In this document: positions 1 to 64,000 of the stretch, piece after piece
Layout: every line of letters begins with the position of its first letter
Position numbering within the stretch: position 1 is the stretch's first letter
Source of the DNA: a bacterium
GTDB taxonomy: Bacteria > UBA8248
Length of the DNA stretch: 64,000 bases
Direction of reading: 5' to 3'
Assembly: GCA_965199855.1 (NCBI GenBank)
Contig: OZ241326.1
Span: forward strand, 1,440,001 to 1,504,000
Notes under the pieces: generated by a model
Database searches by the model: none
Told to the model about the DNA's origin: nothing
Seen by the model: the letters and a program-made list of their open reading frames with translations, nothing else
Translations under genes and position numbers: made by a program

Positions 1-625
1 CGCCTACGTGAACCGGCTCTCGCGCGACGCCGACGCGATCGTGATGGGGATGTCGGGCGGGGCGGCGATCAAGTCGATGCTCGCCTTGGGCGATACGGGC
101 CTCAACAGGAAGTCCAAAATCGTCGGGCCGGCGTCCGTGTGCGACGTGAACACCATCACCCAGCAGGGCAAAAGCGCCGTCGGCGGGTTCTATCTCCATC
201 GCTATTCGCCGGTCCACGACCTCAAGGGGTCGCCGTTCGACAACGCCCCGAACCGTGCGTTCCGCAGGGAATTCATGGCGCTGAGCAAGGGCGCGCTGCC
301 GAGCGGGTTCGCCCAGGCGCAGTTCACCGGGATGAACGTGATCAAACGGGCGATGGGGGCCGTCAAGGACCAGAGCAAGAAGGAGGACACGGTCCGGATG
401 ATTCAGTGGCTCGAGGGCGGCGACACGCCCATGGGCCGGGGGCGGCTGTTCTCCCAGGGCGGCGATTTTCCGCAGGGCGATATCTACCTGCGCGGCTCCG
501 ATCATCAGGGCTTCGTCGATTTCTACATGACGACCGTGGACGAGAATCTTCACTTCAGGATCATCGGCGGCAAGGTGCCGATGAAGACGACGCTCTACGA
601 CCCCAAATTCAGCAGCTGCGCTTGA
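1..625 (+). CDS. ABC transporter substrate-binding protein, LivK-like (5' end outside window)
   Basis: The frame is open from the window edge. The C-terminus G..YLRGSDHQG resembles periplasmic binding protein type 1, and the gene lies directly upstream of livG/F/H/M-like genes. Confidence 0.7.
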   Translation, partial: AYVNRLSRDADAIVMGMSGGAAIKSMLALGDTGLNRKSKIVGPASVCDVNTITQQGKSAVGGFYLHRYSPVHDLKGSPFDNAPNRAFRREFMALSKGALPSGFAQAQFTGMNVIKRAMGAVKDQSKKEDTVRMIQWLEGGDTPMGRGRLFSQGGDFPQGDIYLRGSDHQGFVDFYMTTVDENLHFRIIGGKVPMKTTLYDPKFSSCA

Positions 626-651
626 TCTTGCCGCGCGGGGAAGGGCTTCGC

Positions 652-1407
652 GTGTCCGGGTGCATTCTTGAAACGAAGTCTCTGACCAAGGCGTTCGGCG
701 CGCTGGTCGCCGTTGACCACGTGGATTTTCGGTTGCCGAAAGGCCAGTTGCGCGCCGTCATCGGCCCGAACGGCGCGGGCAAGAGCGCGTTTTTCAGCAT
801 GTTGATGGGCGCGCAGCGCCCGTCGAGCGGCGAGATACGCATTAACGGGGTCGAGACGTCCCGCATGAGGCCCCATAGAATCAGCCGGCTGGGCGTCAGC
901 CTGGCCTTTCAGATCACCAACATATTTCCGAACCTTACGGTGAGGGACAATCTGCGCCTCGCCGCGCAGAACCGCGCCATGAGCTTCAATCCGTTCCGCA
1001 ATGCCGTCAGCCGTCGAAGCGTCGAGAAGAAGGTGGACGAGCCGCTCCATGAAATCGGGCTGGCCGGGAAGGGGGAGGAGCCGGCCTCCAGCCTCGCGCA
1101 TGGAGAGCAGAAATATCTGGAAATCGGCCTCGCGCTCGCCCTCTCGCCCGAACTGCTGCTCCTCGATGAGCCCACCGCCGGAATGAGCGCTGTCGAAACC
1201 GAGCGGACGGCCGGCCTGATCAAGCGGCTGTCCGAGAAGCTCAGCATCGTTCTCGTCGAGCACGACATGGAGGTGGTCATGGCCATCGCCGAGAAGATCA
1301 GCGTGTTTCACCAAGGCCGAATCATCGCGGAGGGGACTCCGGACGAGATAAAGAACGACGATGACGCGCAGCGCGTCTATCTGAGAACCTCCGATGCTGC
1401 GTCTTGA
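652..1407 (+). CDS. ABC transporter ATP-binding protein, LivG-like
   Basis: Walker A GPNGAGKS, LAHGEQK signature, LLDEPTAG and VEHDM; GTG start at 652. Confidence 0.85.
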   Translation: MSGCILETKSLTKAFGALVAVDHVDFRLPKGQLRAVIGPNGAGKSAFFSMLMGAQRPSSGEIRINGVETSRMRPHRISRLGVSLAFQITNIFPNLTVRDNLRLAAQNRAMSFNPFRNAVSRRSVEKKVDEPLHEIGLAGKGEEPASSLAHGEQKYLEIGLALALSPELLLLDEPTAGMSAVETERTAGLIKRLSEKLSIVLVEHDMEVVMAIAEKISVFHQGRIIAEGTPDEIKNDDDAQRVYLRTSDAAS

Positions 1408-2106
1408 GGCCGTCCACTCGTATTACGACAAGAGCCACGTCCTGCAGGGGGTAAGCCTTGCGGTCGGAAAGGGCGAGACGGTCTCTCTGCTCGGGCGGAA
1501 CGGCGTGGGCAAATCGACCACCATGCGGACGATCATGGGCCTCACGCCGCCGCGCCGCGGTCAGGTCTTTTTCGAGGAGTGCGACGTCACCGGCGTCCCG
1601 CCCTACAGGGCGGCGGCCCTCGGCATCGGCTACGTGCCGAAAACCGACAGGTGTTCCCGAGGCTGTCCGTCGTGCAGAATCTGCGCATCGGCCTCGACCT
1701 GCTGAAATTGAGCGAGGGGGAGAAGCGGAGGAATCTGGACTCCGTATATGAATCGTTTCCCCGCTTGAGGGAGCGGGCGAATCAGGTCGGCTCGACCCTT
1801 TCGGGCGGAGAGCAGCAGATGCTCGCTCTGGCGCGGGCGATTGTCACCAAGCCGAAGCTCATCCTGCTTGATGAGCCGACCGAGGGCCTGATGCCGGCCA
1901 TGGTCGGCGAGATCGAGCAGATTATCCGGTGGATGAGCGAGGAGCTCGGCATCGCCATCCTCCTCGTCGAGCAGGATTATCGCCTCGCTCTGCGGGCGAG
2001 CGCGCGGTGCTACATCATGGCCAAGGGGCGGATCGTCCACAGCGGCGATTCGGGCGGCGTCCTGGCCGGCGCGGGGATTCTCCGCGAGTATCTGGGAGTC
2101 TCGTGA
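1394..2106 (+). pseudogene. ABC transporter ATP-binding protein, LivF-like, frameshifted near 1640
   Basis: The N-terminal half (GRNGVGKST...GYVP) and the C-terminal half (ENRQVF...LSGGEQQM...LLDEP) are in different frames. One base is missing at CCG|AAAAC. Confidence 0.75.
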
Positions 2107-2990
2107 TGGAGCAGTTTCTCGAGCGCCTGATCATCGAATCCGTCATGGGACTCCAGAACGGCCTCGTGCTGGCGCTGGTCGCCGCGGGCTTCACCCTCAT
2201 CCTCGGCGTGATGAACATCGTCAATTTCGCGCACGGGGAGTTCTACATGGCCGGCGCGTTCGCCGGCTGGCTCGCGCTGAAGTTCGGAGGCGACGCGGTC
2301 GGCTTCTGGGGCGCGGCGGCTATCGCGGGAGTCGTCGTCGCCGCCTTCGGGTTCGCCGTCGAACGCAGCCTGTTCAGGACGACGCACGGGGGAAATCCGT
2401 TTATTCCGCTGCTGGTGTCGTTCGGGCTGGCGCTCGTGCCGCAGCAGGCGGCCCTGACCATTTTCGGCACCATCGGGAAGTTCATGCCCGCGCCGATCCG
2501 GGCCTCGATTCCTTTTTTCGACCTGGAATTCCCCCTGTACCGAATCGTCATCATGGGCGTCGCCGCGCTCATCATGCTCCTGCTCTGGCTGTTCATCACG
2601 CGGTCGAAATGGGGGGTGTGGATTCAGGCGACCACCCAGAACCGGGAAATGGCCGCCTGCATGGGCGTGCCGGTGCCCAGGGTGTAGCAGCTGGTCTTTT
2701 CGGTGGGGTGCGGGCTGGCCGCGATGAGCGGCGTCCTCGTCGCTCCGATATTCAGCGTCTCTTATTCCATGGGGGCGGACATCATCGTCGCCGCCTTCAT
2801 CGTCGTCGTCGTGGGCGGCCTCGGCAGCCTGCCGGGGACGATGCTCGCCGCCCTCCTGATCGGCGAGCTGGAGGCGATCGGCTCGATCTTCCTGTCCGGC
2901 TCCCAGCCGCAGATTCTCAGTCTCGTCGTCCTCATGGTGTTCCTGGTTTTCCGGCCCAACGGATTGATGGGCGAGAGAGGGCTTGAATGA
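2106..2990 (+). pseudogene. Branched-chain amino acid ABC permease, LivH-like, with in-frame TAG at 2685-2687
   Basis: VNFAHGEFYM motif. The frame continues after PRV* as QLVF...VVVGGLGS...FRPNGLMG. Confidence 0.75.
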
Positions 2991-4120
2991 TCGCCCTCGC
3001 GCTTCGGGTGGGGGTTCCGGTCGCCGCCCTGATCGGGGTGGCCTTCTGGCTTCTGCCCGCGTCGGCGGCGTCGCGGCTGCTCGCCGCGCTCGCTTCGCTG
3101 CCGCTCATCGTATGGGGTCTGGCGAGGATGCCCGACCGGATGAAGATCGCCGTTCAGCCGTTCTTCGGCGTCCGGTATGCCGCCCCCGCCGTCTTCGCCG
3201 TCGGGCTGAGCCTGCCTCTTTGGGCCGGCGACTTCGAGCAGCGGTTTTTCAGCGAGATGCTCATCCTGGGCCTGCTGGCCATGAGCCTCGACGTCATGAT
3301 GGGCTTCGTCGGGCTCGCCAGCTTCGCCCACGCCGCCCTGGCGGGCGTGGCGGCCTACGCCGCCGCGATCATGCTGACCCGGTTCGGATGGAGCCCCTGG
3401 GCGGCGATTGCGTTCGCCCTCGCCGCGGGGACGGCGCTCACGACCTGCATAGGGGCGTTCTCCGTCCGCGCGCGAGACATCTACTTCGGCATCATCACGC
3501 TGGTTTTCGGCAGCGTCGCCTTCATCGTGGCGAACTCTTGGGTCTCCGTGACCAACGGCGAGGACGGCATGACGATCGAGCCTCCCGCGCTCGATTTCTT
3601 CGGCCTGTTCGCGGTCGATAGCGGCTCGTTCGCTCATTTCTGGTATCTGACTTTCGGCGTCGTGTTCCTTTCCTACCTGTGTCTGCGGGTTTTTCTCCGC
3701 TCGCCCGTCGGTCTCGTGTTCCGGGGCATTCGGGAAAACGAGCGGCGCGCCGCCTATCTGGGCTACAGCGTCAACGCCTACAAGATATTCAACACGGCCG
3801 TTTCCGGCTTCTTCACCTCGATGGCGGGGGCGCTGCTGTTGCTGAAGAACGGCATCATCGGCACGGAGCAGATGGACGTCATCCACTCCGGCGAGGTGGT
3901 GATCTGGTCGGTCGTCGGCGGGCTGGGAACCCTTGTCGGCCCCTTCATCGGCGCGAGCTTCGTCCACGTCCTCAACGATTTTCTGGGCGAGCATACCGAG
4001 CGGGCAATTCTGATCATCGGCCTGTTTTTCATCATCACGATACTACTGGCTCCGAGGGGCATCGTCGGCTCGATCATCCAGGTGTGGCGGATTCGGAAAT
4101 CGACCGGGGAGGGGCGGTGA
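2987..4120 (+). CDS. Branched-chain amino acid ABC permease, LivM-like
   Basis: GLASFAHA, YFGIITL, TNGEDG, IRENERRA and VVGGLGT motifs; ATGA overlap with livH. Confidence 0.85.
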   Translation: MIALALRVGVPVAALIGVAFWLLPASAASRLLAALASLPLIVWGLARMPDRMKIAVQPFFGVRYAAPAVFAVGLSLPLWAGDFEQRFFSEMLILGLLAMSLDVMMGFVGLASFAHAALAGVAAYAAAIMLTRFGWSPWAAIAFALAAGTALTTCIGAFSVRARDIYFGIITLVFGSVAFIVANSWVSVTNGEDGMTIEPPALDFFGLFAVDSGSFAHFWYLTFGVVFLSYLCLRVFLRSPVGLVFRGIRENERRAAYLGYSVNAYKIFNTAVSGFFTSMAGALLLLKNGIIGTEQMDVIHSGEVVIWSVVGGLGTLVGPFIGASFVHVLNDFLGEHTERAILIIGLFFIITILLAPRGIVGSIIQVWRIRKSTGEGR

Positions 4121-4429
4121 CCGTGCGGCTCGCCCACGCCCTTCTCCGCCCCGCAGACGAAGCCTCTCGACCATCGCCGGGCGAAGGCGCCGCCCAGGCG
4201 GCCCTCTCCCCTGGCTTTTCCCGACCCGCGCATTTGCCCGCATTTGCGCCTGGGCGAGACGCGCGGGAGAAGTTATATTCCGGGCGTCGTTCGTTCGGCG
4301 CTTGATTCCGTTGGCGCTTCCTTCTTGAAGGGGTGGAAAAGATGACGCGGCTTCTTCGGGGCATGGAGGCGTTCGGGGCGGGCGTCCGGCGCGCCTCACG
4401 CCCCGGGGGAGCGGGAAATTCGATAAATA

Positions 4430-4516
4430 TATGCAAAAGATGAACATGCGCAAAAACCGACAAATTCAAAGCTTTTTCCAACAAATTCCCAACCTTTTCC
4501 GACCCTTTTTAAGACC
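4430..4516. repeat. Degenerate phased A/T-tract repeat, related to 22097-22200 in inverted orientation
   Basis: acaaattcccaaccttttccgaccctttttaagacc closely matches the reverse complement of about 22137-22172 (acaaattcccgaccatttccagcccttttgacgacc). Confidence 0.55.
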
Positions 4517-4698
4517 GATACGCCTTGTTTTCACGACGGGAAAGTCGCCGTCCGGAGCCGCTCTCTCCTCCGCGCAGTTTCATAACTCATTGTTTTGTAT
4601 GGAAAAATAACGGCTCTCCCTCGCCTCCGGGCGTCCCGCCCCGGCGCGTTCGACCTGTGATAGACTCTCTGAACGTTTTTTCGGAGGATCGCGCCGTG

Positions 4699-5508
4699 AT
4701 GCTCGAGGGCAGGAAGATCATCGTGACGGGAGGGGGCAGCGGCATCGGCCGCGCCGCGTGCGTCCTGGCCGCCGCCGAAGGCACCGACGTCGCCGTGGCC
4801 GACATCGACCCGGAAACCGCCGCCTCAACGGCCGCCATGGTGGAGGAGAAAGGCGCGAGGGCGATCCCGATAGAGATGGACGCCTCGAAGAAGGCCGACG
4901 CCGGGCGCATGGCGGCGGAGGCGGTCCGCGCCTTCGGGACGATAGACGGCCTCGTTTGCTGCGCGATCAAGCTCGTGCCGGGGAGACTGGAAGATTTGCC
5001 CGAAGCGGACTGGGACATGGTGATGGACACCGGGCTGAAGGGCTATTTCCTCTGCGCCCAGGCGGCGGGGCGGGTGATGCTGGAGAAGGGAGCGGGCTCC
5101 ATCGTCTTCGTATCCTCGATAGGCGGGATGCAGACCTACCCCCTGGCGGGTGCCTACAGCGTCTGCAAGGCGGGGGCCATCATGCTGGCCAGGCTCTTCG
5201 GCGTGGAATGGGGCGGGCGCGGCGTTCGCGCGAACGCCGTCTCCCCGGGCCAGACGCGCACCCCGATGACGGAAGCCATGTTTCAGGACCCCGAGATCGC
5301 GGCGGGGCGCGCCGCCGTGGTGCCGATGGGCCGCGTGGCGGCGCCCGAGGATATCGCGCAGGGCTGCGTGTTTCTGCTCTCGGACAGGGCGGGATACATC
5401 ACGGCGGCGAACCTGCCCATCGACGGCGGACAGGTGGAGAGCAAGATGATCCACACCCCCGGGCGGAGCTGGGGCGGCAGGGAGATAGCCTACAGGGGGG
5501 CTTCATAG
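4699..5508 (+). CDS. SDR family NAD(P)-dependent oxidoreductase
   Basis: TGGGSGIG, YSVCK and NAVSPG motifs; GGAGG ribosome-binding site upstream. Confidence 0.9.
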   Translation: MLEGRKIIVTGGGSGIGRAACVLAAAEGTDVAVADIDPETAASTAAMVEEKGARAIPIEMDASKKADAGRMAAEAVRAFGTIDGLVCCAIKLVPGRLEDLPEADWDMVMDTGLKGYFLCAQAAGRVMLEKGAGSIVFVSSIGGMQTYPLAGAYSVCKAGAIMLARLFGVEWGGRGVRANAVSPGQTRTPMTEAMFQDPEIAAGRAAVVPMGRVAAPEDIAQGCVFLLSDRAGYITAANLPIDGGQVESKMIHTPGRSWGGREIAYRGAS

Positions 5509-5573
5509 GGCGAGGACGCGCGAGGGCGGAACCCGGCCCGCGAGAGGGCTGGACGGGGAGAAGGAGAGCGGGC

Positions 5574-6353
5574 ATGGGCCGTTTCGATGGCGCCGTCTGC
5601 ATCGTGGCGGGAGGCGCCCGGGGCATCGGCGCCAAGACGTGTGAAATGTACGTGGAGCAGGGAGGCCGCGTCCTCATCGGGGACGTGAACGAGGCGCTGG
5701 GCGTCGAGCTGGAGGACAGGCTCGGCAAGGAGAGAGCGGCGTTTCAGAGACTCGACGTGACGGATGAGGCGTCCTGCCGGGCGGCGGTGGAGCGCGCGGC
5801 GGGCGAGTTCGGCGGCCTGGACCATCTGGTGAACTGCGCCGTCAGGATGCAGCCCGCCCCCTTGGTCGATTTGCCTCTGGCGAGCTGGAAGCTGGTGCTG
5901 GACGTTGGTCTTACGGGCATGTTTCTGATGTGTCAGGCGGCGGGCCGCTGGCTGATGGAGAACGGGAGGCCGGGCGTCATCGTGAACCTGTCCTCGAACG
6001 CGGGCGTTCAGCCCTACGGCATGTCGGGGGCCTACAGCACGGCGAAGGCGGGCATCATCATGCTCTCCAAGCAGCTGGGCATCGAATGGGCGCGCAAGGG
6101 AATTCGCGTGAACGCCGTGTGTCCCGGCCACACGGAGACGCCGCTGACGGCCTATCTGCAGGATCCCGAAATCAAGAAGGGCAGAAGCGACGTGACGCCT
6201 CTGGGCCGCGTGGGCCAGCCGGTGGATGTAGCGCGCGGCGTCCTGTTTCTGCTCTCGGAGGAATCCGACTGGATTACGGCTTCGCGCCTCGACATCGACG
6301 GCGGCATCCTGAGCAGCGTCTATAATCACATGCCGGGCAGGAAGTGGGACTGA
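5574..6353 (+). CDS. SDR family NAD(P)-dependent oxidoreductase
   Basis: AGGARGIG, YSTAK and NAVCPG motifs; AGGAG ribosome-binding site. Confidence 0.9.
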   Translation: MGRFDGAVCIVAGGARGIGAKTCEMYVEQGGRVLIGDVNEALGVELEDRLGKERAAFQRLDVTDEASCRAAVERAAGEFGGLDHLVNCAVRMQPAPLVDLPLASWKLVLDVGLTGMFLMCQAAGRWLMENGRPGVIVNLSSNAGVQPYGMSGAYSTAKAGIIMLSKQLGIEWARKGIRVNAVCPGHTETPLTAYLQDPEIKKGRSDVTPLGRVGQPVDVARGVLFLLSEESDWITASRLDIDGGILSSVYNHMPGRKWD

Positions 6354-6628
6354 AGCGGGCGATTGAGAAACGGGGCGCGCCCTGCTAGGCTTTTTCCATT
6401 GCTTCGACCGCCCGAGGCGAGGCCGCGCGTGAAAACGGCGCCGCATCCGGTTCGCTCCCTCCCCCGTCTCCCGCTTGCCGCCGGGGGCCGCGGCCCCTGG
6501 CCTCTCGGGCGCGGAGGCGGGCCGCTTCGATCTTCTCGGCCCGGGGCGGATGCCGAGCCTCCCGCTCTTTCTTCCGGGGATGGCGTCCCGTCGCCGGGTT
6601 CTCCCTCATCTCACAAGGAGTTTCTCGC

Positions 6629-6910
6629 ATGAAAAAATTCGCCTTTCTCGCCGCTTCGATTCTGATGACGCCCGCCATGGCCTTCGCGAACGGGGAGCCT
6701 CGCATGGGAATCGGCGCGGGCCTCGTTCTCTCCGTCGTCTATGGCCTGGTCGGCATCGTTCTGCTGATGATCGGCTACAAGATTTTCGAGTGGATCACGC
6801 CGTTCTCGGTGAACGACGCGCTCTCCAAGGATCAGAACCGGGCGGTGGGAATCGTGGTGGGGGCGATATTCCTCGGCGTGGCGCTCATCGTGGCGGCGGC
6901 GCTGGGATAG
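6629..6910 (+). CDS. DUF350 family small membrane protein
   Basis: GYKIFEWITPF...N.AVGIVVGAIF pattern; AAGGAG ribosome-binding site. Confidence 0.75.
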   Translation: MKKFAFLAASILMTPAMAFANGEPRMGIGAGLVLSVVYGLVGIVLLMIGYKIFEWITPFSVNDALSKDQNRAVGIVVGAIFLGVALIVAAALG

Positions 6911-6986
6911 TGAACCCGCGCCTCGCCGCTCTTCTCGCCTCCCGAACCGGAAGCATGCGGACGAGCGGCCGCGGGGCGGACGCGGC

Positions 6987-7691
6987 ATGATGACGCGAAC
7001 GGCGGAAACGGCGGATATGGCGATACCGCTTGCGGATCCGCTTTTCTTCTCCCTGCAGGGAGAAGGCGCCTCCATCGGCCGCCCGTCCGTATTCGTTCGC
7101 CTCATGGGCTGCTCGGTGGGCTGCGCGTGGTGCGACACGAAGTATTCCTGGTCGGGTCCTCCGGTCGCGGAGGAGACGATTTCCGGGATTCTGGATTTTT
7201 GCGGGCGTCACGACGGCGCCCAGGTGGTGGTGACGGGGGGAGAGCCTCTCGAATCCCCGAAATTCGCGGCGCTCGTCGAGTCGCTTCATCGCGCCGGCCT
7301 GCGGGTGGAGGTAGAGACGGCCGGCCACGTTCCGCCGTCCGAAGACGCTCTCGAACGGGTGGACCAGTGGAACGTCTCGCCCAAACTCAGGTCGGCGCGG
7401 ATTTCGGAGGAAAAGCGGCCCGAAACCCTTGACTGGTTGCGCCGGGCCAGCGAGCCTCACCTCAAATTCGTGGCGCATCAGGCGGAAGAAATCGCTGAGG
7501 TCGAGGCTTTTCTGGAAGAATACGGCCTTGACGACTTTCCGCGAAGCCGCGTCATCATTTCCCCGGGGGGCAAAACGAGCGAGCAGGCGCAAGGCAGGCT
7601 GCTGCCCCTGGCGGAGGCCGCCATGAATCGCGGCTTCCGGTTCACCCCCAGGCTTCACGTTCTCCTGTGGGGGGACAAGCGGGGGGCATAG
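6987..7691 (+). CDS. queE: 7-carboxy-7-deazaguanine synthase-like radical SAM protein
   Basis: FFSLQGEG, CSVGCAWCDT, VTGGEP, VETAG, SPK and C-terminal RLHVLLWG. The start may be at 7017. Confidence 0.8.
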   Translation: MMTRTAETADMAIPLADPLFFSLQGEGASIGRPSVFVRLMGCSVGCAWCDTKYSWSGPPVAEETISGILDFCGRHDGAQVVVTGGEPLESPKFAALVESLHRAGLRVEVETAGHVPPSEDALERVDQWNVSPKLRSARISEEKRPETLDWLRRASEPHLKFVAHQAEEIAEVEAFLEEYGLDDFPRSRVIISPGGKTSEQAQGRLLPLAEAAMNRGFRFTPRLHVLLWGDKRGA

Positions 7692-7868
7692 GGTTTTCCG
7701 CCTGAAAATGTTCGCGGCGGTTCGTTCAAGGAATGCCGGCGCGCGAGCGATTTCCTCCGCTTCGGCGGCGCATGGCGCAGGGAGCGCCCGATAATCGTCG
7801 AAACCAGGCGCGGGGCGGGCGGAAAAGCGCCCTCTCTCAAGGGCTTGGTCGGATTTGATGACATAAGA

Positions 7869-7903
7869 ACGCCCCGCCGGGAAGCGCCGACGGGGCGTCT
7901 TTT
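7869..7903. terminator. Intrinsic terminator between convergent queE and AOR genes
   Basis: acgccccg-loop-cggggcgt stem followed by cttttc. Confidence 0.55.
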
Positions 7904-7920
7904 CGTTCGGCTGCCCGCGC

Positions 7921-9789
7921 TCAGGCGGGAAGGGCGATGCCCTCCTCCTCCGTGAGCCTGTCCCAGTTCGCCTCGGTTCGCTTCTTGAGCTCGTCCATGA
8001 ACTCGCGCGTGATGAAGCTGGGCATCTTCACGTTTTCGTTCGCCGCCTCATACACGCGGGCGGGCACGTCGTATTCCTCGTCCGTGTAGCCCACTTTCTT
8101 CTCCAGCAGGCGTCCCCGCAGGTAGGAGCGCCTGATGGCCTGGTTCACGGCCTCTTCCGTCAGCGAGAGGCCGAACATGTCGTTCAGGCTGGCGACGACG
8201 TTCTCGTTCGGCGCTCCCGCGAATTTGCAGGTTCCGATGAGGTCGTCCCGCGTATAGTAGATGCCGTTCAGGATGGCGTTTTCCCAATAGTCGATGTCCG
8301 TTTGCTGGCCGTCCAGGATGAGGAGCAGGAACGTGCGCATGCTCATGTGGCCGCCGGCCAGCGCCCAGGGGTAGCCCGGGTTCGTTTCCGGCAGATAGGC
8401 CGGGTATTCAAGGCCCTTGCCCTGCATGGCGAAGGAGAGGTCGCCGCACTGCTGGGCGAGGCGCATGGTGCCCTGCGCCAGCTCCTCGCACTCGCCCGCC
8501 GCCGCCCTGCGAATGAGCTCCCCCATCTTTTGGGCGTCGCCGAAGCGGATGCCCTCCAGCACGGGCTTGTCCGGGTTTCTTTCGTTCCACTCCATGGCGT
8601 AGCTGATGGTGGCGCCCAGGCTGATGGCGTCGTAGCCCATGCGGTCGCCCAGTTCGACGAGATCGAGGGACTCCTCCGGATCATAGACGCCGCAGTTCGC
8701 CGTGATGAGGTCGAGCGGCTCGTAGTCGAACTTGACCCTGAACTTCCCTTTTTTCGCCTTCCTGCCCTCGGCAGTTTCTCCCTCGGGGCGGTCGTAGATG
8801 TTCTTGTGGCACGCGATGCCGCATTTGAAGCAGGACTCGTCCTTGATCACGTAGGGCTCTTCAAAGCTGCCGCGGTAGAGCTGAACGGCTTCGTCGCTTC
8901 CCGGCGCCCAGAAGTTTCTCTCGGGCAGGCATCCCAGAGGGTGCAGACCCGCGATGTTTCTCCACGTGCCGCCGCCGCCGTCGGCCTTGTGGGCGTCGCG
9001 GTAATTTTTGGAGCCGGCGCCCCGGGAGATGACCTTGTTCGCCTCCTTGACGACGCTTGTGACGGCCGCTTTGTCGTCGGGCGCCTGCGCGACGATGGCG
9101 ATAAGGTTTTTCGACCCCATCACGCCGCCGAAGCCGCCGCGCCCGCAGAATCTCGGCTTGCACTCCCTCGTCTTGAGCTGGTTCTCGGTGCTGAGGACGA
9201 TGGAGGCCATCCGGTTCGTCTCGTAGTTCTCCCCTGGCGGGCCGACGACGGCGAAGTGCGCGTCTTCGTATTCCTCGGCGAGCGCCATGATTTTCTCGTG
9301 CGAGTCCCTGCCCAGCAGGGGCGAGGCGTCCACGAGCTCCATGCGCGCCGGCCCGCCGAGAGCGTCGCTTCGGATCACGAGCGTGACGGGCTTCTCGCTT
9401 CTGCCCGTAAAGATGATCTCGTCGATGCCCGCGCAGGCCACCTTGGTGCCGAATTTGCCCGAGCCCGCCGAATACATGGCCGAGGGCGCGCCCGCGCGCG
9501 TGCTCTTGAGGGGGCTGTAGCCGCCGAAGAAAGTTCTCAGGCCCGTCATCAGGTTCGTGCCCGAAAAGCAGCCGAGCTCCATGACGAGCGGAGCGCGGGG
9601 GTCATAGGGGTCGGATACGTCATGGTGTGAGAGGATTTTGAAAATCCTGCCGATGCCGCCAAGAAAATCCTCCAGATCCTCGCAGGGCCTGTCCTCGACC
9701 GTGATGTCGCCGCTGCCGAGATCGACGGCGGCGCTTCTGTATCTGTAGTCGGTGACCGCGTTGTTTCCGTTCCTGGCGTCCGTCCACAT
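7921..9789 (-). CDS. Aldehyde:ferredoxin oxidoreductase family (W/Mo-pterin, 4Fe-4S)
   Basis: YSPLK, GRGGFGGVMGSKNLIAI, CFKCGIAC, DYE, D..GYDAIS and KGLEYPAY motifs; CAGGAGG ribosome-binding site before ATG 9789. Confidence 0.88.
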   Translation of the reverse strand: MWTDARNGNNAVTDYRYRSAAVDLGSGDITVEDRPCEDLEDFLGGIGRIFKILSHHDVSDPYDPRAPLVMELGCFSGTNLMTGLRTFFGGYSPLKSTRAGAPSAMYSAGSGKFGTKVACAGIDEIIFTGRSEKPVTLVIRSDALGGPARMELVDASPLLGRDSHEKIMALAEEYEDAHFAVVGPPGENYETNRMASIVLSTENQLKTRECKPRFCGRGGFGGVMGSKNLIAIVAQAPDDKAAVTSVVKEANKVISRGAGSKNYRDAHKADGGGGTWRNIAGLHPLGCLPERNFWAPGSDEAVQLYRGSFEEPYVIKDESCFKCGIACHKNIYDRPEGETAEGRKAKKGKFRVKFDYEPLDLITANCGVYDPEESLDLVELGDRMGYDAISLGATISYAMEWNERNPDKPVLEGIRFGDAQKMGELIRRAAAGECEELAQGTMRLAQQCGDLSFAMQGKGLEYPAYLPETNPGYPWALAGGHMSMRTFLLLILDGQQTDIDYWENAILNGIYYTRDDLIGTCKFAGAPNENVVASLNDMFGLSLTEEAVNQAIRRSYLRGRLLEKKVGYTDEEYDVPARVYEAANENVKMPSFITREFMDELKKRTEANWDRLTEEEGIALPA

Positions 9790-9910
9790 TTTTATGCCCG
9801 CCTCCTGTGAATATGTCGTATGCGATTTCAGGCTTCTATTGTTTTCCCGCGCTCTCGACCGGGAATTATTCCGTTTTTCGCCCGGCCGGGCAAGGGGCGA
9901 GCGTGCCCCG

Positions 9911-11497
9911 CTAGAAAGCCACGGGCTCCTGAAATTCTCCAAAAACGCGGCGGAGCGCGTTCGTCACCTCCCCGATGGTGGCGTAGGCTTCCAGGGCTTC
10001 GGAGATCGGCTCCATGAGATTCTCATCGCCCTTGGCGGCGTCTTCCAGACGCGCGAGGCCGTGCGCGGCCCGGGCGGGGTCCCTCTCTTCTTTCACCTTC
10101 GCCAGCCGCTTCTTCTGGCGCTCTTCGAGTTCGGGGGCGATGGCGAATATCTCTTGCGAAGGAGGCTCCGCCCGCGCGTATTTGTTGACGCCGACGATGG
10201 TCCGCGCCTTCGCCTCCACCTCTTTTTGCCAGCGGAAGGCGCTCTCCGCTATCCATCTTTGCGCCGCGCCCCGCTGGATGCACTCGACCATGCCGCCGCG
10301 CTCCTCCACGTCTTCGATGATTTTCTCCATCTCCTCCTCCATGCGGCTTGTCAGGTTTTCGAGAAAATACGAGCCGCCGAAGGGATCCGCCACGTCGGGC
10401 GCGCCGCTTTCGTGGGCGATGATCTGCTGGGTGCGCAGGGCGAGCAGGGCGCTTTCCTCGGTGGGTAGCGCGAGGGCCTCGTCATACGCGCAGGTGAAAA
10501 TGGTCTGCGCGCCGCCCAGAACGGAGGCCAGCGCCTCGTAGGCGACCCGGACGATGTTGTTCTCCGGCTCCTGCGCGGCGAGGGTGCTGCCGCCGCAGAC
10601 GACGCCGAAGCGGAAAAGCCAGCTTCTCTCGCTTTTGGCCCCGAATCGCTCGCGCATGAGCTTGGCCCAAAGCGTCCGCATGGCGCGGTATTTGGCGATT
10701 TCCTCGAAGAAATCCATGTGGGTGTAAAAATAAAAGCTGATTCGGGGAGCGAAGGCGTCGATGTCGAGGCCGCGCTCCAGGCATCTTTCCACATAGACGA
10801 TGGCGTCTGCGAGGGTGAGGCCGCCTTCCTGGACGGCGGTCGCGCCCGCGTCCCTGAAGTGGGCGCCCGCCGCGCTGATGGTGTTGAACCTCGGGGTGTG
10901 CTTCACGCCGTGTTCGACGGTATCGACGATCAGCCGCAAGGAAGGCTCGGGCGGGAATATCCACGTTCCGCGGGCTACGTATTCCTTCAGAATGTCGTTC
11001 TGGATGGTGCCGGTCAGCCGGGCGGGAGAGACGCCCTGCTTCTTCCCGACGATGATGTACATGGCGTAGAGAATGGCGGCCGTCGAATTGATGGTGAAGG
11101 ACGTGCTGATCGCATCGAGCGGAATGCCCCGGAAGATGGCTTCCATGTCCGCCAGAGAGTCGATGGCCACGCCTACCTTGCCGACTTCGCCCGCCGCTTT
11201 TTCGTCGTCGCTGTCGAGTCCCAGTTGCGTGGGGAGGTCGAGCGCGACGGAAAGCCCCGCGTTCCCCTCGTCGAGCAGGAAGCGGTAGCGCCGGTTCGTT
11301 TCCTCGGCGGTTCCGAAGCCCGAATACTGGCGCATCGTCCACAGGCGCTTTCTATACATCCCGGGGTGGATGCCGCGCGTGAAGGGGTAGGCGCCCGGCT
11401 CGCCCGGTTCGCTGTTCCGGGGAGCGTCCCCGGGCCCGTAGGCGCCTTCGAGGGCGAGGCCCGAGCGTGTTTTCACCTGGGGATGCACGTTTTCCAT
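9911..11497 (-). CDS. B12-dependent acyl-CoA mutase large (substrate-binding) subunit with atypical active site
   Basis: PFTRG, WTMRQYSGF, GEVGKVGV, GTIQNDILKEY, DPFGGSY and ATIGE motifs; no fused cobalamin-binding domain. Confidence 0.9.
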   Translation of the reverse strand: MENVHPQVKTRSGLALEGAYGPGDAPRNSEPGEPGAYPFTRGIHPGMYRKRLWTMRQYSGFGTAEETNRRYRFLLDEGNAGLSVALDLPTQLGLDSDDEKAAGEVGKVGVAIDSLADMEAIFRGIPLDAISTSFTINSTAAILYAMYIIVGKKQGVSPARLTGTIQNDILKEYVARGTWIFPPEPSLRLIVDTVEHGVKHTPRFNTISAAGAHFRDAGATAVQEGGLTLADAIVYVERCLERGLDIDAFAPRISFYFYTHMDFFEEIAKYRAMRTLWAKLMRERFGAKSERSWLFRFGVVCGGSTLAAQEPENNIVRVAYEALASVLGGAQTIFTCAYDEALALPTEESALLALRTQQIIAHESGAPDVADPFGGSYFLENLTSRMEEEMEKIIEDVEERGGMVECIQRGAAQRWIAESAFRWQKEVEAKARTIVGVNKYARAEPPSQEIFAIAPELEERQKKRLAKVKEERDPARAAHGLARLEDAAKGDENLMEPISEALEAYATIGEVTNALRRVFGEFQEPVAF

Positions 11498-11504
11498 CGC
11501 GCGG

Positions 11505-12284
11505 TCATCTTCCCTTGAAATCGGGGCTTCGCTTTTCAAAAAACGCTCGAATCGCTTCGTCATGATCTTCGGACGCCCAAAGATCCGCGAACAGCGATGA
11601 TTCCGCGTCCATCGTTTTCTCCATTGTATTTTCCAGGCCGGACGAGAGCAATTCCTTCATGGAGCGAATCGCCCCGGGCGCGCTCCTGAAAATTTCCTCC
11701 GTCATCGACCTGGCGGCGCGCAGGCCCTCTCCTTTGGGGACTGCGGCGTTGGCGAGCCCCATCGACAGCGCGTCTTCCGCGCGCAATTCCCGGCACGTGG
11801 CCAGCAGCTCCATCGCCCGCCCGTAGCCGACGGCGCGGAGGAGCCGCCCCCCGCCTCCCCAGCCTGTCATGAGGCCCACGCGCGCCTGCCTGAAACTCAT
11901 GTAGGCGTGCTCCTCCATGACGCGCATGTCGCAGGCCATGGCGATTTCGGCGCCGCCGCCCAGGGCGCAACCGTTCAAAACGGCGATGACGGGCGCGGGC
12001 AGCGCGGAGAGGCGCTCGAGAATTCCCTGCATCCGCCGGCTCATGCCCATGCCATCTTCCCGGGATTCAAAGGATTGGAGCCACTTCAGGTCGCCGCCCG
12101 AGCAGAACGCCTCCTCTCCCGCGCCCGTGAGGATGACGGCCCGCAGCCCGCGCGACGCTTCAAGGGCGTCGAGGGCGTCGGAGAGTCCCTGCATGATTTC
12201 ATCGTTGACGGCGTTGCGAACGTCTTTTCTGTTGAACTTCAGGATGGAGAGCGCGCCCTCGGCCTCGTGGATGAAATCGGGCAT
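11505..12284 (-). CDS. Crotonase/enoyl-CoA hydratase superfamily protein
   Basis: FCSGGDL, GGGAEIAMACD and AFFEKRSP motifs. Confidence 0.88.
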   Translation of the reverse strand: MPDFIHEAEGALSILKFNRKDVRNAVNDEIMQGLSDALDALEASRGLRAVILTGAGEEAFCSGGDLKWLQSFESREDGMGMSRRMQGILERLSALPAPVIAVLNGCALGGGAEIAMACDMRVMEEHAYMSFRQARVGLMTGWGGGGRLLRAVGYGRAMELLATCRELRAEDALSMGLANAAVPKGEGLRAARSMTEEIFRSAPGAIRSMKELLSSGLENTMEKTMDAESSLFADLWASEDHDEAIRAFFEKRSPDFKGR

Positions 12285-12338
12285 GGACTCTCCTGCGGGT
12301 TCCGCCCGCCGCCGGGGCGGCGGGCGAAGCGCGGGGCA

Positions 12339-13283
12339 TTACCAGTATTTCTCGTAATGAATGTTGCCCTTCGTTCGGCCGTAGTCCATCGTGAAGCCCC
12401 GCTCCTCCATGATCCTGATGACGCCGGGCGGGCCTTCCGGCCATACCTTCTCGCCGTCGCGAACCTTGGGAATGCCGATCATGGCGGGATTTCCGCACAG
12501 GAACAGGTGCGTGTCCTCGGGGTCCATCCCGCGATTGATGCTTTCCTCGAACGCGCCCGATGCCAAGTAGTCCTGAACGTACACCTTGTTGTCGATGGTA
12601 TCCGCCTCGCGCGTGGTAAGCGCGTGGTAGGAGAGGTTCGGATATTTCTCCTCGAGCGTTCGATAGATGGACTCGTAGGCGAGGTCTTTCTTGTATCGCA
12701 CGACGTTGATGCTGGCGATCCGGCCCTTGTAGCCCGTGCGAAGGAGCTCCCATATCATGTGGTTGTGCGGGCCTTCCCCCGTTCCCGTGCCGGCGAAGAC
12801 GACGAGAGAGTTCTCTTTCTCCCGGATGCCGGTCATGCAGTCGAGCGTGTATTCACCGGTGAATTTCCGGCCCATGTGCACCCGATCGCCGACTTGCAGG
12901 AGAAAGAGCCTGGGCGTCAGGAGAGGCGCCGGTTCGCCTTCCGCGCCGGCGACCATGACGATGTAGAATTCCAGGAAATCCAGCGTCTCCGCCGGGTAGA
13001 GTTCTCCCGCTTCGTTGAGCACGGGATGGGACACGGAATAGGCGCGCCTGCCCAGCCGCCGGATTTTTTTCTCGTCGAGTTCCTTTTCGCGGACGGCGTC
13101 CTCGTGCCGGGGCTCCCAGTTGCCGAGGCCCAGCGTCGTATATTGCCCTGATTTGTATTCGGGAAAATCGAAGTCGGGCTTTACGCGAAAGCACGCCAGC
13201 GTTTCATGCTGCCACGCGATATCCACGAGCGTGGCGTTGTAGTGCTTTTCCCTTAATTCTTTTTTCTCCGCTTCATCAAGCAT
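12339..13283 (-). CDS. fpr: Ferredoxin/flavodoxin-NADP+ reductase
   Basis: RRAYS, GTGTG, YVQD, LCGNPAMI and C-terminal EKYW. Confidence 0.82.
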   Translation of the reverse strand: MLDEAEKKELREKHYNATLVDIAWQHETLACFRVKPDFDFPEYKSGQYTTLGLGNWEPRHEDAVREKELDEKKIRRLGRRAYSVSHPVLNEAGELYPAETLDFLEFYIVMVAGAEGEPAPLLTPRLFLLQVGDRVHMGRKFTGEYTLDCMTGIREKENSLVVFAGTGTGEGPHNHMIWELLRTGYKGRIASINVVRYKKDLAYESIYRTLEEKYPNLSYHALTTREADTIDNKVYVQDYLASGAFEESINRGMDPEDTHLFLCGNPAMIGIPKVRDGEKVWPEGPPGVIRIMEERGFTMDYGRTKGNIHYEKYW

Positions 13284-13400
13284 TCATTTCCTCGCCGGAT
13301 GGATAATCAACAGGACAAAACAGCAGCGTGGAGCCTCATCGAGGCCGAATACTACCCAATTCGGTTTGGAATAGGTAGCCTCGGGCGTCGTTTTTGAAGT

Positions 13401-14126
13401 TCATATCGAAATGACCTCGAATGACACGGCGTAGCGGCATCCGGCGCGTTCGCCCGCCTCAACGGCCGCCCGGGTGAGAAAATCGACGGGGTCGAACCCT
13501 TGCGCGAGGTTGTCAATATAGAGTTCGTGCTCCCGGAGGGATGCGATTCCCTTGTCCAGGTGCTCGCTTACGTCCACCGCGTGGGTAGGCTTTGGAGAGC
13601 CGCTCAGCAGAATCATGCGAACGCCCGCCCAGGGCTCCAGACCCTCGGCCAGCAACTCCGGAAAAATCCAGCGGTTGCCCGCGTCCCGCGCCGCATCCAT
13701 CACGCCGCAGGCGAGCCACCGGTGATCCGCCATGTTCAACACGCCGCCCGGCCAGGTGAGATGGTGGGAGAGGGTGAGCAGGATATCGGGTCTGTAGGCC
13801 CTGATGCTGCGGGAAAGGTCGCGCCTCAGGTCCAGACTGTATTCTATCACTCCGTCCGTATAGCCGAGGAAGTCCACTCTCTCGACGCCGACCGCGGCCG
13901 CGCTTCCGCGCTGTTCCTCTTCCCGGGCCGGGCCCGCCTCCTCCGGCGACATGCCGTCGATGCCCGCCTCCCCGCTCGTCATCAGGAGATAGGAGACCTC
14001 CTTGCCTTGCGCCGTCCATCTGGCGACCGCGCTTGATGCGCCGAATTCCATGTCGTCCGGGTGCGCCACGATGGCCAGGGCGCGCCGCCAGTCCTCATCC
14101 AGAGCGGGGAGTTCGTCTGCCGTCAT
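13401..14126 (-). CDS. PIG-L/LmbE family deacetylase
   Basis: VAHPDD, TSGEAG, REEE and ADH motifs. Confidence 0.88.
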   Translation of the reverse strand: MTADELPALDEDWRRALAIVAHPDDMEFGASSAVARWTAQGKEVSYLLMTSGEAGIDGMSPEEAGPAREEEQRGSAAAVGVERVDFLGYTDGVIEYSLDLRRDLSRSIRAYRPDILLTLSHHLTWPGGVLNMADHRWLACGVMDAARDAGNRWIFPELLAEGLEPWAGVRMILLSGSPKPTHAVDVSEHLDKGIASLREHELYIDNLAQGFDPVDFLTRAAVEAGERAGCRYAVSFEVISI

Positions 14127-16348
14127 TTCCTATCCTTTCTCACGAAAATCGGACTGCTCCAGGCCATGGCTCCGTCCTCCTGCATCAGCCTGATGAAATA
14201 GGGGTTCCAGCCGTCGTGGAAGTCGCTTTCCTCGACCTCGAACGAGACCTCCGCCTCGGGGGAGCCGGGGGCCGGGCTGACGCGCTGGACTTCCACCTTC
14301 TGGCGAACGCCGCCCGCGTCCACGACGTAGGGCGCGGCGCCGATATCCTCCAGCTTCGTCTCGAAGGAAACGACGTCGGTTTCAAAAAAGAGCGTCGCGC
14401 CCGCGCCTCCCGAAAGGCGGAATTCGACGCCGTCCGCGTCGCCGGTCGTGCGGCTCAGCCATTGGATGCTCCGCTCATCGGACGCCTGGATGCCTTCCTC
14501 CAGATTGTCCACCTGCCAGTTTCTCGGCTCCTCGATTCTTCCCTTGTCGATTCTCAGTCCGCCGCGCCAGTGGGTCTGGCGGTTTCGCTGATGGATTCGG
14601 GCGCCGCTCCAGGAGACGCGAAACCAGTCCGAATTCCGGGCGGCCGCGTCTTTCGGGCGGCGGGAGGCGATGGTTCTGGAGGCCCGCTTCAGTTCTATCG
14701 ACTCTATGCCGCATTCGCCCATCGCCCGCGCGTGAAAAACGGGAGGAGCGGAGGATTTGAATTCCTCTCCCATGAAATACTCCCCGGACGAGAAGGCGAG
14801 ATGGATTTTCTTGCCCGTCGTCGCATAGACGCGCCGCGCCTGAATCGCCTCCCACAGGCTCTCCCGGGTGAGTTCTTCCGCGTAGATGCAGACATAGCCT
14901 CCATAGACGCCGAAAATGGCCGCGCCGGGATAACTGGCGCCGGGTCGCCCCTTGTGTCCGTCGCTGCCCGCCGTGATGCCCACCCGCCAGCCTTTTTCCA
15001 GGGCCTCTTCGACGAACCACTCGAATCGTCCCCAGGAGGAATATATCTCCATGACGCGCTCGAGTTCCGCGTGATGATAGTCCAGGCTCGCCCGCCGGCC
15101 CCCGATGTGGGGGATGAGGGTGACGTCCCGCCTTTCTTCCATGGTCTCGTAGAGCGCATCCAGAGGGTATCTGTCCGCGTGCTGGTCGCGCCAGTCGTCT
15201 ATCTGCCAGTGGCTGGTTCGGTGGAGGGGGCCGTCGTCGCCGAGATACATGACGTTCCTGTCCCCGCCCATACCTGTTACGGCCGACCATTCGACCCCCA
15301 GAAACGTGACGAAGCGCCCCGGCTCGTTGTATTTTCGAGTGGCCGAGCGAATCGCGCCCCAAGTGTTCTCTGTGACCTGAAAGTCGTTCCCCTGATGACA
15401 GGAAAACTGCGCTCCGGCCATGTCGCGGGCGAACGCGAAGTAGTCGTCCACGGTATTCGTGCCTACCGTCTCTCCGCTCTGGCCGTGCAGATCGCCCCAG
15501 AATGGCCTCCATCGGTGCTTCTTTTCCACGGCGCGCATGTAGTTGCTGTATGCGGGCGGGATGCCGCCGCCCGTGTCGCCCCGTATGCGCCCGCAACTTC
15601 CGGGCGTCCAGCGCAGATTTTCCAGGCGAACGACGGCGGGCTCGCCGCGCTTGAATCGAACGGAGCCGGGCAGCCCCCGGCAGACGCCTCCCTCCGCGGC
15701 GAGGGATATTTCCGCGTTTATGTCGTGACAGGGGTTGCCCCAGACGTCTTCGAGCTTCACCAGCATCCAGGAGGTCTCGCCCGGCGCCTGTTCGGTCGCG
15801 CCGTGGAGGACGAGGCGGGCGGGCGCGCCCGGCGCGATGGAGACGGCGGGCGTATCTGCCGCTTCGATGAAGCGGTTCGAGCCGAAGCAATCGACGAAGA
15901 GACGGAAGCGAAAATTTTTCTCGCAAAAAGTCTGAGCGCGGGTTCCCGCGCCGCCGCCGGTTCTGTCCCCCAGGACGATGGCGACCGTATCGCCCTCCGC
16001 CAGATAGCTGTCGAACACGTCAACGGCCAGTCCCTGCTGCCAGGGCCTGACGTTCGATTTCGGATCCCATCGCAGTTTGAGGGAGGCGCTTCCGCTCGTG
16101 GCCGCGCTCGCGTAGTGCGCCTCGCCGGGGGCTTCCGTCTGCGGCCTGGCCCAGTCGCTGGCGAAGCGGCGCGAGAGGACGATGGTTCCCCCGTCGTCCA
16201 CGCCGTATCTGCCTACGTGGTAGGTGAGCGTCCACGTGCCCCACGCGCCCGCCTCCACGTTTCCGCCGGGGCTGAGTTCGCTCCAGCCCACCCATTCCCG
16301 AGCCCAGGCTTCGCTCTTGCCGCGCCTGCCGTCAGGCGTCGTGTCCAT
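14123..16348 (-). CDS. DUF3604 / PHP-like metallohydrolase domain protein
   Basis: FWGDLHGQS, IPH, GSDGHKGRPG, RRVYATTG and AWSSPIF motifs. Confidence 0.75.
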   Translation of the reverse strand: MDTTPDGRRGKSEAWAREWVGWSELSPGGNVEAGAWGTWTLTYHVGRYGVDDGGTIVLSRRFASDWARPQTEAPGEAHYASAATSGSASLKLRWDPKSNVRPWQQGLAVDVFDSYLAEGDTVAIVLGDRTGGGAGTRAQTFCEKNFRFRLFVDCFGSNRFIEAADTPAVSIAPGAPARLVLHGATEQAPGETSWMLVKLEDVWGNPCHDINAEISLAAEGGVCRGLPGSVRFKRGEPAVVRLENLRWTPGSCGRIRGDTGGGIPPAYSNYMRAVEKKHRWRPFWGDLHGQSGETVGTNTVDDYFAFARDMAGAQFSCHQGNDFQVTENTWGAIRSATRKYNEPGRFVTFLGVEWSAVTGMGGDRNVMYLGDDGPLHRTSHWQIDDWRDQHADRYPLDALYETMEERRDVTLIPHIGGRRASLDYHHAELERVMEIYSSWGRFEWFVEEALEKGWRVGITAGSDGHKGRPGASYPGAAIFGVYGGYVCIYAEELTRESLWEAIQARRVYATTGKKIHLAFSSGEYFMGEEFKSSAPPVFHARAMGECGIESIELKRASRTIASRRPKDAAARNSDWFRVSWSGARIHQRNRQTHWRGGLRIDKGRIEEPRNWQVDNLEEGIQASDERSIQWLSRTTGDADGVEFRLSGGAGATLFFETDVVSFETKLEDIGAAPYVVDAGGVRQKVEVQRVSPAPGSPEAEVSFEVEESDFHDGWNPYFIRLMQEDGAMAWSSPIFVRKDRK

Positions 16349-16355
16349 GATGTGG

Positions 16356-17390
16356 TCAGCCGTCCTGTTTTTCGCCCCGGGGGGAAAGATCCGCGCGCCT
16401 TGCGCCCGCGTCGCGCGCCTTGCGCCGCTCCCGATTTCGGGACAGGCGGCTTTTGAGGAAAAGCAGCGCGCGTCGAATCGAATCCTCTCGTTCCCGGCGC
16501 GTTTTTCTTCTGATCACGAAGTTGTGGCCCACGCCCTCGTAAAGCATCAGTTCGGCGGCGCCGGATTTTCTCGCCCGCAGCCTTTTCATCATCGTGAGCG
16601 ACTGCCGCGCGGGAATCAGCCCGTCCGACGCGCCGTGAAACATCAGGGCGGAGGCTTTCGTGCTCCGTATTTTGTTCGTGGGGCTGTGCAGTTCCAGATA
16701 TCTTTTCCACCGAAGCAGGTTCGGGGTCGCAAGGGCGAGAACCACGGGGCTGACCCGCCTTTTGATGAGTGCGGCGTAATCATAGGGGCCATAGTATGCT
16801 ACGATGGCTTTGATCGCAGGAAGCGCCGCAGCCGTCCGAAAGGCCTTGTCCGCGCCGAGGGAGAATCCGATGAGGCCGATTTCGCCTTCCACGCAGTGCG
16901 CGCTTTTCGCAAAGGCGGACGCGGCGCGCCTGATGTCCTCGTTCTGGCCCTCGAAGTTCAGCTTTCGCCGGGCGAACGGCGTCCTCAGCCCCTCGAAGTC
17001 CACCTGATGCACCGAATAGTAATTGACGATCAAAGAGGAAAACCCATGGCTCGCGAGCTTTCGGGCGTAGCGGATGTATCCTTGCCACCAGCCGCCTTTC
17101 CCGTGCAACAGCATGACGCATGGGTGTCTTCCGTCGCCCGAAGGACGCACCAGGTGTCCCGCCATCGAGGCGCTTGCGACGCTTGACGGCAGTTCGACGC
17201 GGCTTTCCCTGTAGCCATGGCTGCCGGCGGGGGCGGGAGCGAGCCCCTGGGTGCGGGGCCGGGCGCAGCTCGTCGCCATCGCCATGGCGAGGATGAGCAG
17301 GGCGAGGCGCTTTACGCTGATGATCCCGAAAAAGCGGCGAGCGGCGCCGGGAGCGAATCGAATCATGCGAAATCCACTTTTGCGCGGCAC
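16356..17390 (-). CDS. Dienelactone hydrolase-like alpha/beta hydrolase, probable lipoprotein
   Basis: GFSLG nucleophile elbow, HGASD and GHNF; hydrophobic signal followed by ATSC. The start is uncertain. Confidence 0.75.
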   Translation of the reverse strand: MPRKSGFRMIRFAPGAARRFFGIISVKRLALLILAMAMATSCARPRTQGLAPAPAGSHGYRESRVELPSSVASASMAGHLVRPSGDGRHPCVMLLHGKGGWWQGYIRYARKLASHGFSSLIVNYYSVHQVDFEGLRTPFARRKLNFEGQNEDIRRAASAFAKSAHCVEGEIGLIGFSLGADKAFRTAAALPAIKAIVAYYGPYDYAALIKRRVSPVVLALATPNLLRWKRYLELHSPTNKIRSTKASALMFHGASDGLIPARQSLTMMKRLRARKSGAAELMLYEGVGHNFVIRRKTRREREDSIRRALLFLKSRLSRNRERRKARDAGARRADLSPRGEKQDG

Positions 17391-17487
17391 GGGAAGAATT
17401 CGGCTGTGCGCCCCATGTATGAGAATAATCCGACGGAATCATTTCGGCAACATCCCGGCCCATCAGGCTGGCGCAAGGGAGGGCTGA

Positions 17488-18828
17488 ATGTCCACGGTGA
17501 TTGATTTTCTGCGATCGAGAAGAGAGCGGAGCCTGGCGGAACTCGTCGAATATCTGCGAAAACCCGCCATCAGCACGCTGGGCGTCGGCGTCGAGGCGTC
17601 GGCGGAGCATCTGGCGGGTCTGATGAGGGACGCCGGGATCGAGGCGCGGATTCTGCCGACCGGGGGCATCCCCCTCGTATATGGAGAAATGAGGGGGCCT
17701 GCGGACGCTCCGACCATGCTGATTTACGGCCACTACGACGTTCAGCCGGCCGATATGGCCGAGGGCTGGAGCTCCGAGCCGTTCGAGCCTGAAGCGCGCG
17801 AGGGCCGTCTTTACGCGCGCGGGGCGGGGGACAACAGGGGCCAGCACTTCGCCCGGATCAAGGCGGCGGAAGCCTACCACCGGACGAACACGACCCTGCC
17901 CGTCAGCCTCAAATTCCTGATAGAGGGCGAGGAGGAAATGGGGTCTCCTCACTTGAGAGAATTTATCCGGGGCAACAAGGAGCTGCTGAAGGCGGATATC
18001 GCCTGCTCGTCGGACGGCTCCCTGCATCCGTCGGGAAGGCCGACGATCGCGCTGGGCTGCAGGGGTTTGCTCTATATCGAGCTCGCGGCGCGCGGAGCCG
18101 GCAAGGATCTCCACTCCGGGACGTATGGCGGGCCTGTCCCGAACCCGTTTTGGCGGCTGATGGAGGCGGTGCAGCGTCTGCGCGACGGCGAGGGGAAGGT
18201 GCGCGTGCCCGGATTTTACGACGCCGCGCTTCCGGTCGGCGACGCGGATCGGGAAGCGCTGGCGGGAATCCCCGACCCGGAGGCGGAACTTCGCGCCGTT
18301 CTGGGAGACGGGGCGGAGCGGATTCCGGATATGTCCGCCTTCTACGCCAAATCCCTCACGCAGCCGAACCTGAACGTTTGCGGCTTTCAGGGGGGATATT
18401 CCGGGGATGGGATGAAGACGGTCATCCCGGGCTCCGCGCGCGCCAAGCTGGATTTTCGCCTGGTGGTGGAGCAGGACCCCGACGCGCTTTTCGATGACGT
18501 TTGTTCGTTCCTGAAGACGGAGGGCTTTGCGGACGTCGAAGTTCGGAAGATGGCCGCGTTCGACGCCAGCAAGACGCCGGCGGATGATCCCTGGGTGCGG
18601 AAGGTGAGCCGGGCCGTCGCCGGCTGCGGCGTCGAGCCCGTCATCTACCCGAACTTCGGCGGCAGCGTTCCCGACAGCCTGTTCACGAGAGATTTGGGGC
18701 TTCCGTCCGTCTGGCTTCCCCTCGCCAATGCGGATTCCGGCGCGCACGCTCCGGATGAGAACATCGACGTGGAGATTTTTCATCGCGGGTGCGAGATTGC
18801 GGCCGCGCTCATGGAGGGGCTCGCTTGA
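17488..18828 (+). CDS. M20/M25/M40 family metallo-dipeptidase
   Basis: YGHYDVQP, RGAGDN, EGEEEMGS, DLHSG and HAPDE motifs. Confidence 0.9.
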   Translation: MSTVIDFLRSRRERSLAELVEYLRKPAISTLGVGVEASAEHLAGLMRDAGIEARILPTGGIPLVYGEMRGPADAPTMLIYGHYDVQPADMAEGWSSEPFEPEAREGRLYARGAGDNRGQHFARIKAAEAYHRTNTTLPVSLKFLIEGEEEMGSPHLREFIRGNKELLKADIACSSDGSLHPSGRPTIALGCRGLLYIELAARGAGKDLHSGTYGGPVPNPFWRLMEAVQRLRDGEGKVRVPGFYDAALPVGDADREALAGIPDPEAELRAVLGDGAERIPDMSAFYAKSLTQPNLNVCGFQGGYSGDGMKTVIPGSARAKLDFRLVVEQDPDALFDDVCSFLKTEGFADVEVRKMAAFDASKTPADDPWVRKVSRAVAGCGVEPVIYPNFGGSVPDSLFTRDLGLPSVWLPLANADSGAHAPDENIDVEIFHRGCEIAAALMEGLA

Positions 18829-19087
18829 AGCGTCCGCTCCGGACGATAGGCCACGGCGGCCATGACGCGGAGAAGCTCCTGTGCCTGCCGGGCCGTCGCC
18901 TCGTTGCGCGCGCGGCGTTCCCTGCAGTGGGAGGCATCCGCGCCATGAAGCGCCTGAAAACGCGGGCGGAGGAAGGGCCTGCCGCGGTTTTCGGTAGCCG
19001 GATTCGTTCCGTCGCGCGCCGTCCCGCGGCGCATAGGCGGGCGTTTTTTCATGGCGGGCGCTTCCTGCCCGCTCTCTTGAGGGATTC

Positions 19088-21160
19088 ATGAATCGGCCGC
19101 GGCGGAAGAACCGTCTCGCGCAAGAGACGAGTCCATACCTTCTCCAGCACCAGAGCAATCCGGTGGATTGGCATCCCTGGGGGGAGGACGCGCTCCGCAA
19201 ATCCAGAGAGGAAAACAAGCCCATTTTCCTCTCCGTCGGCTACTCGGCGTGCCATTGGTGCCACGTGATGGAGCACGAGAGCTTCGAGAACGAGGAAATC
19301 GCCGGAATCCTGAACGAGCATTTCGTCTCCATCAAGGTGGATCGGGAGGAGCGTCCGGATATCGACGGCATCTACATGGAGGCGGTTCAGATGATGACGG
19401 GGCAGGGCGGCTGGCCCATGAGCGTCTTTCTGTTGCCGGATTTGAGGCCCTTCTTCGGGGGCACGTATTTCCCGCCCGACGACAAGTGGGGCAGGCCCGG
19501 CTTCAGGAACGTGCTCCTGAAGCTGGCCGAGGTCTATCGGACGAGACAGGAGGATTTGCGGGACAACGCGGAGAACATCACGGCGAACTTGCGGCGGATG
19601 GGGGCCGTTGCGCCCGCGTCGGGCGATTTGAAGGCGGACTGGCTGGAGCAGGCCGCGCGGGAGTTGAGGGAGCGATTTGATTCCTCCTGGGGCGGCTTCG
19701 GGCGCGCGCCGAAATTTCCGCCCTCCATGGCGCTGATGCTGCTTTTGAGAAAGTGGAGGCGAGGCCGGGATCAGGAATCGATGAAGATGGTCGAGGTGAC
19801 GCTTCAACGGATGGCGCTGGGCGGAATGTATGATCAACTGGGCGGCGGGTTTCACCGATACAGCGTGGATAACTACTGGCTTATCCCGCACTTCGAGAAG
19901 ATGCTTTATGACAACGCGCTGTTGTCGCGGGTCTATATCGAAGCCTTCCAGGCGACGGGAAGCTCGTTTTACCGCTCCGTGGCCGCCGATACCCTTGATT
20001 ACGTCCTGCGCGAGATGACGAGCCCCGGCGGCGGATTCTACGCGGCGCAGGACGCGGACAGCGAGGGAGAGGAGGGCAGATACTTCGTATGGCGGCCGGA
20101 GCAGATAGAGGAGATTCTCGGCAAGGACGAGGCGGACGTATTCTGCCGGTTCTACGGCGTGACGGAGGAGGGGAATTTCGAGGGGAAAGCCTCCGCCTTG
20201 TTCATTCAGAGGCCGCCCCGCGTTTTCGCCGAGGAGGAAGTAATCGAGGAAAGGGAGCTCCTGGGCATCCTGCAGAGGGGGCGCGCGAAACTCTTCGACG
20301 CGCGGGAGCGGCGCGTGAAGCCCGGCCTGGACGACAAGATTCTCACGAGCTGGAACGGACTCATGATCGGCTCGATGGCCCTGGCGGGCCGGGTTCTCGA
20401 ACATTCTCCCTACGTCGAGGAGGCGCGCAAGGCGGCGAATTTCATTCTCGGCAACGTGCGCGATGAGCGGGGCCTGCTGAGGAGCCATCGGCAGGGCGTG
20501 AGCAAATTCAACGGATATCTGGACGATTACGCCTTTTTGATAGCGGGCCTGGTGGATTTATACGAGGCGACCTTCGAACCCGGCTGGATTCGCGCGGCCT
20601 CGGGCCTGGCGCGGGAGATGATAGCGCGGTATTGGGATGAGGAGGGAGGCGCGTTCTTCTTTACCGCTCATGATCACGAGCGGCTCATCGTCAGGAAGAA
20701 GATGACGCAGGACGGCGCCGTCCCGAGCGGGAATTCCATGGCGGCGCTCGGCTTGCTGAAACTGGCTCGCCTGTCGGGGGAGGCGGAGTTCGCTGAGCGC
20801 GGCGAGGGCGTTTTGCGCTCGTTCGGCGAGTATCTGGGCCGCGCGCCGGCCGCCTTTCACATGATGCTTGTGGCGCTCGACTTCCATCTCGCTGCGCCCA
20901 TGGAGGTGGCGATTGTCGGCGATCGGGGCGCGGAGGACACGCGCGCGGTGCTCCGGGCCGTCGCCTCCAGCTTCCTTCCCAACGCGGTTCTGGCCCTGAA
21001 GCCGGAATCGGCGGCCGGGGAGGCGGACGCCGCGGTGCCCCTGTTGCGCGGCAAATCCATGGTGGGCGGCCGGGCCGCCGCGTATCTATGCGAGAATTTC
21101 GCGTGCAAGGAGCCGCTCACGGACATGAGCGCGCTTGCGGAGGCGCTCCGGGGAAGCTGA
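19088..21160 (+). CDS. YyaL/SSP411 family thioredoxin-domain protein
   Basis: SPYLLQH, CHWCHVM, DREERPD and PHFEKMLYD motifs. Confidence 0.92.
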
Positions 21161-21165
21161 GCCGC

Positions 21166-21819
21166 TCACTTCGTCCGCACGACGAACGCCCCGTATCCGT
21201 TGCGCCGCAGCTCTTTCGCCAGCCTCCTGGCTTCTCCCTCCTCGCCCATGTCTCTGATCTGCACGTGGTAGTGCGCGTGGTTTCCGTGCCAGCCGGTCCG
21301 GATGCGCGCGGCCGCTCCGTTGCGGTCGAAGTAGTCGGCGAACTCCTGCGCCTCTGTTTTTCGCGTGAAGCCGCCCGCCAGGATCATCCACTTCGGGTCG
21401 GGCGCCCGGGGAACGCGGAGCGGTTCGAGCGAGACGCGCGCCGTGCCGCTGCGCAGGATGCCGATTCTCCGGGCGGCCTCTCTCGAGAGATCGATGACGC
21501 GGTTCGAGACGAAGGGGCCGCGATCGTTGATTCGCACCTCGACCTCCCGCCCGTCGTCGCTTCTGCGCACCCGCACCATGGACTGAAAGGGCAGCGTGCG
21601 GTGCGCGGCCGTGAGCGCATGCATATCGTAGATTTCGCCGTTCGCCGTTTTGCGTCCGTGGTAGGGGTTTCCATACCAGGAGGCGACGCCGCGCAGGTCC
21701 TCATGCGGAAGATGGCGTCCCATCGGCGCGGGCTGGAAGGCGCAGCCGCCCGAAAGAGCGAGCCAGGCGAGAAGAGCGAGGGCTTTCGATGCCGGGAAGC
21801 GGGCGTTTCTCGTATTCAT
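21166..21819 (-). CDS. rlpA: Septal ring lytic transglycosylase RlpA (DPBB + SPOR), lipoprotein
   Basis: ASWYG, TANGE, TAAHRTLP, INDRGPF and IDLS motifs; lipobox LSGGC. Confidence 0.9.
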   Translation of the reverse strand: MNTRNARFPASKALALLAWLALSGGCAFQPAPMGRHLPHEDLRGVASWYGNPYHGRKTANGEIYDMHALTAAHRTLPFQSMVRVRRSDDGREVEVRINDRGPFVSNRVIDLSREAARRIGILRSGTARVSLEPLRVPRAPDPKWMILAGGFTRKTEAQEFADYFDRNGAAARIRTGWHGNHAHYHVQIRDMGEEGEARRLAKELRRNGYGAFVVRTK

Positions 21820-21859
21820 TCAGGATATATCCGGGGCGGAGCCTCTGAATCCGGCAAGC

Positions 21860-21868
21860 ATTATACCA
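21860..21868 (-). promoter_or_regulatory. Extended -10 element upstream of rlpA
   Basis: TGGTATAAT on the minus strand about 40 nt before the start. Confidence 0.5.
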
Positions 21869-22096
21869 TCTCCCTCCGGCGGCGCCAGGCGGAGCAAGCC
21901 GCGCGCCTCCGGGGTTTTTCGCCGGCCTCTTGACGCCCCGAAAACGGAGATTTCTCCTGAAAATCGCACGATGCGCGCGTTTGCGCGCACCTGCCCGCAT
22001 TTTCGGTCGCGCCGGAGCGTCCCGGGCGGGTTATATTCCGGGTGCGGGAAGGACGCGCGCCCGGACGGAGGGAACCAGAACGAATCGGGGGGCTGG

Positions 22097-22200
22097 AAAG
22101 TGATCGTCAAAATGATCGTCAAAATGGTCGGAAAATGGTCGTCAAAAGGGCTGGAAATGGTCGGGAATTTGTCGATATTGGCCGTGAATTTGCGGAAATT
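22097..22200. repeat. Degenerate 11-12 bp tandem repeat (about 10 units) with phased A/T tracts
   Basis: Units aaagtgatcgtc aaaatgatcgtc aaaatggtcgg aaaatggtcgtc aaaagggctgg aaatggtcggg. Tracts start at 22097, 22109, 22121, 22132, 22144, 22155 and 22166. Confidence 0.75.
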
Positions 22201-22249
22201 CGCCCGATTGGCCCGGCGTCCGCAGGAAGCGGCAAGCCGCGGCTTCGGG

Positions 22250-22891
22250 CTAGCCCCGGTATTTCGCAAAAGTCTCGCCGATGCTCGCGCCTTTTTCGAG
22301 TTCCGAGGTGATTTTCTCTTCGATTTCGGCCAGTTCATCCATTTTTTCGATGACTTCCCCGAGTCGTTCCCTGGGAATTACGACCACGCCGTTGACGTCT
22401 CCCAGAATGAAGTCGCCCTGCCGCACCGCGGCGCCTCCGCAGTTGATGGGCTCTCCCACGCTGCCGGGAACCGTGTATCCGCCGCTGCCGTGAACCGATA
22501 CGCCCCTGGCGAACACGGGGAAGCCCATGCGCCGGTGCTCCTCGATGTCTCTGGCTCTCCCGTCCAGCGCGACGCCGCCCAGCTTCATCGCCCGCGCCCG
22601 CGCGCTCATCATGCCGCCCCAGTTGGCCGTCGTCGCGCCGGAGGGGACGCTGATGACGACGACGCTCCCCTCGGCGGCCGCGTCGATGTGGTGCGTCCCG
22701 CGCCTGGGCAGGGGGCCGCCGCCGGCGGGAATCATCTGAACCGTATGGGCCTCTCCAGCCATCCGGCAATCGTCATCCGGCGACAGCAGGGCGATGTCGG
22801 GCATGTGCCCCCGGATGTTCAGCTTGTCGAAAGCGTCCGCCGCCTGGCAGGTGGAATAGCGCTTCAGGCGCTTCGTCAAATCGTTGCTCAC
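22250..22891 (-). CDS. RraA / HMG aldolase family protein
   Basis: ANWGGMM, DGRARD and GDVNGVVVIP motifs. Confidence 0.88.
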   Translation of the reverse strand: MSNDLTKRLKRYSTCQAADAFDKLNIRGHMPDIALLSPDDDCRMAGEAHTVQMIPAGGGPLPRRGTHHIDAAAEGSVVVISVPSGATTANWGGMMSARARAMKLGGVALDGRARDIEEHRRMGFPVFARGVSVHGSGGYTVPGSVGEPINCGGAAVRQGDFILGDVNGVVVIPRERLGEVIEKMDELAEIEEKITSELEKGASIGETFAKYRG

Positions 22892-22969
22892 GGGTTTCTC
22901 CTGAATCCTCGCGCGAAGAGCCCCCGGCGGGAGGCGCGCATGAGGCGATTGCGGGAAGGCCGCGGGCGC

Positions 22970-23726
22970 CTATGCGCGAAATTCCAAAAAGCGCGCGCCC
23001 TCCGGGTCGAGTTCCTCCAGAGCCTTCAAGCTCGTCCGCGCTCGGCGGAGGGGTTTGCGCCACGACGCCCGGGCGATGCAGGTCGAAGCCTGTTTTCTCG
23101 ATCACCTCGTCCATCGAATGGCCGGCGTGAACGCTGGCGACTTCAAGCCCCGTCGGTTTTTTCTCGAACACGGCGATGGGCGTCACCACGTGGCTCAGGC
23201 TCCCGGATTGCGTCGAAAAATCGACTTTGGGCACGAGAAATCGCCTGTCGTGCGTCGTTCGCGCGATGATGGTTCGCTTTACTCGCGGCATGATGACGGC
23301 GCCTCCCCCTCCGCCGGGAAGCCTCACCTTCGGCCGGAGCGGGTCGCCGATGTAGCTCATGTTGGCCCGTCCCTGCTTGTCGAGCTGGGCCGCGCCCAGA
23401 AAGGCCGCGTCCGCCTCGCCGCGCGCGAAAAGATCGTAGATGTCCGGGTTCGAGAACAGCGCGGCGGCGCCATGGCAGAGCTCGGAGTCCACCGTGCTGG
23501 CCGGCATGAAGCGGGGCTTCGGGTCCACGGAGCCCGCGACTTCCATGAGCGCGCAGTTGGGCGCGTGAAGCTTCTTCGCCAGGAAAATCGCGACCATGGG
23601 GAGCGCGCAGTTGGCCCCGTGGAACACCTTTTCGCCGTCTTCGATGAGGCGAGCCAGCGTGACGGCCATCTGGTTGCCGGCGCGAACCACGCGCTCGGGC
23701 GGCGATGCGCGGCGGGCGCCCATCAT
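22970..23726 (-). CDS. CoA-transferase family I (GctB-like) beta subunit, with apparent +1 frameshift near 23025
   Basis: FLGAAQLDKQGRAN, RLPGGGG, HDRRFLV.KVDF and VIEKTGF motifs. The family-like tail ALEELDPEG...RA* is in another frame and ends at 22970. Confidence 0.8.
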
Positions 23727-24550
23727 CCCCGGGCCGCGCCCCGCGCGGGCGCTTTCCCGGCGCTCGCGAGATATTCCCGAAGCCCGCTCTCGCTCCGCGT
23801 CAAAGCCATGTAGCGGCGCATCTCCTCTTTGTCCACCCCGTAGTATGGGTGGCAGCTGCAGGGAGACGCGCCGCCCGGCGCTTCGACGACCGCCTTGACG
23901 AGAAAGCCGGGGATGCTCGTTCTCTCGGGTTCCGACGCGATTTCCCCGGGCGCGGCGATTCGCTCCGCCGTGAGAATCACCCCTTTTCGCGCCGCGCGCG
24001 TCATCTCGACGTCATAATGCCTGTTTCCCAGAATCCGGGCGTTGCCCTGCGCGTCCGACATCTGGACGTGGATCAGCGCCCAGTCCGGCTTCAGGGCGGG
24101 GATCGCGTGGAGCTCCTCGTTCGTGTAGGGGTCCCGGATCGTGAAGATGCCGCTTTGCTCCGGAATGTCGCTCCCCTCGAAGCCGCGGATGGGCTGGAAG
24201 GGAACGCCGTAGGCTGCGGCCCGCAGCCCGGCGAGAACGCTGGCTCAGGCGTGCTCGGTGAGGCCGGTCATCCCTTTCTCTATCGCCTTGCGATAGTTGG
24301 GCGCCAGCCCGAATTCCGCCTCGAAGGTGACGATGCCGCTGACGACCCTCCCGAGCGCGCCCGCGGCGCAAAGAAGGTCGGCGTCGTAGCCCGGCGAGGG
24401 CTTGATGAGCGTCAGGCGCCGAAGCCCCGCGCGCGCGATTTCCCGCGCGAGCGCGGCGGGCGTTCTGTGCAGAAGGGTGCCGCCGACGCTGATGGCGTCT
24501 CCGTCCTCGATGAGGGAGACGGCCTGCCGCAGGGAGGTTTGCTTGTTCAC
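23723..24550 (-). CDS. CoA-transferase family I (GctA-like) alpha subunit, probable selenoprotein (TGA at 24245-24247)
   Basis: Continuous 276-codon frame with one internal TGA: ...LTEHA-U-ASVLAGLRAAAYGVPFQP...DPYT...PALKPDWALIHVQ..D..GNA...PCSCHPYY. A SECIS-like hairpin follows the TGA. Confidence 0.85.
24205..24233 (-). promoter_or_regulatory. Bacterial SECIS-like stem-loop
   Basis: After an 11-nt spacer from the UGA: CGCCG-GGCUGC(GGGCC)GCAGCC-UA-CGGCG, with G residues at +23 to +25 in the apical loop. Confidence 0.75.
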
Positions 24551-24778
24551 GGTCGCTCCTCGTCCGGTCGTTCGAGGCTCATGCGGCGCGTTGAAAAATC
24601 CACGATGCCGCAGTCTAGCACAAGAAGGCGCTTCGCGCCTCCCGTCTTTCACGTTCGCCGCCGGGCGGCTTCGCGGGGTTCATTGACCGCGAACGTCGGG
24701 ATGGCGTAAATATCGCTGAAGCGAAGAGTTTTTATGGGCGGCATGTCCATCCGCGTGAATCCATCGAAAGGGCGTGAA

Positions 24779-25291
24779 ATGGCGCGAATTTCCCAGGTTG
24801 AGCCGGAACGGGCCGAAGCGGCCGCGAAGCGCATCATGGAGAATCTGCAAAAGCAGTTCGGCGTGGTCATTCCCCCGGTGAAGGCGCTGGCCCACAAGCC
24901 GGATTTTTTGCGCTCCCTGCTGAGCCTGACCACGGTGGCGGACGGCCCGGGGGAAATCTCCGTCGGCTTCAAGGAAGTCCTGAACATTCGCGCGTCGGTG
25001 CTCAACGGGTGTCATTTCTGCGTGAACATGCACTCGAACATGGCGAGAATGCGCGAGGTGGACGACGAGAGGACGAAAGCGGCGCGGGAGGGCTCCGCCA
25101 GCGATCTCTTCGATGAGAAGGAAAAGGCGGCACTTCGCCTTTGCGAGGAAAGCACGCGGGGGGTGCGCGTTTCGGACGAGACGTTCGAGGCGCTGAAGGC
25201 GCACTATTCGGAAGCGCAGATTGTGGAGCTTCTCGGCGCCGTCGCGCTCATCAACGCCTGGAATCGCCTCATCGTGGGAATGGGCTTTTAG
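24779..25291 (+). CDS. Carboxymuconolactone decarboxylase/AhpD family protein
   Basis: NGCHFCVNMH (CxxCxxxH), and IVEL...INAWNR at the C-terminus. Confidence 0.88.
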   Translation: MARISQVEPERAEAAAKRIMENLQKQFGVVIPPVKALAHKPDFLRSLLSLTTVADGPGEISVGFKEVLNIRASVLNGCHFCVNMHSNMARMREVDDERTKAAREGSASDLFDEKEKAALRLCEESTRGVRVSDETFEALKAHYSEAQIVELLGAVALINAWNRLIVGMGF

Positions 25292-25324
25292 GCGGGCCCG
25301 TCCGCGCATGGCTTCGGGGGAGGC

Positions 25325-26503
25325 TTAGAGGCTCAGCGCCGCCCGGCTCACCGTGAGCTCCGTTTCTCCCAGAATCTCGGATGAGGTGAGTTTTCCGCTC
25401 ATCACGTCGATCAGTTCCTTTTCGAGCAAGTCCCGCGCCTCGCGGACGCGCATGGCGCCTTCCATGACGCCGCTGATGTCCACGTCGATGTTCTCGGCCA
25501 TCGTCCGGGCGGTTCGGGGGTTTCCGGTCACCTTGACGGTGGGAGAGATGGGGTGTCCGATGGGGTTTCCGATGCCCGTCGAGAAGAGGATCGCCTGCGC
25601 GCCGCTCGCCGCGAGGGAGGTGAGGTTCTCCACGCCGGCGCAGGGGGCGTCGGCGAAGATGACGCCTCGCTTCGAGGGGCGCTCGCCCACGCCGACGACC
25701 TCGACGATGGGGTGGCGGCCCGCCTTCTTGACGGCGCCCAGGCTTTTTTCCTCGATGGAGGAGAGCCCGCCCCGGATGTTGTCCGGCGCCGGATTCGAGC
25801 CGATGAAATCGACGCCGAGGCTTTCGGCGTAATCGACGGCGCGCTTCGCCGAGGCGACGATTCTGCGGGCCGTTTTTCTGTCCGCGGCCCTGCGCGCGAG
25901 AAGGTGCTCGGCGCCCACGATTTCCAGCGTCTCGGAAAAGATGACCGAGCCGCCCGCTTCCACGACCCTGTCGGCGACCATCCCCGTCACGGGATTCGAG
26001 ATGACGCCGCTGGTGGCGTCCGACCCTCCGCATTCGGCGCCGATGGTGAGTTCGCCCAGCTCGCAGCGAACGCGCCTGGCGGACGCGATGTGCCGCGATA
26101 GCCCGGCGGCGAGCTCGACGACGCGGGAGGCGGCGCCGAGCGTGCCCCCGGTTTGCTGGATGTTCACGGACTCGATCGGCATCCAGGGAGAGGCCCTCGC
26201 CGCCGCTTCGGCGATGGCGTCCGCGCTCCTGGGTTCGAGGCTGACGACGATGGCGGCCCCTACGTTCGGGTGGGCGGCGGTGTGCCCCATCACCCGCCAG
26301 TGCTGCGCCTCGTCCTCGCCCATCAGCGCGCGTCCGAACGACGTGTTGACGGGGGTGGCGCCGCGCGCCAGCGCGCCGATTCTGCGGACGATGGGGTTTG
26401 AATTGTCCATCCCGCTGACGATGGCGAGATGATTCCGGCCGCCCGGCGGGCCCTGGGGTCTCCTGTAGCCCCAGAAGACGGGCGTCCCCCTTTTCCCCGG
26501 CAC
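25325..26503 (-). CDS. UxaA/SuyB family lyase large subunit (sulfolactate sulfo-lyase-like)
   Basis: GRNH, HPNVGA, ECGGSDATSG, NP, SET, GGLSSIEEKSLG and FSTG motifs. Confidence 0.85.
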   Translation of the reverse strand: MPGKRGTPVFWGYRRPQGPPGGRNHLAIVSGMDNSNPIVRRIGALARGATPVNTSFGRALMGEDEAQHWRVMGHTAAHPNVGAAIVVSLEPRSADAIAEAAARASPWMPIESVNIQQTGGTLGAASRVVELAAGLSRHIASARRVRCELGELTIGAECGGSDATSGVISNPVTGMVADRVVEAGGSVIFSETLEIVGAEHLLARRAADRKTARRIVASAKRAVDYAESLGVDFIGSNPAPDNIRGGLSSIEEKSLGAVKKAGRHPIVEVVGVGERPSKRGVIFADAPCAGVENLTSLAASGAQAILFSTGIGNPIGHPISPTVKVTGNPRTARTMAENIDVDISGVMEGAMRVREARDLLEKELIDVMSGKLTSSEILGETELTVSRAALSL

Positions 26504-26505
26504 GC

Positions 26506-26799
26506 TCAGCCTCTGGCGCTCTTGATGTTGTGGACGTGAACATGGGCGCCTTTGGGGATGTTCCGCGTGGCGGAGCCGATGACCTCGCCGTATTTCCGCA
26601 CTTTCGCGTTGGCGGGTATTTTTTTCAGCGCGATCTTATGCCCGAAGGGAACGGCTTCCGCCGCCCGGATCGTCCAGGTTTCCTCGCCGCCTTCGATTTC
26701 CACGCCGCGCCCGGGCGCGACGTCCGCGAGCGCCGTGGCCACGTTGTCCTTCGGGTGCATCGCCAGCGCGCGGCTTACCGGGGCGGCCTCCTCGCTCAT
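26506..26799 (-). CDS. UxaA/SuyA family SAF-domain small subunit
   Basis: HPKDNVA, PFGHKIAL, KYGEVIG and HVHVHNIKS motifs. Confidence 0.88.
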   Translation of the reverse strand: MSEEAAPVSRALAMHPKDNVATALADVAPGRGVEIEGGEETWTIRAAEAVPFGHKIALKKIPANAKVRKYGEVIGSATRNIPKGAHVHVHNIKSARG

Positions 26800-27140
26800 T
26801 CCGCCCCGCCGCTCTCGACGTTTCCGGGCAGCCTGAGCCGCAGCCGCTCGACGGGGCGTCCGTTTTTCAGGTGCTCCTCCACGAGTTCGGGAACGTCCTC
26901 CACCTTGACGCCCGTGTACCAGACGCCCTCTGGATAGACGACCAGCGTCGGGCCCATCGTGCAGGGACCCAGGCAGGTGGCGCCCGCCATGGCGGTATCG
27001 GCCGAGAGGTCGCCGGAGCCGATCGCCTCCGTGATGGCCTGCGCGACTTCGATGCTGCCCTTGCTCTGGCAGCAGCCCATCGGGTGAGTCGGCGGACGCT
27101 GGTTGATGCAGACGAAAACGTGCCTTTTGATGTGTTCCAC
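26796..27140 (-). CDS. Thioredoxin-like [2Fe-2S] ferredoxin
   Basis: HVFVC...CC...CLGPC..GP..VVYPEGVWY. Confidence 0.9.
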   Translation of the reverse strand: MEHIKRHVFVCINQRPPTHPMGCCQSKGSIEVAQAITEAIGSGDLSADTAMAGATCLGPCTMGPTLVVYPEGVWYTGVKVEDVPELVEEHLKNGRPVERLRLRLPGNVESGGAE

Positions 27141-27317
27141 GGCTCACCCTCTTTTCGGACGCGGGACGCTCTCTCACGGGGTTTTCGCGGGCAAGGCGCG
27201 CCCGCCTGCCCGACGCCGCCTCTCGATGACTTTGACGAAGGGGGATGATACGCTCCACCCGCCGGAAGTCAAGCGATTCGCCTCCTCCTCGCCGGTTCGG
27301 GAAAAATTCAGGGCGAT

Positions 27318-30032
27318 ATGGCCGGACAGTTCACGAAAGACGCCAAGCCTCTCGTCTCCCGAACGAGGGGCGGCCCAACCTGCCTTTTTCTGCCGGACGC
27401 CGCGGCCCCCGCCGTGAGCGCGCAGGCCTGGTTTCCCGTCGGCAGCCTCACGGAAACGGACGCGCTGGAGGGCGTCTCCCACTTCCTGGAGCACATGATA
27501 TTCAAGGGTTCGCGGAATCTGGGAGTCGGGGAGCTCGCGTCGCTGGCGGAGTCCTCCGGCGGAGACGTCAACGCCTACACGGCGAGCGAATCCACCCATT
27601 ACGATCTGATATCGACGCCGGATGCGTTTGAAGCGTGCCTGGAGGCCCTCCTCGACGCGCTTTGGCGGCCGCGGTTCGACGAGAGCGAAATTCGCCGGGA
27701 AAGACGGGTGATTCTCTCCGAGATCAATCGCGCATACGAGCAGCCGGACCAGCAGCTTCAGCATCACCTCCATCGGGAAGCCTACGGCCGCGGGCACCCT
27801 TTCGGGCGTCCCGTCCTGGGCACGCGGCGGACGGTGAAGGGCCTGGGCGCGCGGGAGCTGAGGAAATATCACGAGAAATTCTATTCCCCCTCGTCCGCCG
27901 TCCTGGTGTTCGCCGGAGCGTTCGACCTCCGGAGAATCAAATCCGTTCTGGGAAAAGAGCGAAAAGCCTGGCTCGCCCGATGGCCGGCCCCCCGGCGCGG
28001 GAAGAAGAGGGTTCCCGCGCCTGCGCCTCCGCGGGCGGGGCCGCGCGTCGTCGTGCGGCGGGGCCGCGCGGGGGTGGCGCATCTGGACCTCGCGTTCGGG
28101 ATTCCTTCCCTGACCCACCGGGACGCTCCCGCGCTGGAGGCGCTCGCCATGGTTCTCGGGGCGGGCGCGAGCTCCCGCCTGTATGAGCGTTTGCGCATGG
28201 GCGAGCCGCTGATGTTCGACGTTTCCGCGGAAGCCTGCCTCTCCGGCGGACCGGGGCTGTTCTTCATAGGCGGATGCGCGGCGCCGGAAAACGTGGAGAA
28301 GGCCGTCGAGGGAATCCTCCGCGAGGCGAGGCGAATCATCCGGGACGCGCCGGCGACCCCGGAGGAACTGGAAAAGATGCGCATGAATTATCGGGCGGGC
28401 ATGGAGTTCCGGCGCGAGAGCATGAGGGGGCGCGCCCGCGCGGCGGGCTACTCCGAGCTGATCGCCGGGGACGCCGGCTTCTATCTCGAATACATGAAAA
28501 GGGTGATGGCGGCGGGGGCGAGCGACCTCTCGGACGCGGCGCGGCGGTATTTGAAGCCCTCGCGGCTGACCGCGGGCGCGTTCTTCCCCAAGGGAGAGGG
28601 AGCGGGCGTCGGCGCGGGGAGGATTCGCGCGGCGATACGGGAGGGCCTCGGAAATGGCGCGCGGGGAAAGGCCGGCGGCGCGCGCCGAAGCCGGAGCGAG
28701 GCGGAAAATCCCGCGCTCCCCGCCGGCTCCGCCTCGAAAGCCGTCGGCTCTTGGAAAAATCCGGCGGTGGCGAAGGAGGGGAGCAGGCCGGTGCGGAGGA
28801 AGCTTCCGGGCGGCGGACGGCTGATCATGCTGCCCGGAGGCGGCCCCGCCGTCTTCTCGCTGCGCGCCGTATTCCCGGGCGGTCAAAGAAGCGAAACCGC
28901 CCGCCGGAGCGGACTGCACGCCCTGATGGCCTCCGCGGCTCCCCTGGCGACCGGGAGCAGCCCGTCGCGCGTCCACGCGAAGGAGGTCGAGGGCCTGGGC
29001 GCCGTCATTGACGGATTTGCGGGAAAAAATACTTTCGGGCTGACGGCCGCGGGCCTCGGCGCGGCGCTGCCCGAGGTGGCGGAGAAGTTCGTGGAGGTCC
29101 TGACCGATCCCGCTTTCGACGAGGAAGACGTCGAATTCGTCAAGGCGGAGATCGAGGCGGAGCGGGAGAGCGAATTCGACGATCCGGGACGATACTGCCG
29201 GCTCATGGGGCATCGGCTTTTATACGGAAGCCATCCGCTGGGCCGCCATCCGCTTGGAACCCCCGGGACGATGGCCGCCCTGAACCGGCGCGTCCTGAGG
29301 CGCGAATGGCGCGGGAGGGCGTCCCCCCCGAGCCTCATCGTCGCGGCGGCCGGCAATTTCGACGCCGATCGTCTGGCGGAGCGGCTCTCGAAAATGCTCG
29401 CTCCCTGGGCGAGAGGCGCTCCGCGGGAAGCCCCGCTCCTCCAGCCGGCCCCGCCCCGAAGTTTCGCGAGGAGGCGCCTTCGCTCCTACGCGATCGAGGG
29501 CGCGTCGCAGGGCCATATTCACATGTCCTTTCTGGGGGCGACCTTTCGCGAACCCGCGAGGCGCGCGCTCGCCGTCGTCGCGGCGATCCTGGGAAGCCAG
29601 GGGGGCGGGCTCTTCTGGGAGTTGCGGGAAAGGCGCGGTCTCGCCTACGACGTGAGCGTCTCCTCCCAGGAATCTCTCGACCCGGGGGCGATCTCGATTT
29701 ACGCGGCCACGCTTCCGGGCGAGGAAAGACTGGCGGTCGAGCTGATTCGCCGGGAAATCGCCCGCCTGAGCCGAAAGGGGCCGGGCGAGGAGGAGCTGCG
29801 CCGGGCGAAGTCGTATATCATCGGCGGGATGTCCCGCGCGCATCAGCGAGCCTCCGCGAGAGCGTCCGATCTGGCGTTCGGACTCGCCTACGGCCTGCGG
29901 TGGGAAACGCTCGGGGAGGCATCGGGGCGAATCGAGCGGGTGAGCGGGGGCGCCGTCAAAAGAGCCGCGCGCCGCTTCATGAGCCCGGAGAAGGAATGCC
30001 TCGTGACGGTATCGGATGGCTCCGCGAAATAG
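27318..30032 (+). CDS. M16 family zinc peptidase (fused tandem halves)
   Basis: HFLEH inverted zinc motif, NAYT, and LRERRGLAY in the C-terminal half. Confidence 0.88.
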   Translation: MAGQFTKDAKPLVSRTRGGPTCLFLPDAAAPAVSAQAWFPVGSLTETDALEGVSHFLEHMIFKGSRNLGVGELASLAESSGGDVNAYTASESTHYDLISTPDAFEACLEALLDALWRPRFDESEIRRERRVILSEINRAYEQPDQQLQHHLHREAYGRGHPFGRPVLGTRRTVKGLGARELRKYHEKFYSPSSAVLVFAGAFDLRRIKSVLGKERKAWLARWPAPRRGKKRVPAPAPPRAGPRVVVRRGRAGVAHLDLAFGIPSLTHRDAPALEALAMVLGAGASSRLYERLRMGEPLMFDVSAEACLSGGPGLFFIGGCAAPENVEKAVEGILREARRIIRDAPATPEELEKMRMNYRAGMEFRRESMRGRARAAGYSELIAGDAGFYLEYMKRVMAAGASDLSDAARRYLKPSRLTAGAFFPKGEGAGVGAGRIRAAIREGLGNGARGKAGGARRSRSEAENPALPAGSASKAVGSWKNPAVAKEGSRPVRRKLPGGGRLIMLPGGGPAVFSLRAVFPGGQRSETARRSGLHALMASAAPLATGSSPSRVHAKEVEGLGAVIDGFAGKNTFGLTAAGLGAALPEVAEKFVEVLTDPAFDEEDVEFVKAEIEAERESEFDDPGRYCRLMGHRLLYGSHPLGRHPLGTPGTMAALNRRVLRREWRGRASPPSLIVAAAGNFDADRLAERLSKMLAPWARGAPREAPLLQPAPPRSFARRRLRSYAIEGASQGHIHMSFLGATFREPARRALAVVAAILGSQGGGLFWELRERRGLAYDVSVSSQESLDPGAISIYAATLPGEERLAVELIRREIARLSRKGPGEEELRRAKSYIIGGMSRAHQRASARASDLAFGLAYGLRWETLGEASGRIERVSGGAVKRAARRFMSPEKECLVTVSDGSAK

Positions 30033-30041
30033 CCCGGCTCT

Positions 30042-30728
30042 CTAGCGGTCGGCTCGCTGAATCTCGAGCAGGTCCTTTTGCAGCTCTCGCAGCCTCTCGC
30101 GCAGCTGCTCCATTTCCTGGATGATTTTTTCTTCTTTCCGGGATTTGCGCAGCATTCGCTCAAGACGCCTGCGCTCCTGCGCCAGCCTGCGCCTTCTGGA
30201 AGCGCGCCTCGCCCGCCTTTCCTCCTGCTTTACCTCATGAATGCGCTGGCGCAGCGCCTCGGGGTCCAAGAGCGCGCCGGGCGTCAGGGACGCCTCCCGC
30301 GGGCCTTCGCCGCGCGCGGTTCTCCCGCCGGTTCCCCGGGCCTCTCCGGGATTGAGGTCTTCTTCTTTCGGAGAATGCCCCCTGGACGGAAAGCGATCCT
30401 GAAAAGGCGCGCTCTTCGCTCGCGCCGCATTCCGGGGAGGACGCTTTCTGGATGGAAGCGGCTCCTGAAAGCGGCGCGCGGCGGCGGGCCTTGCGGCGGC
30501 TTTCGCTTCGCTCGCGCCCGGCTTCTCCGCGCTCTCGCGCTGGTATTTCGATATGGATACCAGCGTATCCGAAACGGTTTTTTTGGTGTTCTCCCAGATG
30601 TTTTTCGCCGCGGCGCCGGCTCCGCCGCACCCGGCGGCCAAGAGGAGCAGCGACGCGGCGGGCGCGAGAAGAAGCCTTCCCGGAGGGGAAAAATCAGTTC
30701 GCGGCTCGCCAGTATTCTTTTCTCTCAT
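30042..30728 (-). CDS. Hypothetical lipoprotein with C-terminal coiled coil
   Basis: LLLLAAGC lipobox and charged helical tail; overlaps the end of hflX. Confidence 0.55.
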   Translation of the reverse strand: MREKNTGEPRTDFSPPGRLLLAPAASLLLLAAGCGGAGAAAKNIWENTKKTVSDTLVSISKYQRESAEKPGASEAKAAARPAAARRFQEPLPSRKRPPRNAARAKSAPFQDRFPSRGHSPKEEDLNPGEARGTGGRTARGEGPREASLTPGALLDPEALRQRIHEVKQEERRARRASRRRRLAQERRRLERMLRKSRKEEKIIQEMEQLRERLRELQKDLLEIQRADR

Positions 30729-32406
30729 CTTGCGCGTCCATGTCCGATAGGCGGCGGGATGCCTCCTCCACCAGGGGAACGAGGCTTTTGGGGTCCATGC
30801 CGCTCACGGCGACGCCGTTGAACCGGCGGCACAGATTCGCCAGACGAATGTCGTCCGTCTTGTCCATTTTGTTGAAAACGCGAACGAGGGGCGTGTCCCG
30901 CAGCCCGATCTCGCCCAGGGTCTTCTCCACCGAAGCGAGGTTTTCCTCGCAATGCGGGGATGCGGCGTCAATCACGTGAAGAAGGAGGTCCGCCTCGCTC
31001 AATTCCTCCAGCGTGGAGCGAAACGCCCCGATCAGCTCCTGCGGGAGGTCGTGAATGAAGCCGACGGTGTCCGTGATGACGACTTCGCGCTCGCGGGGGA
31101 GCCTGAGCCTTCGGCTCGACGTGTCCAGGGTGGCGAAAAGGCGATCCTCGGCCAAGACCTCGCTGTTCGTCAGGGCGTTCAGCAGGGTGGACTTGCCCGC
31201 GTTGGCGTAGCCCACGAGGGAGAGAACCGGCACTTCCCGGCGGCGGCGGAGCTGGCGGCCCCGGGCGCGCTTCCTCCGGAGGCTTTCGAGCTCCTTCTCC
31301 ACCCTGCGGATGCGCTCGAACGCGCGGCGGCGGTGAATCTCCAGTTTCGTCTCGCCGGGCCCCCTGCCGCCGATTCCGCCGGCGAGCCTGCTCAGCGCCG
31401 TGTGCCGCGACGAGATGCGCGGCAGCGCGTAGCGCAGCAGGGCGAGTTCCACCTGAAGCTTGCCGACGCGGCTTTTGGCCCTCTGGGCGAAGATGTCGAG
31501 AATGATTTGCGTCCGATCCAGAATTTTCAGATCGGTGAATTCCGATAAATTCTTGATTTGCGAGGGCGTCAGCTCGCTGGAGAAGAAAAGCGCCTCCGCG
31601 CCTACTCGCATGGAGTTCATCAGGACGTCCGCCAGACGGCCTCTGCCGATGACGAAGCGCGGGTCCGGCCTTTTGCGGCGCTGGAGAATCCTTCCGCAGG
31701 GAATGAAGCCCGCCTCGCGCGTGAGGAGGGAGAGTTCCTCGAGCTCGGTCTCGGCCGGGCGGTTCGCCGCCCGCCCGGCGTCCAGATGCACCAGCAGGGC
31801 GCGCTCTCCCTCTTCGAGCTGGATCGACGCCCGCTGAACGCGGGCGAATTCATCCTCGAGGGAATCGACGAGGGCTTCGATGTCGATGCGGCCCGACTCC
31901 AGGTTCGGGAAGGAGCGGATTTCCCAGGGCGCCCGATTCTCCGCGAACGAGGAGCCGCCGTCCGGCTCGCCTTCATCGGGAAGCCCGGGCGTGATGTGGG
32001 CGAAGTGGAAGCGGCCCGCGCCGCCGTCTTCCGCCACCTCGATGGCGCCCATGGCGTCGAGGCGGAGGAGGGCCATGTCCGTCAGGTCTTCCTGGGAGAG
32101 CGGGGCGGCGCCCAGGTGGGTGTGGACGCACCGGAGACCCCTGAGCCTCGCCATGCCGGCGCGCGCGCGGCCCAGCTCCGGTATCTCGATCCGCCTCGCG
32201 TCGCCGACGATCACGTAGCGCACCGCGCCGGGCCGGTCGATGAGCAGCCCGATCTGCCGCGAGATTTCATGCGACAAAAGCGCGAGCTCGCGCCCGAGCT
32301 CCAGGTGAATGAATTGGCCGGGGGGTATCTTGCGGCGGTAAAGCCTTTCCAGCGCCTTGATTTGTTTGGGCTTCAGCCCGGTGAGCCGACCATGAAGTCT
32401 GGCGAT
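30694..32406 (-). CDS. hflX: GTPase HflX, long N-terminal form; start possibly ATC
   Basis: ILDIFAQRA, RGPGETKLE, GYANAGKS, LFATLD, DTVGF and NKMD motifs. Confidence 0.92.
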   Translation of the reverse strand: MARLHGRLTGLKPKQIKALERLYRRKIPPGQFIHLELGRELALLSHEISRQIGLLIDRPGAVRYVIVGDARRIEIPELGRARAGMARLRGLRCVHTHLGAAPLSQEDLTDMALLRLDAMGAIEVAEDGGAGRFHFAHITPGLPDEGEPDGGSSFAENRAPWEIRSFPNLESGRIDIEALVDSLEDEFARVQRASIQLEEGERALLVHLDAGRAANRPAETELEELSLLTREAGFIPCGRILQRRKRPDPRFVIGRGRLADVLMNSMRVGAEALFFSSELTPSQIKNLSEFTDLKILDRTQIILDIFAQRAKSRVGKLQVELALLRYALPRISSRHTALSRLAGGIGGRGPGETKLEIHRRRAFERIRRVEKELESLRRKRARGRQLRRRREVPVLSLVGYANAGKSTLLNALTNSEVLAEDRLFATLDTSSRRLRLPREREVVITDTVGFIHDLPQELIGAFRSTLEELSEADLLLHVIDAASPHCEENLASVEKTLGEIGLRDTPLVRVFNKMDKTDDIRLANLCRRFNGVAVSGMDPKSLVPLVEEASRRLSDMDAQDERKEYWRAAN

Positions 32407-32504
32407 GGCGAGGCGCTCCCCAAGGGAAACGGGCGATACGGCGGCGGCGCCCAAGGCGGCTTCCGGCCCAAAGATACGCCAGGTTCGGCGGCGGCGCAAG
32501 ATGA

Positions 32505-32534
32505 TTGACACCCCCCGCGGCGTTTCAATAGACT
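32505..32534 (+). promoter_or_regulatory. Sigma70-type promoter for mgtE
   Basis: TTGACA-N18-TAGACT, about 47 nt upstream of the ATG. Confidence 0.6.
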
Positions 32535-32581
32535 CTACGCCCCCTGAAGGCCGCATTCATCCGCTTCTCGAGGCATGGGCC

Positions 32582-33949
32582 ATGGTGAACGAGCGCGACC
32601 CGAGGCTTCTGCGCGTGGAGGACATGGTGCGCCGGCTTTTGAGGCACAAGGCCGACGCGAACCTCTCCAACGCGCTGGAGAAAATGCACGCGGCCGAGGT
32701 GGCGCAGATTTTTCAGCACTTCCTGCCCGAAGAGCGCCAGGAGGCGTTCTCGCTGGTCCGGAGCCGGGAGCACCGCGCCTCCATTCTCACGGAATCGGAC
32801 TCCCACATCGTGCGGGAGCTCCTGGAGCCGGAGACGAACGAGGACGTGATTCCGCTTCTCAAGGAACTGGACAGCGACGACGCCCGATACATTCTCGAAA
32901 CCCTGCCGGAGGAGCGCTCCCGGGAGATCGTGGCCCTGCTCGACGCGCCGGAGACCGAAGCCATCCAGGACATGATGGCGTATCTGCCGGAAACCGCGGG
33001 CGCCATCATGACGGATTCCTACGTGGCGCTTCACGAGGAGCTCACGGTGGACGAGGCCATCTCCCGGGTGCGCAAGGCCGGCGAGGTGGACTACATCTTC
33101 TACGTCTACGTCATCGACTCGAACGACTGCCTGAGAGGGGTGATCAGCCTGCGGCAGCTGTTGCTGGCGGACCCCTCCAAGCCCCTGTCCGAAGTCATGA
33201 TCACCAACGTCTGGAGCGAGAACGTCCACGCCGACCAGGAGCACGTCGCGCGCGTCGTCTCGCGCTACAACATCCTGGCCATCCCCATCGTCGATGACGA
33301 CAACGCGCTGGTCGGAATCGTCACGGTGGACGACGTGCTCGACGTTCTGAGAGAGGAGGCGACCGAGGACATCCTGAAGATGGCGGGGACGCACTCCTAT
33401 CAGGACGAGGTGACGGCCCTTTCCGTCAGGCGCCTCGCGTGGGTGCGCCTGCCTTGGCTGTTCTTCAGCTGGCTGGGGGGCATTCTGGCCGCCCAGCTGA
33501 TTCATCAGTATTCCGAGGAGCTGAGCAGGGTGGTGGCTCTCGCCGCGTTCATGCCGGTGATCATCGGCATGGCGGGCAACGTGGGCACCCAGAGCGCCAC
33601 CATCGTCGTCCGCGGTCTGGCGACCGGACGCATCGACCCCAAGTCGTGGATTCGCGTCATCCTGAAGGAGGTGGCCGTCGGCGCGCTTCTGGGCGTCTGC
33701 TACGGCGTGCTTCTGGGGCTGCTGGCGGCGTATCAGTTTTCCTCGGTCGCCTGGCTGGGCTTCGTCGTGGGGCTCGCTATCTGCGTGACGATGGCGTTCT
33801 CCGCCCTGCTCGCGTCGTTTCTGCCGCTCGTGCTTCACCGGTTTCGGGTGGACCCGGCCGTGGCGACGGGGCCCTTCGTCACAACGGGCGTCGACGTGCT
33901 GGGGCTCTTGATCTATCTGAACATCGCCCGGCTGTTTCTCTTCGCGTGA
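32582..33949 (+). CDS. mgtE: Magnesium transporter MgtE
   Basis: N-domain and CBS pair, RLPWL, GNVGTQS and DPAVATGPFVTT..D motifs. Confidence 0.93.
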   Translation: MVNERDPRLLRVEDMVRRLLRHKADANLSNALEKMHAAEVAQIFQHFLPEERQEAFSLVRSREHRASILTESDSHIVRELLEPETNEDVIPLLKELDSDDARYILETLPEERSREIVALLDAPETEAIQDMMAYLPETAGAIMTDSYVALHEELTVDEAISRVRKAGEVDYIFYVYVIDSNDCLRGVISLRQLLLADPSKPLSEVMITNVWSENVHADQEHVARVVSRYNILAIPIVDDDNALVGIVTVDDVLDVLREEATEDILKMAGTHSYQDEVTALSVRRLAWVRLPWLFFSWLGGILAAQLIHQYSEELSRVVALAAFMPVIIGMAGNVGTQSATIVVRGLATGRIDPKSWIRVILKEVAVGALLGVCYGVLLGLLAAYQFSSVAWLGFVVGLAICVTMAFSALLASFLPLVLHRFRVDPAVATGPFVTTGVDVLGLLIYLNIARLFLFA

Positions 33950-33970
33950 TCAGCGGCGGGTTCAGTCGGT

Positions 33971-34393
33971 TTGCCTCTTTCCATCGACTTCCGCGTAAGG
34001 TATGCCGAAACCGACCAGATGGGCGTGGTGCATCATTCGGTCTATTATGTATGGTTCGAGCAGCTCAGGACGGCGTATTTCCGCCGCATGGGATTTCCCT
34101 ACGGGCGACTGGAGGAGCGGGGCGTCTATTTTCCGGTGGTGGAGAGCCGCTGCCGCCACAGGGAGGGCGCCCGGTATGACGGGAGAGTGAAGGTCACCGG
34201 CTGGCTGAGGGAGCCCGAGGGCGTCCGCGTGCGGATCGACTATCGCGTGGAGCAGGAGGAGCGCGTTCTGGCGGAAGGATATACGCTTCACGCGAGAACC
34301 GACGCGCGGGGGAAGCCGGCGCGCATTCCGCCCGGGATTCTCGAAAAACTGAGGGAGGAGGCCGCGCCCGCGGCGGAGGGGCCGCGCCTGTAA
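33971..34393 (+). CDS. YbgC/FadM family acyl-CoA thioesterase
   Basis: RVRYAETDQMGVVHH..Y..WFE motif. Confidence 0.88.
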   Translation: MPLSIDFRVRYAETDQMGVVHHSVYYVWFEQLRTAYFRRMGFPYGRLEERGVYFPVVESRCRHREGARYDGRVKVTGWLREPEGVRVRIDYRVEQEERVLAEGYTLHARTDARGKPARIPPGILEKLREEAAPAAEGPRL

Positions 34394-34475
34394 AGGGCGG
34401 CGATCTTCCCGAAGCGGGCGAAGCGCCCGCTCAGGCGTCGCGGAGAGGCATACCAGAGCACCCGTGAGGAAATCC

Positions 34476-37082
34476 ATGCTCGGCGAATACAATCCATCGA
34501 ACTACGAGGAAAAGTGGCAGGAGGTCTGGGCGGAGGAGAAGATATTCGAGACCCCCGATCATCCCGGGGAGAAGCCCGCCTATTATTCCCTGATGATGTT
34601 CCCCTACCCCTCCGGCGATCTGCACATGGGCCACGCCTGCAACTACACGATGGGCGACGCCATCAGCCGCTACCGGAAGATGCGCGGCTTCGAGGTGCTG
34701 CACCCGATGGGCTGGGACGCCCTGGGGCTGCCGGCGGAGAACGCCGCCATCAACGCCGGCGCGCATCCCGCCAGCTGGACGAAGAAGAACATCGACAACA
34801 TGAGGCGGCAGCTGCGCATGGCGGGCCTCGCCTACGACTGGCCGCGCGAGATTTCCACAGCGCATCCGGGCTACTACAAGTGGACGCAGTGGATTTTCCT
34901 CAAAATGCTCGAAAGGGGCCTGGCCTACAAGCGCGAGGCCCTCGTCAACTGGGACCCGGTGGACGGCACGGTGCTGGCGAACGAGCAGATCCACGACGGC
35001 GTCGCCTGGCGAAGCGGCGCCAGGGTGGAAAAGCGCTGGCTCAGCCAGTGGTTCCTGAAGATCACCGACTACGCGCAGCGCCTGCTCGACGATCTGGACG
35101 GCCTCGTCGGCTGGCCCGAGCACGTCAAGCAGCAGCAGAGGAACTGGCTGGGGCGCAGCGAGGGGGCGCGCATCGATTTCGCGCTCGAGGCGACCGGCGA
35201 GACGCTCTCGGTCTTCACCACGCGGCCGGATACGGTCTACGGCGTCACCTTCATGGTCTGCGCGCCCGAGCATCCCCTGATCGACCGGCTGCTGGAGGGC
35301 AATCCCCGGGCGGACGCCGTCCGCGAGGCCGTGGAGGCCATGCGGGCCCGAAGCGCCGCCGAGCGGATGAGCGAGGAGAGCGAAAAGACGGGCGTTCACA
35401 CCGGCCATTTCATCGTCAACCCGGTCAACGGCGAGCGGGTCCCCCTGCTCGTGGCCGACTACGCGCTGATGGAATACGGCACGGGCATCGTCATGGGCGT
35501 GCCCGCGCACGATCAGCGCGATCTTCTCTTCGCGCGAAAATACGGCATCCCCGTCAAGGTGGTGATTCAGCGTCCCGAGGGAGGGCTGGACGGCGCCTCG
35601 ATGGAGCAGGCGTACGTGGAAGACGGCGTGATGGAGAATTCCGGGCCCTTCGACGGACAGCCGAACCGCGAGGCGTATCCCCGGATGATCGACTACTTCG
35701 CGGAGAAGGGCTTCGGCGACAGGACGGTCAACTGGCGTCTGCGGGACTGGCTCATCTCGCGCCAGCGGTATTGGGGGGTGCCCATACCGGTCATCTACGA
35801 GGAGGACGGAAGCATCACCCCGGCGCCCGACGAGCATCTGCCCGTCATGCACCCGCGCGACGTCGAATTCACGGGCCGGGGGGGAAATCCCCTGAGCCAG
35901 AGCGCCGACTTCGTGAACGTCGTCAGCCCGAGGACGGGCAGGCCCGCCCGCCGCGAGACCGACACGATGGACACGTTTGTGGATTCGTCCTGGTATTATC
36001 TGCGATACGTCAGCCCCCGTGACGATTCCGCCGCGTTTCAATCGGAAAACGTGAACCGCTGGCTGCCGGTGACCCAGTATATCGGGGGAGCGGAGCACGC
36101 GGTGATGCACCTGCTCTACTCCCGCTTCTTTACGAAGGCGCTTTACGACATGGGCCTCGTCTCCTTCGAGGAGCCGTTCGAGAACCTCTTCACCCAGGGG
36201 ATGGTGTGCCGGATGGCCTATTACGTGGCCGAGGCGCGCGGCCGCGTCTGGGTGCCCTACCAGGACGTGGACGAGGAATCCCTGCTCGTCTCGGCGGACG
36301 GCCCCAGCGGGAGCGGCTACCGCGCCGGCCAGAAGGTGGCCGCCGAGATGGCCTCGATGAGCAAGTCGAAGATGAACGGGGTCTCCATCGAGGAATGCAC
36401 CGGGAAATACGGAGCCGACGCGGGCCGGCTCTATACGCTGTTCATCGGCCCTCCCGAACGCTCCAAGGAGTGGCGCGACGACGGGCTCATCGGCGTCCAC
36501 CGGTTCCTGCAGAGGCTCTGGACGACGGTTTCGGAGCGGCTCGAAAGTTGGCGGGCTTCGGAGCGCTATGCCGGAGACGGAGGCGGGCTGTCCGATTCGG
36601 GAAGAAGGCTCAGACGCGACGCCCACGCGACCCTGAAGGCGGTGGCGGAAGTCTATGAGAACACCTTTTCCTTCAACACGGCGGTGGCCCGCGTCATGGA
36701 GCTGGCGACTTCGCTGCGCGCGGAAGCCGCCGCCGAAAGCGCGGTTCAGCGCGAGGCGGCCGAGATTCTGCTTTGCTGCATGGCGCCGATGGCCCCGCAC
36801 GTGGCGGAGGAGCTCTGGGCGGCGCTGGGCGCGGGGAGGGCGAGCCTCTTCCGGGAGGCGTGGCCCGAGGTGGACGAGGCGGCCATCGCCGCCGAGGAGA
36901 AGGAATTCGCCGTCCAGGTGAACGGAAAGACGAGGCGCGCCTTCATGGCGCTGCCGGACGCGCCGGAGGATGAGCTCAAGGAAAAGGCGGAAGCGGCCGC
37001 CGCGGCGTACGTGAGCGGCAAGGAGATAGTGAGGCACATCGTCGTGCCGGGCCGTCTGGTGAACATCATCGTGAAGGGATAA
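34476..37082 (+). CDS. leuS: Leucine--tRNA ligase
   Basis: MFPYPSG, HMGH, FTTRPDT, GVPAHD, RDWLISRQRYWG, SMSKS and VQVNGK motifs. Confidence 0.97.
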   Translation: MLGEYNPSNYEEKWQEVWAEEKIFETPDHPGEKPAYYSLMMFPYPSGDLHMGHACNYTMGDAISRYRKMRGFEVLHPMGWDALGLPAENAAINAGAHPASWTKKNIDNMRRQLRMAGLAYDWPREISTAHPGYYKWTQWIFLKMLERGLAYKREALVNWDPVDGTVLANEQIHDGVAWRSGARVEKRWLSQWFLKITDYAQRLLDDLDGLVGWPEHVKQQQRNWLGRSEGARIDFALEATGETLSVFTTRPDTVYGVTFMVCAPEHPLIDRLLEGNPRADAVREAVEAMRARSAAERMSEESEKTGVHTGHFIVNPVNGERVPLLVADYALMEYGTGIVMGVPAHDQRDLLFARKYGIPVKVVIQRPEGGLDGASMEQAYVEDGVMENSGPFDGQPNREAYPRMIDYFAEKGFGDRTVNWRLRDWLISRQRYWGVPIPVIYEEDGSITPAPDEHLPVMHPRDVEFTGRGGNPLSQSADFVNVVSPRTGRPARRETDTMDTFVDSSWYYLRYVSPRDDSAAFQSENVNRWLPVTQYIGGAEHAVMHLLYSRFFTKALYDMGLVSFEEPFENLFTQGMVCRMAYYVAEARGRVWVPYQDVDEESLLVSADGPSGSGYRAGQKVAAEMASMSKSKMNGVSIEECTGKYGADAGRLYTLFIGPPERSKEWRDDGLIGVHRFLQRLWTTVSERLESWRASERYAGDGGGLSDSGRRLRRDAHATLKAVAEVYENTFSFNTAVARVMELATSLRAEAAAESAVQREAAEILLCCMAPMAPHVAEELWAALGAGRASLFREAWPEVDEAAIAAEEKEFAVQVNGKTRRAFMALPDAPEDELKEKAEAAAAAYVSGKEIVRHIVVPGRLVNIIVKG

Positions 37083-37227
37083 GATGCCCCCGGCGCCGCT
37101 TGCGGGGAGCGCTTCGGGCCGCGCGGGGCGGCATGAGCGGATGGAAGCGGGCATTCCGGAAGCGAACCATCGGGCGAAAATGGTTCCGGGTTTTTTGAGG
37201 CAAAGCCGTTCAGGGAGGAAATGACAG

Positions 37228-37680
37228 ATGGCCGAGCGACCAACGGAAATGGACGAGTTTTTGCAGGAGCCGCGCATGGCGCGAATCGCCACCACGAACG
37301 CGGACGGCTCGCCGCACGTCGTGCCGCTTTTGTATCTGTTCAATCCCGAGGACGCGAGCTTTTTCATCAGCACGGGAGACGATTCCGTTTCGGTGAGGAA
37401 TCTGAGGCGCAATCCGGCGTTTTCCATCTGCGTCGATGACGACGAGGCTCCGTTCCGCGCCGTCGTCGTCGAGGGGAAGGCGCGCATTTCCGAGGTGATG
37501 GGAACGGATCACGAGGGATTGAAAAGCGTAGTGGATCACTTCTTCGGGCCGGACATGTGGGCGAATTACGTCAACACGCCCATCGCGCAGAAGACGCGCG
37601 TGCGGGTCACGATGACGCCCAACAAATGGAAGTGGTGGGACTACCGCCGGAAATCCATGGGTTCGGTGAAGGTGGGCTGA
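37228..37680 (+). CDS. Pyridoxamine 5'-phosphate oxidase-like split-barrel flavin-binding protein
   Basis: IATTNADGSPHVVP, RNLRRNP and VVVEGKA motifs. Confidence 0.8.
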   Translation: MAERPTEMDEFLQEPRMARIATTNADGSPHVVPLLYLFNPEDASFFISTGDDSVSVRNLRRNPAFSICVDDDEAPFRAVVVEGKARISEVMGTDHEGLKSVVDHFFGPDMWANYVNTPIAQKTRVRVTMTPNKWKWWDYRRKSMGSVKVG

Positions 37681-37704
37681 GCTCTCAGCCGATCTTCAGG
37701 CTCG

Positions 37705-37740
37705 AAAAGGCCCCGGAGGCGATTCTCCGGGGCTTTTTTC
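37705..37740. terminator. Bidirectional intrinsic terminator
   Basis: aaaagg-ccccggag-gcgatt-ctccgggg-ctttttt between convergent genes. Confidence 0.8.
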
Positions 37741-37897
37741 GCCGGGGAAGCGCGCGTGTCCGCCGCGACCGGGCTTGCGCCTTTCGTTCCCGCCCGTCCT
37801 CCCGCAGCCGCTCTTTCTCACGGGCGCCGGCGGTTCCCCAAAAGAGTTTCCGGCTGGCGCCTGAAATCAGGACGGAAGTTCCCGGCGGTTCCGCGCC

Positions 37898-38734
37898 TCA
37901 CCGCCTTTCGGCGCGCTCGCCTCTGGCCTGCTCGATCATGCGGGCGAGCTGGCGCGGCGTGAGCGCGCCGGGGAAGAGCCGCTCTCCCACGATGAAGGCG
38001 GGCGTGCCGCGTATGCCCAGGGAGCGCGCCAGCGCGCGGTTCCTCTCGATGAGCGCCTGAATCTGCGGCGACTGCATGTCTTGCTTCAGACGGGCGGTGT
38101 CCAGCCCCAGGGAGGCGGCGAGCTTCATGACGCTCTTCTCGTCATAAGAGATTCTGGCCGCCATGAGCGCCCTGTGAAACGCGAGATACCTCCCCTGCGC
38201 CCGAGAGGCGAGCGCCGCCCTGGCCGCCAGGACGGAGTTCGGGCCGAGGATGGGAAATTCCTTATAGACGACGCGGATTCCCTTGTCCTTTGCGAGGGCT
38301 TCCTCCACGGCGGGCGCCGCCCGCTTGCAGAAGCCGCATCGGTAGTCGAAGAACTCCACAATCGTCACGTCGCCCTCGGGGTTTCCGCCGACGGGGTCTT
38401 CGGAATCCGCGTAGATTCGCCGCCGGTTTTTCCGGATGGAGGACTGGGCCGCCGCCTCGCGCTCCGCTTCCCGCTTGGCCTCGAGCGCCTGCATGGCTTC
38501 CACAAGCACTTCGGGGTTCCTGATGAGGTATTCCCTGACGATTTTTTCGATTCGTTTTCTATCCGCGCCCTGCGCGATGCGGACGGGGGCGGCTTTCGGT
38601 TTGGGAGCATGGAGGGAGGAGGGGATTCCGGCGCTTTCGCTTTTCCGGCCGTCGGCGGATGGAGGCGCGAAGGCGCTCGTGAATATCGCCGCGGCGAGGA
38701 GCAGGGCGCGCGCGGAGAGCGTCTTTTTCGACAT
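37898..38734 (-). CDS. DsbA/Com1 family thiol-disulfide oxidoreductase
   Basis: EFFDYRCGFCK, KEFPIL and GTP motifs; signal peptide. Confidence 0.9.
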   Translation of the reverse strand: MSKKTLSARALLLAAAIFTSAFAPPSADGRKSESAGIPSSLHAPKPKAAPVRIAQGADRKRIEKIVREYLIRNPEVLVEAMQALEAKREAEREAAAQSSIRKNRRRIYADSEDPVGGNPEGDVTIVEFFDYRCGFCKRAAPAVEEALAKDKGIRVVYKEFPILGPNSVLAARAALASRAQGRYLAFHRALMAARISYDEKSVMKLAASLGLDTARLKQDMQSPQIQALIERNRALARSLGIRGTPAFIVGERLFPGALTPRQLARMIEQARGERAERR

Positions 38735-38880
38735 GCGAGTTGCCCTTTGATGGCTGTGAGGCGACCGTCGGCGCGGAAGCCGACCCGCGCGAGCCGGCCG
38801 CGCGCGGCCATGTTATGATGCCGCGCGGCTTTGAGGCAAACGAACTTTTCCTGCGCTCGATTCGATCCGGGAGGGGAGAT

Positions 38881-39390
38881 ATGGGCTGTCACGTCGCGCG
38901 GCTGGGCCACGTCGGAATCCACGTGAGCGACGTGGAGCGCTCCGTCCGGTTCTATCGGGAGGTCGTGGGTCTGAAACTGACGGGAAAATGGGGGCCGCCC
39001 GATTTTTATCGCCCGATCTGCTTCATGCGCTGCGGGGAGAAGCACCACAATCTGGTGCTGTTCGAGCTGGCCGAGGACGCCGTGAAGGCGGGGCTGACGA
39101 CTTCGGATTCGGAGCATCGCTCGGACGTGGGCCTCCACCATCTGGCTTTCGAGGTGGACGGGCGAGAGGACTGGCTGCGCACCCAGGAGCACGTGAAGTC
39201 CTGCGGGGTGGAGTTCGTCTCCGGCCCCTACGTGCACGCCCATGAGGGACTCGACGAGAACGGGTTTGTGGGCGGAAGCGGAAGCCATGCGTTCTATTTT
39301 CTCGACCCGGACGGGAACCGGGTGGAAATCTATTGCTGGATGATGCGCGTGACGAAGCCGAGCGTCTCCGCTCCGACCCCCGATCTGTAA
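38881..39390 (+). CDS. VOC/glyoxalase family protein
   Basis: LGHVG, HH, LHHLAF and YFLDPDGNRVE motifs. Confidence 0.85.
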   Translation: MGCHVARLGHVGIHVSDVERSVRFYREVVGLKLTGKWGPPDFYRPICFMRCGEKHHNLVLFELAEDAVKAGLTTSDSEHRSDVGLHHLAFEVDGREDWLRTQEHVKSCGVEFVSGPYVHAHEGLDENGFVGGSGSHAFYFLDPDGNRVEIYCWMMRVTKPSVSAPTPDL

Positions 39391-39407
39391 GGGAGGCTTT
39401 TCGCGCG

Positions 39408-40460
39408 ATGAGCCAAGGCGGAGAGCGCGTCCTCAGCGCGGACGCCCTGCGCGACCTGATGGAGCGCATTCTTGCGGCCGCGGGCTGCGCCCACGAGCAG
39501 TGCATGACGACCGCCGACGTTCTGGTGGAAGCCGACCTCCGGGGATACGCCACCCACGGGCTGATTCGCCTGCCGAACATGGTCCGGAGAATCCGGAGCG
39601 GGATGATCAACGCCCGCGCCGCACCCCGCGTCGTGAGCGAGCGGGCGGGCAGCGCGCTGGTGGAGGGGGATCGCGCCATGGGCCCCGTGGGCGCGACCTA
39701 TGGAGCGAGCCTGGCGGCGCGAAAGGCGGAAAAAGCCGGCTCGTGCGCCGTGGGCGTCGTGAACAGCGATCATATCTGCATGACGGGCTATTACGCGGAG
39801 CGCATCGCCCGAGCCGGCTGCGTGGGAATCGTCGCCGGCGTCACGCAGCCGCTCGTCCATCCGCTCGGGGGAACCGAGCGGCTTCTGGGGACGAACCCTT
39901 TTTCGATCGCCGCGCCCAGGGACGCGGACGAGCCGGTGCTTCTCGATTTCGCGACGAGCGCGATTTCCTTCGGAAGCATCCTGAAGGCGGGCGTGACGGG
40001 AGAGCCGATTCCCGAGGGCGCGGCGGTGGGGCCCGACGGCGCGCCGACGAGAGACGCCAGGGCGGCCGCCGACGGCGCGATTGCGCCCTTCGGGGGGCAC
40101 AAGGGCTACGGCCTCTGCCTGTTGATCGGGCTTCTGGCGGGGCCTTTGCTGGGCGCCAAGGTCGGCAGGCCGCTCTCCCAATCCGTGCGGGACGGACGCT
40201 ACGACAAGGGGGACTTGTTCATCGCCATCGACCCCGCCGCCTTCGGGGAGCCGAAGGCGTTCCGGGAGATGGTGGAGGCCCATATCGTAGAGGTCAAGGG
40301 CGCGCGCAGGGCTTCCGGCGTGGAGGAAATCCGCACGCCGGGGGAGCGGAGCTTCCGGGAGAAGGGAAGAAGGCTGCGCGAGGGCGTCCCGGTCGATGCG
40401 GGCGTCTGGGAGCGGGTGGCGGAAGTGGCGGACGAGCTGAAGGTGCCCATGTATTCATGA
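39408..40460 (+). CDS. Ldh_2 family (malate/L-sulfolactate-type) dehydrogenase
   Basis: ADLRG..THG, GTNP, DFATS, FGGHKGYG and PGE motifs. Confidence 0.88.
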   Translation: MSQGGERVLSADALRDLMERILAAAGCAHEQCMTTADVLVEADLRGYATHGLIRLPNMVRRIRSGMINARAAPRVVSERAGSALVEGDRAMGPVGATYGASLAARKAEKAGSCAVGVVNSDHICMTGYYAERIARAGCVGIVAGVTQPLVHPLGGTERLLGTNPFSIAAPRDADEPVLLDFATSAISFGSILKAGVTGEPIPEGAAVGPDGAPTRDARAAADGAIAPFGGHKGYGLCLLIGLLAGPLLGAKVGRPLSQSVRDGRYDKGDLFIAIDPAAFGEPKAFREMVEAHIVEVKGARRASGVEEIRTPGERSFREKGRRLREGVPVDAGVWERVAEVADELKVPMYS

Positions 40461-40554
40461 CGGCCGGGGACGAGCCGCGCCGCTTCGGTCGTCCCGCCCG
40501 CCCCTTGTTCCCCGCGGGGGAGGAAGCCCGCGGGCCTCGCCGCGGTTCGCGCGC

Positions 40555-41832
40555 CTACGCCCTGTCCCGGGGCGGCTCATAGACGAAGAGGCAGGCGAAG
40601 ACGCAGCCCAGCAGGCCGATCGATATTCCGACGAAGGGAATCACGTAGCTTCCCGTCCAGTCGAAGATGAAGCCCGTCAGCGGGGGGCCGATGAAGCCCC
40701 CCAGCCCGAAGAAAATCTCCAGCAGCCCGATGGTGGCCCCGAACGAGGGGCCCTTGAAGGCGTCCGCGGACATGGAGGAGTGGCACACGCTCATCCCTCC
40801 CAGACCGATTCCATAGACGAGGACGAAGAGCCAGCCCATCAGGATTCTGGTCGAGAGGTGGGGAATGAGCAGGAGAATCGCTATCCCGCAGACCGTGATG
40901 AAGGAGGAAAGCGCCTGGGCGCGCTGCCTGCCGATGAAGTCGCTCAGCCAGCCCACCAGGAACGTGCCCGTCATCCGAATCGCCCCCAGCATCCCGAAAA
41001 GGAAGGCCGCCGTGGCCGTGTCGTATTCGGCATCGACAAGATACAGCTGGAGCTGGCTCAGCACCGAGTTGTTGTTCAGGCCGATGAAGAAGACGACGAA
41101 GAGAAGCGTCCAGAAGTTTTTCTCCCCGCATACCTGGCGAAACACCTCTCCCAGAGGCGGAGAGGAGGACGGGGAGGCGGGCGCCTGGGCCGGCTCGCCG
41201 GCAGGCCGGGGCGCCCCGTCGATGTGCTGGCCCACCTCCTCGGGGCCGCGTCTCAGCACCAGCGCCATGAGGGGAACGGCGACGAGGAGGATGGTCGAGC
41301 CGAAGACGAGATACGTCAGCCGCCAGCCCCTTGCGGAGATGAACCATTCGATGAGCGGTATGAATATCAGAATGCCCGTTCCGCTGCCGGAGAGCGCCAG
41401 CCCCGTGGCGAAGCCCCGCTTCTTCTGAAACCATCGGGGCATGAGCGCGCTGTGGAGGGCGAAGCCGCTCAGCGCCATGCCGACGCCCACGAACAGGCAG
41501 GGGACGAGATAGACGTGCCAGAGCTCCTCGATGAAATATCCCATGGCGACGCCCGCGCCCACGAGCACCGAGCCCCAGGGCATGACCGCGCGCGCCCCTT
41601 TTTTGTCGAACAGGCTCCCCATGAGGGGGCTGAACGCCGCGTAGCTGCCCAGCATGAGGGCGTAGGCCCCGCCCAGGGCGCCGCGCCCCCAGCCGAATTC
41701 CTGGATCAGGGGAACCTGGAAGATGGAGAAGGAGAAGCGCGCCGTCTGGTGAAGCGCCATCGTGATGAAGGAGGCGCCGACGATGAGCCAGCCGTAGTAA
41801 ATCCAGGGCCGGGCGGGTTCTCTCCGGCTCAT
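40555..41832 (-). CDS. MFS transporter
   Basis: YYGW start, WFQKKRG motif and 12-TM pattern. Confidence 0.88.
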   Translation of the reverse strand: MSRREPARPWIYYGWLIVGASFITMALHQTARFSFSIFQVPLIQEFGWGRGALGGAYALMLGSYAAFSPLMGSLFDKKGARAVMPWGSVLVGAGVAMGYFIEELWHVYLVPCLFVGVGMALSGFALHSALMPRWFQKKRGFATGLALSGSGTGILIFIPLIEWFISARGWRLTYLVFGSTILLVAVPLMALVLRRGPEEVGQHIDGAPRPAGEPAQAPASPSSSPPLGEVFRQVCGEKNFWTLLFVVFFIGLNNNSVLSQLQLYLVDAEYDTATAAFLFGMLGAIRMTGTFLVGWLSDFIGRQRAQALSSFITVCGIAILLLIPHLSTRILMGWLFVLVYGIGLGGMSVCHSSMSADAFKGPSFGATIGLLEIFFGLGGFIGPPLTGFIFDWTGSYVIPFVGISIGLLGCVFACLFVYEPPRDRA

Positions 41833-43124
41833 GGCGCGGGCGCCTGCTTCCCGGCGCCGTAGAGGAGGAGGCAGGCGAGGAGGGCGACCGCCTGGAAGGC
41901 GATGACGATGCTGAAGGGCAGGAGATAGCTGCCCGTCCAGTCGAACATGAAGCCCGCCATCGGGGGGCCGATGAAGCCCCCGAGGCCGAAGAAGATTTCC
42001 AGCAGTCCCATGATGACGGCGAGCGAGCGGGCGCCGTAGGCGTCCGCGCACATCGCCGCGTGGCACGTGGACATGCCGCCGACGCCGAAGCCGTATATGG
42101 CGGCGAACGCGAAGGCGAGGACGGCGCTTTCGCCCGCGTGGGGAACGAGGAGCAGGACGCCGACGCCGACGCCCGACAGAAGAACCGAGACGGCCTGGGC
42201 GCGCTTTCGCCCCATGCGGTCGCTCGCCCAGCCCATGCCCACGCTGCCGAGAATCCGGATGGCGCCCGTGAGGCCGAAGATGAAGGCGCCGAACGCGGTG
42301 CTGAATTTCGCGTCCACGAAGAAGAGCTGCAGCTGGCTCCAGATGGAGTTGTTGTTGAGGCCGATGACGAAGACGATGATCACCAGCGCCCAGAAGTTCC
42401 TCTCCGCCCGCACCCGCCGGAACACCTCCCCCACGCTCTGGGGGCGGGAGGCGCGCGGCCCGGCGGCTTCCGGCGCAGGCGCGCCGTCCACGCTCTGGCC
42501 GACGTCGGCGGGATGGTTTCTGAGCAGGAGGATTTTGAGCGGCAGGATGACGAGCAGTATCGAGCCGCCGAGGATGAGGTAGGCGGCGCGCCAGCCGAAG
42601 AGGGCGATGAGCCTCTCGACGGCGGGCATCAGGATGAACGAGCCGATGCCGATGCCCGCGATGGCGACCCCCGTCGCCAGCCCCCGGTTCTTCAGGAACC
42701 ATCGGGGCATGAGCGCGCTGTGCGTCACGAAGCCGCTTATCGTGAGACCGATTCCGGGCAGGACGCCCATGAAAAGATACACGTGCCAGAGAGAGGAGGC
42801 GAAGGAGCCGAGAGCCAGCCCCCCGCCGATGAAGACCGAACCCCAGGGGAGGAGCGCCCGCGGGCCTTTTTTCTCCAGCATGGCGCCCGCCTTCGGGCTG
42901 CAGACGGCGTAGAGTCCCATGCTCAGGGCGAACGCGCCGCTCAGGGCGCCCCGGCTCCAGCCGAATTCCTCGATGAGCGGAACCTGGAAGAGGGCGAACG
43001 AGAAGCTGGCCGACATGTGGAACGCCATGGTGGTGAACGAGAGGCCGACGATCACCCATCCATAGTAGAAGCCGCTCCTGGGTCGGGATTTGACGGGGCG
43101 GGCGGAGCCGGAGGAGTCGCTCAA
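41829..43124 (-). CDS. MFS transporter, paralog of the downstream gene
   Basis: FYYGW, WFLKNRG and SDRMGRK motifs; TTG start inferred. Confidence 0.85.
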   Translation of the reverse strand: MSDSSGSARPVKSRPRSGFYYGWVIVGLSFTTMAFHMSASFSFALFQVPLIEEFGWSRGALSGAFALSMGLYAVCSPKAGAMLEKKGPRALLPWGSVFIGGGLALGSFASSLWHVYLFMGVLPGIGLTISGFVTHSALMPRWFLKNRGLATGVAIAGIGIGSFILMPAVERLIALFGWRAAYLILGGSILLVILPLKILLLRNHPADVGQSVDGAPAPEAAGPRASRPQSVGEVFRRVRAERNFWALVIIVFVIGLNNNSIWSQLQLFFVDAKFSTAFGAFIFGLTGAIRILGSVGMGWASDRMGRKRAQAVSVLLSGVGVGVLLLVPHAGESAVLAFAFAAIYGFGVGGMSTCHAAMCADAYGARSLAVIMGLLEIFFGLGGFIGPPMAGFMFDWTGSYLLPFSIVIAFQAVALLACLLLYGAGKQAPAP

Positions 43125-43222
43125 GAATTCGCCTTTCCCTTCTTTTTTTCTCAGGCGCGGGTATAATGGGGCCACTCTAATGGGTTTTCGTTCGTTCAGG
43201 AAGCGCCGCGGGGATTCTTGAG

Positions 43223-44668
43223 GTGGACGCCGCCGGGTTCATTCAGCAGCTGACGGACGTGGTGGGGGAGGAATTCATCCACACCGATCCGGTCGCGCGC
43301 CGGACGTATGACTGCGACGGCCTCACGATTTACAAGGGCGCGCCCTCGGCCGTCGTCCTTCCCGACAGCGCCGAGGAGGTGCGCCGGATCGTCGAGATCT
43401 GCCGGGAGCATCAGGTCCCGCTCATCGCCAGGGGGGCGGGCACGGGCCTCTCCGGGGGCGCGACGCCCAAGCCGGGCGGCGCGCTCATCGTCTTCACGCG
43501 GATGAGCAGGATTCTGGAGATCGACTATGAAAACCGCCTCGCCCGGGTGCAGCCCGGCGTCGTCAACCTCGACCTCTCACGGGAGACCCTGCCGCGCGGC
43601 TTTCACTACGCGCCCGACCCCTCGAGCCAGGCGGCCTGCACCATCGGCGGCAACGCGGCGGAAAACTCGGGCGGAGCGCACTGCCTCAAATACGGGATGA
43701 CGACGAACCACGTCATGGAGATGAGCGTCGTCCTCCCCACGGGCGAGGTCGCGCGCCTGGGCGCGGACGGGGAGGAGGCGCCGGGCTACGACCTGCGCGG
43801 CTTCTTCATCGGCTCGGAGGGCACCTTGGCCGTCACCACGGAGATCACCGTGAGGCTCACCCCGAACCCGGAGAGCGCGCGCACCATGCTCGCGTGCTTC
43901 TCGAAGATGGGGGATGCGTGCCGCACGGTGAGCGACGTCATCGCTGCGGGCGCCGTGCCCGCCGCGATGGAACTCATGGATCGCTGGACGATAGAGGCCA
44001 TCGAGGCGGTGGTGCGGGCGGGCTATCCCCGGGACGCCGAGGCCGTCCTGCTCATTGAACTCGACGGCCTGCCGTCCTCGATTCGTCCGCTCGAGACCCT
44101 GGTTCGGGAGATCAGCGAGAGGAACGGCTGCTCCTCCTTCCGGGTGGCGCAGACCGAGGAGGAGCGCGAGGGCCTCTGGATGGGCCGGAAGAAGGCGTTC
44201 GGCGCCTTCGGGGTGATCGCGCCCGCCTATTACTGCCTGGATGGAACGGTTCCCCGCTCGAAGCTGGCGCAGGCGCTCGAGGAATTCGACGAAATCGCCT
44301 CGCGCTACGGCCTGCGCATCACCAACGTGTTTCACGCCGGCGACGGGAGCCTGCACCCCAACGTGCTGTTCGACGATCAGGTTCCCGGAGAGACGGAGCG
44401 GGCGATAGAGTGCGGGGCGGAGGTGCTCCGCGCCTGCATCCGGGCGGGGGGCGTGCTGTCGGGCGAGCATGGAATCGGCATCGAGAAAATTCGGGAGATG
44501 AAGGATCAGTTCGACGAGGCCACGCTCGGAATCATGGAGCGCGTGAGAGACGCCATCGACGCGGACGGCCTGATGAACCCCGGCAAGCTGATACCCGACG
44601 AGGAGAACGTGTTTCCGGTCGCCCTCGGCGGCGCCGTCGCCCGCATGGGCGGGGGGATGACGAAATAG
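43223..44668 (+). CDS. glcD: Glycolate oxidase-type FAD-binding subunit
   Basis: RGAGTGLSGG, PDPSS, GGAHCLKYG, HAGDG, GEHGIG and NPGK motifs; TATAAT at 43162. Confidence 0.88.
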   Translation: MDAAGFIQQLTDVVGEEFIHTDPVARRTYDCDGLTIYKGAPSAVVLPDSAEEVRRIVEICREHQVPLIARGAGTGLSGGATPKPGGALIVFTRMSRILEIDYENRLARVQPGVVNLDLSRETLPRGFHYAPDPSSQAACTIGGNAAENSGGAHCLKYGMTTNHVMEMSVVLPTGEVARLGADGEEAPGYDLRGFFIGSEGTLAVTTEITVRLTPNPESARTMLACFSKMGDACRTVSDVIAAGAVPAAMELMDRWTIEAIEAVVRAGYPRDAEAVLLIELDGLPSSIRPLETLVREISERNGCSSFRVAQTEEEREGLWMGRKKAFGAFGVIAPAYYCLDGTVPRSKLAQALEEFDEIASRYGLRITNVFHAGDGSLHPNVLFDDQVPGETERAIECGAEVLRACIRAGGVLSGEHGIGIEKIREMKDQFDEATLGIMERVRDAIDADGLMNPGKLIPDEENVFPVALGGAVARMGGGMTK

Positions 44669-44670
44669 CC

Positions 44671-46047
44671 ATGGCCGCCCTGGCGCTCGATTCGTTCGCC
44701 CGCTCCCTGGAAGCGGACGCGGGCGACGCCGCCCTTTTGTCGGACGCGGGCGCGGAGTCGTTCGCGCTGGGGGGCAGGACGCCCTCGGTCGTGGCGCGTC
44801 CCGCCGAACGGGAGACCCTCCGCCGCGTTCTCGCGCGCGCGAACGAGGCGGACCTCGCCGTGTTCCCCTGGGGCGGCGGCACAGGCAGGCGCGCGGGGTA
44901 TGCGCCCGGGCGCTACGACGTGGCGCTCTCCCTGGAGCGCATGTCGAAGCCGGTGGATTTTCTCGAGGACGACCTCACCGCCGTCGTGGAGGCGGGGATG
45001 AGCGTCGAGGCCCTCGAGGGGCTCACGCGCCCCGAGGGGCAGACGGCGGGTCTCGACCCCCCGCATCCTGGAGTCTCCACGGTGGGGGGCGCCATTGTCG
45101 CGGAGCGCTCGGGCCCCATGCGGGTGCGCTGGGGACGCGCGCGCGACCGCGTCATGCGGATGCGGGTGGCGCTGGCCGACGGCGCCGCGCACACCTACGG
45201 CGCGCTGGTGGTGAAGAACGTCACCGGCTACGACATGAACCGGCTTCTCGCCGGAAGCTGGGGGACGCTGGCCGTCGTCACCGAGCTGGCGATCCGCCTC
45301 TACAAGGCGCCCGAGCGCGTCGGGGCGAGGGCCGCGGGCTTTCCCTCCGAGAGCGCCGCGTTCAGGGCCGCGAGGGCGCTCATGGCCTCGCCGCTCGCCC
45401 CCGTCTGGGTGGAGGCGGTGAACGAGGAGCGCGCCGCCGCGCTGGCCGCGGACGCAGGCGTCGCCTTGCCCGGCCCGGTGAGTCTGGCGGCCTCCTTCGG
45501 CGATTTCGAGGAAGGACTGCGGGAGCAACTGGCGAGGTTCGAGGAAATTCTGGCGCGCGAGGGCGGAGGCGAGATTTCGCGCCTCGGGGAGGAGGAGGCC
45601 GCGCGCCTGGGCCGCGCCCTGGCGGATCCGCCGGGGGGGGATTTCTCGGGCGCGGAGTCGCTCGCCCTGCGGGCTTCCGGCCGCCTCGATCAGCTGCCCC
45701 GCTTCGCCGAGGCGGCGCGGCTCGCCGCCGGGGCGGGAAAATACGCCTGCGCCGTCTCGGCGCACGCGGGAAGCGGCGTGCTGAGGTGCTGGCTCGCGCC
45801 CGAGGACGCGGAATCCTCTCCGCTGGAGGCGTGGCGCGCCTTCTCCTCGCATTGCAGGCGGGGGGCGGGCGCGGCGCGCTCGGTTCACCTGCGCATGGAC
45901 GCCGGGCCGGATTCGGCGCGCGGCGCGATAGCCGTATGGGGGGAGGACGCGCTCGATCCGGCGGCGCTTCGCGTGATGCGGAGCATCAAGCGGGAATATG
46001 ACCCGAAGGGAACCTTGAGTCCCGGCCGGTTCATGGATCGGATGTAG
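44671..46047 (+). CDS. glcE: Glycolate oxidase-type FAD-binding subunit GlcE
   Basis: VVKNVTGYD, GSWGTL and K..YDP...SPGRF motifs. Confidence 0.85.
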   Translation: MAALALDSFARSLEADAGDAALLSDAGAESFALGGRTPSVVARPAERETLRRVLARANEADLAVFPWGGGTGRRAGYAPGRYDVALSLERMSKPVDFLEDDLTAVVEAGMSVEALEGLTRPEGQTAGLDPPHPGVSTVGGAIVAERSGPMRVRWGRARDRVMRMRVALADGAAHTYGALVVKNVTGYDMNRLLAGSWGTLAVVTELAIRLYKAPERVGARAAGFPSESAAFRAARALMASPLAPVWVEAVNEERAAALAADAGVALPGPVSLAASFGDFEEGLREQLARFEEILAREGGGEISRLGEEEAARLGRALADPPGGDFSGAESLALRASGRLDQLPRFAEAARLAAGAGKYACAVSAHAGSGVLRCWLAPEDAESSPLEAWRAFSSHCRRGAGAARSVHLRMDAGPDSARGAIAVWGEDALDPAALRVMRSIKREYDPKGTLSPGRFMDRM

Positions 46048-46061
46048 AAGGGGAGAGCCAG

Positions 46062-47417
46062 GTGGCGGCGGATCAGAAGGCGGGCCTCGCGCGGGCTTTG
46101 CCCGAATACGAAAACCCCTTCGTCGGCCCGGACGCGCCCGACCGGCGGATGATTCAGCGGTGCGTTCACTGCGGATTCTGCGCGACGACCTGCCCGACCT
46201 TCGCCCTGCTCGGCAGCGAGATGGATTCCCCCCGGGGGAGAATCTACCTCATGCGCATGGTGGCCGACGGCGAGATGGCGCCGAACGAGACGGTGATGAA
46301 GCACCTGGATCGCTGTCTGGACTGCCGCGCCTGCGAGACGTCCTGCCCTTCGGGCGTGCCCTACGGCTCCCTGATCGAGGCGGCGCGCGAGGGGCTGGAG
46401 AAAGTCCGGAAGCGCCCCTTGGCCTCGAGGATGCTGAGGAGGTTTCTCTTCCGCTGGCTTCTGCCCAGCCGGGCGCTTCTCAACCTGGCGGGCGCGGCGG
46501 CGCGATTGTATCAGACCACGGTTTTGAGAAGCCTGGTGAGGCGCATGGGGCTTCTGCCCAAAAAACTGGCCGCTCTCGAACCCATGATGCCCGAGGCCCC
46601 GCCCCTCTCGTCGATGCGGGCGCTTCCCCGGGAAGTCGCGCCCATCGGGGAGGAGAAGGCCCGCGTCGCCTTCTTCGGGGGGTGCGTTCAATCCACCCTG
46701 TTCGGCGACGTGAACCGCGCCGCCGCGCGCGCGCTGGCGGCGAACGGGGCGCGGGTCGTTTTTCCCGCCGCGCAGACCTGCTGCGGCGCGCTGCAGGCCC
46801 ACGCCGGAGACCGGGAGGCGGCGAGAATCCTCGCGCGCGAGAATCTGGACGCCATCGACGCCGGCGAGTTCGACGCGGTCGTCCTGGCCGTCTCCGGCTG
46901 CGGCGCCATGCTCCATGAATATCAGGACCTGCTGGCGGACGATCCGCGCTATGCGGGCCGCGCGAAGGAGTTTAGCGAAAAAGCGGTGGACGTCACCGTG
47001 TTTCTCTCGCGAATCGGGGTGAGGGAGGCGTCGCATCCGGAGCCCCGCAGAATCGCGTATCATCATCCGTGCCACCTGTTTCACGCCCTCAAGGTGCGCC
47101 GGGAGCCGCTCGACGTGCTCGCCGCGATTCGCAACGTCGAGACGACGCCTCTCAAGGAGAGCGACTGGTGTTGCGGCTCCGCCGGCAGCTACAGCCTCAC
47201 GCAGACGGAGATTTCCATGCGCCTGCTCGACAGAAAAATGGGCCACGTGCGGGATTCGGGGGCGTCCACGGTCTGCACGGGCAACCCCGGCTGCCAGATT
47301 CAGATCGCCTACGGCGCCCGCGAGCTGGGGATGGACCTGCGGGTGGCGCATCCCGTCGTCCTGCTCGACGAGGCGTATCGGGCGGAAGGCGCGTATCAAG
47401 GCGCCGATCTCCCGTGA
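46062..47417 (+). CDS. glcF: Glycolate oxidase-type Fe-S subunit
   Basis: CVHCGFC...CPT, DSPRGRI, CLDCRAC...CPSG and two CCG domains. Confidence 0.9.
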   Translation: MAADQKAGLARALPEYENPFVGPDAPDRRMIQRCVHCGFCATTCPTFALLGSEMDSPRGRIYLMRMVADGEMAPNETVMKHLDRCLDCRACETSCPSGVPYGSLIEAAREGLEKVRKRPLASRMLRRFLFRWLLPSRALLNLAGAAARLYQTTVLRSLVRRMGLLPKKLAALEPMMPEAPPLSSMRALPREVAPIGEEKARVAFFGGCVQSTLFGDVNRAAARALAANGARVVFPAAQTCCGALQAHAGDREAARILARENLDAIDAGEFDAVVLAVSGCGAMLHEYQDLLADDPRYAGRAKEFSEKAVDVTVFLSRIGVREASHPEPRRIAYHHPCHLFHALKVRREPLDVLAAIRNVETTPLKESDWCCGSAGSYSLTQTEISMRLLDRKMGHVRDSGASTVCTGNPGCQIQIAYGARELGMDLRVAHPVVLLDEAYRAEGAYQGADLP

Positions 47418-47442
47418 CCCGCAAGCCCCTGAGAGGCGCCTG

Positions 47443-48387
47443 ATGACGCCCCGACGCGCTTCCCGGGCCGTTTCCCCCGCCGTCGTTCGCTTCGCCGAGA
47501 TTCCCCCCGACTGGGAGCCGTCGCCCGACGCCCGCGAGGAGGGGCATCACCGCGCCGTGTATCGCTACATCGGCGGGCCGCGGGACAAGGCGCCGGGGGC
47601 GGCGCTCCCCGGCTGGGAGTTCGCCAACGGGGTGGTGATGGCGCCTCCCGGAAACGGCGCGCCGCTGCACGCGCACGGCTTCGAGGAGGTGTTCATGGCG
47701 TGGGAGGGCGCGTTCGAGGTGTTCTGGGAGAACGCGCGCGACGGGGAGGTCAAAGCCGTCCGGCTCGCGCGCTACGACGCCATCCGGGTGCCGGCGGGCG
47801 TCATGCGGGGCTACAGGAACTGCGGGAAGGCGGACGGGTTCCTCTACTACATCCACGGACGCGGCGCGCATGAGGCGCCCCTCTTTCGCGGAGAAGCGGC
47901 GGAGGGCGGGAGCGCTCCCTTCGTCGATCCACTCACGCAGGTGGTTCGCTACGATGAGTGCCCCATGAATTTTCAGGTCTATCACGAAGCCTCGCTGCCC
48001 GAGGGCGTCCGGGGGATTCGCCGCTACATGGGCCGCGTGGGCGGCGAACTCGAAGGCGCGGGCCCGCCCCCGTCCCTGCCCGAGGGGGAGGTTTCGTTCG
48101 TCATCAACGAGAACCGGCCGGGTTCGGGCGCGCCCCTGCACGATCATCCCGACCTGGAGGAGGCGTTCATCCCCCTGGAGGAGAGGTGGACGGTGTTCTG
48201 GCTCGACGCGGGGGGAGAGGCGCATCAGGCGGCGCTGGAGCCCTGGGACATGTGCTGGACGCCGTCGGGCGCGCAGCGGGGGTTTTGGAATTCGGGCCGG
48301 GGGTGGGGCAAGCTCCACGTCGTCCAGGGACGGGGAGGCGCGCTGCCGCCCGCCTATCACCGGGATTATTCCCGCCTGAGGGCATGA
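47443..48387 (+). CDS. Bicupin (two cupin domains)
   Basis: Internal repeat PGNGAPLHAH..EEVF / PGSGAPLHDH...EEAF. Confidence 0.8.
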   Translation: MTPRRASRAVSPAVVRFAEIPPDWEPSPDAREEGHHRAVYRYIGGPRDKAPGAALPGWEFANGVVMAPPGNGAPLHAHGFEEVFMAWEGAFEVFWENARDGEVKAVRLARYDAIRVPAGVMRGYRNCGKADGFLYYIHGRGAHEAPLFRGEAAEGGSAPFVDPLTQVVRYDECPMNFQVYHEASLPEGVRGIRRYMGRVGGELEGAGPPPSLPEGEVSFVINENRPGSGAPLHDHPDLEEAFIPLEERWTVFWLDAGGEAHQAALEPWDMCWTPSGAQRGFWNSGRGWGKLHVVQGRGGALPPAYHRDYSRLRA

Positions 48388-48399
48388 GGACGCGCGCGC

Positions 48400-49413
48400 A
48401 TGGAAGCGCTGTCGAGGAAGGGCGCCGCCCCGAAAGGGCTGGAGCGAATCGACCACTACATTGATTCGGTCGACGAGGGCATCCGCCTGCACGTGAGGGA
48501 GAAGCGGCCCGGGGGCAAGAAAAAATTCGAGGACGCCGCCACGCTCCTCATCGTGCACGGGCGCATGGCGCCCGGCCCCGCCGCCTACGACCTGCCCGTT
48601 CCCGGCTATTCGTGGATGGACTACGTCGCCTCGCGCGGGTTCGACGTCTTCGCGCTCTCGGTTCGGGGATTTGGCGAATCCACCTGGCCGCCGGAGATGC
48701 TCGGGAGTCCCAAAGGCCGGCCTCCCGCCATACCGGGCAGGGTGGCCGTGAGAGACATCGGAGCGGCGGTGGACTTCATCTGCGAGCGGCGGGGCGTGAA
48801 CGGGCTCGCCATTCTGGGGCGATCCTGGGGAACGACGACGGCGCCGGCCTACGCGGCGGACAACATGGCGCGCGTCCACAGGCTCGCGCTCTACGCGCCC
48901 TATTACGCCTATGACAATCCCGCGCGGGCCAGGCAGCTGGAAGACCCCCGAAGGCCCGGGGAATTCGACGCCGGGCGAGGCGCCTGGTCCTGGTGCGCGG
49001 AGCGGGACGTTCACGAGCGATGGTGGGGCCACATACCGGGGGAGGCGCACCACGAATGGCGCGAGCCCAGGGTGCTGAGGGCGTATTTCCGCGAGCTCCT
49101 GCGCCACGACCCGCGGGGCGCCGGGCGCAGGACGCCCGCGTTTCGACTGGCGAACGGCTCCCTGCGGGACTTATACGATCGGGCGAGAAACGTTCCCCTC
49201 TACGACGCGGGCGAAATCACGTGTCCCGTCCTCCTCATCCGGGGCGAGCTGGACGGCGCCTCGGACGACCCCGAAGTCTGGGGGCTGTATCGCGCGCTTC
49301 GCAACAGCCGGGGCAGGCGCTACGTCATCATCAGCGACGGCACGCACTTCATGGAGCTGGAAAAGCGCAGGAGGGAGCTGCTGAGCGAGGTGCAGCTGTT
49401 CCTGGAGGGATGA
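48400..49413 (+). CDS. Alpha/beta hydrolase
   Basis: VHG, RGFGES, GRSWG, RGELD and GTH motifs. Confidence 0.85.
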   Translation: MEALSRKGAAPKGLERIDHYIDSVDEGIRLHVREKRPGGKKKFEDAATLLIVHGRMAPGPAAYDLPVPGYSWMDYVASRGFDVFALSVRGFGESTWPPEMLGSPKGRPPAIPGRVAVRDIGAAVDFICERRGVNGLAILGRSWGTTTAPAYAADNMARVHRLALYAPYYAYDNPARARQLEDPRRPGEFDAGRGAWSWCAERDVHERWWGHIPGEAHHEWREPRVLRAYFRELLRHDPRGAGRRTPAFRLANGSLRDLYDRARNVPLYDAGEITCPVLLIRGELDGASDDPEVWGLYRALRNSRGRRYVIISDGTHFMELEKRRRELLSEVQLFLEG

Positions 49414-49522
49414 GCGCGCAGCCCCGGCGCTTGCGCCCGCAGAGGCGAGCGGCTAGATTGGGCGGCCTTCGGGAGAGCGAGGAGCTTCCGTCCCATATCG
49501 TCCGCAGCCGAAAGGAGTTCTC

Positions 49523-49975
49523 ATGTCCGTTCTATCCGCGCCCACGAAGCAGCGCTGGTGTCTGATCGATTCCACGGCCATCGGCGTGGACAAGAAATAC
49601 GAGCCGCCCCTCATCATCGCGTGGGGCGTGGACAGCAGCTCGACAGGCACGCGGACCATCACGATGGGACGCACCATCATTCCGCCCAAGGGCCGCAACC
49701 AGAGGCACTACCACGTGTGCGACGCCACGTTCTACATCGTGAAAGGCCCGATCATCGTATGGATGGGGGAGGACAAGGAGGAGCATACGGTGCCCTCGGG
49801 CACGTTCGTCTATTGCGCCGCGGGCGAGATTCACGGCCTCTACAACCCGAGCGAAACGGAGGACGCGGAGCTCGTCTTCACCTACGGGAATTGTCCGAAC
49901 CGCGACGCCGCGAGAACCATCTACGTGGAAGAGGAATGGATGGAGGAGGACGCGAGAGACAGGATTCCCGGCTGA
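49523..49975 (+). CDS. Cupin domain protein
   Basis: RHYH...GEIH pattern; AAGGAG ribosome-binding site. Confidence 0.8.
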   Translation: MSVLSAPTKQRWCLIDSTAIGVDKKYEPPLIIAWGVDSSSTGTRTITMGRTIIPPKGRNQRHYHVCDATFYIVKGPIIVWMGEDKEEHTVPSGTFVYCAAGEIHGLYNPSETEDAELVFTYGNCPNRDAARTIYVEEEWMEEDARDRIPG

Positions 49976-50035
49976 ATTCCGCGCGTCGAAAAGCAAAGGG
50001 CCGGCCGCGGCGGCCGGCCCGGGACGGGCCGCTCC

Positions 50036-50572
50036 TCAGTTCAGGAGCGAGACCAGCCCCAGGTAGCTCTCTTTGAGGCCCTTCGCCTCGGGCGCGCGGC
50101 GGAGCGCCTGGTAAATCTCTCCCTTCGCCTTGCCGTGCTCTCCCTTTTGAAGGTAGATGCGCCCCAGGTTCATGTAGGGGAAGTGGCGGGGCTCGTATCT
50201 CGGCGCGGACTTGGCCTTCTCGAGCCATTCGGCCGCCTCGTCGAGCTCGCCCAGCTGCATGAGATAGCAGCCGATGTCGTTGTAGGGATTGCCGAATTCC
50301 GCATCCACCTCGATGGCCATGCGGCACTCCTCGATGGCTTCCTCCAGGCGGCCCTGCTTGCTGTACATCCAGCCCAGATAGGTGTGCGCGTCCGCGGTGG
50401 GGTGGTAGGCGATGGAGTCCCGATACAGCGCGATGGCCTTCTCCAGGTCTCCGCGCGCGTGGGCGAGACCGCCCTTGCTCAGGAGATCGAGGGCGCGCTT
50501 GAGGTCGGGGTTCACCCGCGCCTCGTCCCCGTATTTCTCATCGAAGCTCGCGCCTTCGGATTCATTCGTCAT
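50036..50572 (-). CDS. Tetratricopeptide repeat protein
   Basis: AHTYLGW, GNPYNDIG and PYMNLGR TPR units. Confidence 0.85.
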   Translation of the reverse strand: MTNESEGASFDEKYGDEARVNPDLKRALDLLSKGGLAHARGDLEKAIALYRDSIAYHPTADAHTYLGWMYSKQGRLEEAIEECRMAIEVDAEFGNPYNDIGCYLMQLGELDEAAEWLEKAKSAPRYEPRHFPYMNLGRIYLQKGEHGKAKGEIYQALRRAPEAKGLKESYLGLVSLLN

Positions 50573-50613
50573 CGGGCTCCGGCCTCCCGCAATCGAACAT
50601 GAGCGGCGCTGAA

Positions 50614-50644
50614 ATTATGCCATTCCCGGGCGCGCGCCTGTCAA
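50614..50644 (-). promoter_or_regulatory. Possible sigma70 promoter for the TPR gene
   Basis: TTGACA-N19-CATAAT with an extended-10 TG, on the minus strand. Confidence 0.4.
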
Positions 50645-50758
50645 GGCCGGCCCGCCGCCGCGCGCTGGCGCGGGAGAGGCCGGATATGAAAGAATGCGCG
50701 AGGCCCGCTCCGCCGGCTCCCGGCGCGCCTCGCGAGCCTCAGAGAGAATGAGGGGAAA

Positions 50759-52123
50759 ATGAACGGCCCTACGCGCGAACTCGCCCGGTTCATCAGCGAA
50801 GTTTCCTATGCCGATTTGCCGGAGAGCCTGCGCGCCTGCCTGCGGAAATACTTTCTGGACGCTCTCGGCTGCGGCCTGTACGGCTCCACCACGGAATCGG
50901 GAAAAATACTCTCGCAATTCGTTCGAGAGCAGGGCGGAAGCGCGGAGGCCGCCCTCTGGAGGAGCGGCTGGCGGGGGCCGGCGGAGCAGGTCGCGCTCTG
51001 CCTGGGCGTCTGGATGCACGCCTTCGAGCTGGATGACTACCACGGCGGGGCCAAGCTCCACCCGGGCGCGGTGGTGTTCGCCGCCGCGTATCCGCTCGCG
51101 GAGAAGAGGGGAGCGGGGGGAGAGGACTTCATGGCCGCCTGCGCCGCGGGCTATGAGGCGATGATCCGGGCGAGCGTCGCCGCCGGTTCGCTCGAGGTCC
51201 GCAGACGGGGATTTCATCTGACGGGGCTGTGCGGCCCCTTCGGCGCGGCGGCGGCCGCCGCGCGCCTGATGGAATTGTCCCCGGAGCAGACGGCCGACGC
51301 CATGGGGCTGGCGGGAACCCAGGGGGCGGGCACGTGGGCCTTTCAGTGCGACGGCTCGGAGGCGAAGCGCTTTCACGCGGGCCGCGCGGCCCAGAGCGGC
51401 CTCATGGCCGCCTCCCTCGCCGCGCGCGGCTACACAGGCCCCCGGGAAATTTTCGAGTATGAGGACGGGGGCTTCCTCCGGGCGTTCAGCGGCTGCGGGG
51501 AGCCGGCGGCGCTGACGAAGGATCTGGGCGCGCGCTGGGAGGCCGAGGCGGTCTCCTTCAAGCCCTACTGCTGCTGCGGAAGCGCGCACTCGACCATCGA
51601 CGCCGTTCTCGCCCTGCGCGCCGAGCACGGCCTCGCGCCGGAGGACGTGCGCGAGATCGAGATCATGAACCACAGCGTGGTGAAGCGGCAGTGCTCCTGG
51701 CGCTACGAGCCCGTGAGTCCGCTGCGCGCGCAGATGAACATCGAGTATTGCGCGGCGGTCGCGCTCGCCGACGGGGAGGCGGGCCCCGGGCAGTTCGCCC
51801 CCGGGCGCATCGCCGACCCGCGGCTGGTGGCGCTCGCCCGTCGGACGCGATTCACGGTCGATCCTGAAATCGAACGGCTCTACCCCGGGACTTTTCCCGC
51901 CAAGGTGGCGATTCGCACCCATGACGGCCGCGAGCTCAGGAGCCGCGTCGCGGGCCCCAGGGGCTCGCCCCAGAACCCGATGGATTTCGACATGGTGGAG
52001 GAGAAGTTCAGGCGGATCGCCGGCGGCGTCATTCCGCCCGATTCCCTGGACGCGCTGGCCGCGGCCGCGCGGGAGCTGGACGGGCTGGAGAGGCTGGGCG
52101 ACCTGGCGGCGCACCTCGCCTGA
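50759..52123 (+). CDS. MmgE/PrpD family protein
   Basis: ELDDYH..HPG, GFH, KRFHAG, FKPYCCC and GSP.NP motifs. Confidence 0.9.
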   Translation: MNGPTRELARFISEVSYADLPESLRACLRKYFLDALGCGLYGSTTESGKILSQFVREQGGSAEAALWRSGWRGPAEQVALCLGVWMHAFELDDYHGGAKLHPGAVVFAAAYPLAEKRGAGGEDFMAACAAGYEAMIRASVAAGSLEVRRRGFHLTGLCGPFGAAAAAARLMELSPEQTADAMGLAGTQGAGTWAFQCDGSEAKRFHAGRAAQSGLMAASLAARGYTGPREIFEYEDGGFLRAFSGCGEPAALTKDLGARWEAEAVSFKPYCCCGSAHSTIDAVLALRAEHGLAPEDVREIEIMNHSVVKRQCSWRYEPVSPLRAQMNIEYCAAVALADGEAGPGQFAPGRIADPRLVALARRTRFTVDPEIERLYPGTFPAKVAIRTHDGRELRSRVAGPRGSPQNPMDFDMVEEKFRRIAGGVIPPDSLDALAAAARELDGLERLGDLAAHLA

Positions 52124-52154
52124 CGGCGGGCGGCATTCGGGAGGGGAGACGCGA

Positions 52155-53531
52155 ATGCAGACGATGAGCGACAAGCTGGCGCGCTTCGCCGCGAACCTGT
52201 CGTATGAGGACATTCCCGAACGGGTGATCGAGAAGGCCAAACGCCACCTGCTCGACGCCCTGGGCATCGGCCTCGCCGCGACGCGCGAACCCTACGCCGA
52301 AGCGGTAGCGAAAACGGCGCGCGACTGGGGCGGCAGGCCCCAGGCCACCGTCTGGCGGCATGGGGATCGACTGCCGGCCGCCCACGCCGCCATGGTGAAC
52401 GCCAGCTGCGTGCACGGCCTCGACTTCGACGACACCCATACGGATTCCATCACTCACGTGAGCGCCTGCGTGGCGCCCACGGCGCTGGCGGCGGGGGAGG
52501 CCGCGGGCGCGAGCGGCAGGGATATCCTGACGGCCATGGTGGCGGGCTACGAGGTCATCGCCCGAATCGGGGGCGCGGCGCCGGGCGCGTTTCACGCCGG
52601 GGGCTACCACGCCACGCCGATATGCGGCGTCTTCGGCGCGGCCGCCGTCATGGGGCGGCTGATGGGGCGGACGCCCGAGGTTATCGCCCATGCGTTCGGG
52701 GTGTGCGGGAGCCAGGCGGCGGGGATTCAGGAATTTCTGGACGACGGGAGCTGGGTGAAGCGGTTTCATCCGGGCTGGGCGTCTCACGCGGGCATCACGG
52801 CCGCGCAGCTGGCGGGGCACGGATTCCTCGGCCCCCGAAAGGTACTGGAAGGCAGGTTCGGCCTCTACGCCACGCATCTGAGAGACGCGGCCTACGATCC
52901 CGAAATTCTGGCGGGCGGGCTCGGCGAGCGCTGGGAGACGCTGCGCATTTCGTTCAAGCCCTATCCCTGCTGCCATTTCAATCACGCGGCGATGGACGCG
53001 GCGAGGAATCTGGCGCGGGAGGCGGGAATCTCCCCCGACGAGATCGAGGAGGTGGAGACCATCACGCCCGAGCAGATTCTCCACATCGTGTGCGAGCCCA
53101 TCGAGCATAAGCGAAGGCCCAACACGCCCTATGCGGCCCTTTTCAGCCTGCCCTATTGTCTGGCGGTGAACGTGGTGAGGGGCGGGACGACGATCGATGA
53201 CTTCGAGGAGGAGCGGCTGAACGACGACCGGGTGCTGGCGCTGGCCGCGAAGGTGAGATGCTCGGGCGTGGCATCCGACCGGTTTCCCAAATACCTCCAC
53301 GGCGGCGTGAGGATGACGCTCGCCGACGGGCGCGTCCTGTCGCGCGAGGAGCCCGTCAACTGGGGAAACCCCGAAAACCCGATGGAGTGGAAAGATATCG
53401 AGGCCAAGTTTCGCGGAAACGCGCGCCGCGTCCTTCCCGAAAGCGGCGTTGACGCCGCCGTCGCGGCCGTTCTGGCGTTCGAGGCGGCGCCGGACGCGAG
53501 CGCCTTGATGAGCGCGTGCGTGGCCGCCTGA
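52155..53531 (+). CDS. MmgE/PrpD family protein
   Basis: DFDDTH, GYH, KRFHPG, FKPYPCC and GNPENP motifs. Confidence 0.9.
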   Translation: MQTMSDKLARFAANLSYEDIPERVIEKAKRHLLDALGIGLAATREPYAEAVAKTARDWGGRPQATVWRHGDRLPAAHAAMVNASCVHGLDFDDTHTDSITHVSACVAPTALAAGEAAGASGRDILTAMVAGYEVIARIGGAAPGAFHAGGYHATPICGVFGAAAVMGRLMGRTPEVIAHAFGVCGSQAAGIQEFLDDGSWVKRFHPGWASHAGITAAQLAGHGFLGPRKVLEGRFGLYATHLRDAAYDPEILAGGLGERWETLRISFKPYPCCHFNHAAMDAARNLAREAGISPDEIEEVETITPEQILHIVCEPIEHKRRPNTPYAALFSLPYCLAVNVVRGGTTIDDFEEERLNDDRVLALAAKVRCSGVASDRFPKYLHGGVRMTLADGRVLSREEPVNWGNPENPMEWKDIEAKFRGNARRVLPESGVDAAVAAVLAFEAAPDASALMSACVAA

Positions 53532-53553
53532 CGGCGCCCGGGAAAGCCTCGCG

Positions 53554-53970
53554 TTAAGACTTCATGATTTTTCGCGCGAATTCTCGGAGGACGCCTTTCA
53601 GCGTTTCTCCCGAAATGCCTTTCAGGGCGTCCTCATAGGACACCCAGCGGCGCTTTCGCTCGCCGCGCTCGGGCCAGTCCTCCTCGATGGCGTTCACCTC
53701 CAGGTGGAATACCTGAACCTCACATCGGCCCGCGCCGATTTCGTATTCGTAGCCGGCGAACGCCTCGGGCGAGATCGCGCCCCGAACGCCGGCCTCCTCC
53801 CAGGCCTCGGCGACGGCGGCCTCCTGATCGGTCTGCCCCGGCTCCACGCCGCCCTGGGGGATGATCCACCGAGGGCTGGGGTCCCGCGACGTGATGAGGA
53901 GAATTTCGAGCCGCGCGCCCGCCTTGCGCCAGGGAACGGCCGCCGCCTGCGAATAGGCGCCGCGCGTCAT
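53554..53970 (-). CDS. NUDIX hydrolase
   Basis: LITSR, W..P.GG...EAWEEAG and WPE...R.RRW motifs. Confidence 0.85.
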   Translation of the reverse strand: MTRGAYSQAAAVPWRKAGARLEILLITSRDPSPRWIIPQGGVEPGQTDQEAAVAEAWEEAGVRGAISPEAFAGYEYEIGAGRCEVQVFHLEVNAIEEDWPERGERKRRWVSYEDALKGISGETLKGVLREFARKIMKS

Positions 53971-54076
53971 ATTCCCGCATCCGGGCATCGGTGAAGCCTC
54001 CTGCGATGGTTCAGCGCCTCGCCTCCGAGATGGACGCCGCGTTTTCAGGGCTTTGCGGGTGGCCCGGACGCGGACC

Positions 54077-54457
54077 TCACTCCGACAACGGGCGGAATAC
54101 CTCCACAAGGTTGTCCGAGGGGTCTCTGAAGAAGAGCTGCCGCATTCCCAGCGCGGCGTTGACGCCGTCCTTCACCTCGACGCCCGCCGTCTCCAGCCTG
54201 CGCTTCACCGGTTCGAGGTCGGACGCCGCGAAGGCGAAGTGGGTCTCCCCGGCTCCCGTGCCCGGAACCGCCGCTTCGCCGGGGCGATCCCCCCGGCCCG
54301 TCAGGTGGAGCTGGCAGGCGCCCGCCTGGAGCCAGAAGCCGGGGTTCGGCAGCGCCGGGCGGTCGATTTCCGCGAGCTCCAGCAGGCCGGCGTAGAAATC
54401 GCGCGCTTCCTCCAGGTCATCCACGGAGATGGATATGTGGTGCATTCCCTCGAGCAT
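54077..54457 (-). CDS. VOC/glyoxalase family protein
   Basis: HHISI, QLHL, HFAF and FFRDPSDNLVE motifs. Confidence 0.85.
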   Translation of the reverse strand: MLEGMHHISISVDDLEEARDFYAGLLELAEIDRPALPNPGFWLQAGACQLHLTGRGDRPGEAAVPGTGAGETHFAFAASDLEPVKRRLETAGVEVKDGVNAALGMRQLFFRDPSDNLVEVFRPLSE

Positions 54458-54486
54458 GGCCGCCCCTCCGCTTTTCAGCCCGTGAA

Positions 54487-55329
54487 TCAGGACGCGAATT
54501 CGGGCTCTATCCTCTTCGGTATGACGCCCGCATCGGCCGCGCGGCCCAGCAGCTCCGAGACGGCCCTGCGCCCGGCGTCGCCGTAGGAGCGCGTCCAGTC
54601 GTTCACGTACATGCCGACGAAAACGTCCGCCTTCTCGCGCGGGAGGTCGCGGGCGTAGGCCATGGCGTGGTCGAGCGCCTCCTCGCGGTTCTCGAGCGCA
54701 TAGACGATGCTCTGGCGCAGCAGGCGGCTCACCTCGCGCACGACTTCCGCTCCCAGGTCTTTTCGGATGACGTTGCAGCCCAGGGGCAGGGGGCCGCCGG
54801 TCTCGCGCGCCCACCACGCGCCCAGATCCGCCGCCAGATGAAAGCCCTCCTCCGCGTAGGTGAGCTGGCCCTCGTGAATCAGAAGACCCGCGGGCGACGC
54901 CCCGCGCTTCACCTCCTCCATGATGCGGTCGAAAGGGACGACGCGATGGTTCGGCGCCTCGCCTCCGAGATAGAGGCGCAGGGCGAGCCATGCCGTCGTC
55001 AGCAGGCCGGGGACGGCGATTTCCGCGCTTTTCAGCGCATCGGGCGCCATCGGCTCGCGCGAGATGACGACGGGGCCGTAGCCGTCCCCGAAGCTCGCCC
55101 CGTGCGGCAGGATGGCGTAGCGATCCGCCAGATGGCAGTAGGCGTGAAAGCTCACCGCGCTCACCTCGTATTCGCCCCTGAAGGCGGCCTGGTTCAGCGT
55201 TTCGATGTCGTGGAGCTCGTGGATGAACTCATAGGCGCCGCAGTCGATCTTTTCGTTCGCCAGGGCGTGGAACATGAAGGCGTCGTCCGAATCCGGGCTG
55301 TGGGCGACGCGAATGGTTTTTTTCGACAC
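54487..55329 (-). CDS. mqnD: 1,4-dihydroxy-6-naphthoate synthase (futalosine pathway)
   Basis: AHSPDSDDAFMF, DIETLN, GDGYGP, IHEGQ, PLPLG and MYVN motifs. Confidence 0.88.
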   Translation of the reverse strand: MSKKTIRVAHSPDSDDAFMFHALANEKIDCGAYEFIHELHDIETLNQAAFRGEYEVSAVSFHAYCHLADRYAILPHGASFGDGYGPVVISREPMAPDALKSAEIAVPGLLTTAWLALRLYLGGEAPNHRVVPFDRIMEEVKRGASPAGLLIHEGQLTYAEEGFHLAADLGAWWARETGGPLPLGCNVIRKDLGAEVVREVSRLLRQSIVYALENREEALDHAMAYARDLPREKADVFVGMYVNDWTRSYGDAGRRAVSELLGRAADAGVIPKRIEPEFAS

Positions 55330-55367
55330 CGGCTCTGCTTCTCCCAAAACGCGGCCCGCTCGGGGCG

Positions 55368-56489
55368 TCACGCGTTCTCGCGCGAAAGAAAATCCCGCCG
55401 CAGGTCCGGCGCCCCGCCCTCGGCGGCGGAGCGCAGGAGGGTGCCGATGAGCGCGGCCGCGGCCTCCAGGTCCGATTCCGCAAAAACCTCCACTGGACTG
55501 TGGGAATAGCGCCGGGGCAGGTTGATCGGGACGACGGGCAGTCCCCCCGGCCGGGATTTGCTCAGGGTGGCGGAATCGAGAAAGGTGCCCACGAAGACGT
55601 CTTCCTGAAGGGGCGTTCCGGCGTCGCGCGCCGTCTCCTTCACCCAGCGGATGAGTTCGGGCGGCGTGACGTATCCGTAGAGGCTGGCGGGCTGGTGGTC
55701 GTATCTCCTCAGCGCGGGCCCCGCGCCGAGCTTCGCGCCGCGGGCGTCCGCGCGTCCGGGGCCGTCGGCGGGCACGTTGTCGAGGGCGATGGCGAGCGCG
55801 GGCGGGTCGGCCTCTCCGAGGGAGAGCACGGAAGCCCCGCGCCCGCCGATTTCCTCCTGGACGCAGAAGGCGGCGCTCAGGCGCAGCTTCTCCGGGAGGG
55901 AGCGGGCCGCGTTCACGAACGCCTCCACGCACAGGGCGCAGCCCGATCGGTTGTCCACCGCCTTCGACTTCCACGCGCCGCCGGGCAGCCGGGTGAAGGG
56001 GCCGTGGAACACGCCCGGCGTTCCCGCCTCGACGCCGAGAGCGCGAACCGCCTCGCCGTCCGGGGCGCCCAGGTCTACCCACATTTCATCGACGCCGGGA
56101 CGCTCCTGTCCCTCAAGAGCCTGGAGGTGGCCGCTCCGAACGTTGACGACGCCCCGGCGCAAGGCGCCGTCCGCCGTCAGGAGCGCGACCTCGCGCCCGG
56201 GAAAAACCGCGTCCGCCACGAGTCCCGCCTTCTCGAAGCGCACAGCGCCCTCCGCCTCGACGCCCGTGACGACGAGGCCGACCTCGTCCATGTGGCATTC
56301 GAGCAGGACGTGGGGCGCGCCCGGCTTCGCCTCGCGCCGGGCGATGAGATTGCCGATGGCGTCGCGCCGCAGCTCGCTCGCGCTCGCCTTCACCATTTCC
56401 GCAATGGCGTCGCGCACGGCGCCCTCGTGTCCGGGCGGGCCGGGCAGGGCGCACAGCGTCTTCATTCTCTCGATCAGGGGCGAGGGCAT
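55368..56489 (-). CDS. M42 family metallopeptidase
   Basis: HMDEVG, KAVDNRSG, VQEEIG and RYSHS motifs. Confidence 0.85.
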   Translation of the reverse strand: MPSPLIERMKTLCALPGPPGHEGAVRDAIAEMVKASASELRRDAIGNLIARREAKPGAPHVLLECHMDEVGLVVTGVEAEGAVRFEKAGLVADAVFPGREVALLTADGALRRGVVNVRSGHLQALEGQERPGVDEMWVDLGAPDGEAVRALGVEAGTPGVFHGPFTRLPGGAWKSKAVDNRSGCALCVEAFVNAARSLPEKLRLSAAFCVQEEIGGRGASVLSLGEADPPALAIALDNVPADGPGRADARGAKLGAGPALRRYDHQPASLYGYVTPPELIRWVKETARDAGTPLQEDVFVGTFLDSATLSKSRPGGLPVVPINLPRRYSHSPVEVFAESDLEAAAALIGTLLRSAAEGGAPDLRRDFLSRENA

Positions 56490-56757
56490 CGCGTTGTCCC
56501 GAAAGCGCTGGATGGCGATTCGAAAGCCGGAAGCGATTTTTGACGGGGAAATACTCTCACGCGGCGGGAGGCTTGCCAAGCCGCCGCGACGCCGGGAGAC
56601 GGCGAGGCGTGAATGCGCCTGGCCCGCGCCTTATTCTTCTTGCCGCCCGGTTCGGCTTCCGGTGAAATTGACCGCTTCGGGGCGGGCGTGTAGGCTTGGG
56701 GGCGATTCCCCGTGAATTTCGAGGCGCGCGGCCCGCGCCCGAGCGGAGAGACGCGCG

Positions 56758-57462
56758 GTGAGCGATGATGAGCGGATGGCGGATCTGCTGAGCGTCGTCA
56801 TGCCCTGCTACAACGAGCGGGAGACGATTCGGGAAATCGTCGCCCGCGTCAGGGCGGCGCCGATGAACCTGGAGCTCATCATCGTGGACGACGGCAGTAC
56901 GGACGGTACCCGCGAGATTCTGGCCGAAATCGAGCGGGAGGGCGCGCGCGTCCTCTACAGGGAGAGGAACGAGGGCAAGGGCGCCGCCCTGCGCGACGGG
57001 TTCGCGGCGGCCGGCGGGGACGTGATCGTCGTTCAGGACGCGGACCTGGAGTATGACCCCTCGGAGTTCGCCGACCTCTACGCCCCCATCCGCCGAGGGG
57101 CGGCCGACGTGGTCTATGGCACGCGCTTCGGCGGAAGACCCCAGCGCGTGCACATGTTCTGGCACAAGACGGGGAACCGGCTGCTGACCTTCCTGGCGAA
57201 CCTGCTGTTCAACTGCACGCTCACCGACATGGAGACCTGCTACAAGATGTTCCGGCGCGAGGTCGTGAAGGACATGGACATCCGCGCCAGGGGGTTCGAC
57301 TTCGAGCCGGAGTTCACCGCGAAGATCCTGAAGGCGAAGCGCTGGCGCGTCTATGAGGTTCCCATCTCCTACTACGGGCGCGCCTATTCGGAGGGCAAGA
57401 AGATCACCTGGCGCGACGGCATCGTCGCCGCGTGGACGCTTCTGCGCGAGCGCTTCTCCTGA
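56758..57462 (+). CDS. GT2 glycosyltransferase (polyprenol-phosphate sugar synthase-like)
   Basis: PCYNE, VDDGSTDGT, GKG, QDADLEYDP, DMETCYK and GKKI.W.DG motifs. Confidence 0.9.
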   Translation: MSDDERMADLLSVVMPCYNERETIREIVARVRAAPMNLELIIVDDGSTDGTREILAEIEREGARVLYRERNEGKGAALRDGFAAAGGDVIVVQDADLEYDPSEFADLYAPIRRGAADVVYGTRFGGRPQRVHMFWHKTGNRLLTFLANLLFNCTLTDMETCYKMFRREVVKDMDIRARGFDFEPEFTAKILKAKRWRVYEVPISYYGRAYSEGKKITWRDGIVAAWTLLRERFS

Positions 57463-57469
57463 ATCACCC

Positions 57470-57591
57470 TCCCGGACGGGCGACCACCGCCCCTCCGCCG
57501 CCTGGACGGCTTCGAGCGCGGCGACGGCGGACTCCGTGAGTTCCGGGCCGCTGCCGTCTCCCGGTATGGTGATGACGCGGTATTCCTTCAT
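57470..57591 (-). pseudogene. 5' remnant of an isocitrate/isopropylmalate/tartrate dehydrogenase family gene
   Basis: MKEYRVITIPGDGSGPELTESAVAALEAV with a purine-rich ribosome-binding site. Similarity ends after about 33 codons, where it meets the 3' end of the GT2 gene. Confidence 0.7.
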
Positions 57592-57738
57592 CCTCTTTCC
57601 TTCGGACGGTCGCCTCGTTCGCGCGCGAGCGCAGCGAAAATTCTCCCGCATGGAGAAGCCGCGCGGCTCCTGGATTGCGGCTTTCGCCGCAATGGTGGGG
57701 GGCTGAATGAATGCTCCCGCCGGCCGCCGCGTTCGCCT

Positions 57739-58929
57739 TTACGCCCGCCCCTCGCGCGGCGTCCGGGCGCTTCGCCTGTGCAGAAGGAGGGCGACGCACC
57801 CGCCGACGGCGAACATCGCCGCGTAGAGGCTGAACGCCGTCTGGAGACCCACGGCTTCGGCGGCGAGGCCGCCGACGAGCGGCGAAAGCGCGCTCGCCCC
57901 CTCGTTGAAGCCGTAGATCATCCCGACGGAGCTCGAGCGCACCCGCTCGTCCACGAGTTCCGTGCCGACGGCGAGAACCAGACTCGGCACGGGCGTGAGG
58001 ATGCAGGCGACGGCGAAGAGCGCGAGCAGGAGCGACGCCGTCCCCGCCACCCAGGAGAGAGAGGCCAGGGCGGCCGCGCACAGGAAGGTGAGGACGGCGA
58101 TGACCTTCGTGCGATCCCTCTCGTCCGACCACCTGCCGATGAGAATCGAGGAGCCCGAACCCAGCAGAAAATAGGCGCTGAGCAGCCAGCCCACCCCTTT
58201 GGTGTCGTAGCCGAACCGCTCGGCCAGCAGGAGCGGCAGGAAGGCCATGAAGCCCCGGTATCCCATGATGCGGCAGGAGGAGAGGGCGACGAGCAGCATG
58301 AGCGAGCGGTTGCCGAACAGGGCGCCGAAGGTGGACCTCGCCGCCTGCCGGAAGGGCGGGCGCTCCCCGCCCTGATCCCGGAAGCGCAGCCAGATGAGCG
58401 CCGCCCACAGGAGGCCCGGTATGACGTAGAACTGCGCCGCCGTGCGCCAGCTCGCCAGATGGACGGCGAGCCAGCCGACGACGGCGGGCGAGATGATGTT
58501 GCCCGCGTCGCCCCCGCCGTTGAACAGCCCCATGCAGAACCCGCGCCGCTCGGGCATCTCGCGGGTGATGAGAGCGACGGCCGGAGGATGGTAGGCCGCG
58601 CTGCCGATGCCGCTGACGAAGACGAACAGCAGCAGCAGGGAGTAGCTCGCCGCGTAGCCGTAGAGCAGGACGGGCAGCGCCTGGGTGAGCAGGGAGAGGG
58701 CGAGGACGGCGCGCCAGCGGCGGGTGTAGTCCGAGACGAACGAGAGCGGAAACTGAAAGACGCTGTTCGCCGCCGAGTAGGTCGTCACGATGAGGCCCGC
58801 CTGCACGTAGTTCAGCTCGAACTCCGAGACGATGAGCGGGAGCACGGGTATCAGGAGCTGGGTGTAGAAGGCGTTGACGGCGTGGCTGCCCGCGATGGCG
58901 AACAGGTTGAACATCCTGGAGGGAGACAT
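57739..58929 (-). CDS. MFS transporter (Fsr-like)
   Basis: SHAVN, GIGSAAYHP and WSDERDR motifs. Confidence 0.85.
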   Translation of the reverse strand: MSPSRMFNLFAIAGSHAVNAFYTQLLIPVLPLIVSEFELNYVQAGLIVTTYSAANSVFQFPLSFVSDYTRRWRAVLALSLLTQALPVLLYGYAASYSLLLLFVFVSGIGSAAYHPPAVALITREMPERRGFCMGLFNGGGDAGNIISPAVVGWLAVHLASWRTAAQFYVIPGLLWAALIWLRFRDQGGERPPFRQAARSTFGALFGNRSLMLLVALSSCRIMGYRGFMAFLPLLLAERFGYDTKGVGWLLSAYFLLGSGSSILIGRWSDERDRTKVIAVLTFLCAAALASLSWVAGTASLLLALFAVACILTPVPSLVLAVGTELVDERVRSSSVGMIYGFNEGASALSPLVGGLAAEAVGLQTAFSLYAAMFAVGGCVALLLHRRSARTPREGRA

Positions 58930-59194
58930 GGCGCGTTCCGCCGAGGGGGGTGCGAAGAATGCCCTTGCTCAGGCTTATAGATTCAGGCGAATGCCCCCGT
59001 CAACGCCGGCGGCCCTCGCGGGGCGGGGCGGAGAGGTTCGCGGCGGAGCGGCGGCTTTGCGGAAAACTCCCGGCTCCGCGCGCCGCGGGGGAGCGCTACG
59101 GAAGCCGGAGGGTGAGAGGCTTGACTTCCCGCGGAACGAGCGCGGACACTGCGCTTTTCATTCGCCGCGCCCGGCGCGGGCGGAGAAAAGGCCC

Positions 59195-59986
59195 ATGACC
59201 CAGCCTCCAGGCTTCGACGAGAAGGCGGCCCGGCGCGTGGAGGCCGTCTATACGACGCCGGACGCGGCGGCGCAGCGCGGCGTCCTGCTGGAGATGCTCT
59301 CCCCGCTTCCGGGCGAGCGCGTTCTCGATTTGGGGACGGGCCCCGGGTTCATGGCGCGCGAGGCGGCGGATCGCGTGGGAGATTCCGGCGCCGTCGTCGG
59401 CTTGGACAAAAGCGCGCCCATGCTCGCCCTGGCGAGGGCGCGGTGCGCCTCGCGGCCGCGCGTCTCGCTTCGGGAGGGCGACGCGGCGCGCCTGCCCTTC
59501 GCCGACGGCGATTTCGACGCGGCCATCGTCTCCCAGGTCTATGAATACGTCCCCGACGTGGAGGCCGCCCTGGCGGAGCTCGCCCGCGCGCTCCGGCCCG
59601 GCGGCCGCGCCCTCGTCATGGATACCGACTGGGGTTCGCTGGTCTGGAGAGCGCAAGACGCCGCGCGCGCGGGGAGAATCCTCAAGGCGTGGGACGCGCA
59701 TCTGGCGGATCCGCATCTGCCCCGAAGGCTCCCGCCTCTCTTGCGCGGGGCGGGCCTCGAGATTCTGGACAGCCGGGTTCTGCCCCTCCTGAACACGGAG
59801 TATCCGGCGGACAACTACAGCTGCGGCATGGTGAGCGTCATCGTTCCGTTCGTGGTTCGCAAAGGGGGCGTGGCGAAGGAGGAGGCGAGGGCCTGGGCCG
59901 CGGATCTGGCCGCCCTGGGCGCGCGCGGCGCGTATTTCTTCAGCCTGAACCGCTACGCCTTTCTGGCGAGAAAGCCCGGAGCGTAG
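59195..59986 (+). CDS. Class I SAM-dependent methyltransferase
   Basis: VLDLGTGPG, GDAARLPF, LRPGG and DTDW motifs. Confidence 0.88.
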   Translation: MTQPPGFDEKAARRVEAVYTTPDAAAQRGVLLEMLSPLPGERVLDLGTGPGFMAREAADRVGDSGAVVGLDKSAPMLALARARCASRPRVSLREGDAARLPFADGDFDAAIVSQVYEYVPDVEAALAELARALRPGGRALVMDTDWGSLVWRAQDAARAGRILKAWDAHLADPHLPRRLPPLLRGAGLEILDSRVLPLLNTEYPADNYSCGMVSVIVPFVVRKGGVAKEEARAWAADLAALGARGAYFFSLNRYAFLARKPGA

Positions 59987-60877
59987 ATGGACAGGTTCAT
60001 CGACGCCCACAGCCGCCTTCACGGGTTCAGCTTCGACGCCTGGGAGCTCCAGGGCATGTGCGGGATGGCGGGGGCGGTTCTCTCGTGCGGAGACCCTCAC
60101 GTTCACCGGGAAGTCTGGCGTCGCGCGCCGGGGCCGCAGGACGTGCGGAGGCTCTGGGACAGCCCGCTCCGGATGGCGGAGGCGGCGGAGGCGAAGCACC
60201 GCATCCGCGCCAGGTGCGCCGTGGGCGTCAGCCCGGTGACGCGGGTGGAGGACTGGGAGAGGCTCATCGACGCTCTTCCGGGATACCTCGAGAACGAGCG
60301 GGTGGCCGCCCTGGGCGAGGTTGGGCTGGAGCCCGCGCAGCTCTTCGGCCTCTCCTGGGCGCTGGAGGATCAGTCCAGGTGCCTCGAAGCGCAGGCGCGC
60401 GCCGCGGCGGAGGCGGGGAAGCCGCTGATTCTCCGGACGCCCCTTCGCGCGCGACCGGAAGGAGCCTCAAGCGCAGAAGAGAGAGAGGACGCGGCGCGGC
60501 GCGAAGACTCCGGGCTCCGTTATCTGAAAATGAGCCTCGATATCATCGACGGGGCGGGCCTCGACCACGCGCTTCTCGTCATCGCCCACGCGGACGAGGC
60601 GGCCTTCGACTTCATTCACGCCGAAACGCGCGCCTGGTGCGGCGTGAGCCTCGGCGACCGGCCTCGCGCGGCTTCCGCCTCCGCCCTCCTCGACCGGGTG
60701 CGGCGCCGGGGGGCGGAGCGCGTCCTCCTCGGCTCCGACCTTCTCCCCTACGCCCCGAACGATCTCTACGGCGTCCCCCGCGCGATTCGCGCCCTGCGCC
60801 GCGCCGGAGCGGCCGAGGCCGACATCGAGAAGGCCGCCTTCGGCAACGCGAACGCGCTTTTCGGCTTCGACCTGTAG
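59987..60877 (+). CDS. TatD-related amidohydrolase-fold protein
   Basis: FIDAH, ALGEVGL, AH, GSD and NA..LF motifs. Confidence 0.75.
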   Translation: MDRFIDAHSRLHGFSFDAWELQGMCGMAGAVLSCGDPHVHREVWRRAPGPQDVRRLWDSPLRMAEAAEAKHRIRARCAVGVSPVTRVEDWERLIDALPGYLENERVAALGEVGLEPAQLFGLSWALEDQSRCLEAQARAAAEAGKPLILRTPLRARPEGASSAEEREDAARREDSGLRYLKMSLDIIDGAGLDHALLVIAHADEAAFDFIHAETRAWCGVSLGDRPRAASASALLDRVRRRGAERVLLGSDLLPYAPNDLYGVPRAIRALRRAGAAEADIEKAAFGNANALFGFDL

Positions 60878-60879
60878 AA

Positions 60880-61596
60880 TCAGTCCTCCAGCACGGCGAC
60901 GGCGCGCACCGGCGAGCCCGTGGCGCCTTTCAGCTTGATGGGCAGGCACAGGAAGGTGAAGCGCCTGCCCGCCAGACGCTTCGGAATCACGAGGTTCTCC
61001 GTGTTGAGCATCCCCCGCTCCTTGCACACCTGGTGCGAGGGGTAGGGTTCTTCCGACTCCGGGAGCATCTGCGTGGGGTTTTCTATCGTGAACGCCTCGC
61101 AGCCGATGTTGCGCACCCCTCGATCCGCCAGATATTCCGTGGCCGGCCGGCTCAGTCCCGCGAAATCCGTCCACCATTTCTCGGGATCCGGATCCCGAAA
61201 GCGCCTCTCGAAGTGGCCCGTGTGGTAGAGAAAGGCGTCGCCCTCCCGGATGGAAAGCCCGTGCCGCGCCAGCTCCCGCTCGATGTCTTCGGGCTCGATG
61301 TAGGTTCTGGGGGCGACGTCCGAGAAATCCACGCAGACGGCGCTCGAGTAGAAGCGCTCGAGCGGCAGCTCGTCGATGGAGGGAGCGTCCTCGCCGGGGA
61401 CGTAATGGTTCAGGGCGTCCACGTGGCTTCCGGTGTGATCCGAGAGCGTGAGCTTCATGGCCGCGAAGGAGAACTTTCCGAGGAATTTCTTGGAGGACTC
61501 CTCGTGCGTCATCATCGGCTCGATCGCCACCTTGGGGTGAAACGGGCGCTCGAAGCCGCCGGCCGCGACAGTTTGCGAGAGGTCGATCAGTTCCAT
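60880..61596 (-). CDS. Cyclase family (kynurenine formamidase-like) protein
   Basis: IDLSQ, HTGSHVDA, ENL and GATGSPVRA motifs. Confidence 0.9.
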   Translation of the reverse strand: MELIDLSQTVAAGGFERPFHPKVAIEPMMTHEESSKKFLGKFSFAAMKLTLSDHTGSHVDALNHYVPGEDAPSIDELPLERFYSSAVCVDFSDVAPRTYIEPEDIERELARHGLSIREGDAFLYHTGHFERRFRDPDPEKWWTDFAGLSRPATEYLADRGVRNIGCEAFTIENPTQMLPESEEPYPSHQVCKERGMLNTENLVIPKRLAGRRFTFLCLPIKLKGATGSPVRAVAVLED

Positions 61597-61638
61597 GAAA
61601 GCGTATCCTTCCTTTCTCCTTGAACGGGAAGCGGTCGC

Positions 61639-63225
61639 CTAGGCCGCCATGGCCTCGACGGGCGACCAGAAGCGCTCGATGCCCAGGTCCTCGGCGATGG
61701 CGTTCGCGCAGTTGTAGCCGGGCGCGCCCGTTATCGCCCCGCCCACGTGGGAGCTCGAGCCGCACAGATACAGCTTCCCGATGGGCGTCCGGAAGTCGCT
61801 CACCTCCGGGTGCGGGCGGTTGTAGCCCAGCTGGTCGGGAACGTAGGCGCCCACGTGGTGGCTGGCGCGGACGAAGTTCGGGTTTTCGCGCACGATGTCG
61901 AGCGGGGTGTAGAGATAGCTGCCCATGATGTTGTCGCGGTTGACGTTGGGGGCGTAGGGCGTCCAGGAGTCGATGAAGTGCTGGGTGTATTCCTCGCGCC
62001 TCGCGTCCCACGCCTCCGCCCCGCCGTCCTTGAGCTCATAGGGGGCGAACGGCCACCAGTAGCCCACGTGGGTGCCGTCCGGCGAATAGGTGGGGTCGAA
62101 GTGGCTGTTGCTCCCGCCGTTGCCCATGAGGGGGGGCAGCTCGCCGCGGTGTATCGCCTCGAAGCACGCGCTGATCTCCGCGGTCGAATCCGCCCCCCAG
62201 AAGATGTTGAAGGTCTTGTTGATGTCCGGCTCGTATTTCGCGGCCTTGAAGTCGGGCGCCTCCTTCAGCGCCAGATGGATGGTGCAGAGCCCGTGGCTCG
62301 CCCACTGGAACTCGAGGGCGGCCCGGGAGAGCCTGCCCCCGAAGTAGTCCTCTCCGGCCAGGCGCACCGTGAGCGGCCAGTTCACCCCGCTCGCCACGAA
62401 CTCGGAGGCTTCGACGCGGGTTCCGTCGGAGAGAATGACGCCCGTGGCGTCGCCGCTCTCCACGGTGATTTCGCGCACCTCGGCGTTGGTCAGCACCTTG
62501 CCGCCGCCGCGCTCGACGACGCGCTCCAGAGCGCGGGTGAAGTTCACCGACCCGCCCACGGGCAGGGCGAAATTCGCTATGCGCGAGAAGATTCGGGGGA
62601 AGAAGATGCCGGTCGCCGGCGTGTTCTCCAGGGTGAAGGAGCCCAGGAAGAGCTTGAAGAGGACGCGAAGCCTGTCGTCCTCGAAATGCTGATCCACCGC
62701 CTCGTACATGCTCAGGTCCGCGTAGCTCAGGAACTCTCGGCCCAGCTGTCCCGAGAAGCGCGCCTTCAGCTCCTCGGGCGGCAGGGGGGCGCAATACATG
62801 AAGGAGGTGATGATGTCGAGCATCCCCTCGGTGAACTTGACGTGGAGGTCCCGGTAGGTGCGCGCGTCGTTTCGGTTGATGCGCTCGATGGATTTTACGG
62901 TCTTCTCCACGTCGCGGTGGATGACGAACGCGGCGCCGTCCCGGAAGATGCAGCCCTGCTGAAACTCCGGGAAGACGAGGCTGAAGCCGTATTCGTGAAG
63001 TTCCAGGTCGCGCAGGATGGGGCTTCTGTCCAGCCCCACGTAATAGTTCGAGTGCAGGTTGTGCTTGAAGCCCGGGAGGGTGACCTCGCGCGTGGAGCAG
63101 CCTCCGCCGGCGATGGGGGCGCGCTCGAGAACGCCCACCTTCTTCCCCGCCTTGGCCAGATAGGCGGCGCACACCAGGCTGTTGTGCCCGCCCCCGATGA
63201 GCAATCCGTCGAAAGATTCCGTCAT
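61639..63225 (-). CDS. Phytoene dehydrogenase-like FAD-dependent oxidoreductase
   Basis: IGGGHNSL..AAYL, TPLD, RTPIGKLYLCG and GGAITGAPGYN motifs. Confidence 0.88.
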   Translation of the reverse strand: MTESFDGLLIGGGHNSLVCAAYLAKAGKKVGVLERAPIAGGGCSTREVTLPGFKHNLHSNYYVGLDRSPILRDLELHEYGFSLVFPEFQQGCIFRDGAAFVIHRDVEKTVKSIERINRNDARTYRDLHVKFTEGMLDIITSFMYCAPLPPEELKARFSGQLGREFLSYADLSMYEAVDQHFEDDRLRVLFKLFLGSFTLENTPATGIFFPRIFSRIANFALPVGGSVNFTRALERVVERGGGKVLTNAEVREITVESGDATGVILSDGTRVEASEFVASGVNWPLTVRLAGEDYFGGRLSRAALEFQWASHGLCTIHLALKEAPDFKAAKYEPDINKTFNIFWGADSTAEISACFEAIHRGELPPLMGNGGSNSHFDPTYSPDGTHVGYWWPFAPYELKDGGAEAWDARREEYTQHFIDSWTPYAPNVNRDNIMGSYLYTPLDIVRENPNFVRASHHVGAYVPDQLGYNRPHPEVSDFRTPIGKLYLCGSSSHVGGAITGAPGYNCANAIAEDLGIERFWSPVEAMAA

Positions 63226-63387
63226 GACCCGCCTCCTCTCAGGGATGAAGCCTCGCCTTCGCTTCGCGTCGGATGGATGCGCCCCTATTTTGCCTTATTC
63301 GCGCGCCGTTACTCAACGCGCTTTTTTCTCGCGCCCCGGCGTCGCCCGAAAGCGCGTCCGGCGATGGCCTTGGCTCCCCCTCTCGCC

Positions 63388-63792
63388 TCAGGTTTCCGCC
63401 CGGGGCCGGGGGATGCGGGCCGTGGCGTCGATTTCCACGAGAAAATCCTCGGAGGCAAGCCCGTCCACGATCACCCCCGTGCTGGCCGGCGCGTGGGGGC
63501 CGAAGTATTCCGCCAGCACCTCATAGACGGGCTTTCGATGCGCCCTGTCCGTGACGTAGTTCGTGAGCTTCACGACGTGGGAGAGGTCGCCGCCGGCCTC
63601 TTCGAGCAGCCGGCGAATGTTCTCGCACGCCTGGCGCGCCTGGGTGGCGGCGTCGCCGGGCGCGGGCGGGCTTCCGTCGAGTCCCTCTCCGGTCTGCCCC
63701 GCCAGATAGAGCGTGTCGCCGGCGAGAAGCGCCTGGGAATAGCTGCCGGACGCCGCCGTCATTCGCGTGGTGCGAAATTTCCGGAATGGCAT
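63388..63792 (-). CDS. RidA/YjgF family protein
   Basis: YSQA, AGQ, PAST and LVEIDA motifs. Confidence 0.88.
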   Translation of the reverse strand: MPFRKFRTTRMTAASGSYSQALLAGDTLYLAGQTGEGLDGSPPAPGDAATQARQACENIRRLLEEAGGDLSHVVKLTNYVTDRAHRKPVYEVLAEYFGPHAPASTGVIVDGLASEDFLVEIDATARIPRPRAET

Positions 63793-63868
63793 GTCGCGTC
63801 TCCGTCTCCATGAGGAACGAAAAGGGCCCGGCGCGGCTTTTCAGGACGACGGTGGAGGGCGGCGCGAA

Positions 63869-64000
63869 TCAGGGCCTTGACGCGCCGAAGGCGATGAACG
63901 GCGCGTGTAGCATGAAGTCGTCCCAGTAGGGGTCGCCGCGCTCGCCGGGTGCCAGCGCCGCGTCTATCCAGCGAAAATCGGTGAAGCCGGCGCCGCGCAT
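63869..64000 (-). CDS. C-terminal end of a gene extending beyond the window, possibly a SAM methyltransferase
   Basis: Open frame ...GAGFTDFRWID...YWDDF...PFIAFGASRP*; the AGF motif is typical of methyltransferase C-termini. Confidence 0.45.
   Translation of the reverse strand: MRGAGFTDFRWIDAALAPGERGDPYWDDFMLHAPFIAFGASRP

Follow-up and report, generated by a model that had tools for sequence, protein, structure and literature searches.

The closest described relatives of the locus considered here are alpha/beta enzymes of the family-I CoA-transferase fold. Best matched by sequence among those of solved structure, yet distant, is IpdAB, the ring-opening hydrolase of COCHEA-CoA in actinobacterial steroid catabolism (PDB 6con, 6co6, 6co9, 6coj), which is likewise an alpha/beta pair of this fold. 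According to the available text of PMC5380842, the IpdAB beta subunit is without the catalytic Glu. The same fold is found in AibA/AibB of Myxococcus (PDB 5mzw to 5n03), the glutaconate CoA-transferase GctAB (PDB 1poi) and the canonical transferases represented by ScoA, PcaI and AtoD; GctAB and the canonical proteins resemble the pair described below in having PF01144 in both subunits and a GG-containing N-terminal motif in alpha. We take AibA/AibB to be 3-methylglutaconyl-CoA decarboxylase. Gln99 of SCOT presumably has an active-site role. For CtfA, PMC12400318 places Gln98 2.5 A from bound acetate, beside the catalytic Glu.

A second group of described systems is relevant here, namely the bacterial selenoproteins. 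To our knowledge, the selenoproteins described so far are, with few exceptions, redox enzymes or proteins in which selenium ligates a metal. Bacterial examples such as FdhA, and SelD of the genome studied here, combine a UGA and an in-frame SECIS hairpin downstream of it, whose small G-rich loop lies at 16-37 nt, with a Cys column in homologues and the Sec machinery, and the present locus is like them in each of these respects. It lies in a 64,000-nt stretch of contig OZ241326.1, which was analysed as a whole and is referred to as the window. By alignment, its selenium would stand where an acyl-CoA-handling fold places the substrate carbonyl.

One alpha-subunit gene with an in-frame TGA

The gene (Table 1) is a single open frame that runs from a GTG at 24550, with GAGGAG directly readable in the sequence upstream, to a TGA at 23723-23725. 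This terminal TGA acts as an ordinary stop and shares bases with the ATG that starts the following gene (ATGA). The frame contains one other TGA, which reads tca on the forward strand and has the protein context LTEHA*ASVLAGLRAA; the residue is number 102 from the GTG start and 136 in P0001 numbering. The ORF list cuts the gene into 24245..24652 and 23723..24061, and public annotation also splits these genes, into a 101-aa piece and one of roughly 110-170 aa. Fragments of 157-159 aa, one of them labelled Rokuibacteriota, would point to a third Sec clade if they prove to follow a TGA. An earlier note on this DNA had proposed that the split gene is one frame with a single TGA, and this is what we find: the Pfam CoA_trans family (PF01144) matches the read-through product over residues 40-258, on both sides of the TGA (E 2.1e-20).

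Table 1. Features of the locus, in window coordinates
Feature	Position	Strand	Basis
CoA-transferase-fold (family-I) heterodimer, alpha subunit gene	23723..24550	-	PF01144 match, translation; 275 codons including one putative Sec codon
In-frame TGA, putatively read as selenocysteine	24245..24247	-	TGA at the same column in orthologues, Cys in homologues
SECIS-like hairpin, conserved core	24211..24229	-	7-bp G+C stem, flanking G-U pair, GGC loop at 24219-24221
Full minimum-energy hairpin of the window genome	24205..24233	-	Fold prediction; 7-bp upper stem and GGC loop, extended by a UA bulge and 5-bp lower stem
Beta subunit gene	22773..23726	-	PF01144 E 1.5e-17; start overlaps alpha stop
RraA-like aldolase/decarboxylase family gene	22250..22891	-	PF03737 E 3.6e-32; directly downstream
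CMD/AhpD-like protein, divergently transcribed	24734..25291	+	PF02627 E 2.9e-16; Cys-x-x-Cys motif

The alpha protein falls in a large subfamily whose E-H-A-C motif always has its Cys, and the TGA takes the place of this Cys. Among the matches listed, all 120 full-length homologues have Cys at the column, with neither Trp nor variable residues, and it is one of only 19 columns that are invariant in them. Paralogues from the same genus also have Cys (20 of 20). The TGA itself is kept in all 20 loci of relatives, and in 75 of the best 80 of 112 public-genome loci, which are a biased sample and no unbiased frequency since the scan patterns were derived from the query. The five remaining loci comprise three without a motif match and two with Cys. 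An even sample of 201 genomes from the order of genome G041 gave TGA orthologues in five and stop-free homologues in three.

There is a negligible chance that the TGA marks a pseudogene or an assembly error. The 75 loci with TGA lie in separate genomes, amino acids are conserved on both sides of the codon, and independent assemblies agree on it: contigs from four runs (four studies), which include three further sponge-metagenome assemblies, have the identical TGA, with 7 to 17 other differences in three of the runs. This explanation would require close orthologues to have Cys or another sense codon at the site, a prediction that has already been put to the test. What might raise suspicion is that the same assembly differs by one base from three others in the adjacent beta gene. 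A single letter at 23028 is missing from all three non-source assemblies, and in the window assembly the beta gene is frame-shifted near its end, giving an aberrant C-terminus and an ORF that continues into the next gene.

The sequences with TGA form two separate clades, here called the window clade and the second clade, in an IQ-TREE quick search of 62 of 115 rows, the Sec rows having been thinned to one in three for Nitrospinota and one in four for Burkholderiales. A true stop at the TGA would mean that the alpha subunit assembles from two polypeptides, an N-terminal one of 101 aa and a C-terminal one begun at a downstream start, and gene callers yield just such pieces. In the window gene, however, the first in-frame start lies 61 codons past the TGA, yet the sequence in between is under purifying selection; across 30 distinct orthologues, 23 of the 40 codons after the TGA specify one fixed amino acid while using two to four codons. 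A restart would seem easier in the second clade, where ATG directly follows the TGA in 43 of 46 sequences, but the other three have ATA or ATC. The Met is also inherited, because P0019, a Cys homologue with the same Met just after the column, is sister to this clade; the Cys homologue P0013 has it as well. A two-piece subunit would lose the invariant residue and would leave unexplained both the frozen hairpin described below and its absence in Cys paralogues. We consider it very improbable.

The hairpin and the selenocysteine machinery

In the minimum-energy fold the stem of the predicted hairpin begins 11 nt past the A of the UGA, the same start as had been noted from the sequence, and the GGC loop starts 23 nt after the UGA. 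By this count the loop G that had been assigned to +23 to +25 is present at +24 and +25 but not at +23. The structure had also been described as a bulged hairpin, of which the upper stem and loop are conserved but the bulged lower stem is not: of 13 orthologues, 10 leave pair 18-46 open and 8 leave pair 21-43 open, and the lower stem with its bulge is a feature peculiar to the window genome. Orthologues retain both the TGA and the hairpin core, the latter unchanged throughout sets of 20 and 13 orthologues, save for one U-A pair that has become U-G.

The available text of a 2026 selenoprotein catalogue describes bacterial SECIS elements by a loop of 3-9 nt with a G within its first two positions, a stem of 4-16 bp, a spacing of 16-37 nt and an energy of at most -7.5 kcal/mol (PMC13188914). 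With its GGC loop, 7-bp stem, 23-nt spacing and -22.9 kcal/mol, the window hairpin falls within these ranges. So does the different hairpin of the second clade, which has a CGUG loop, a 5-bp stem, a spacing of 21 nt and energies of -8 to -11.3 kcal/mol. In both, the loop start has G followed by G or U.

The strongest constraint is seen at synonymous sites. Codons +6 to +11 of the window clade have a mean synonymous entropy of 0.035, compared with 1.12 at 40 other four- and six-fold codons, and are the lowest of 70 windows. In the second clade (46 sequences) the corresponding values are 0.03 and 1.10, and none of the 56 windows scores lower. As a control, the Cys paralogues that these genomes also encode are not frozen at the codons in question (0.80 to 1.23). 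The freezing of the upper stem and loop is far beyond chance, and the collapse of entropy in both Sec clades but not in the Cys paralogues shows the hairpin to be under selection as RNA.

Folding energy by itself makes the hairpin no better than chance. For a 45-nt stretch the z-score is -1.48, with 18 of 200 shuffles folding equally well; for 91 nt it is -2.21, and for the second-clade hairpin +0.31. Compensatory changes were seen at none of 12 pairs in 13 orthologues, the stem being simply invariant, a pattern that on its own favours neither reading. A search of Rfam returned nothing up to an E-value of 10.

The genome encodes the Sec machinery, as the earlier note had suggested be checked: selA (548 bits), selB (372 bits), selD (344 bits) and tRNA-Sec (79.4 bits) all score above the curated cut-offs, and selD itself contains one TGA. 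All five second-clade genomes searched have selA. As a discriminator selA was rejected, as it is also present in five of five genomes that have only Cys forms.

Hairpins 3' of stop codons can generally promote read-through, and the evidence for Sec at this site is sequence-based throughout. A near-cognate tRNA for Trp, Cys or Arg could suppress the UGA, or the hairpin could only slow termination, so that no selenium is involved. Against such read-through, the complete Sec machinery is present, the column in homologues is invariantly Cys, the hallmark of a Sec site, and the two hairpins both have the loop start and spacing of the bacterial SECIS model. The same gene also uses TGA as an ordinary stop. 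We rate selenium-free read-through as quite improbable.

Taken together, the single gene with its conserved TGA and constrained hairpin, the Cys of homologues, the machinery for Sec and the place of the residue in the alignment are consistent with selenocysteine insertion. To the main reading as a whole, which extends to the acyl-CoA chemistry proposed below, we give a probability of about 0.85. In this reading a single alpha-subunit gene has its UGA decoded as selenocysteine by SelA, SelB, SelC and SelD, the decoding being directed by the hairpin with its conserved core. The Sec would substitute for the invariant Cys of E-H-A-C, at an active-site position that is occupied by Gln in canonical transferases and by Glu in IpdA.

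The active-site position and possible chemistry

Compared with solved structures, the alpha protein matches IpdA, AibA and GctA with E-values from 6e-32 to 1e-27 (AibA, 9e-32), and the beta subunit matches AibB (E 8e-29) and GctB (E 2e-19). The earlier note had aligned the Sec with the Gln of PQG by counting back from the conserved Arg. A MAFFT alignment that includes two canonical ScoA/PcaI subunits encoded by this genome bears this out, as it is gap-free between the Sec column and the invariant Arg and places the column at the Q of IPQG/SPQG. The accompanying comparison with SCOT/YdiF stands for the PQG column, but the closest solved relatives are instead IpdAB, AibAB and GctAB.

In Rhodococcus IpdA the column corresponds to chain position 117, which is E in 6co6 and 6co9 and A in 6coj, and which we take to be the catalytic Glu105. 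Where the proteins of the present subfamily have Cys or Sec, IpdA thus has Glu, AibA has Gly, GctA has Ser and the canonical alpha subunits have the Gln of PQG.

The beta subunit also differs from that of the transferases. GctAB and canonical beta subunits carry the catalytic Glu, whereas the window protein has Val at this position in alignments with AibB and with a third paralogue of the same genome, the motif being E-V-A-G in the window and F-E-G-G in the paralogue. AibB itself has a residue other than Glu there, and its deposited variants differ at the site (C, A or V). A MAFFT alignment with canonical SENG subunits disagrees and puts the Glu two residues away; the AibB and F-E-G-G alignments are preferred because the following Gly aligns. 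Since beta proteins of the window clade have a Glu one residue ahead of the canonical position, and the mapping depends on the alignment, the loss of the beta Glu is not final and a transferase mechanism is possible. Given a beta subunit without the canonical Glu, and IpdAB, AibAB and GctAB as closest solved relatives, the alpha/beta enzyme is probably IpdAB/AibAB-like and, strictly speaking, no CoA-transferase.

With Val at the catalytic Glu position in beta and Sec or Cys at the alpha column, CoA would not be expected to shuttle via a glutamyl thioester. The substrate would instead be an acyl-CoA whose acid is probably di- or tricarboxylic, and the Cys or Sec would serve as the catalytic group, most likely as a nucleophile on a thioester or beta-keto carbonyl. 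A full scheme can be offered tentatively, and we consider it rather doubtful as a whole: in an enzyme that has lost its glutamate, the Sec/Cys nucleophile would cleave or transfer an acyl-CoA by way of an acyl-enzyme, held as selenoester or thioester, or of a tetrahedral beta-keto adduct, and Sec would have been recruited to this role at the same residue twice independently, in Nitrospinota/Tectomicrobia and in Burkholderiales.

Alternatively the Sec may be real but redox-active or regulatory, forming a selenosulfide with CoA or with an AhpD-like Cys-x-x-Cys protein, or acting as a peroxide-sensitive switch. Known selenoproteins are mostly redox proteins, according to the available text of the 2026 catalogue (PMC13188914), which gives this idea some weight, and a CMD/AhpD-like gene is found upstream in 24 of 29 window-clade loci, its Cys-x-x-Cys motif having been seen both in the window and at locus L058. 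The second clade has no such neighbour in any of its 46 loci, however, and the alpha protein contains no UxxC or CxxU redox motif and no second Cys near the Sec in sequence. The residue also lies in the catalytic column of IpdA. A redox or regulatory role is unlikely on balance, although it deserves more weight than the other alternatives to a catalytic Sec.

If the Sec does act catalytically on acyl substrates, it would bring selenium into acyl chemistry and into a fold not known to have been linked to it. Two independent switches from Cys to Sec at one residue would mark that residue as chemically critical, and so provide a mechanistic handle on a large uncharacterised group annotated as 'CoA transferase subunit A'.

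Distribution and gene neighbourhood

From the sequence comparisons the selenoprotein family is very probably present in at least two bacterial lineages, and it would be an additional entry for selenoprotein catalogues. The 2026 catalogue, which covers 119 families of prokaryotic selenoproteins, contains no CoA-transferase-fold entry in its available text (PMC13188914), and searches with CoA and transferase terms in the available text of PMC13188914, PMC12013277 and PMC13326102 did not find the family. No record of it was thus found in the searchable literature, and deep-Sep Table S2, the BSepDB lists or older supplementary tables might name it. Because annotation splits the gene, the enzyme would be missed or misread when metabolism is reconstructed for sponge-associated Nitrospinota and for many genomes of Burkholderiales.

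The annotated neighbours of the window locus include no steroid-catabolic genes, the setting in which IpdAB is known. In 24 of 29 window-clade loci the RraA-like gene sits next to the genes for alpha and beta. Overall, the window pair is accompanied by CMD, RraA-like and UxaA-like genes, and the second-clade pair by genes for Lyase_1, an alpha/beta hydrolase and a family-III CoA-transferase.

A conserved in-frame TGA and its cysteine counterparts

The alpha gene is cut in two by the ORF listing (24245..24652 and 23723..24061), but reads as one frame with a single TGA, as an earlier note on this DNA had proposed. Pfam CoA_trans covers residues 40-258 of the read-through product, including both flanks of the TGA (E 2.1e-20). 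The window's organism uses TGA as an ordinary stop, since the alpha gene itself ends with one, and this stop overlaps the ATG of the downstream beta gene. The beta product is also a CoA_trans protein (Pfam), so the two genes form an alpha/beta pair. The NCBIfam pcaI/scoA and atoD models match the read-through product weakly, far below their cut-offs, and no selenoprotein model is found among its NCBIfam matches.

Coordinates of the features (window positions unless a genome or locus is named; G000 is the window's genome and L-numbers are gene loci)
Feature	Position	Strand	Remarks
In-frame TGA	24245-24247	-	plus strand tca; context LTEHA*ASVLAGLRAA
Alpha gene, single frame	GTG at 24550 to stop TGA 23723-23725	-	GAGGAG directly 5' of GTG
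CMD/AhpD-like gene	24734-25291; also L058 2268-2936	+ (window)	Cys-His-Phe-Cys motif; divergent, upstream of alpha
selD	G000:C1:2985603-2986568		344 bits; one in-frame TGA within the gene
Third alpha/beta paralogue	G000:C1:2866737-2867573 (L117)
Second-clade TGA alpha subunits (EEHA*M)	L066, L068-L072, L074-L112, L114		mostly Burkholderiales genomes

TGA-containing orthologues, at 69-81% identity, were found among 40 relatives: 20 of the 22 that belong to the window's genus have one, and so does a single genome from a second genus. The TGA column is identical in 20/20 returned loci. When one genome per species was scanned, 75 of the best 80 of 112 loci had TGA in that column, two had Cys and three gave no motif match. 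The window's type (TEHA*) accounts for 29 of the 75 TGA loci, in records titled Nitrospinota, Nitrospinaceae and Tectomicrobia, among others, and a second type (EEHA*M) for 46, mostly in records of Burkholderiales or Betaproteobacteria. Of 201 Burkholderiales genomes sampled evenly across the order, five contained TGA-bearing orthologues.

The whole stretch is covered by contigs of four public sequencing runs from four studies, the first of which is possibly the window's own source. No differences were seen among them at the TGA or the hairpin core, and three differ at 7 to 17 other places. The TGA is neither a sequence error, which the earlier note had considered, nor the mark of a pseudogene. 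The contig of one run (X8) lacks one letter at window position 23813, which would put alpha out of frame from about residue 246; the other three runs do not share this loss.

A search for homologues with Cys or TGA in this column had been proposed, and Cys occupies it in 120/120 full-length homologues among the matches listed (42-54% identity to the query in the alignment). The Sec/Cys column is one of only 19 that are invariant in this alignment. Every genome of the genus also carries a Cys paralogue, with TGC or TGT in all 20 fetched. In two marine Nitrospinota loci, L061 (3298, 4943) and L062 (1119, 2759), Sec-type and Cys-type alpha genes lie about 1.6 kb apart, and are possibly a Sec/Cys isoenzyme pair.

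The hairpin and probable selenocysteine insertion

Folding the 45 nt that start at the UGA gives, at minimum energy (-22.9 kcal/mol), a hairpin whose lower stem (5 bp) begins 11 nt past the UGA and is followed by a UA bulge and an upper stem of 7 bp; the loop, GGC, lies 23 nt past the UGA. The start is the one given in the earlier note, and the hairpin agrees with the consensus bacterial SECIS model on all four criteria quoted in a 2026 review (PMC13188914). The fold energy is unexceptional for G+C-rich DNA (z -1.48 for 45 nt, z -2.21 for 91 nt). Across 13 orthologues the lower stem is lost in most, and no compensatory change occurs at any base pair.

Strong evidence for the hairpin comes from the freezing of synonymous sites. 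Within the window's clade (30 distinct sequences), codons +6 to +11 after the TGA have a mean codon entropy of 0.035, compared with 1.12 at 40 nearby four- or six-fold codons. This is the lowest of 70 codon windows, and the sole change in the frozen codons turns a U-A pair into U-G. The second clade (46 sequences) is frozen at codons +6 to +10 (0.03 compared with 1.10, lowest of 56 windows), where the sole change yields a G-U pair. Codon choice differs between the clades, giving different hairpins on the same 5' arm, of 7 bp with a GGC loop in the window's clade and 5 bp with a CGUG loop in the second. Cys paralogues from the same genomes (18 distinct) have entropies of 0.80 to 1.23 at the same codons, and no hairpin is common to them.

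A search of the window's genome for selA, selB, selC and selD found them all. The selA (548 bits) and selB (372 bits) genes adjoin, tRNA-Sec, the selC product, has a score of 79.4 bits (threshold 47), and the in-frame TGA of selD resembles that of known Sec-containing SelD. selA was present in 5/5 second-clade genomes examined and also in 5/5 genomes with Cys forms only, so its presence does not discriminate.

The nearest downstream in-frame start in the window is 61 codons after the TGA. Of the 40 codons 3' of the TGA, 23 encode a single amino acid across the 30 distinct orthologues yet use 2 to 4 codons, and on this pattern translation is predicted to proceed beyond the TGA. Translation in the second clade could restart at the next codon, which is ATG in 43/46 sequences. 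However, it is ATA or ATC in the other three, and Met stands at the same position in two Cys homologues, one of which (P0019) is sister to the second clade in the tree. Our main reading, to which we give a probability of about 0.9, is that SelB carrying Sec-tRNA would bind the conserved hairpin and the UGA would be decoded as Sec.

Probable active site, gene partners and possible chemistry

The closest solved relatives of alpha are IpdA (6con, 6coj, 6co6/6co9), AibA (5mzw and others) and GctA (1poi), with E-values of 6e-32 to 1e-27, and SCOT-type chains match at about 1e-3 only. In the alignment, which has no gap around the site, the Sec column corresponds to chain position 117 of Rhodococcus IpdA. 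The deposits differ exactly at this residue (E in 6co6/6co9, A in 6coj), which we take to be the catalytic Glu105 of this ring-opening hydrolase. AibA and GctA differ from the window's alpha in having Gly and Ser, respectively, in the Sec column. Published work describes IpdAB as a retro-Claisen hydrolase for which assays showed no CoA-transferase activity, and as lacking the beta-subunit Glu (the latter in PMC5380842). The proposed match to the PQG motif also held, with Sec aligning (MAFFT) with its Gln in two canonical ScoA/PcaI subunits from the window's genome. In a solved CtfAB structure, Gln98 of CtfA neighbours the catalytic Glu and is 2.5 A away from a bound acetate (PMC12400318); judging by residue number, Gln98 would be the PQG Gln.

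The window's beta has Val at the canonical catalytic Glu position. This Val aligns with a residue varying between C, A and V among deposited AibB chains, and, in a third, GctB-like paralogue from the window's genome, with the F-E-G-G Glu. A MAFFT run with SENG-type subunits placed the canonical Glu two residues away, so the Glu-to-Val mapping is not final. The preceding residue is Glu in the window's clade, and Asn in the second Sec clade, a Bacillus Cys form and the Cys paralogue. In the third paralogue the Sec column of alpha holds His while beta retains the F-E-G-G Glu, suggesting that gain of the alpha Cys is coupled to loss of the beta Glu. At position 23028, within the beta gene, the window carries an additional base relative to contigs of three other runs (X3, X7, X8). 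It shifts the frame of the final ~20 codons, and the ORF then continues into the RraA-like gene. The extra base is an assembly error or else a genuine strain variant; without it, beta would be 251 aa with an orthologue-like C-terminus.

Among the 29 window's-clade loci, some of them incomplete, 24 have the divergent CMD/AhpD-like Cys-x-x-Cys gene upstream, 24 an RraA-like gene downstream and 19 a UxaA-like dehydratase; these neighbours occur in 0/46 second-clade loci. Pfam analysis of three second-clade loci (L084, L093, L102) placed a Lyase_1 (PcaB-like) gene beside alpha in L084 and L093, and an alpha/beta hydrolase and a family-III CoA-transferase in L093 and L102. L084 has an HpcH-type lyase and an Asp/Glu-racemase family gene instead of the family-III enzyme. 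The Bacillus Cys form is flanked by a family-III CoA-transferase, an enoyl-CoA hydratase and an acyl-CoA ligase. A nearby gene for a separate CoA-activating enzyme is consistent with the alpha/beta protein using acyl-CoA as a substrate and not producing it.

By analogy with its solved relatives, the alpha/beta enzyme would bind acyl-CoA, and Cys/Sec at the carbonyl-facing position would perform the chemistry done by Glu in IpdA. We tentatively prefer, as one possibility, that Cys/Sec would act as a nucleophile towards a di-/tricarboxylyl-CoA, at its thioester or its beta-keto carbonyl. That the residue serves instead as a general acid/base is only slightly less likely. A redox or regulatory role tied to the AhpD-like gene, whose Cys-x-x-Cys product is encoded beside alpha in most window's-clade loci, is somewhat less likely again.

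Origin and annotation

A quick maximum-likelihood tree (unrooted, Sec position masked) was built on 62 of 115 rows. In it, each Sec clade forms one group (support 99 and 86) nested among Cys forms, and the branch between them has a support of 100. The two separate clades, with their different hairpins and contexts, point to two independent Cys/Sec switches, of either direction, at the same residue.

Nothing relevant pairing selenoprotein or selenocysteine with CoA-transferase was found in full-text searches of the main text of papers. Table 1 of the 2026 review, which the review calls the most comprehensive inventory (119 families), has no CoA-transferase or PF01144 entry (PMC13188914), and neither "CoA" nor "transferase" appears in the main text of the deep-Sep and BSepDB papers (PMC12013277, PMC13326102). 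The best full-length match in a collection of 5.8 billion proteins has only 56% identity. Orthologues are present there as stumps, either N-terminal (101 aa, ending TEHA) or C-terminal (112 to 167 aa), named 'hypothetical protein', 'glutaconate CoA-transferase subunit A' or not at all. Many fragments of 157-159 aa at about 50% identity (proteins P0151, P0158, P0164 and others), one labelled Rokuibacteriota, start a few residues past the Sec column, and could represent C-terminal stumps from additional Sec clades or else contig-end artefacts.

Follow-up and report, generated by a model that had tools for sequence, protein, structure and literature searches.

Two adjacent genes that encode subunits of the class I CoA-transferase fold raise the question of what such an enzyme does when the glutamate that would carry CoA appears to be missing from its beta subunit and an in-frame stop codon interrupts its alpha subunit. 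The pair lies in the window, by which we mean the whole stretch of 64,000 nucleotides that was analysed. The class I fold is present in both subunits (PF01144; TM 0.80-0.89 to GctA/GctB), and the question begins with two features of beta:

22970..23726, minus strand: beta subunit gene, CoA_trans fold, lacking the glutamate (from the ORF list and the sequence; Pfam PF01144, E = 1.5e-17)
23532..23564, minus strand: motif A55-P-N-C-A-L-M-E62-V63-A-G65 (APNCALMEVAG), with Val63 at 23540-23538 and Glu62 at 23543-23541

The first-pass annotation had read APNCALMEVAG within positions 23520-23570 and placed a valine in the column of the catalytic glutamate. The motif is encoded there, on the minus strand from 23564 to 23532, and three independent alignments (phmmer against AibB, MAFFT and hhalign) agreed on the valine. 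In the phmmer alignment, Val63 fell on the sole column that varies among five AibB chains (c/a/s/n/v), and these chains, with the titles C56A, C56S, C56N and C56V, are among the Foldseek matches. The portion of the AibAB literature available to us describes Cys56 of AibB as standing in for the catalytic glutamate of glutaconate CoA-transferases (PMC7756340). Of the 150 representatives (50% identity) aligned with MAFFT, 42 had glutamate in this column, 86 another residue and 22 a gap. None of the 47 best-scoring representatives had glutamate, and the canonical ones conformed to the APN-x5-E-S-G pattern that the annotation had taken as typical of GctB-type subunits. Comparing the family profile with a profile of 18 canonical E-S-G members, hhalign set M-E-V-A-G over I-Y-E-S-G, ungapped (probability 100); the E-S-G of a canonical member in turn aligned to the E-S-G of GctB (1poi_B, E = 2.3e-40), which anchors the column to Glu54. 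Across 80 related loci, all 79 aligned betas had Val or Ile here and none had Glu. As judged from these alignments, the catalytic glutamate of beta is absent and Val63 stands in its place; the glutamyl-CoA thioester of the transferase cycle therefore cannot form. The glycine-rich R-L-P-G-G-G-G loop is retained in beta, and hhalign placed it opposite the corresponding loop in canonical members, taken here to be their CoA-binding loop. Both subunits scored below the NCBIfam cut-offs for 3-oxoacid CoA-transferase subunits (beta, 30.9 bits against 243.6; alpha, 38.2 bits against 128.5), and no named NCBIfam family was found for alpha or beta.

On the alpha side, the annotation had read the in-frame TGA as selenocysteine (Sec), and three features bear on this reading:

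23723..24550, minus strand: alpha subunit gene, GTG start, 275 codons with one in-frame TGA read through (Pfam PF01144, E = 2.5e-20)
24245..24247, minus strand: TGA read as selenocysteine, alpha residue 102, in the motif T-E-H-A-U-A-S
24205..24233, minus strand: SECIS-like hairpin with core GGCUGCG-GGC-CGCAGCC, beginning 15-20 nt downstream of the TGA (from RNA folds and locus comparison)

The beta ATG at 23726 overlaps the alpha stop codon (ATGA). Alpha could be aligned in 77 of the 80 loci, the remaining three having alpha off the contig, and the column of residue 102 held Cys in 55 and an in-frame TGA in 22, with nothing else. It is also the column that differs between the IpdA chains 6co6_A (E) and 6coj_A (A), the latter entry being titled 'E105A'; Glu105 of IpdA is said to have been identified as catalytic in the 2018 PNAS work on IpdAB. 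In the alpha model, residue 102 is the first residue of a helix (102-114) that follows a strand (96-99), and homology to IpdAB would place it close to beta residues 62-63. We ran the co-variation check that the annotation had proposed, and found Cys or Sec in alpha only with Glu-less betas, in 77 of 77 clade partners. Two paralogous pairs in the same genome fit this pattern, the Glu-less pair having an alpha Cys and the canonical pair (F-E-G-G) an alpha His. So did 12 fused alpha-beta representatives, in which the three with a beta Glu had His, Asn and Asn in alpha, the two with an alpha Cys were both Glu-less, and one had an IpdA-like alpha Glu. Because the 77 Cys/Sec pairs all belong to a single clade, this co-variation amounts to essentially one evolutionary event, and its outgroup consists of few pairs, namely the own-genome paralogues and the fused representatives.

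Several observations indicate that the TGA behaves as a Sec codon, as the annotation had supposed. The Sec-column codon is TGA in all 23 cases (this genome and 22 other loci), and in this locus it is unchanged in contigs of four runs. The downstream hairpin is conserved in the same register across TGA loci, and one of them (L038) carries a compensatory change from a C-G to an A-U pair. The segment from +13 to +42 folded with a mean of -15.0 kcal/mol in the 23 TGA loci versus -10.4 kcal/mol in 57 Cys loci, and the TGA and Cys loci compared by folding encode the same A-G-L-R-A-A. The case for a SECIS element rests on this comparison of loci, because the window hairpin taken singly showed no extra stability over shuffled sequence (z -0.51); an Rfam scan of 24100-24300 returned two chance-level matches only. 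The genome encodes tRNA-SeC together with SelB (372 bits), SelA (548 bits) and SelD (344 bits), all above cut-offs, and its SelD carries an in-frame TGA of its own. We conclude that the alpha TGA is a predicted selenocysteine codon. When the tree is rooted on the canonical paralogue, the Sec forms fall at its base and two Sec/Cys changes suffice; selenocysteine may therefore be ancestral in the whole family, with the Cys forms derived.

The alpha gene thus resembles other bacterial selenoprotein genes in its TGA at a Cys column, its downstream hairpin and the presence of tRNA-Sec, SelA, SelB and SelD, and differs from them in that its product has a CoA-transferase fold. To our knowledge, nearly all known selenoproteins are oxidoreductases, and alpha would be a rare selenoprotein outside these classical enzymes. 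A literature search found no published description of a CoA-transferase-fold selenoprotein or of the Glu-less relatives of this pair. One paper considered as a possible report of such a selenoprotein (PMC5736913) proved unrelated, as far as its available text goes.

Considering that the fold also serves other reactions, we compared the pair with its solved relatives. The annotation had pointed to AibAB and IpdAB, and by sequence and by Foldseek these non-transferases are indeed the nearest. For beta, the best solved match by sequence was AibB (E = 4e-29), with IpdB weak (E = 0.03-0.09), and its model matched AibB at TM 0.86-0.89 (ranks 1-10), GctB at 0.80 and IpdB at 0.79. For alpha, the best solved match was IpdA (E = 7e-32), followed by AibA (1e-31) and GctA (2.5e-28); the corresponding TM values were 0.88-0.89 for IpdA, 0.84 for AibA and 0.89 for GctA. 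AibAB, the 3-methylglutaconyl-CoA decarboxylase of Myxococcus xanthus (AibA/AibB; PDB 5MZW-5N03), shares with the window pair the two-subunit class I fold and the replacement of the beta catalytic Glu (Cys56 in AibB, Val63 in the window). It differs in that Cys56 and Glu72 of AibB both align to Val in the window beta, and in that AibA has Gly at the column of the alpha Sec. In the part of the published account available to us, AibAB is a decarboxylase that acts on an acyl-CoA rather than on a free acid with a CoA donor; Cys56 of its beta subunit occupies the Glu column and Glu72 acts as a proton relay (PMC7756340).

IpdAB, the COCHEA-CoA ring-cleaving hydrolase of Mycobacterium tuberculosis and Rhodococcus jostii (PDB 6CO6, 6CO9, 6COJ and 6CON), likewise has a beta subunit without the catalytic Glu, with Gly57 of IpdB where the window has Val63. 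The available portion of its description reports that IpdAB lacks the beta Glu (Gly57) and has no CoA-transferase activity (PMC5380842). In alpha, the same position carries a different residue, Glu105 in IpdA against Sec in the window and Cys in relatives. GctAB, the glutaconate CoA-transferase of Acidaminococcus fermentans (PDB 1POI), shares the fold of both subunits, the H-A-P motif and the glycine-rich loop; it differs in that its catalytic Glu54 (E-S-G) is Val in the window beta and in that GctA has Gln at the column of the alpha Sec. The clade would represent a third solution besides AibAB and IpdAB, with an invariant Cys/Sec of alpha at the IpdA Glu105 position.

These data favour a reading in which the pair is probably an acyl-CoA-transforming enzyme that uses a catalytic Cys/Sec on alpha and does not transfer CoA. 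The pair belongs to a large uncharacterised clade of the class I fold in which the beta glutamate was lost and an alpha Cys, Sec in this genome and 22 other loci, took its place at the IpdA Glu105 column. The substrate would most likely be an acyl-CoA, because the R-L-P-G-G-G-G loop is kept, and its acyl part would be transformed by C-C cleavage, decarboxylation or hydrolysis. The alpha Cys/Sec could act as a nucleophile or in acid-base catalysis; the exchange of Sec for Cys would favour a nucleophilic or redox role, for example through a thio- or selenoester or a hemiketal adduct. The analysis establishes the fold, the missing glutamate, the Cys/Sec column with its counterpart in IpdA Glu105, the signals for Sec decoding and the genomic context; we infer the acyl-CoA substrate, the reaction type and the role of Cys/Sec. 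The AibAB variants C56A, C56S, C56N and C56V remain active, according to the available part of the report (PMC7756340). A residue in or near the site therefore need not be essential, and the alpha Cys/Sec could be redox, regulatory or structural. We put forward more tentatively, as an idea with the balance against it, that the pair represents a new selenoenzyme class in which the catalytic residue moved from the beta Glu to the alpha Sec/Cys. Such an enzyme would cleave or rearrange acyl-CoA through a covalent seleno- or thioester or a hemiketal, in the manner of a thiolase on an unrelated scaffold. No characterised member of the clade was found. For thousands of genes, the annotation 'CoA-transferase subunit A/B' or 'glutaconate CoA-transferase' is probably mistaken as to transferase function; 86 of the 150 representatives near beta carry another residue in place of the catalytic Glu.

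The surroundings of the genes bear on the substrate, and two neighbours flank the pair in the window:

22250..22891, minus strand: RraA-like gene (class II aldolase / oxaloacetate decarboxylase family), directly downstream of beta (Pfam PF03737, E = 3.6e-32)
24734..25291, plus strand: CMD/AhpD-like gene with a C-x-x-C motif, divergently transcribed (Pfam PF02627)

The RraA-like gene is probably in the same operon as alpha and beta. It follows beta in 11 of the 14 loci of the clade that shares the E-V-A-G motif; two of the other three are on contigs that end too early, and the third (L016) has a different neighbour. The CMD/AhpD-like gene is present in 12 of these 14 loci, and its best NCBIfam match, 'YciW-related (seleno)protein', scored 83 bits, below the cut-off of 310. 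A C-C lyase gene follows beta both in the window (RraA-like) and in L072 (HpcH/CitE-like), and among six loci scanned for all ORFs of at least 130 aa, L038 and L050 had only housekeeping neighbours. In 22 Cys-type loci, a family III CoA-transferase, an enoyl-CoA hydratase, alpha, beta and an AMP-forming ligase stand in a row, and an AMP-forming ligase occurs in 33 loci. The CoA ligase and family III CoA-transferase in Cys-type operons imply that CoA activation is supplied by other genes. The order hydratase-alpha-beta in Cys-type loci resembles echA20-ipdA-ipdB, and these 22 loci share with IpdAB a crotonase-family gene ahead of alpha-beta, as far as the available part of the source goes (Table 1 of PMC5380842). 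Neighbours of the steroid-catabolism type (KstR2 regulon: echA20, ipdC and fadA6) were not found in the window. No CoA ligase or CoA-transferase gene was within view in the window operon, which weakens the case for an acyl-CoA substrate here relative to the Cys-type operons. The family is hosted by Nitrospinota-like sponge and marine bacteria, Chloroflexota, Methylomirabilota, Acidobacteriota and Burkholderiales, and lies in operons predicted to break down organic acids in the form of CoA esters. Some hosts of the Cys type can be cultivated, candidates being Delftia acidovorans and Paraburkholderia (loci such as L077), and they make the chemistry of the clade directly testable.

The strongest alternative to a catalytic Cys/Sec, although we judge it unlikely, is a cofactor-free acyl-CoA decarboxylase of the AibAB type, with a substrate such as a glutaconyl-CoA-like enoyl-dicarboxyl-CoA. 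Catalysis would depend chiefly on binding geometry, the alpha Cys/Sec would be only a proton donor or a redox or regulatory residue, and no covalent intermediate would form. Among solved structures, AibB matches beta best in both sequence and fold (E = 4e-29; TM 0.86-0.89), and the hydratase that adjoins alpha-beta in 22 loci would fit dehydration to an enoyl-CoA followed by decarboxylation. The window Val is also identical to that of the active AibB C56V variant, within what is available of that report. Against this, neither of the AibB residues is conserved, Cys56 and Glu72 both being Val in the window, and the Sec column is Gly in AibA. The aib operon includes an HMG-CoA synthase and the dehydrogenase AibC, whereas no aib-type neighbours were seen in the window, where RraA-like, CMD and UxaA-like genes are found. 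The pKa of a selenol is low, which would make Sec a poor general acid and argues against a proton-donor role, and conservation of Cys/Sec in 77 of 77 pairs points to a role more demanding than proton donation.

We also asked what the adjacent glutamate means, as the annotation had suggested that the catalytic Glu was displaced by one residue. Glu62 is literally there, one column before the catalytic column (Glu54 of GctB, Cys56 of AibB), but it is a substitution of a single clade and not a relocated catalytic residue. Among relatives, its column holds Glu in one Nitrospinota-like clade only (13 of 77 pairs, one change on the tree) and otherwise Asn or Ser, as also in eight other Sec-bearing pairs; among the 42 canonical representatives, 31 have Tyr or Phe there. 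Because Glu62 is confined to one clade and these eight Sec pairs lack it, we do not read it as a shifted catalytic residue, and the alignments indicate that in this clade alone it replaced a conserved Asn/Ser adjoining the lost catalytic column. A linkage between Glu62 and Sec was considered separately and rejected: all 13 aligned E-V-A-G pairs have the TGA, but they form one clade, and the eight other TGA pairs have Asn or Ser. That the enzyme is a CoA-transferase after all, with Glu62 as its catalytic glutamate, therefore strikes us as highly improbable, even though a glutamate adjoins the canonical column, the R-L-P-G-G-G-G loop is retained and IpdB also has an acidic residue (Asp) at the preceding column in the alignment anchored to GctB. 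Between the H-A-P and G anchors the alignments contain no gaps, so that a shift of register could not be accommodated. The AlphaFold model of beta has a strand at 59-62 and then a loop at 63-65; Glu62, last in the strand, should thus point its side chain away from that of residue 63.

The beta gene is also frameshifted near its 3' end. Because of a 1-nt insertion beside 23028, the final ~20 codons are out of frame and the ORF as it stands continues to 22773. P0002, the cluster representative (251 aa), has the C-terminus ...LKALEELDPEGARFLEFRA, which lies in the other frame from the window beta, and in the genome itself the 21 C-terminal residues of beta are readable in the second frame. That the locus is a decaying pseudogene, the TGA being a nonsense mutation and the frameshift a second lesion, seems to us very doubtful: the alpha TGA and the replaced beta tail would fit decay, and the insertion also occurs in an identical contig (depth 131) from the probable source run, but the TGA recurs in 22 other loci spread over several phyla, at a column that is otherwise always Cys and with the hairpin conserved, the Sec machinery of the genome is complete, and in other respects the two proteins are of full length and share 80-84% identity with relatives. 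The damage is limited to the C-terminal tail of beta and may be an error common to the assembly and the probable source run; contigs of three other runs, from three studies, have one base fewer at 23028 and lack the frameshift.

The products of alpha and beta, the overlapping genes of a CoA-transferase-fold pair, both matched PF01144 (CoA_trans; E = 2.5e-20 for alpha and 1.5e-17 for beta). Their features, in window coordinates, are:

24550 (GTG start) to 23723, minus strand: alpha gene, with one in-frame TGA inside
24247-24245, minus strand: in-frame TGA of alpha (residue Sec102), context T-E-H-A-[TGA]-A-S
23726 (ATG start), minus strand: beta gene, its start overlapping the TGA stop of alpha (ATGA)
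23564-23532, minus strand: beta residues 55-65, A-P-N-C-A-L-M-E-V-A-G

The first-pass annotation held that beta appears to lack the canonical catalytic glutamate. We regard this observation as confirmed, with Val63 in the catalytic column, because three alignment methods agree. In a phmmer search of solved structures, the top match of beta was AibB of the acyl-CoA decarboxylase AibAB (E = 4e-29), followed by GctB of the glutaconate CoA-transferase GctAB (6e-20); IpdB of the ring-cleaving hydrolase IpdAB was marginal (0.03-0.09). Val63 aligned to the sole column that varies among five AibB chains, the variants being titled C56A, C56S, C56N and C56V in Foldseek. Passages in two papers state that Cys56B of AibB stands in place of the conserved catalytic Glu of glutaconate CoA-transferases (PMC7756340) and name the residue of this column Glu54 beta in GCT (PMC5380842). 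A MAFFT alignment of 150 beta homologues (representatives at 50% identity) had Glu in this column in 42, within [YF]-E-[SAG]-G, another residue in 86 and a gap in 22; none of the 47 best-scoring representatives carried Glu, P0169 being the first that did. Finally, hhalign matched a family profile (48 sequences) to a profile of 18 canonical E-S-G members with probability 100, placing M-E-V-A-G opposite I-Y-E-S-G, ungapped, between the H-A-P and Gly anchors. The Y-E-S-G of a canonical representative (P0229) aligned in turn to V-E-S-G of GctB (1poi_B, E = 2.3e-40). Glu62 lies one column earlier, as had been noted, and stands where canonical enzymes carry Tyr or Phe.

Among solved structures, alpha matched IpdA (7e-32), AibA (1e-31) and GctA (2.5e-28) by phmmer. 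With a query of 100 residues around the TGA, the Sec column was the sole difference between two Rhodococcus jostii IpdA chains, 6co6_A (Glu) and 6coj_A (Ala), and 6coj is titled 'IpdAB E105A COCHEA-CoA complex' in Foldseek. Thus the column that holds Sec/Cys in the window family holds Glu105 in IpdA, whereas it holds Gly in AibA and Gln in GctA. Glu105 is reportedly the catalytic base of IpdA, from a 2018 study of IpdAB in PNAS. The alpha model (pLDDT 92.6) has a strand at 96-99 and then a helix at 102-114, so Sec102 opens a helix. Reactive thiols and selenols are commonly located at such a position.

We collected 80 related loci from one-genome-per-species contigs. Alpha was alignable in 77 (it is off the contig in L024, L065 and L075), with Cys in the column of the window TGA in 55 and a stop in 22, every one of them TGA. 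The genome itself has two further alpha/beta pairs (C1:75566-76276 and C1:2865902-2866636; L002, L003): a Glu-less one (L-N-V-P-G-G; beta 49% identical) has Cys in the alpha column and a canonical one (L-F-E-G-G) has His. Twelve fused alpha-beta representatives were alignable in both halves. Those with beta Glu have alpha His, Asn and Asn (three proteins); AibB-like beta Cys goes with Val (four), beta Ala and beta Leu with Cys (one each), beta Thr with an IpdA-like Glu (one), and beta Gly and beta Phe with Thr (one each). The suspected co-variation of alpha Sec/Cys with beta Glu loss was therefore borne out: alpha Cys or Sec occurred only alongside Glu-less betas. As the 77 pairs are one clade, this co-variation comes close to a single evolutionary event.

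A hairpin common to the 23 TGA loci (the window and 22 others; core GGCUGCG-GGC-CGCAGCC) lies 15-20 nt 3' of the TGA. It has a compensatory C-G to A-U pair in L038, one mismatch in L050 and L054, and a shorter form in L072 and L080. It overlies the codons of A-G-L-R-A-A, a peptide that Cys loci encode with different codons. The mean folding energy of +13..+42 was -15.0 kcal/mol for the 23 TGA loci versus -10.4 for 57 Cys loci of similar G+C (Mann-Whitney p 1e-7, which overstates the case because the loci are related). The window hairpin alone did not exceed shuffled sequence (z -0.51) and had no match in Rfam. The genome encodes tRNA-SeC, SelB (372 bits), SelA (548 bits) and SelD (344 bits), and SelD is probably itself a selenoprotein, since selD (C1:2985603-2986568, L095) carries one in-frame TGA. 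The TGA and the Glu62/Val63 codons were identical in contigs of four runs. At least two Sec/Cys changes are needed on the tree. Rooted on the canonical paralogue, the tree showed the Sec-bearing pairs of Chloroflexota, Thermodesulfobacteriota, Methylomirabilota and Burkholderiales-like genomes (L018, L019, L031, L038, L050, L054, L072 and L080) as basal to the Cys clades. This hints that Sec could be the ancestral state, the direction being uncertain owing to the root and long branches.

The surrounding genes of the window are:

19088-21160, plus strand: DUF255 thioredoxin-domain protein, downstream region
21819-21166, minus strand: RlpA-like DPBB+SPOR lipoprotein, downstream region
22891-22250, minus strand: RraA-like gene (aldolase/decarboxylase family), downstream of beta
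24734-25291, plus strand: CMD/AhpD-like gene with a C-x-x-C motif (C-H-F-C), divergent from alpha
26503-25325, minus strand: large subunit of a split UxaA/galactarate-dehydratase-like enzyme
~26880-26506, minus strand: SAF small subunit of the same enzyme
27140-26796, minus strand: thioredoxin-like 2Fe-2S ferredoxin, preceding the split enzyme

Alpha, beta and the RraA-like gene likely form an operon. Of the 14 loci in the clade with E-V-A-G in beta, 12 carry the CMD gene and 11 the RraA-like gene; L015 and L033 have contigs that end before the region after beta, and L016 has another neighbour there. The CMD/AhpD-like protein, whose top NCBIfam match, under cut-off, is 'YciW-related (seleno)protein', could serve the selenol as a redox partner. 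The dehydratase and ferredoxin upstream are syntenic only in the closest relatives. L006 has homologous domain proteins at the positions of the DUF255 and RlpA-like genes. The Nitrospinota MAG contig L016 (816-3235) has, immediately 3' of its Sec-type pair, another alpha gene, this one with Cys, and then genes of the CoA_binding_2 and hydantoinase B/oxoprolinase types.

The Cys-type N-V-A-G-G clade (Achromobacter, Delftia, Pseudoxanthomonas, Prauserella, Salinisphaera and others) has 22 loci with consecutive genes for a family III CoA-transferase, enoyl-CoA hydratase, alpha, beta and an AMP-forming ligase; the ligase occurs in 33 loci. IclR or GntR regulators and TctC or MFS transporters also occur in this clade, and the Sec-type L072 has an HpcH/CitE-like C-C lyase 3' of beta. 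The hydratase-alpha-beta order resembles echA20-ipdA-ipdB as listed in Table 1 of PMC5380842. Because separate CoA-activating enzymes adjoin, we argue that alpha-beta would not itself be a transferase and would take a CoA ester as substrate. For the window operon, with no ligase in view, this argument is an extrapolation from the Cys-type loci.

These comparisons suggest that the pair is probably a Glu-less, non-transferase enzyme acting on acyl-CoA, with alpha Cys/Sec as a catalytic residue. Selenols have a low pKa. Given this and the Sec/Cys exchange, we consider a nucleophilic or redox role more likely than that of a general acid. As a nucleophile, the residue would form a thio- or selenoester or a hemiketal, with C-C cleavage; homology would place Sec102 close to the beta loop. 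Passages in the literature describe IpdAB as lacking the beta Glu (Gly57 beta), with no CoA-transferase activity shown (PMC5380842), and term its reaction retro-Claisen hydrolysis (PMC6678751). A decarboxylase of the AibAB kind that works without a covalent step is an unlikely competitor: AibB is the closest structural match of beta, and AibB C56 variants remain active according to a passage in PMC7756340, which speaks against a catalytic alpha Cys/Sec. We rank covalent catalysis above an AibAB-type proton donor because we favour the nucleophilic or redox role. Glu-less enzymes of this fold are already known (AibAB and IpdAB); our literature search returned no description of a clade whose alpha invariably has Cys or Sec in the column of IpdA Glu105, and NCBIfam has no model for one.

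A transferase that uses the neighbouring Glu62 seems very improbable. When the motif was read per locus by tblastn, beta was alignable across it in 79 of the 80 loci (L059 was left out), and the catalytic column was Val or Ile in all 79. Glu in the column before it was confined to 13 loci of a single Nitrospinota-like clade (L006-L017 and L033), with Asn or Ser outside that clade, and to 2 of the 150 representatives. The tree, built from 78 alpha+beta pairs (quick IQ-TREE setting, LG+G4; several long branches flagged by the tool), requires a single change for Glu62. On these grounds Glu62 is a substitution particular to one lineage, at a position otherwise conserved as polar, and not a catalytic residue of the whole family that slipped by one. 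In the beta AlphaFold model (pLDDT 91), a strand spans residues 59-62 and is followed by a loop at 63-65.

The window beta has one extra base beside 23028 relative to a near-identical 251-aa cluster representative (P0002), which replaces the last ~20 residues and extends the reading frame into the RraA-like gene, to 22773. Three further runs, belonging to three studies, have contigs without this base; the probable source run has it in an identical contig at depth 131. Either the lesion is real and specific to this strain, or the assembly and that run share an error. That the pair is a pseudogene is a marginal prospect. A contig of run X8 lacks one base at 23813, in the 3' part of alpha. In that population the end of alpha would be read in another frame, and the missing base may be a contig error.
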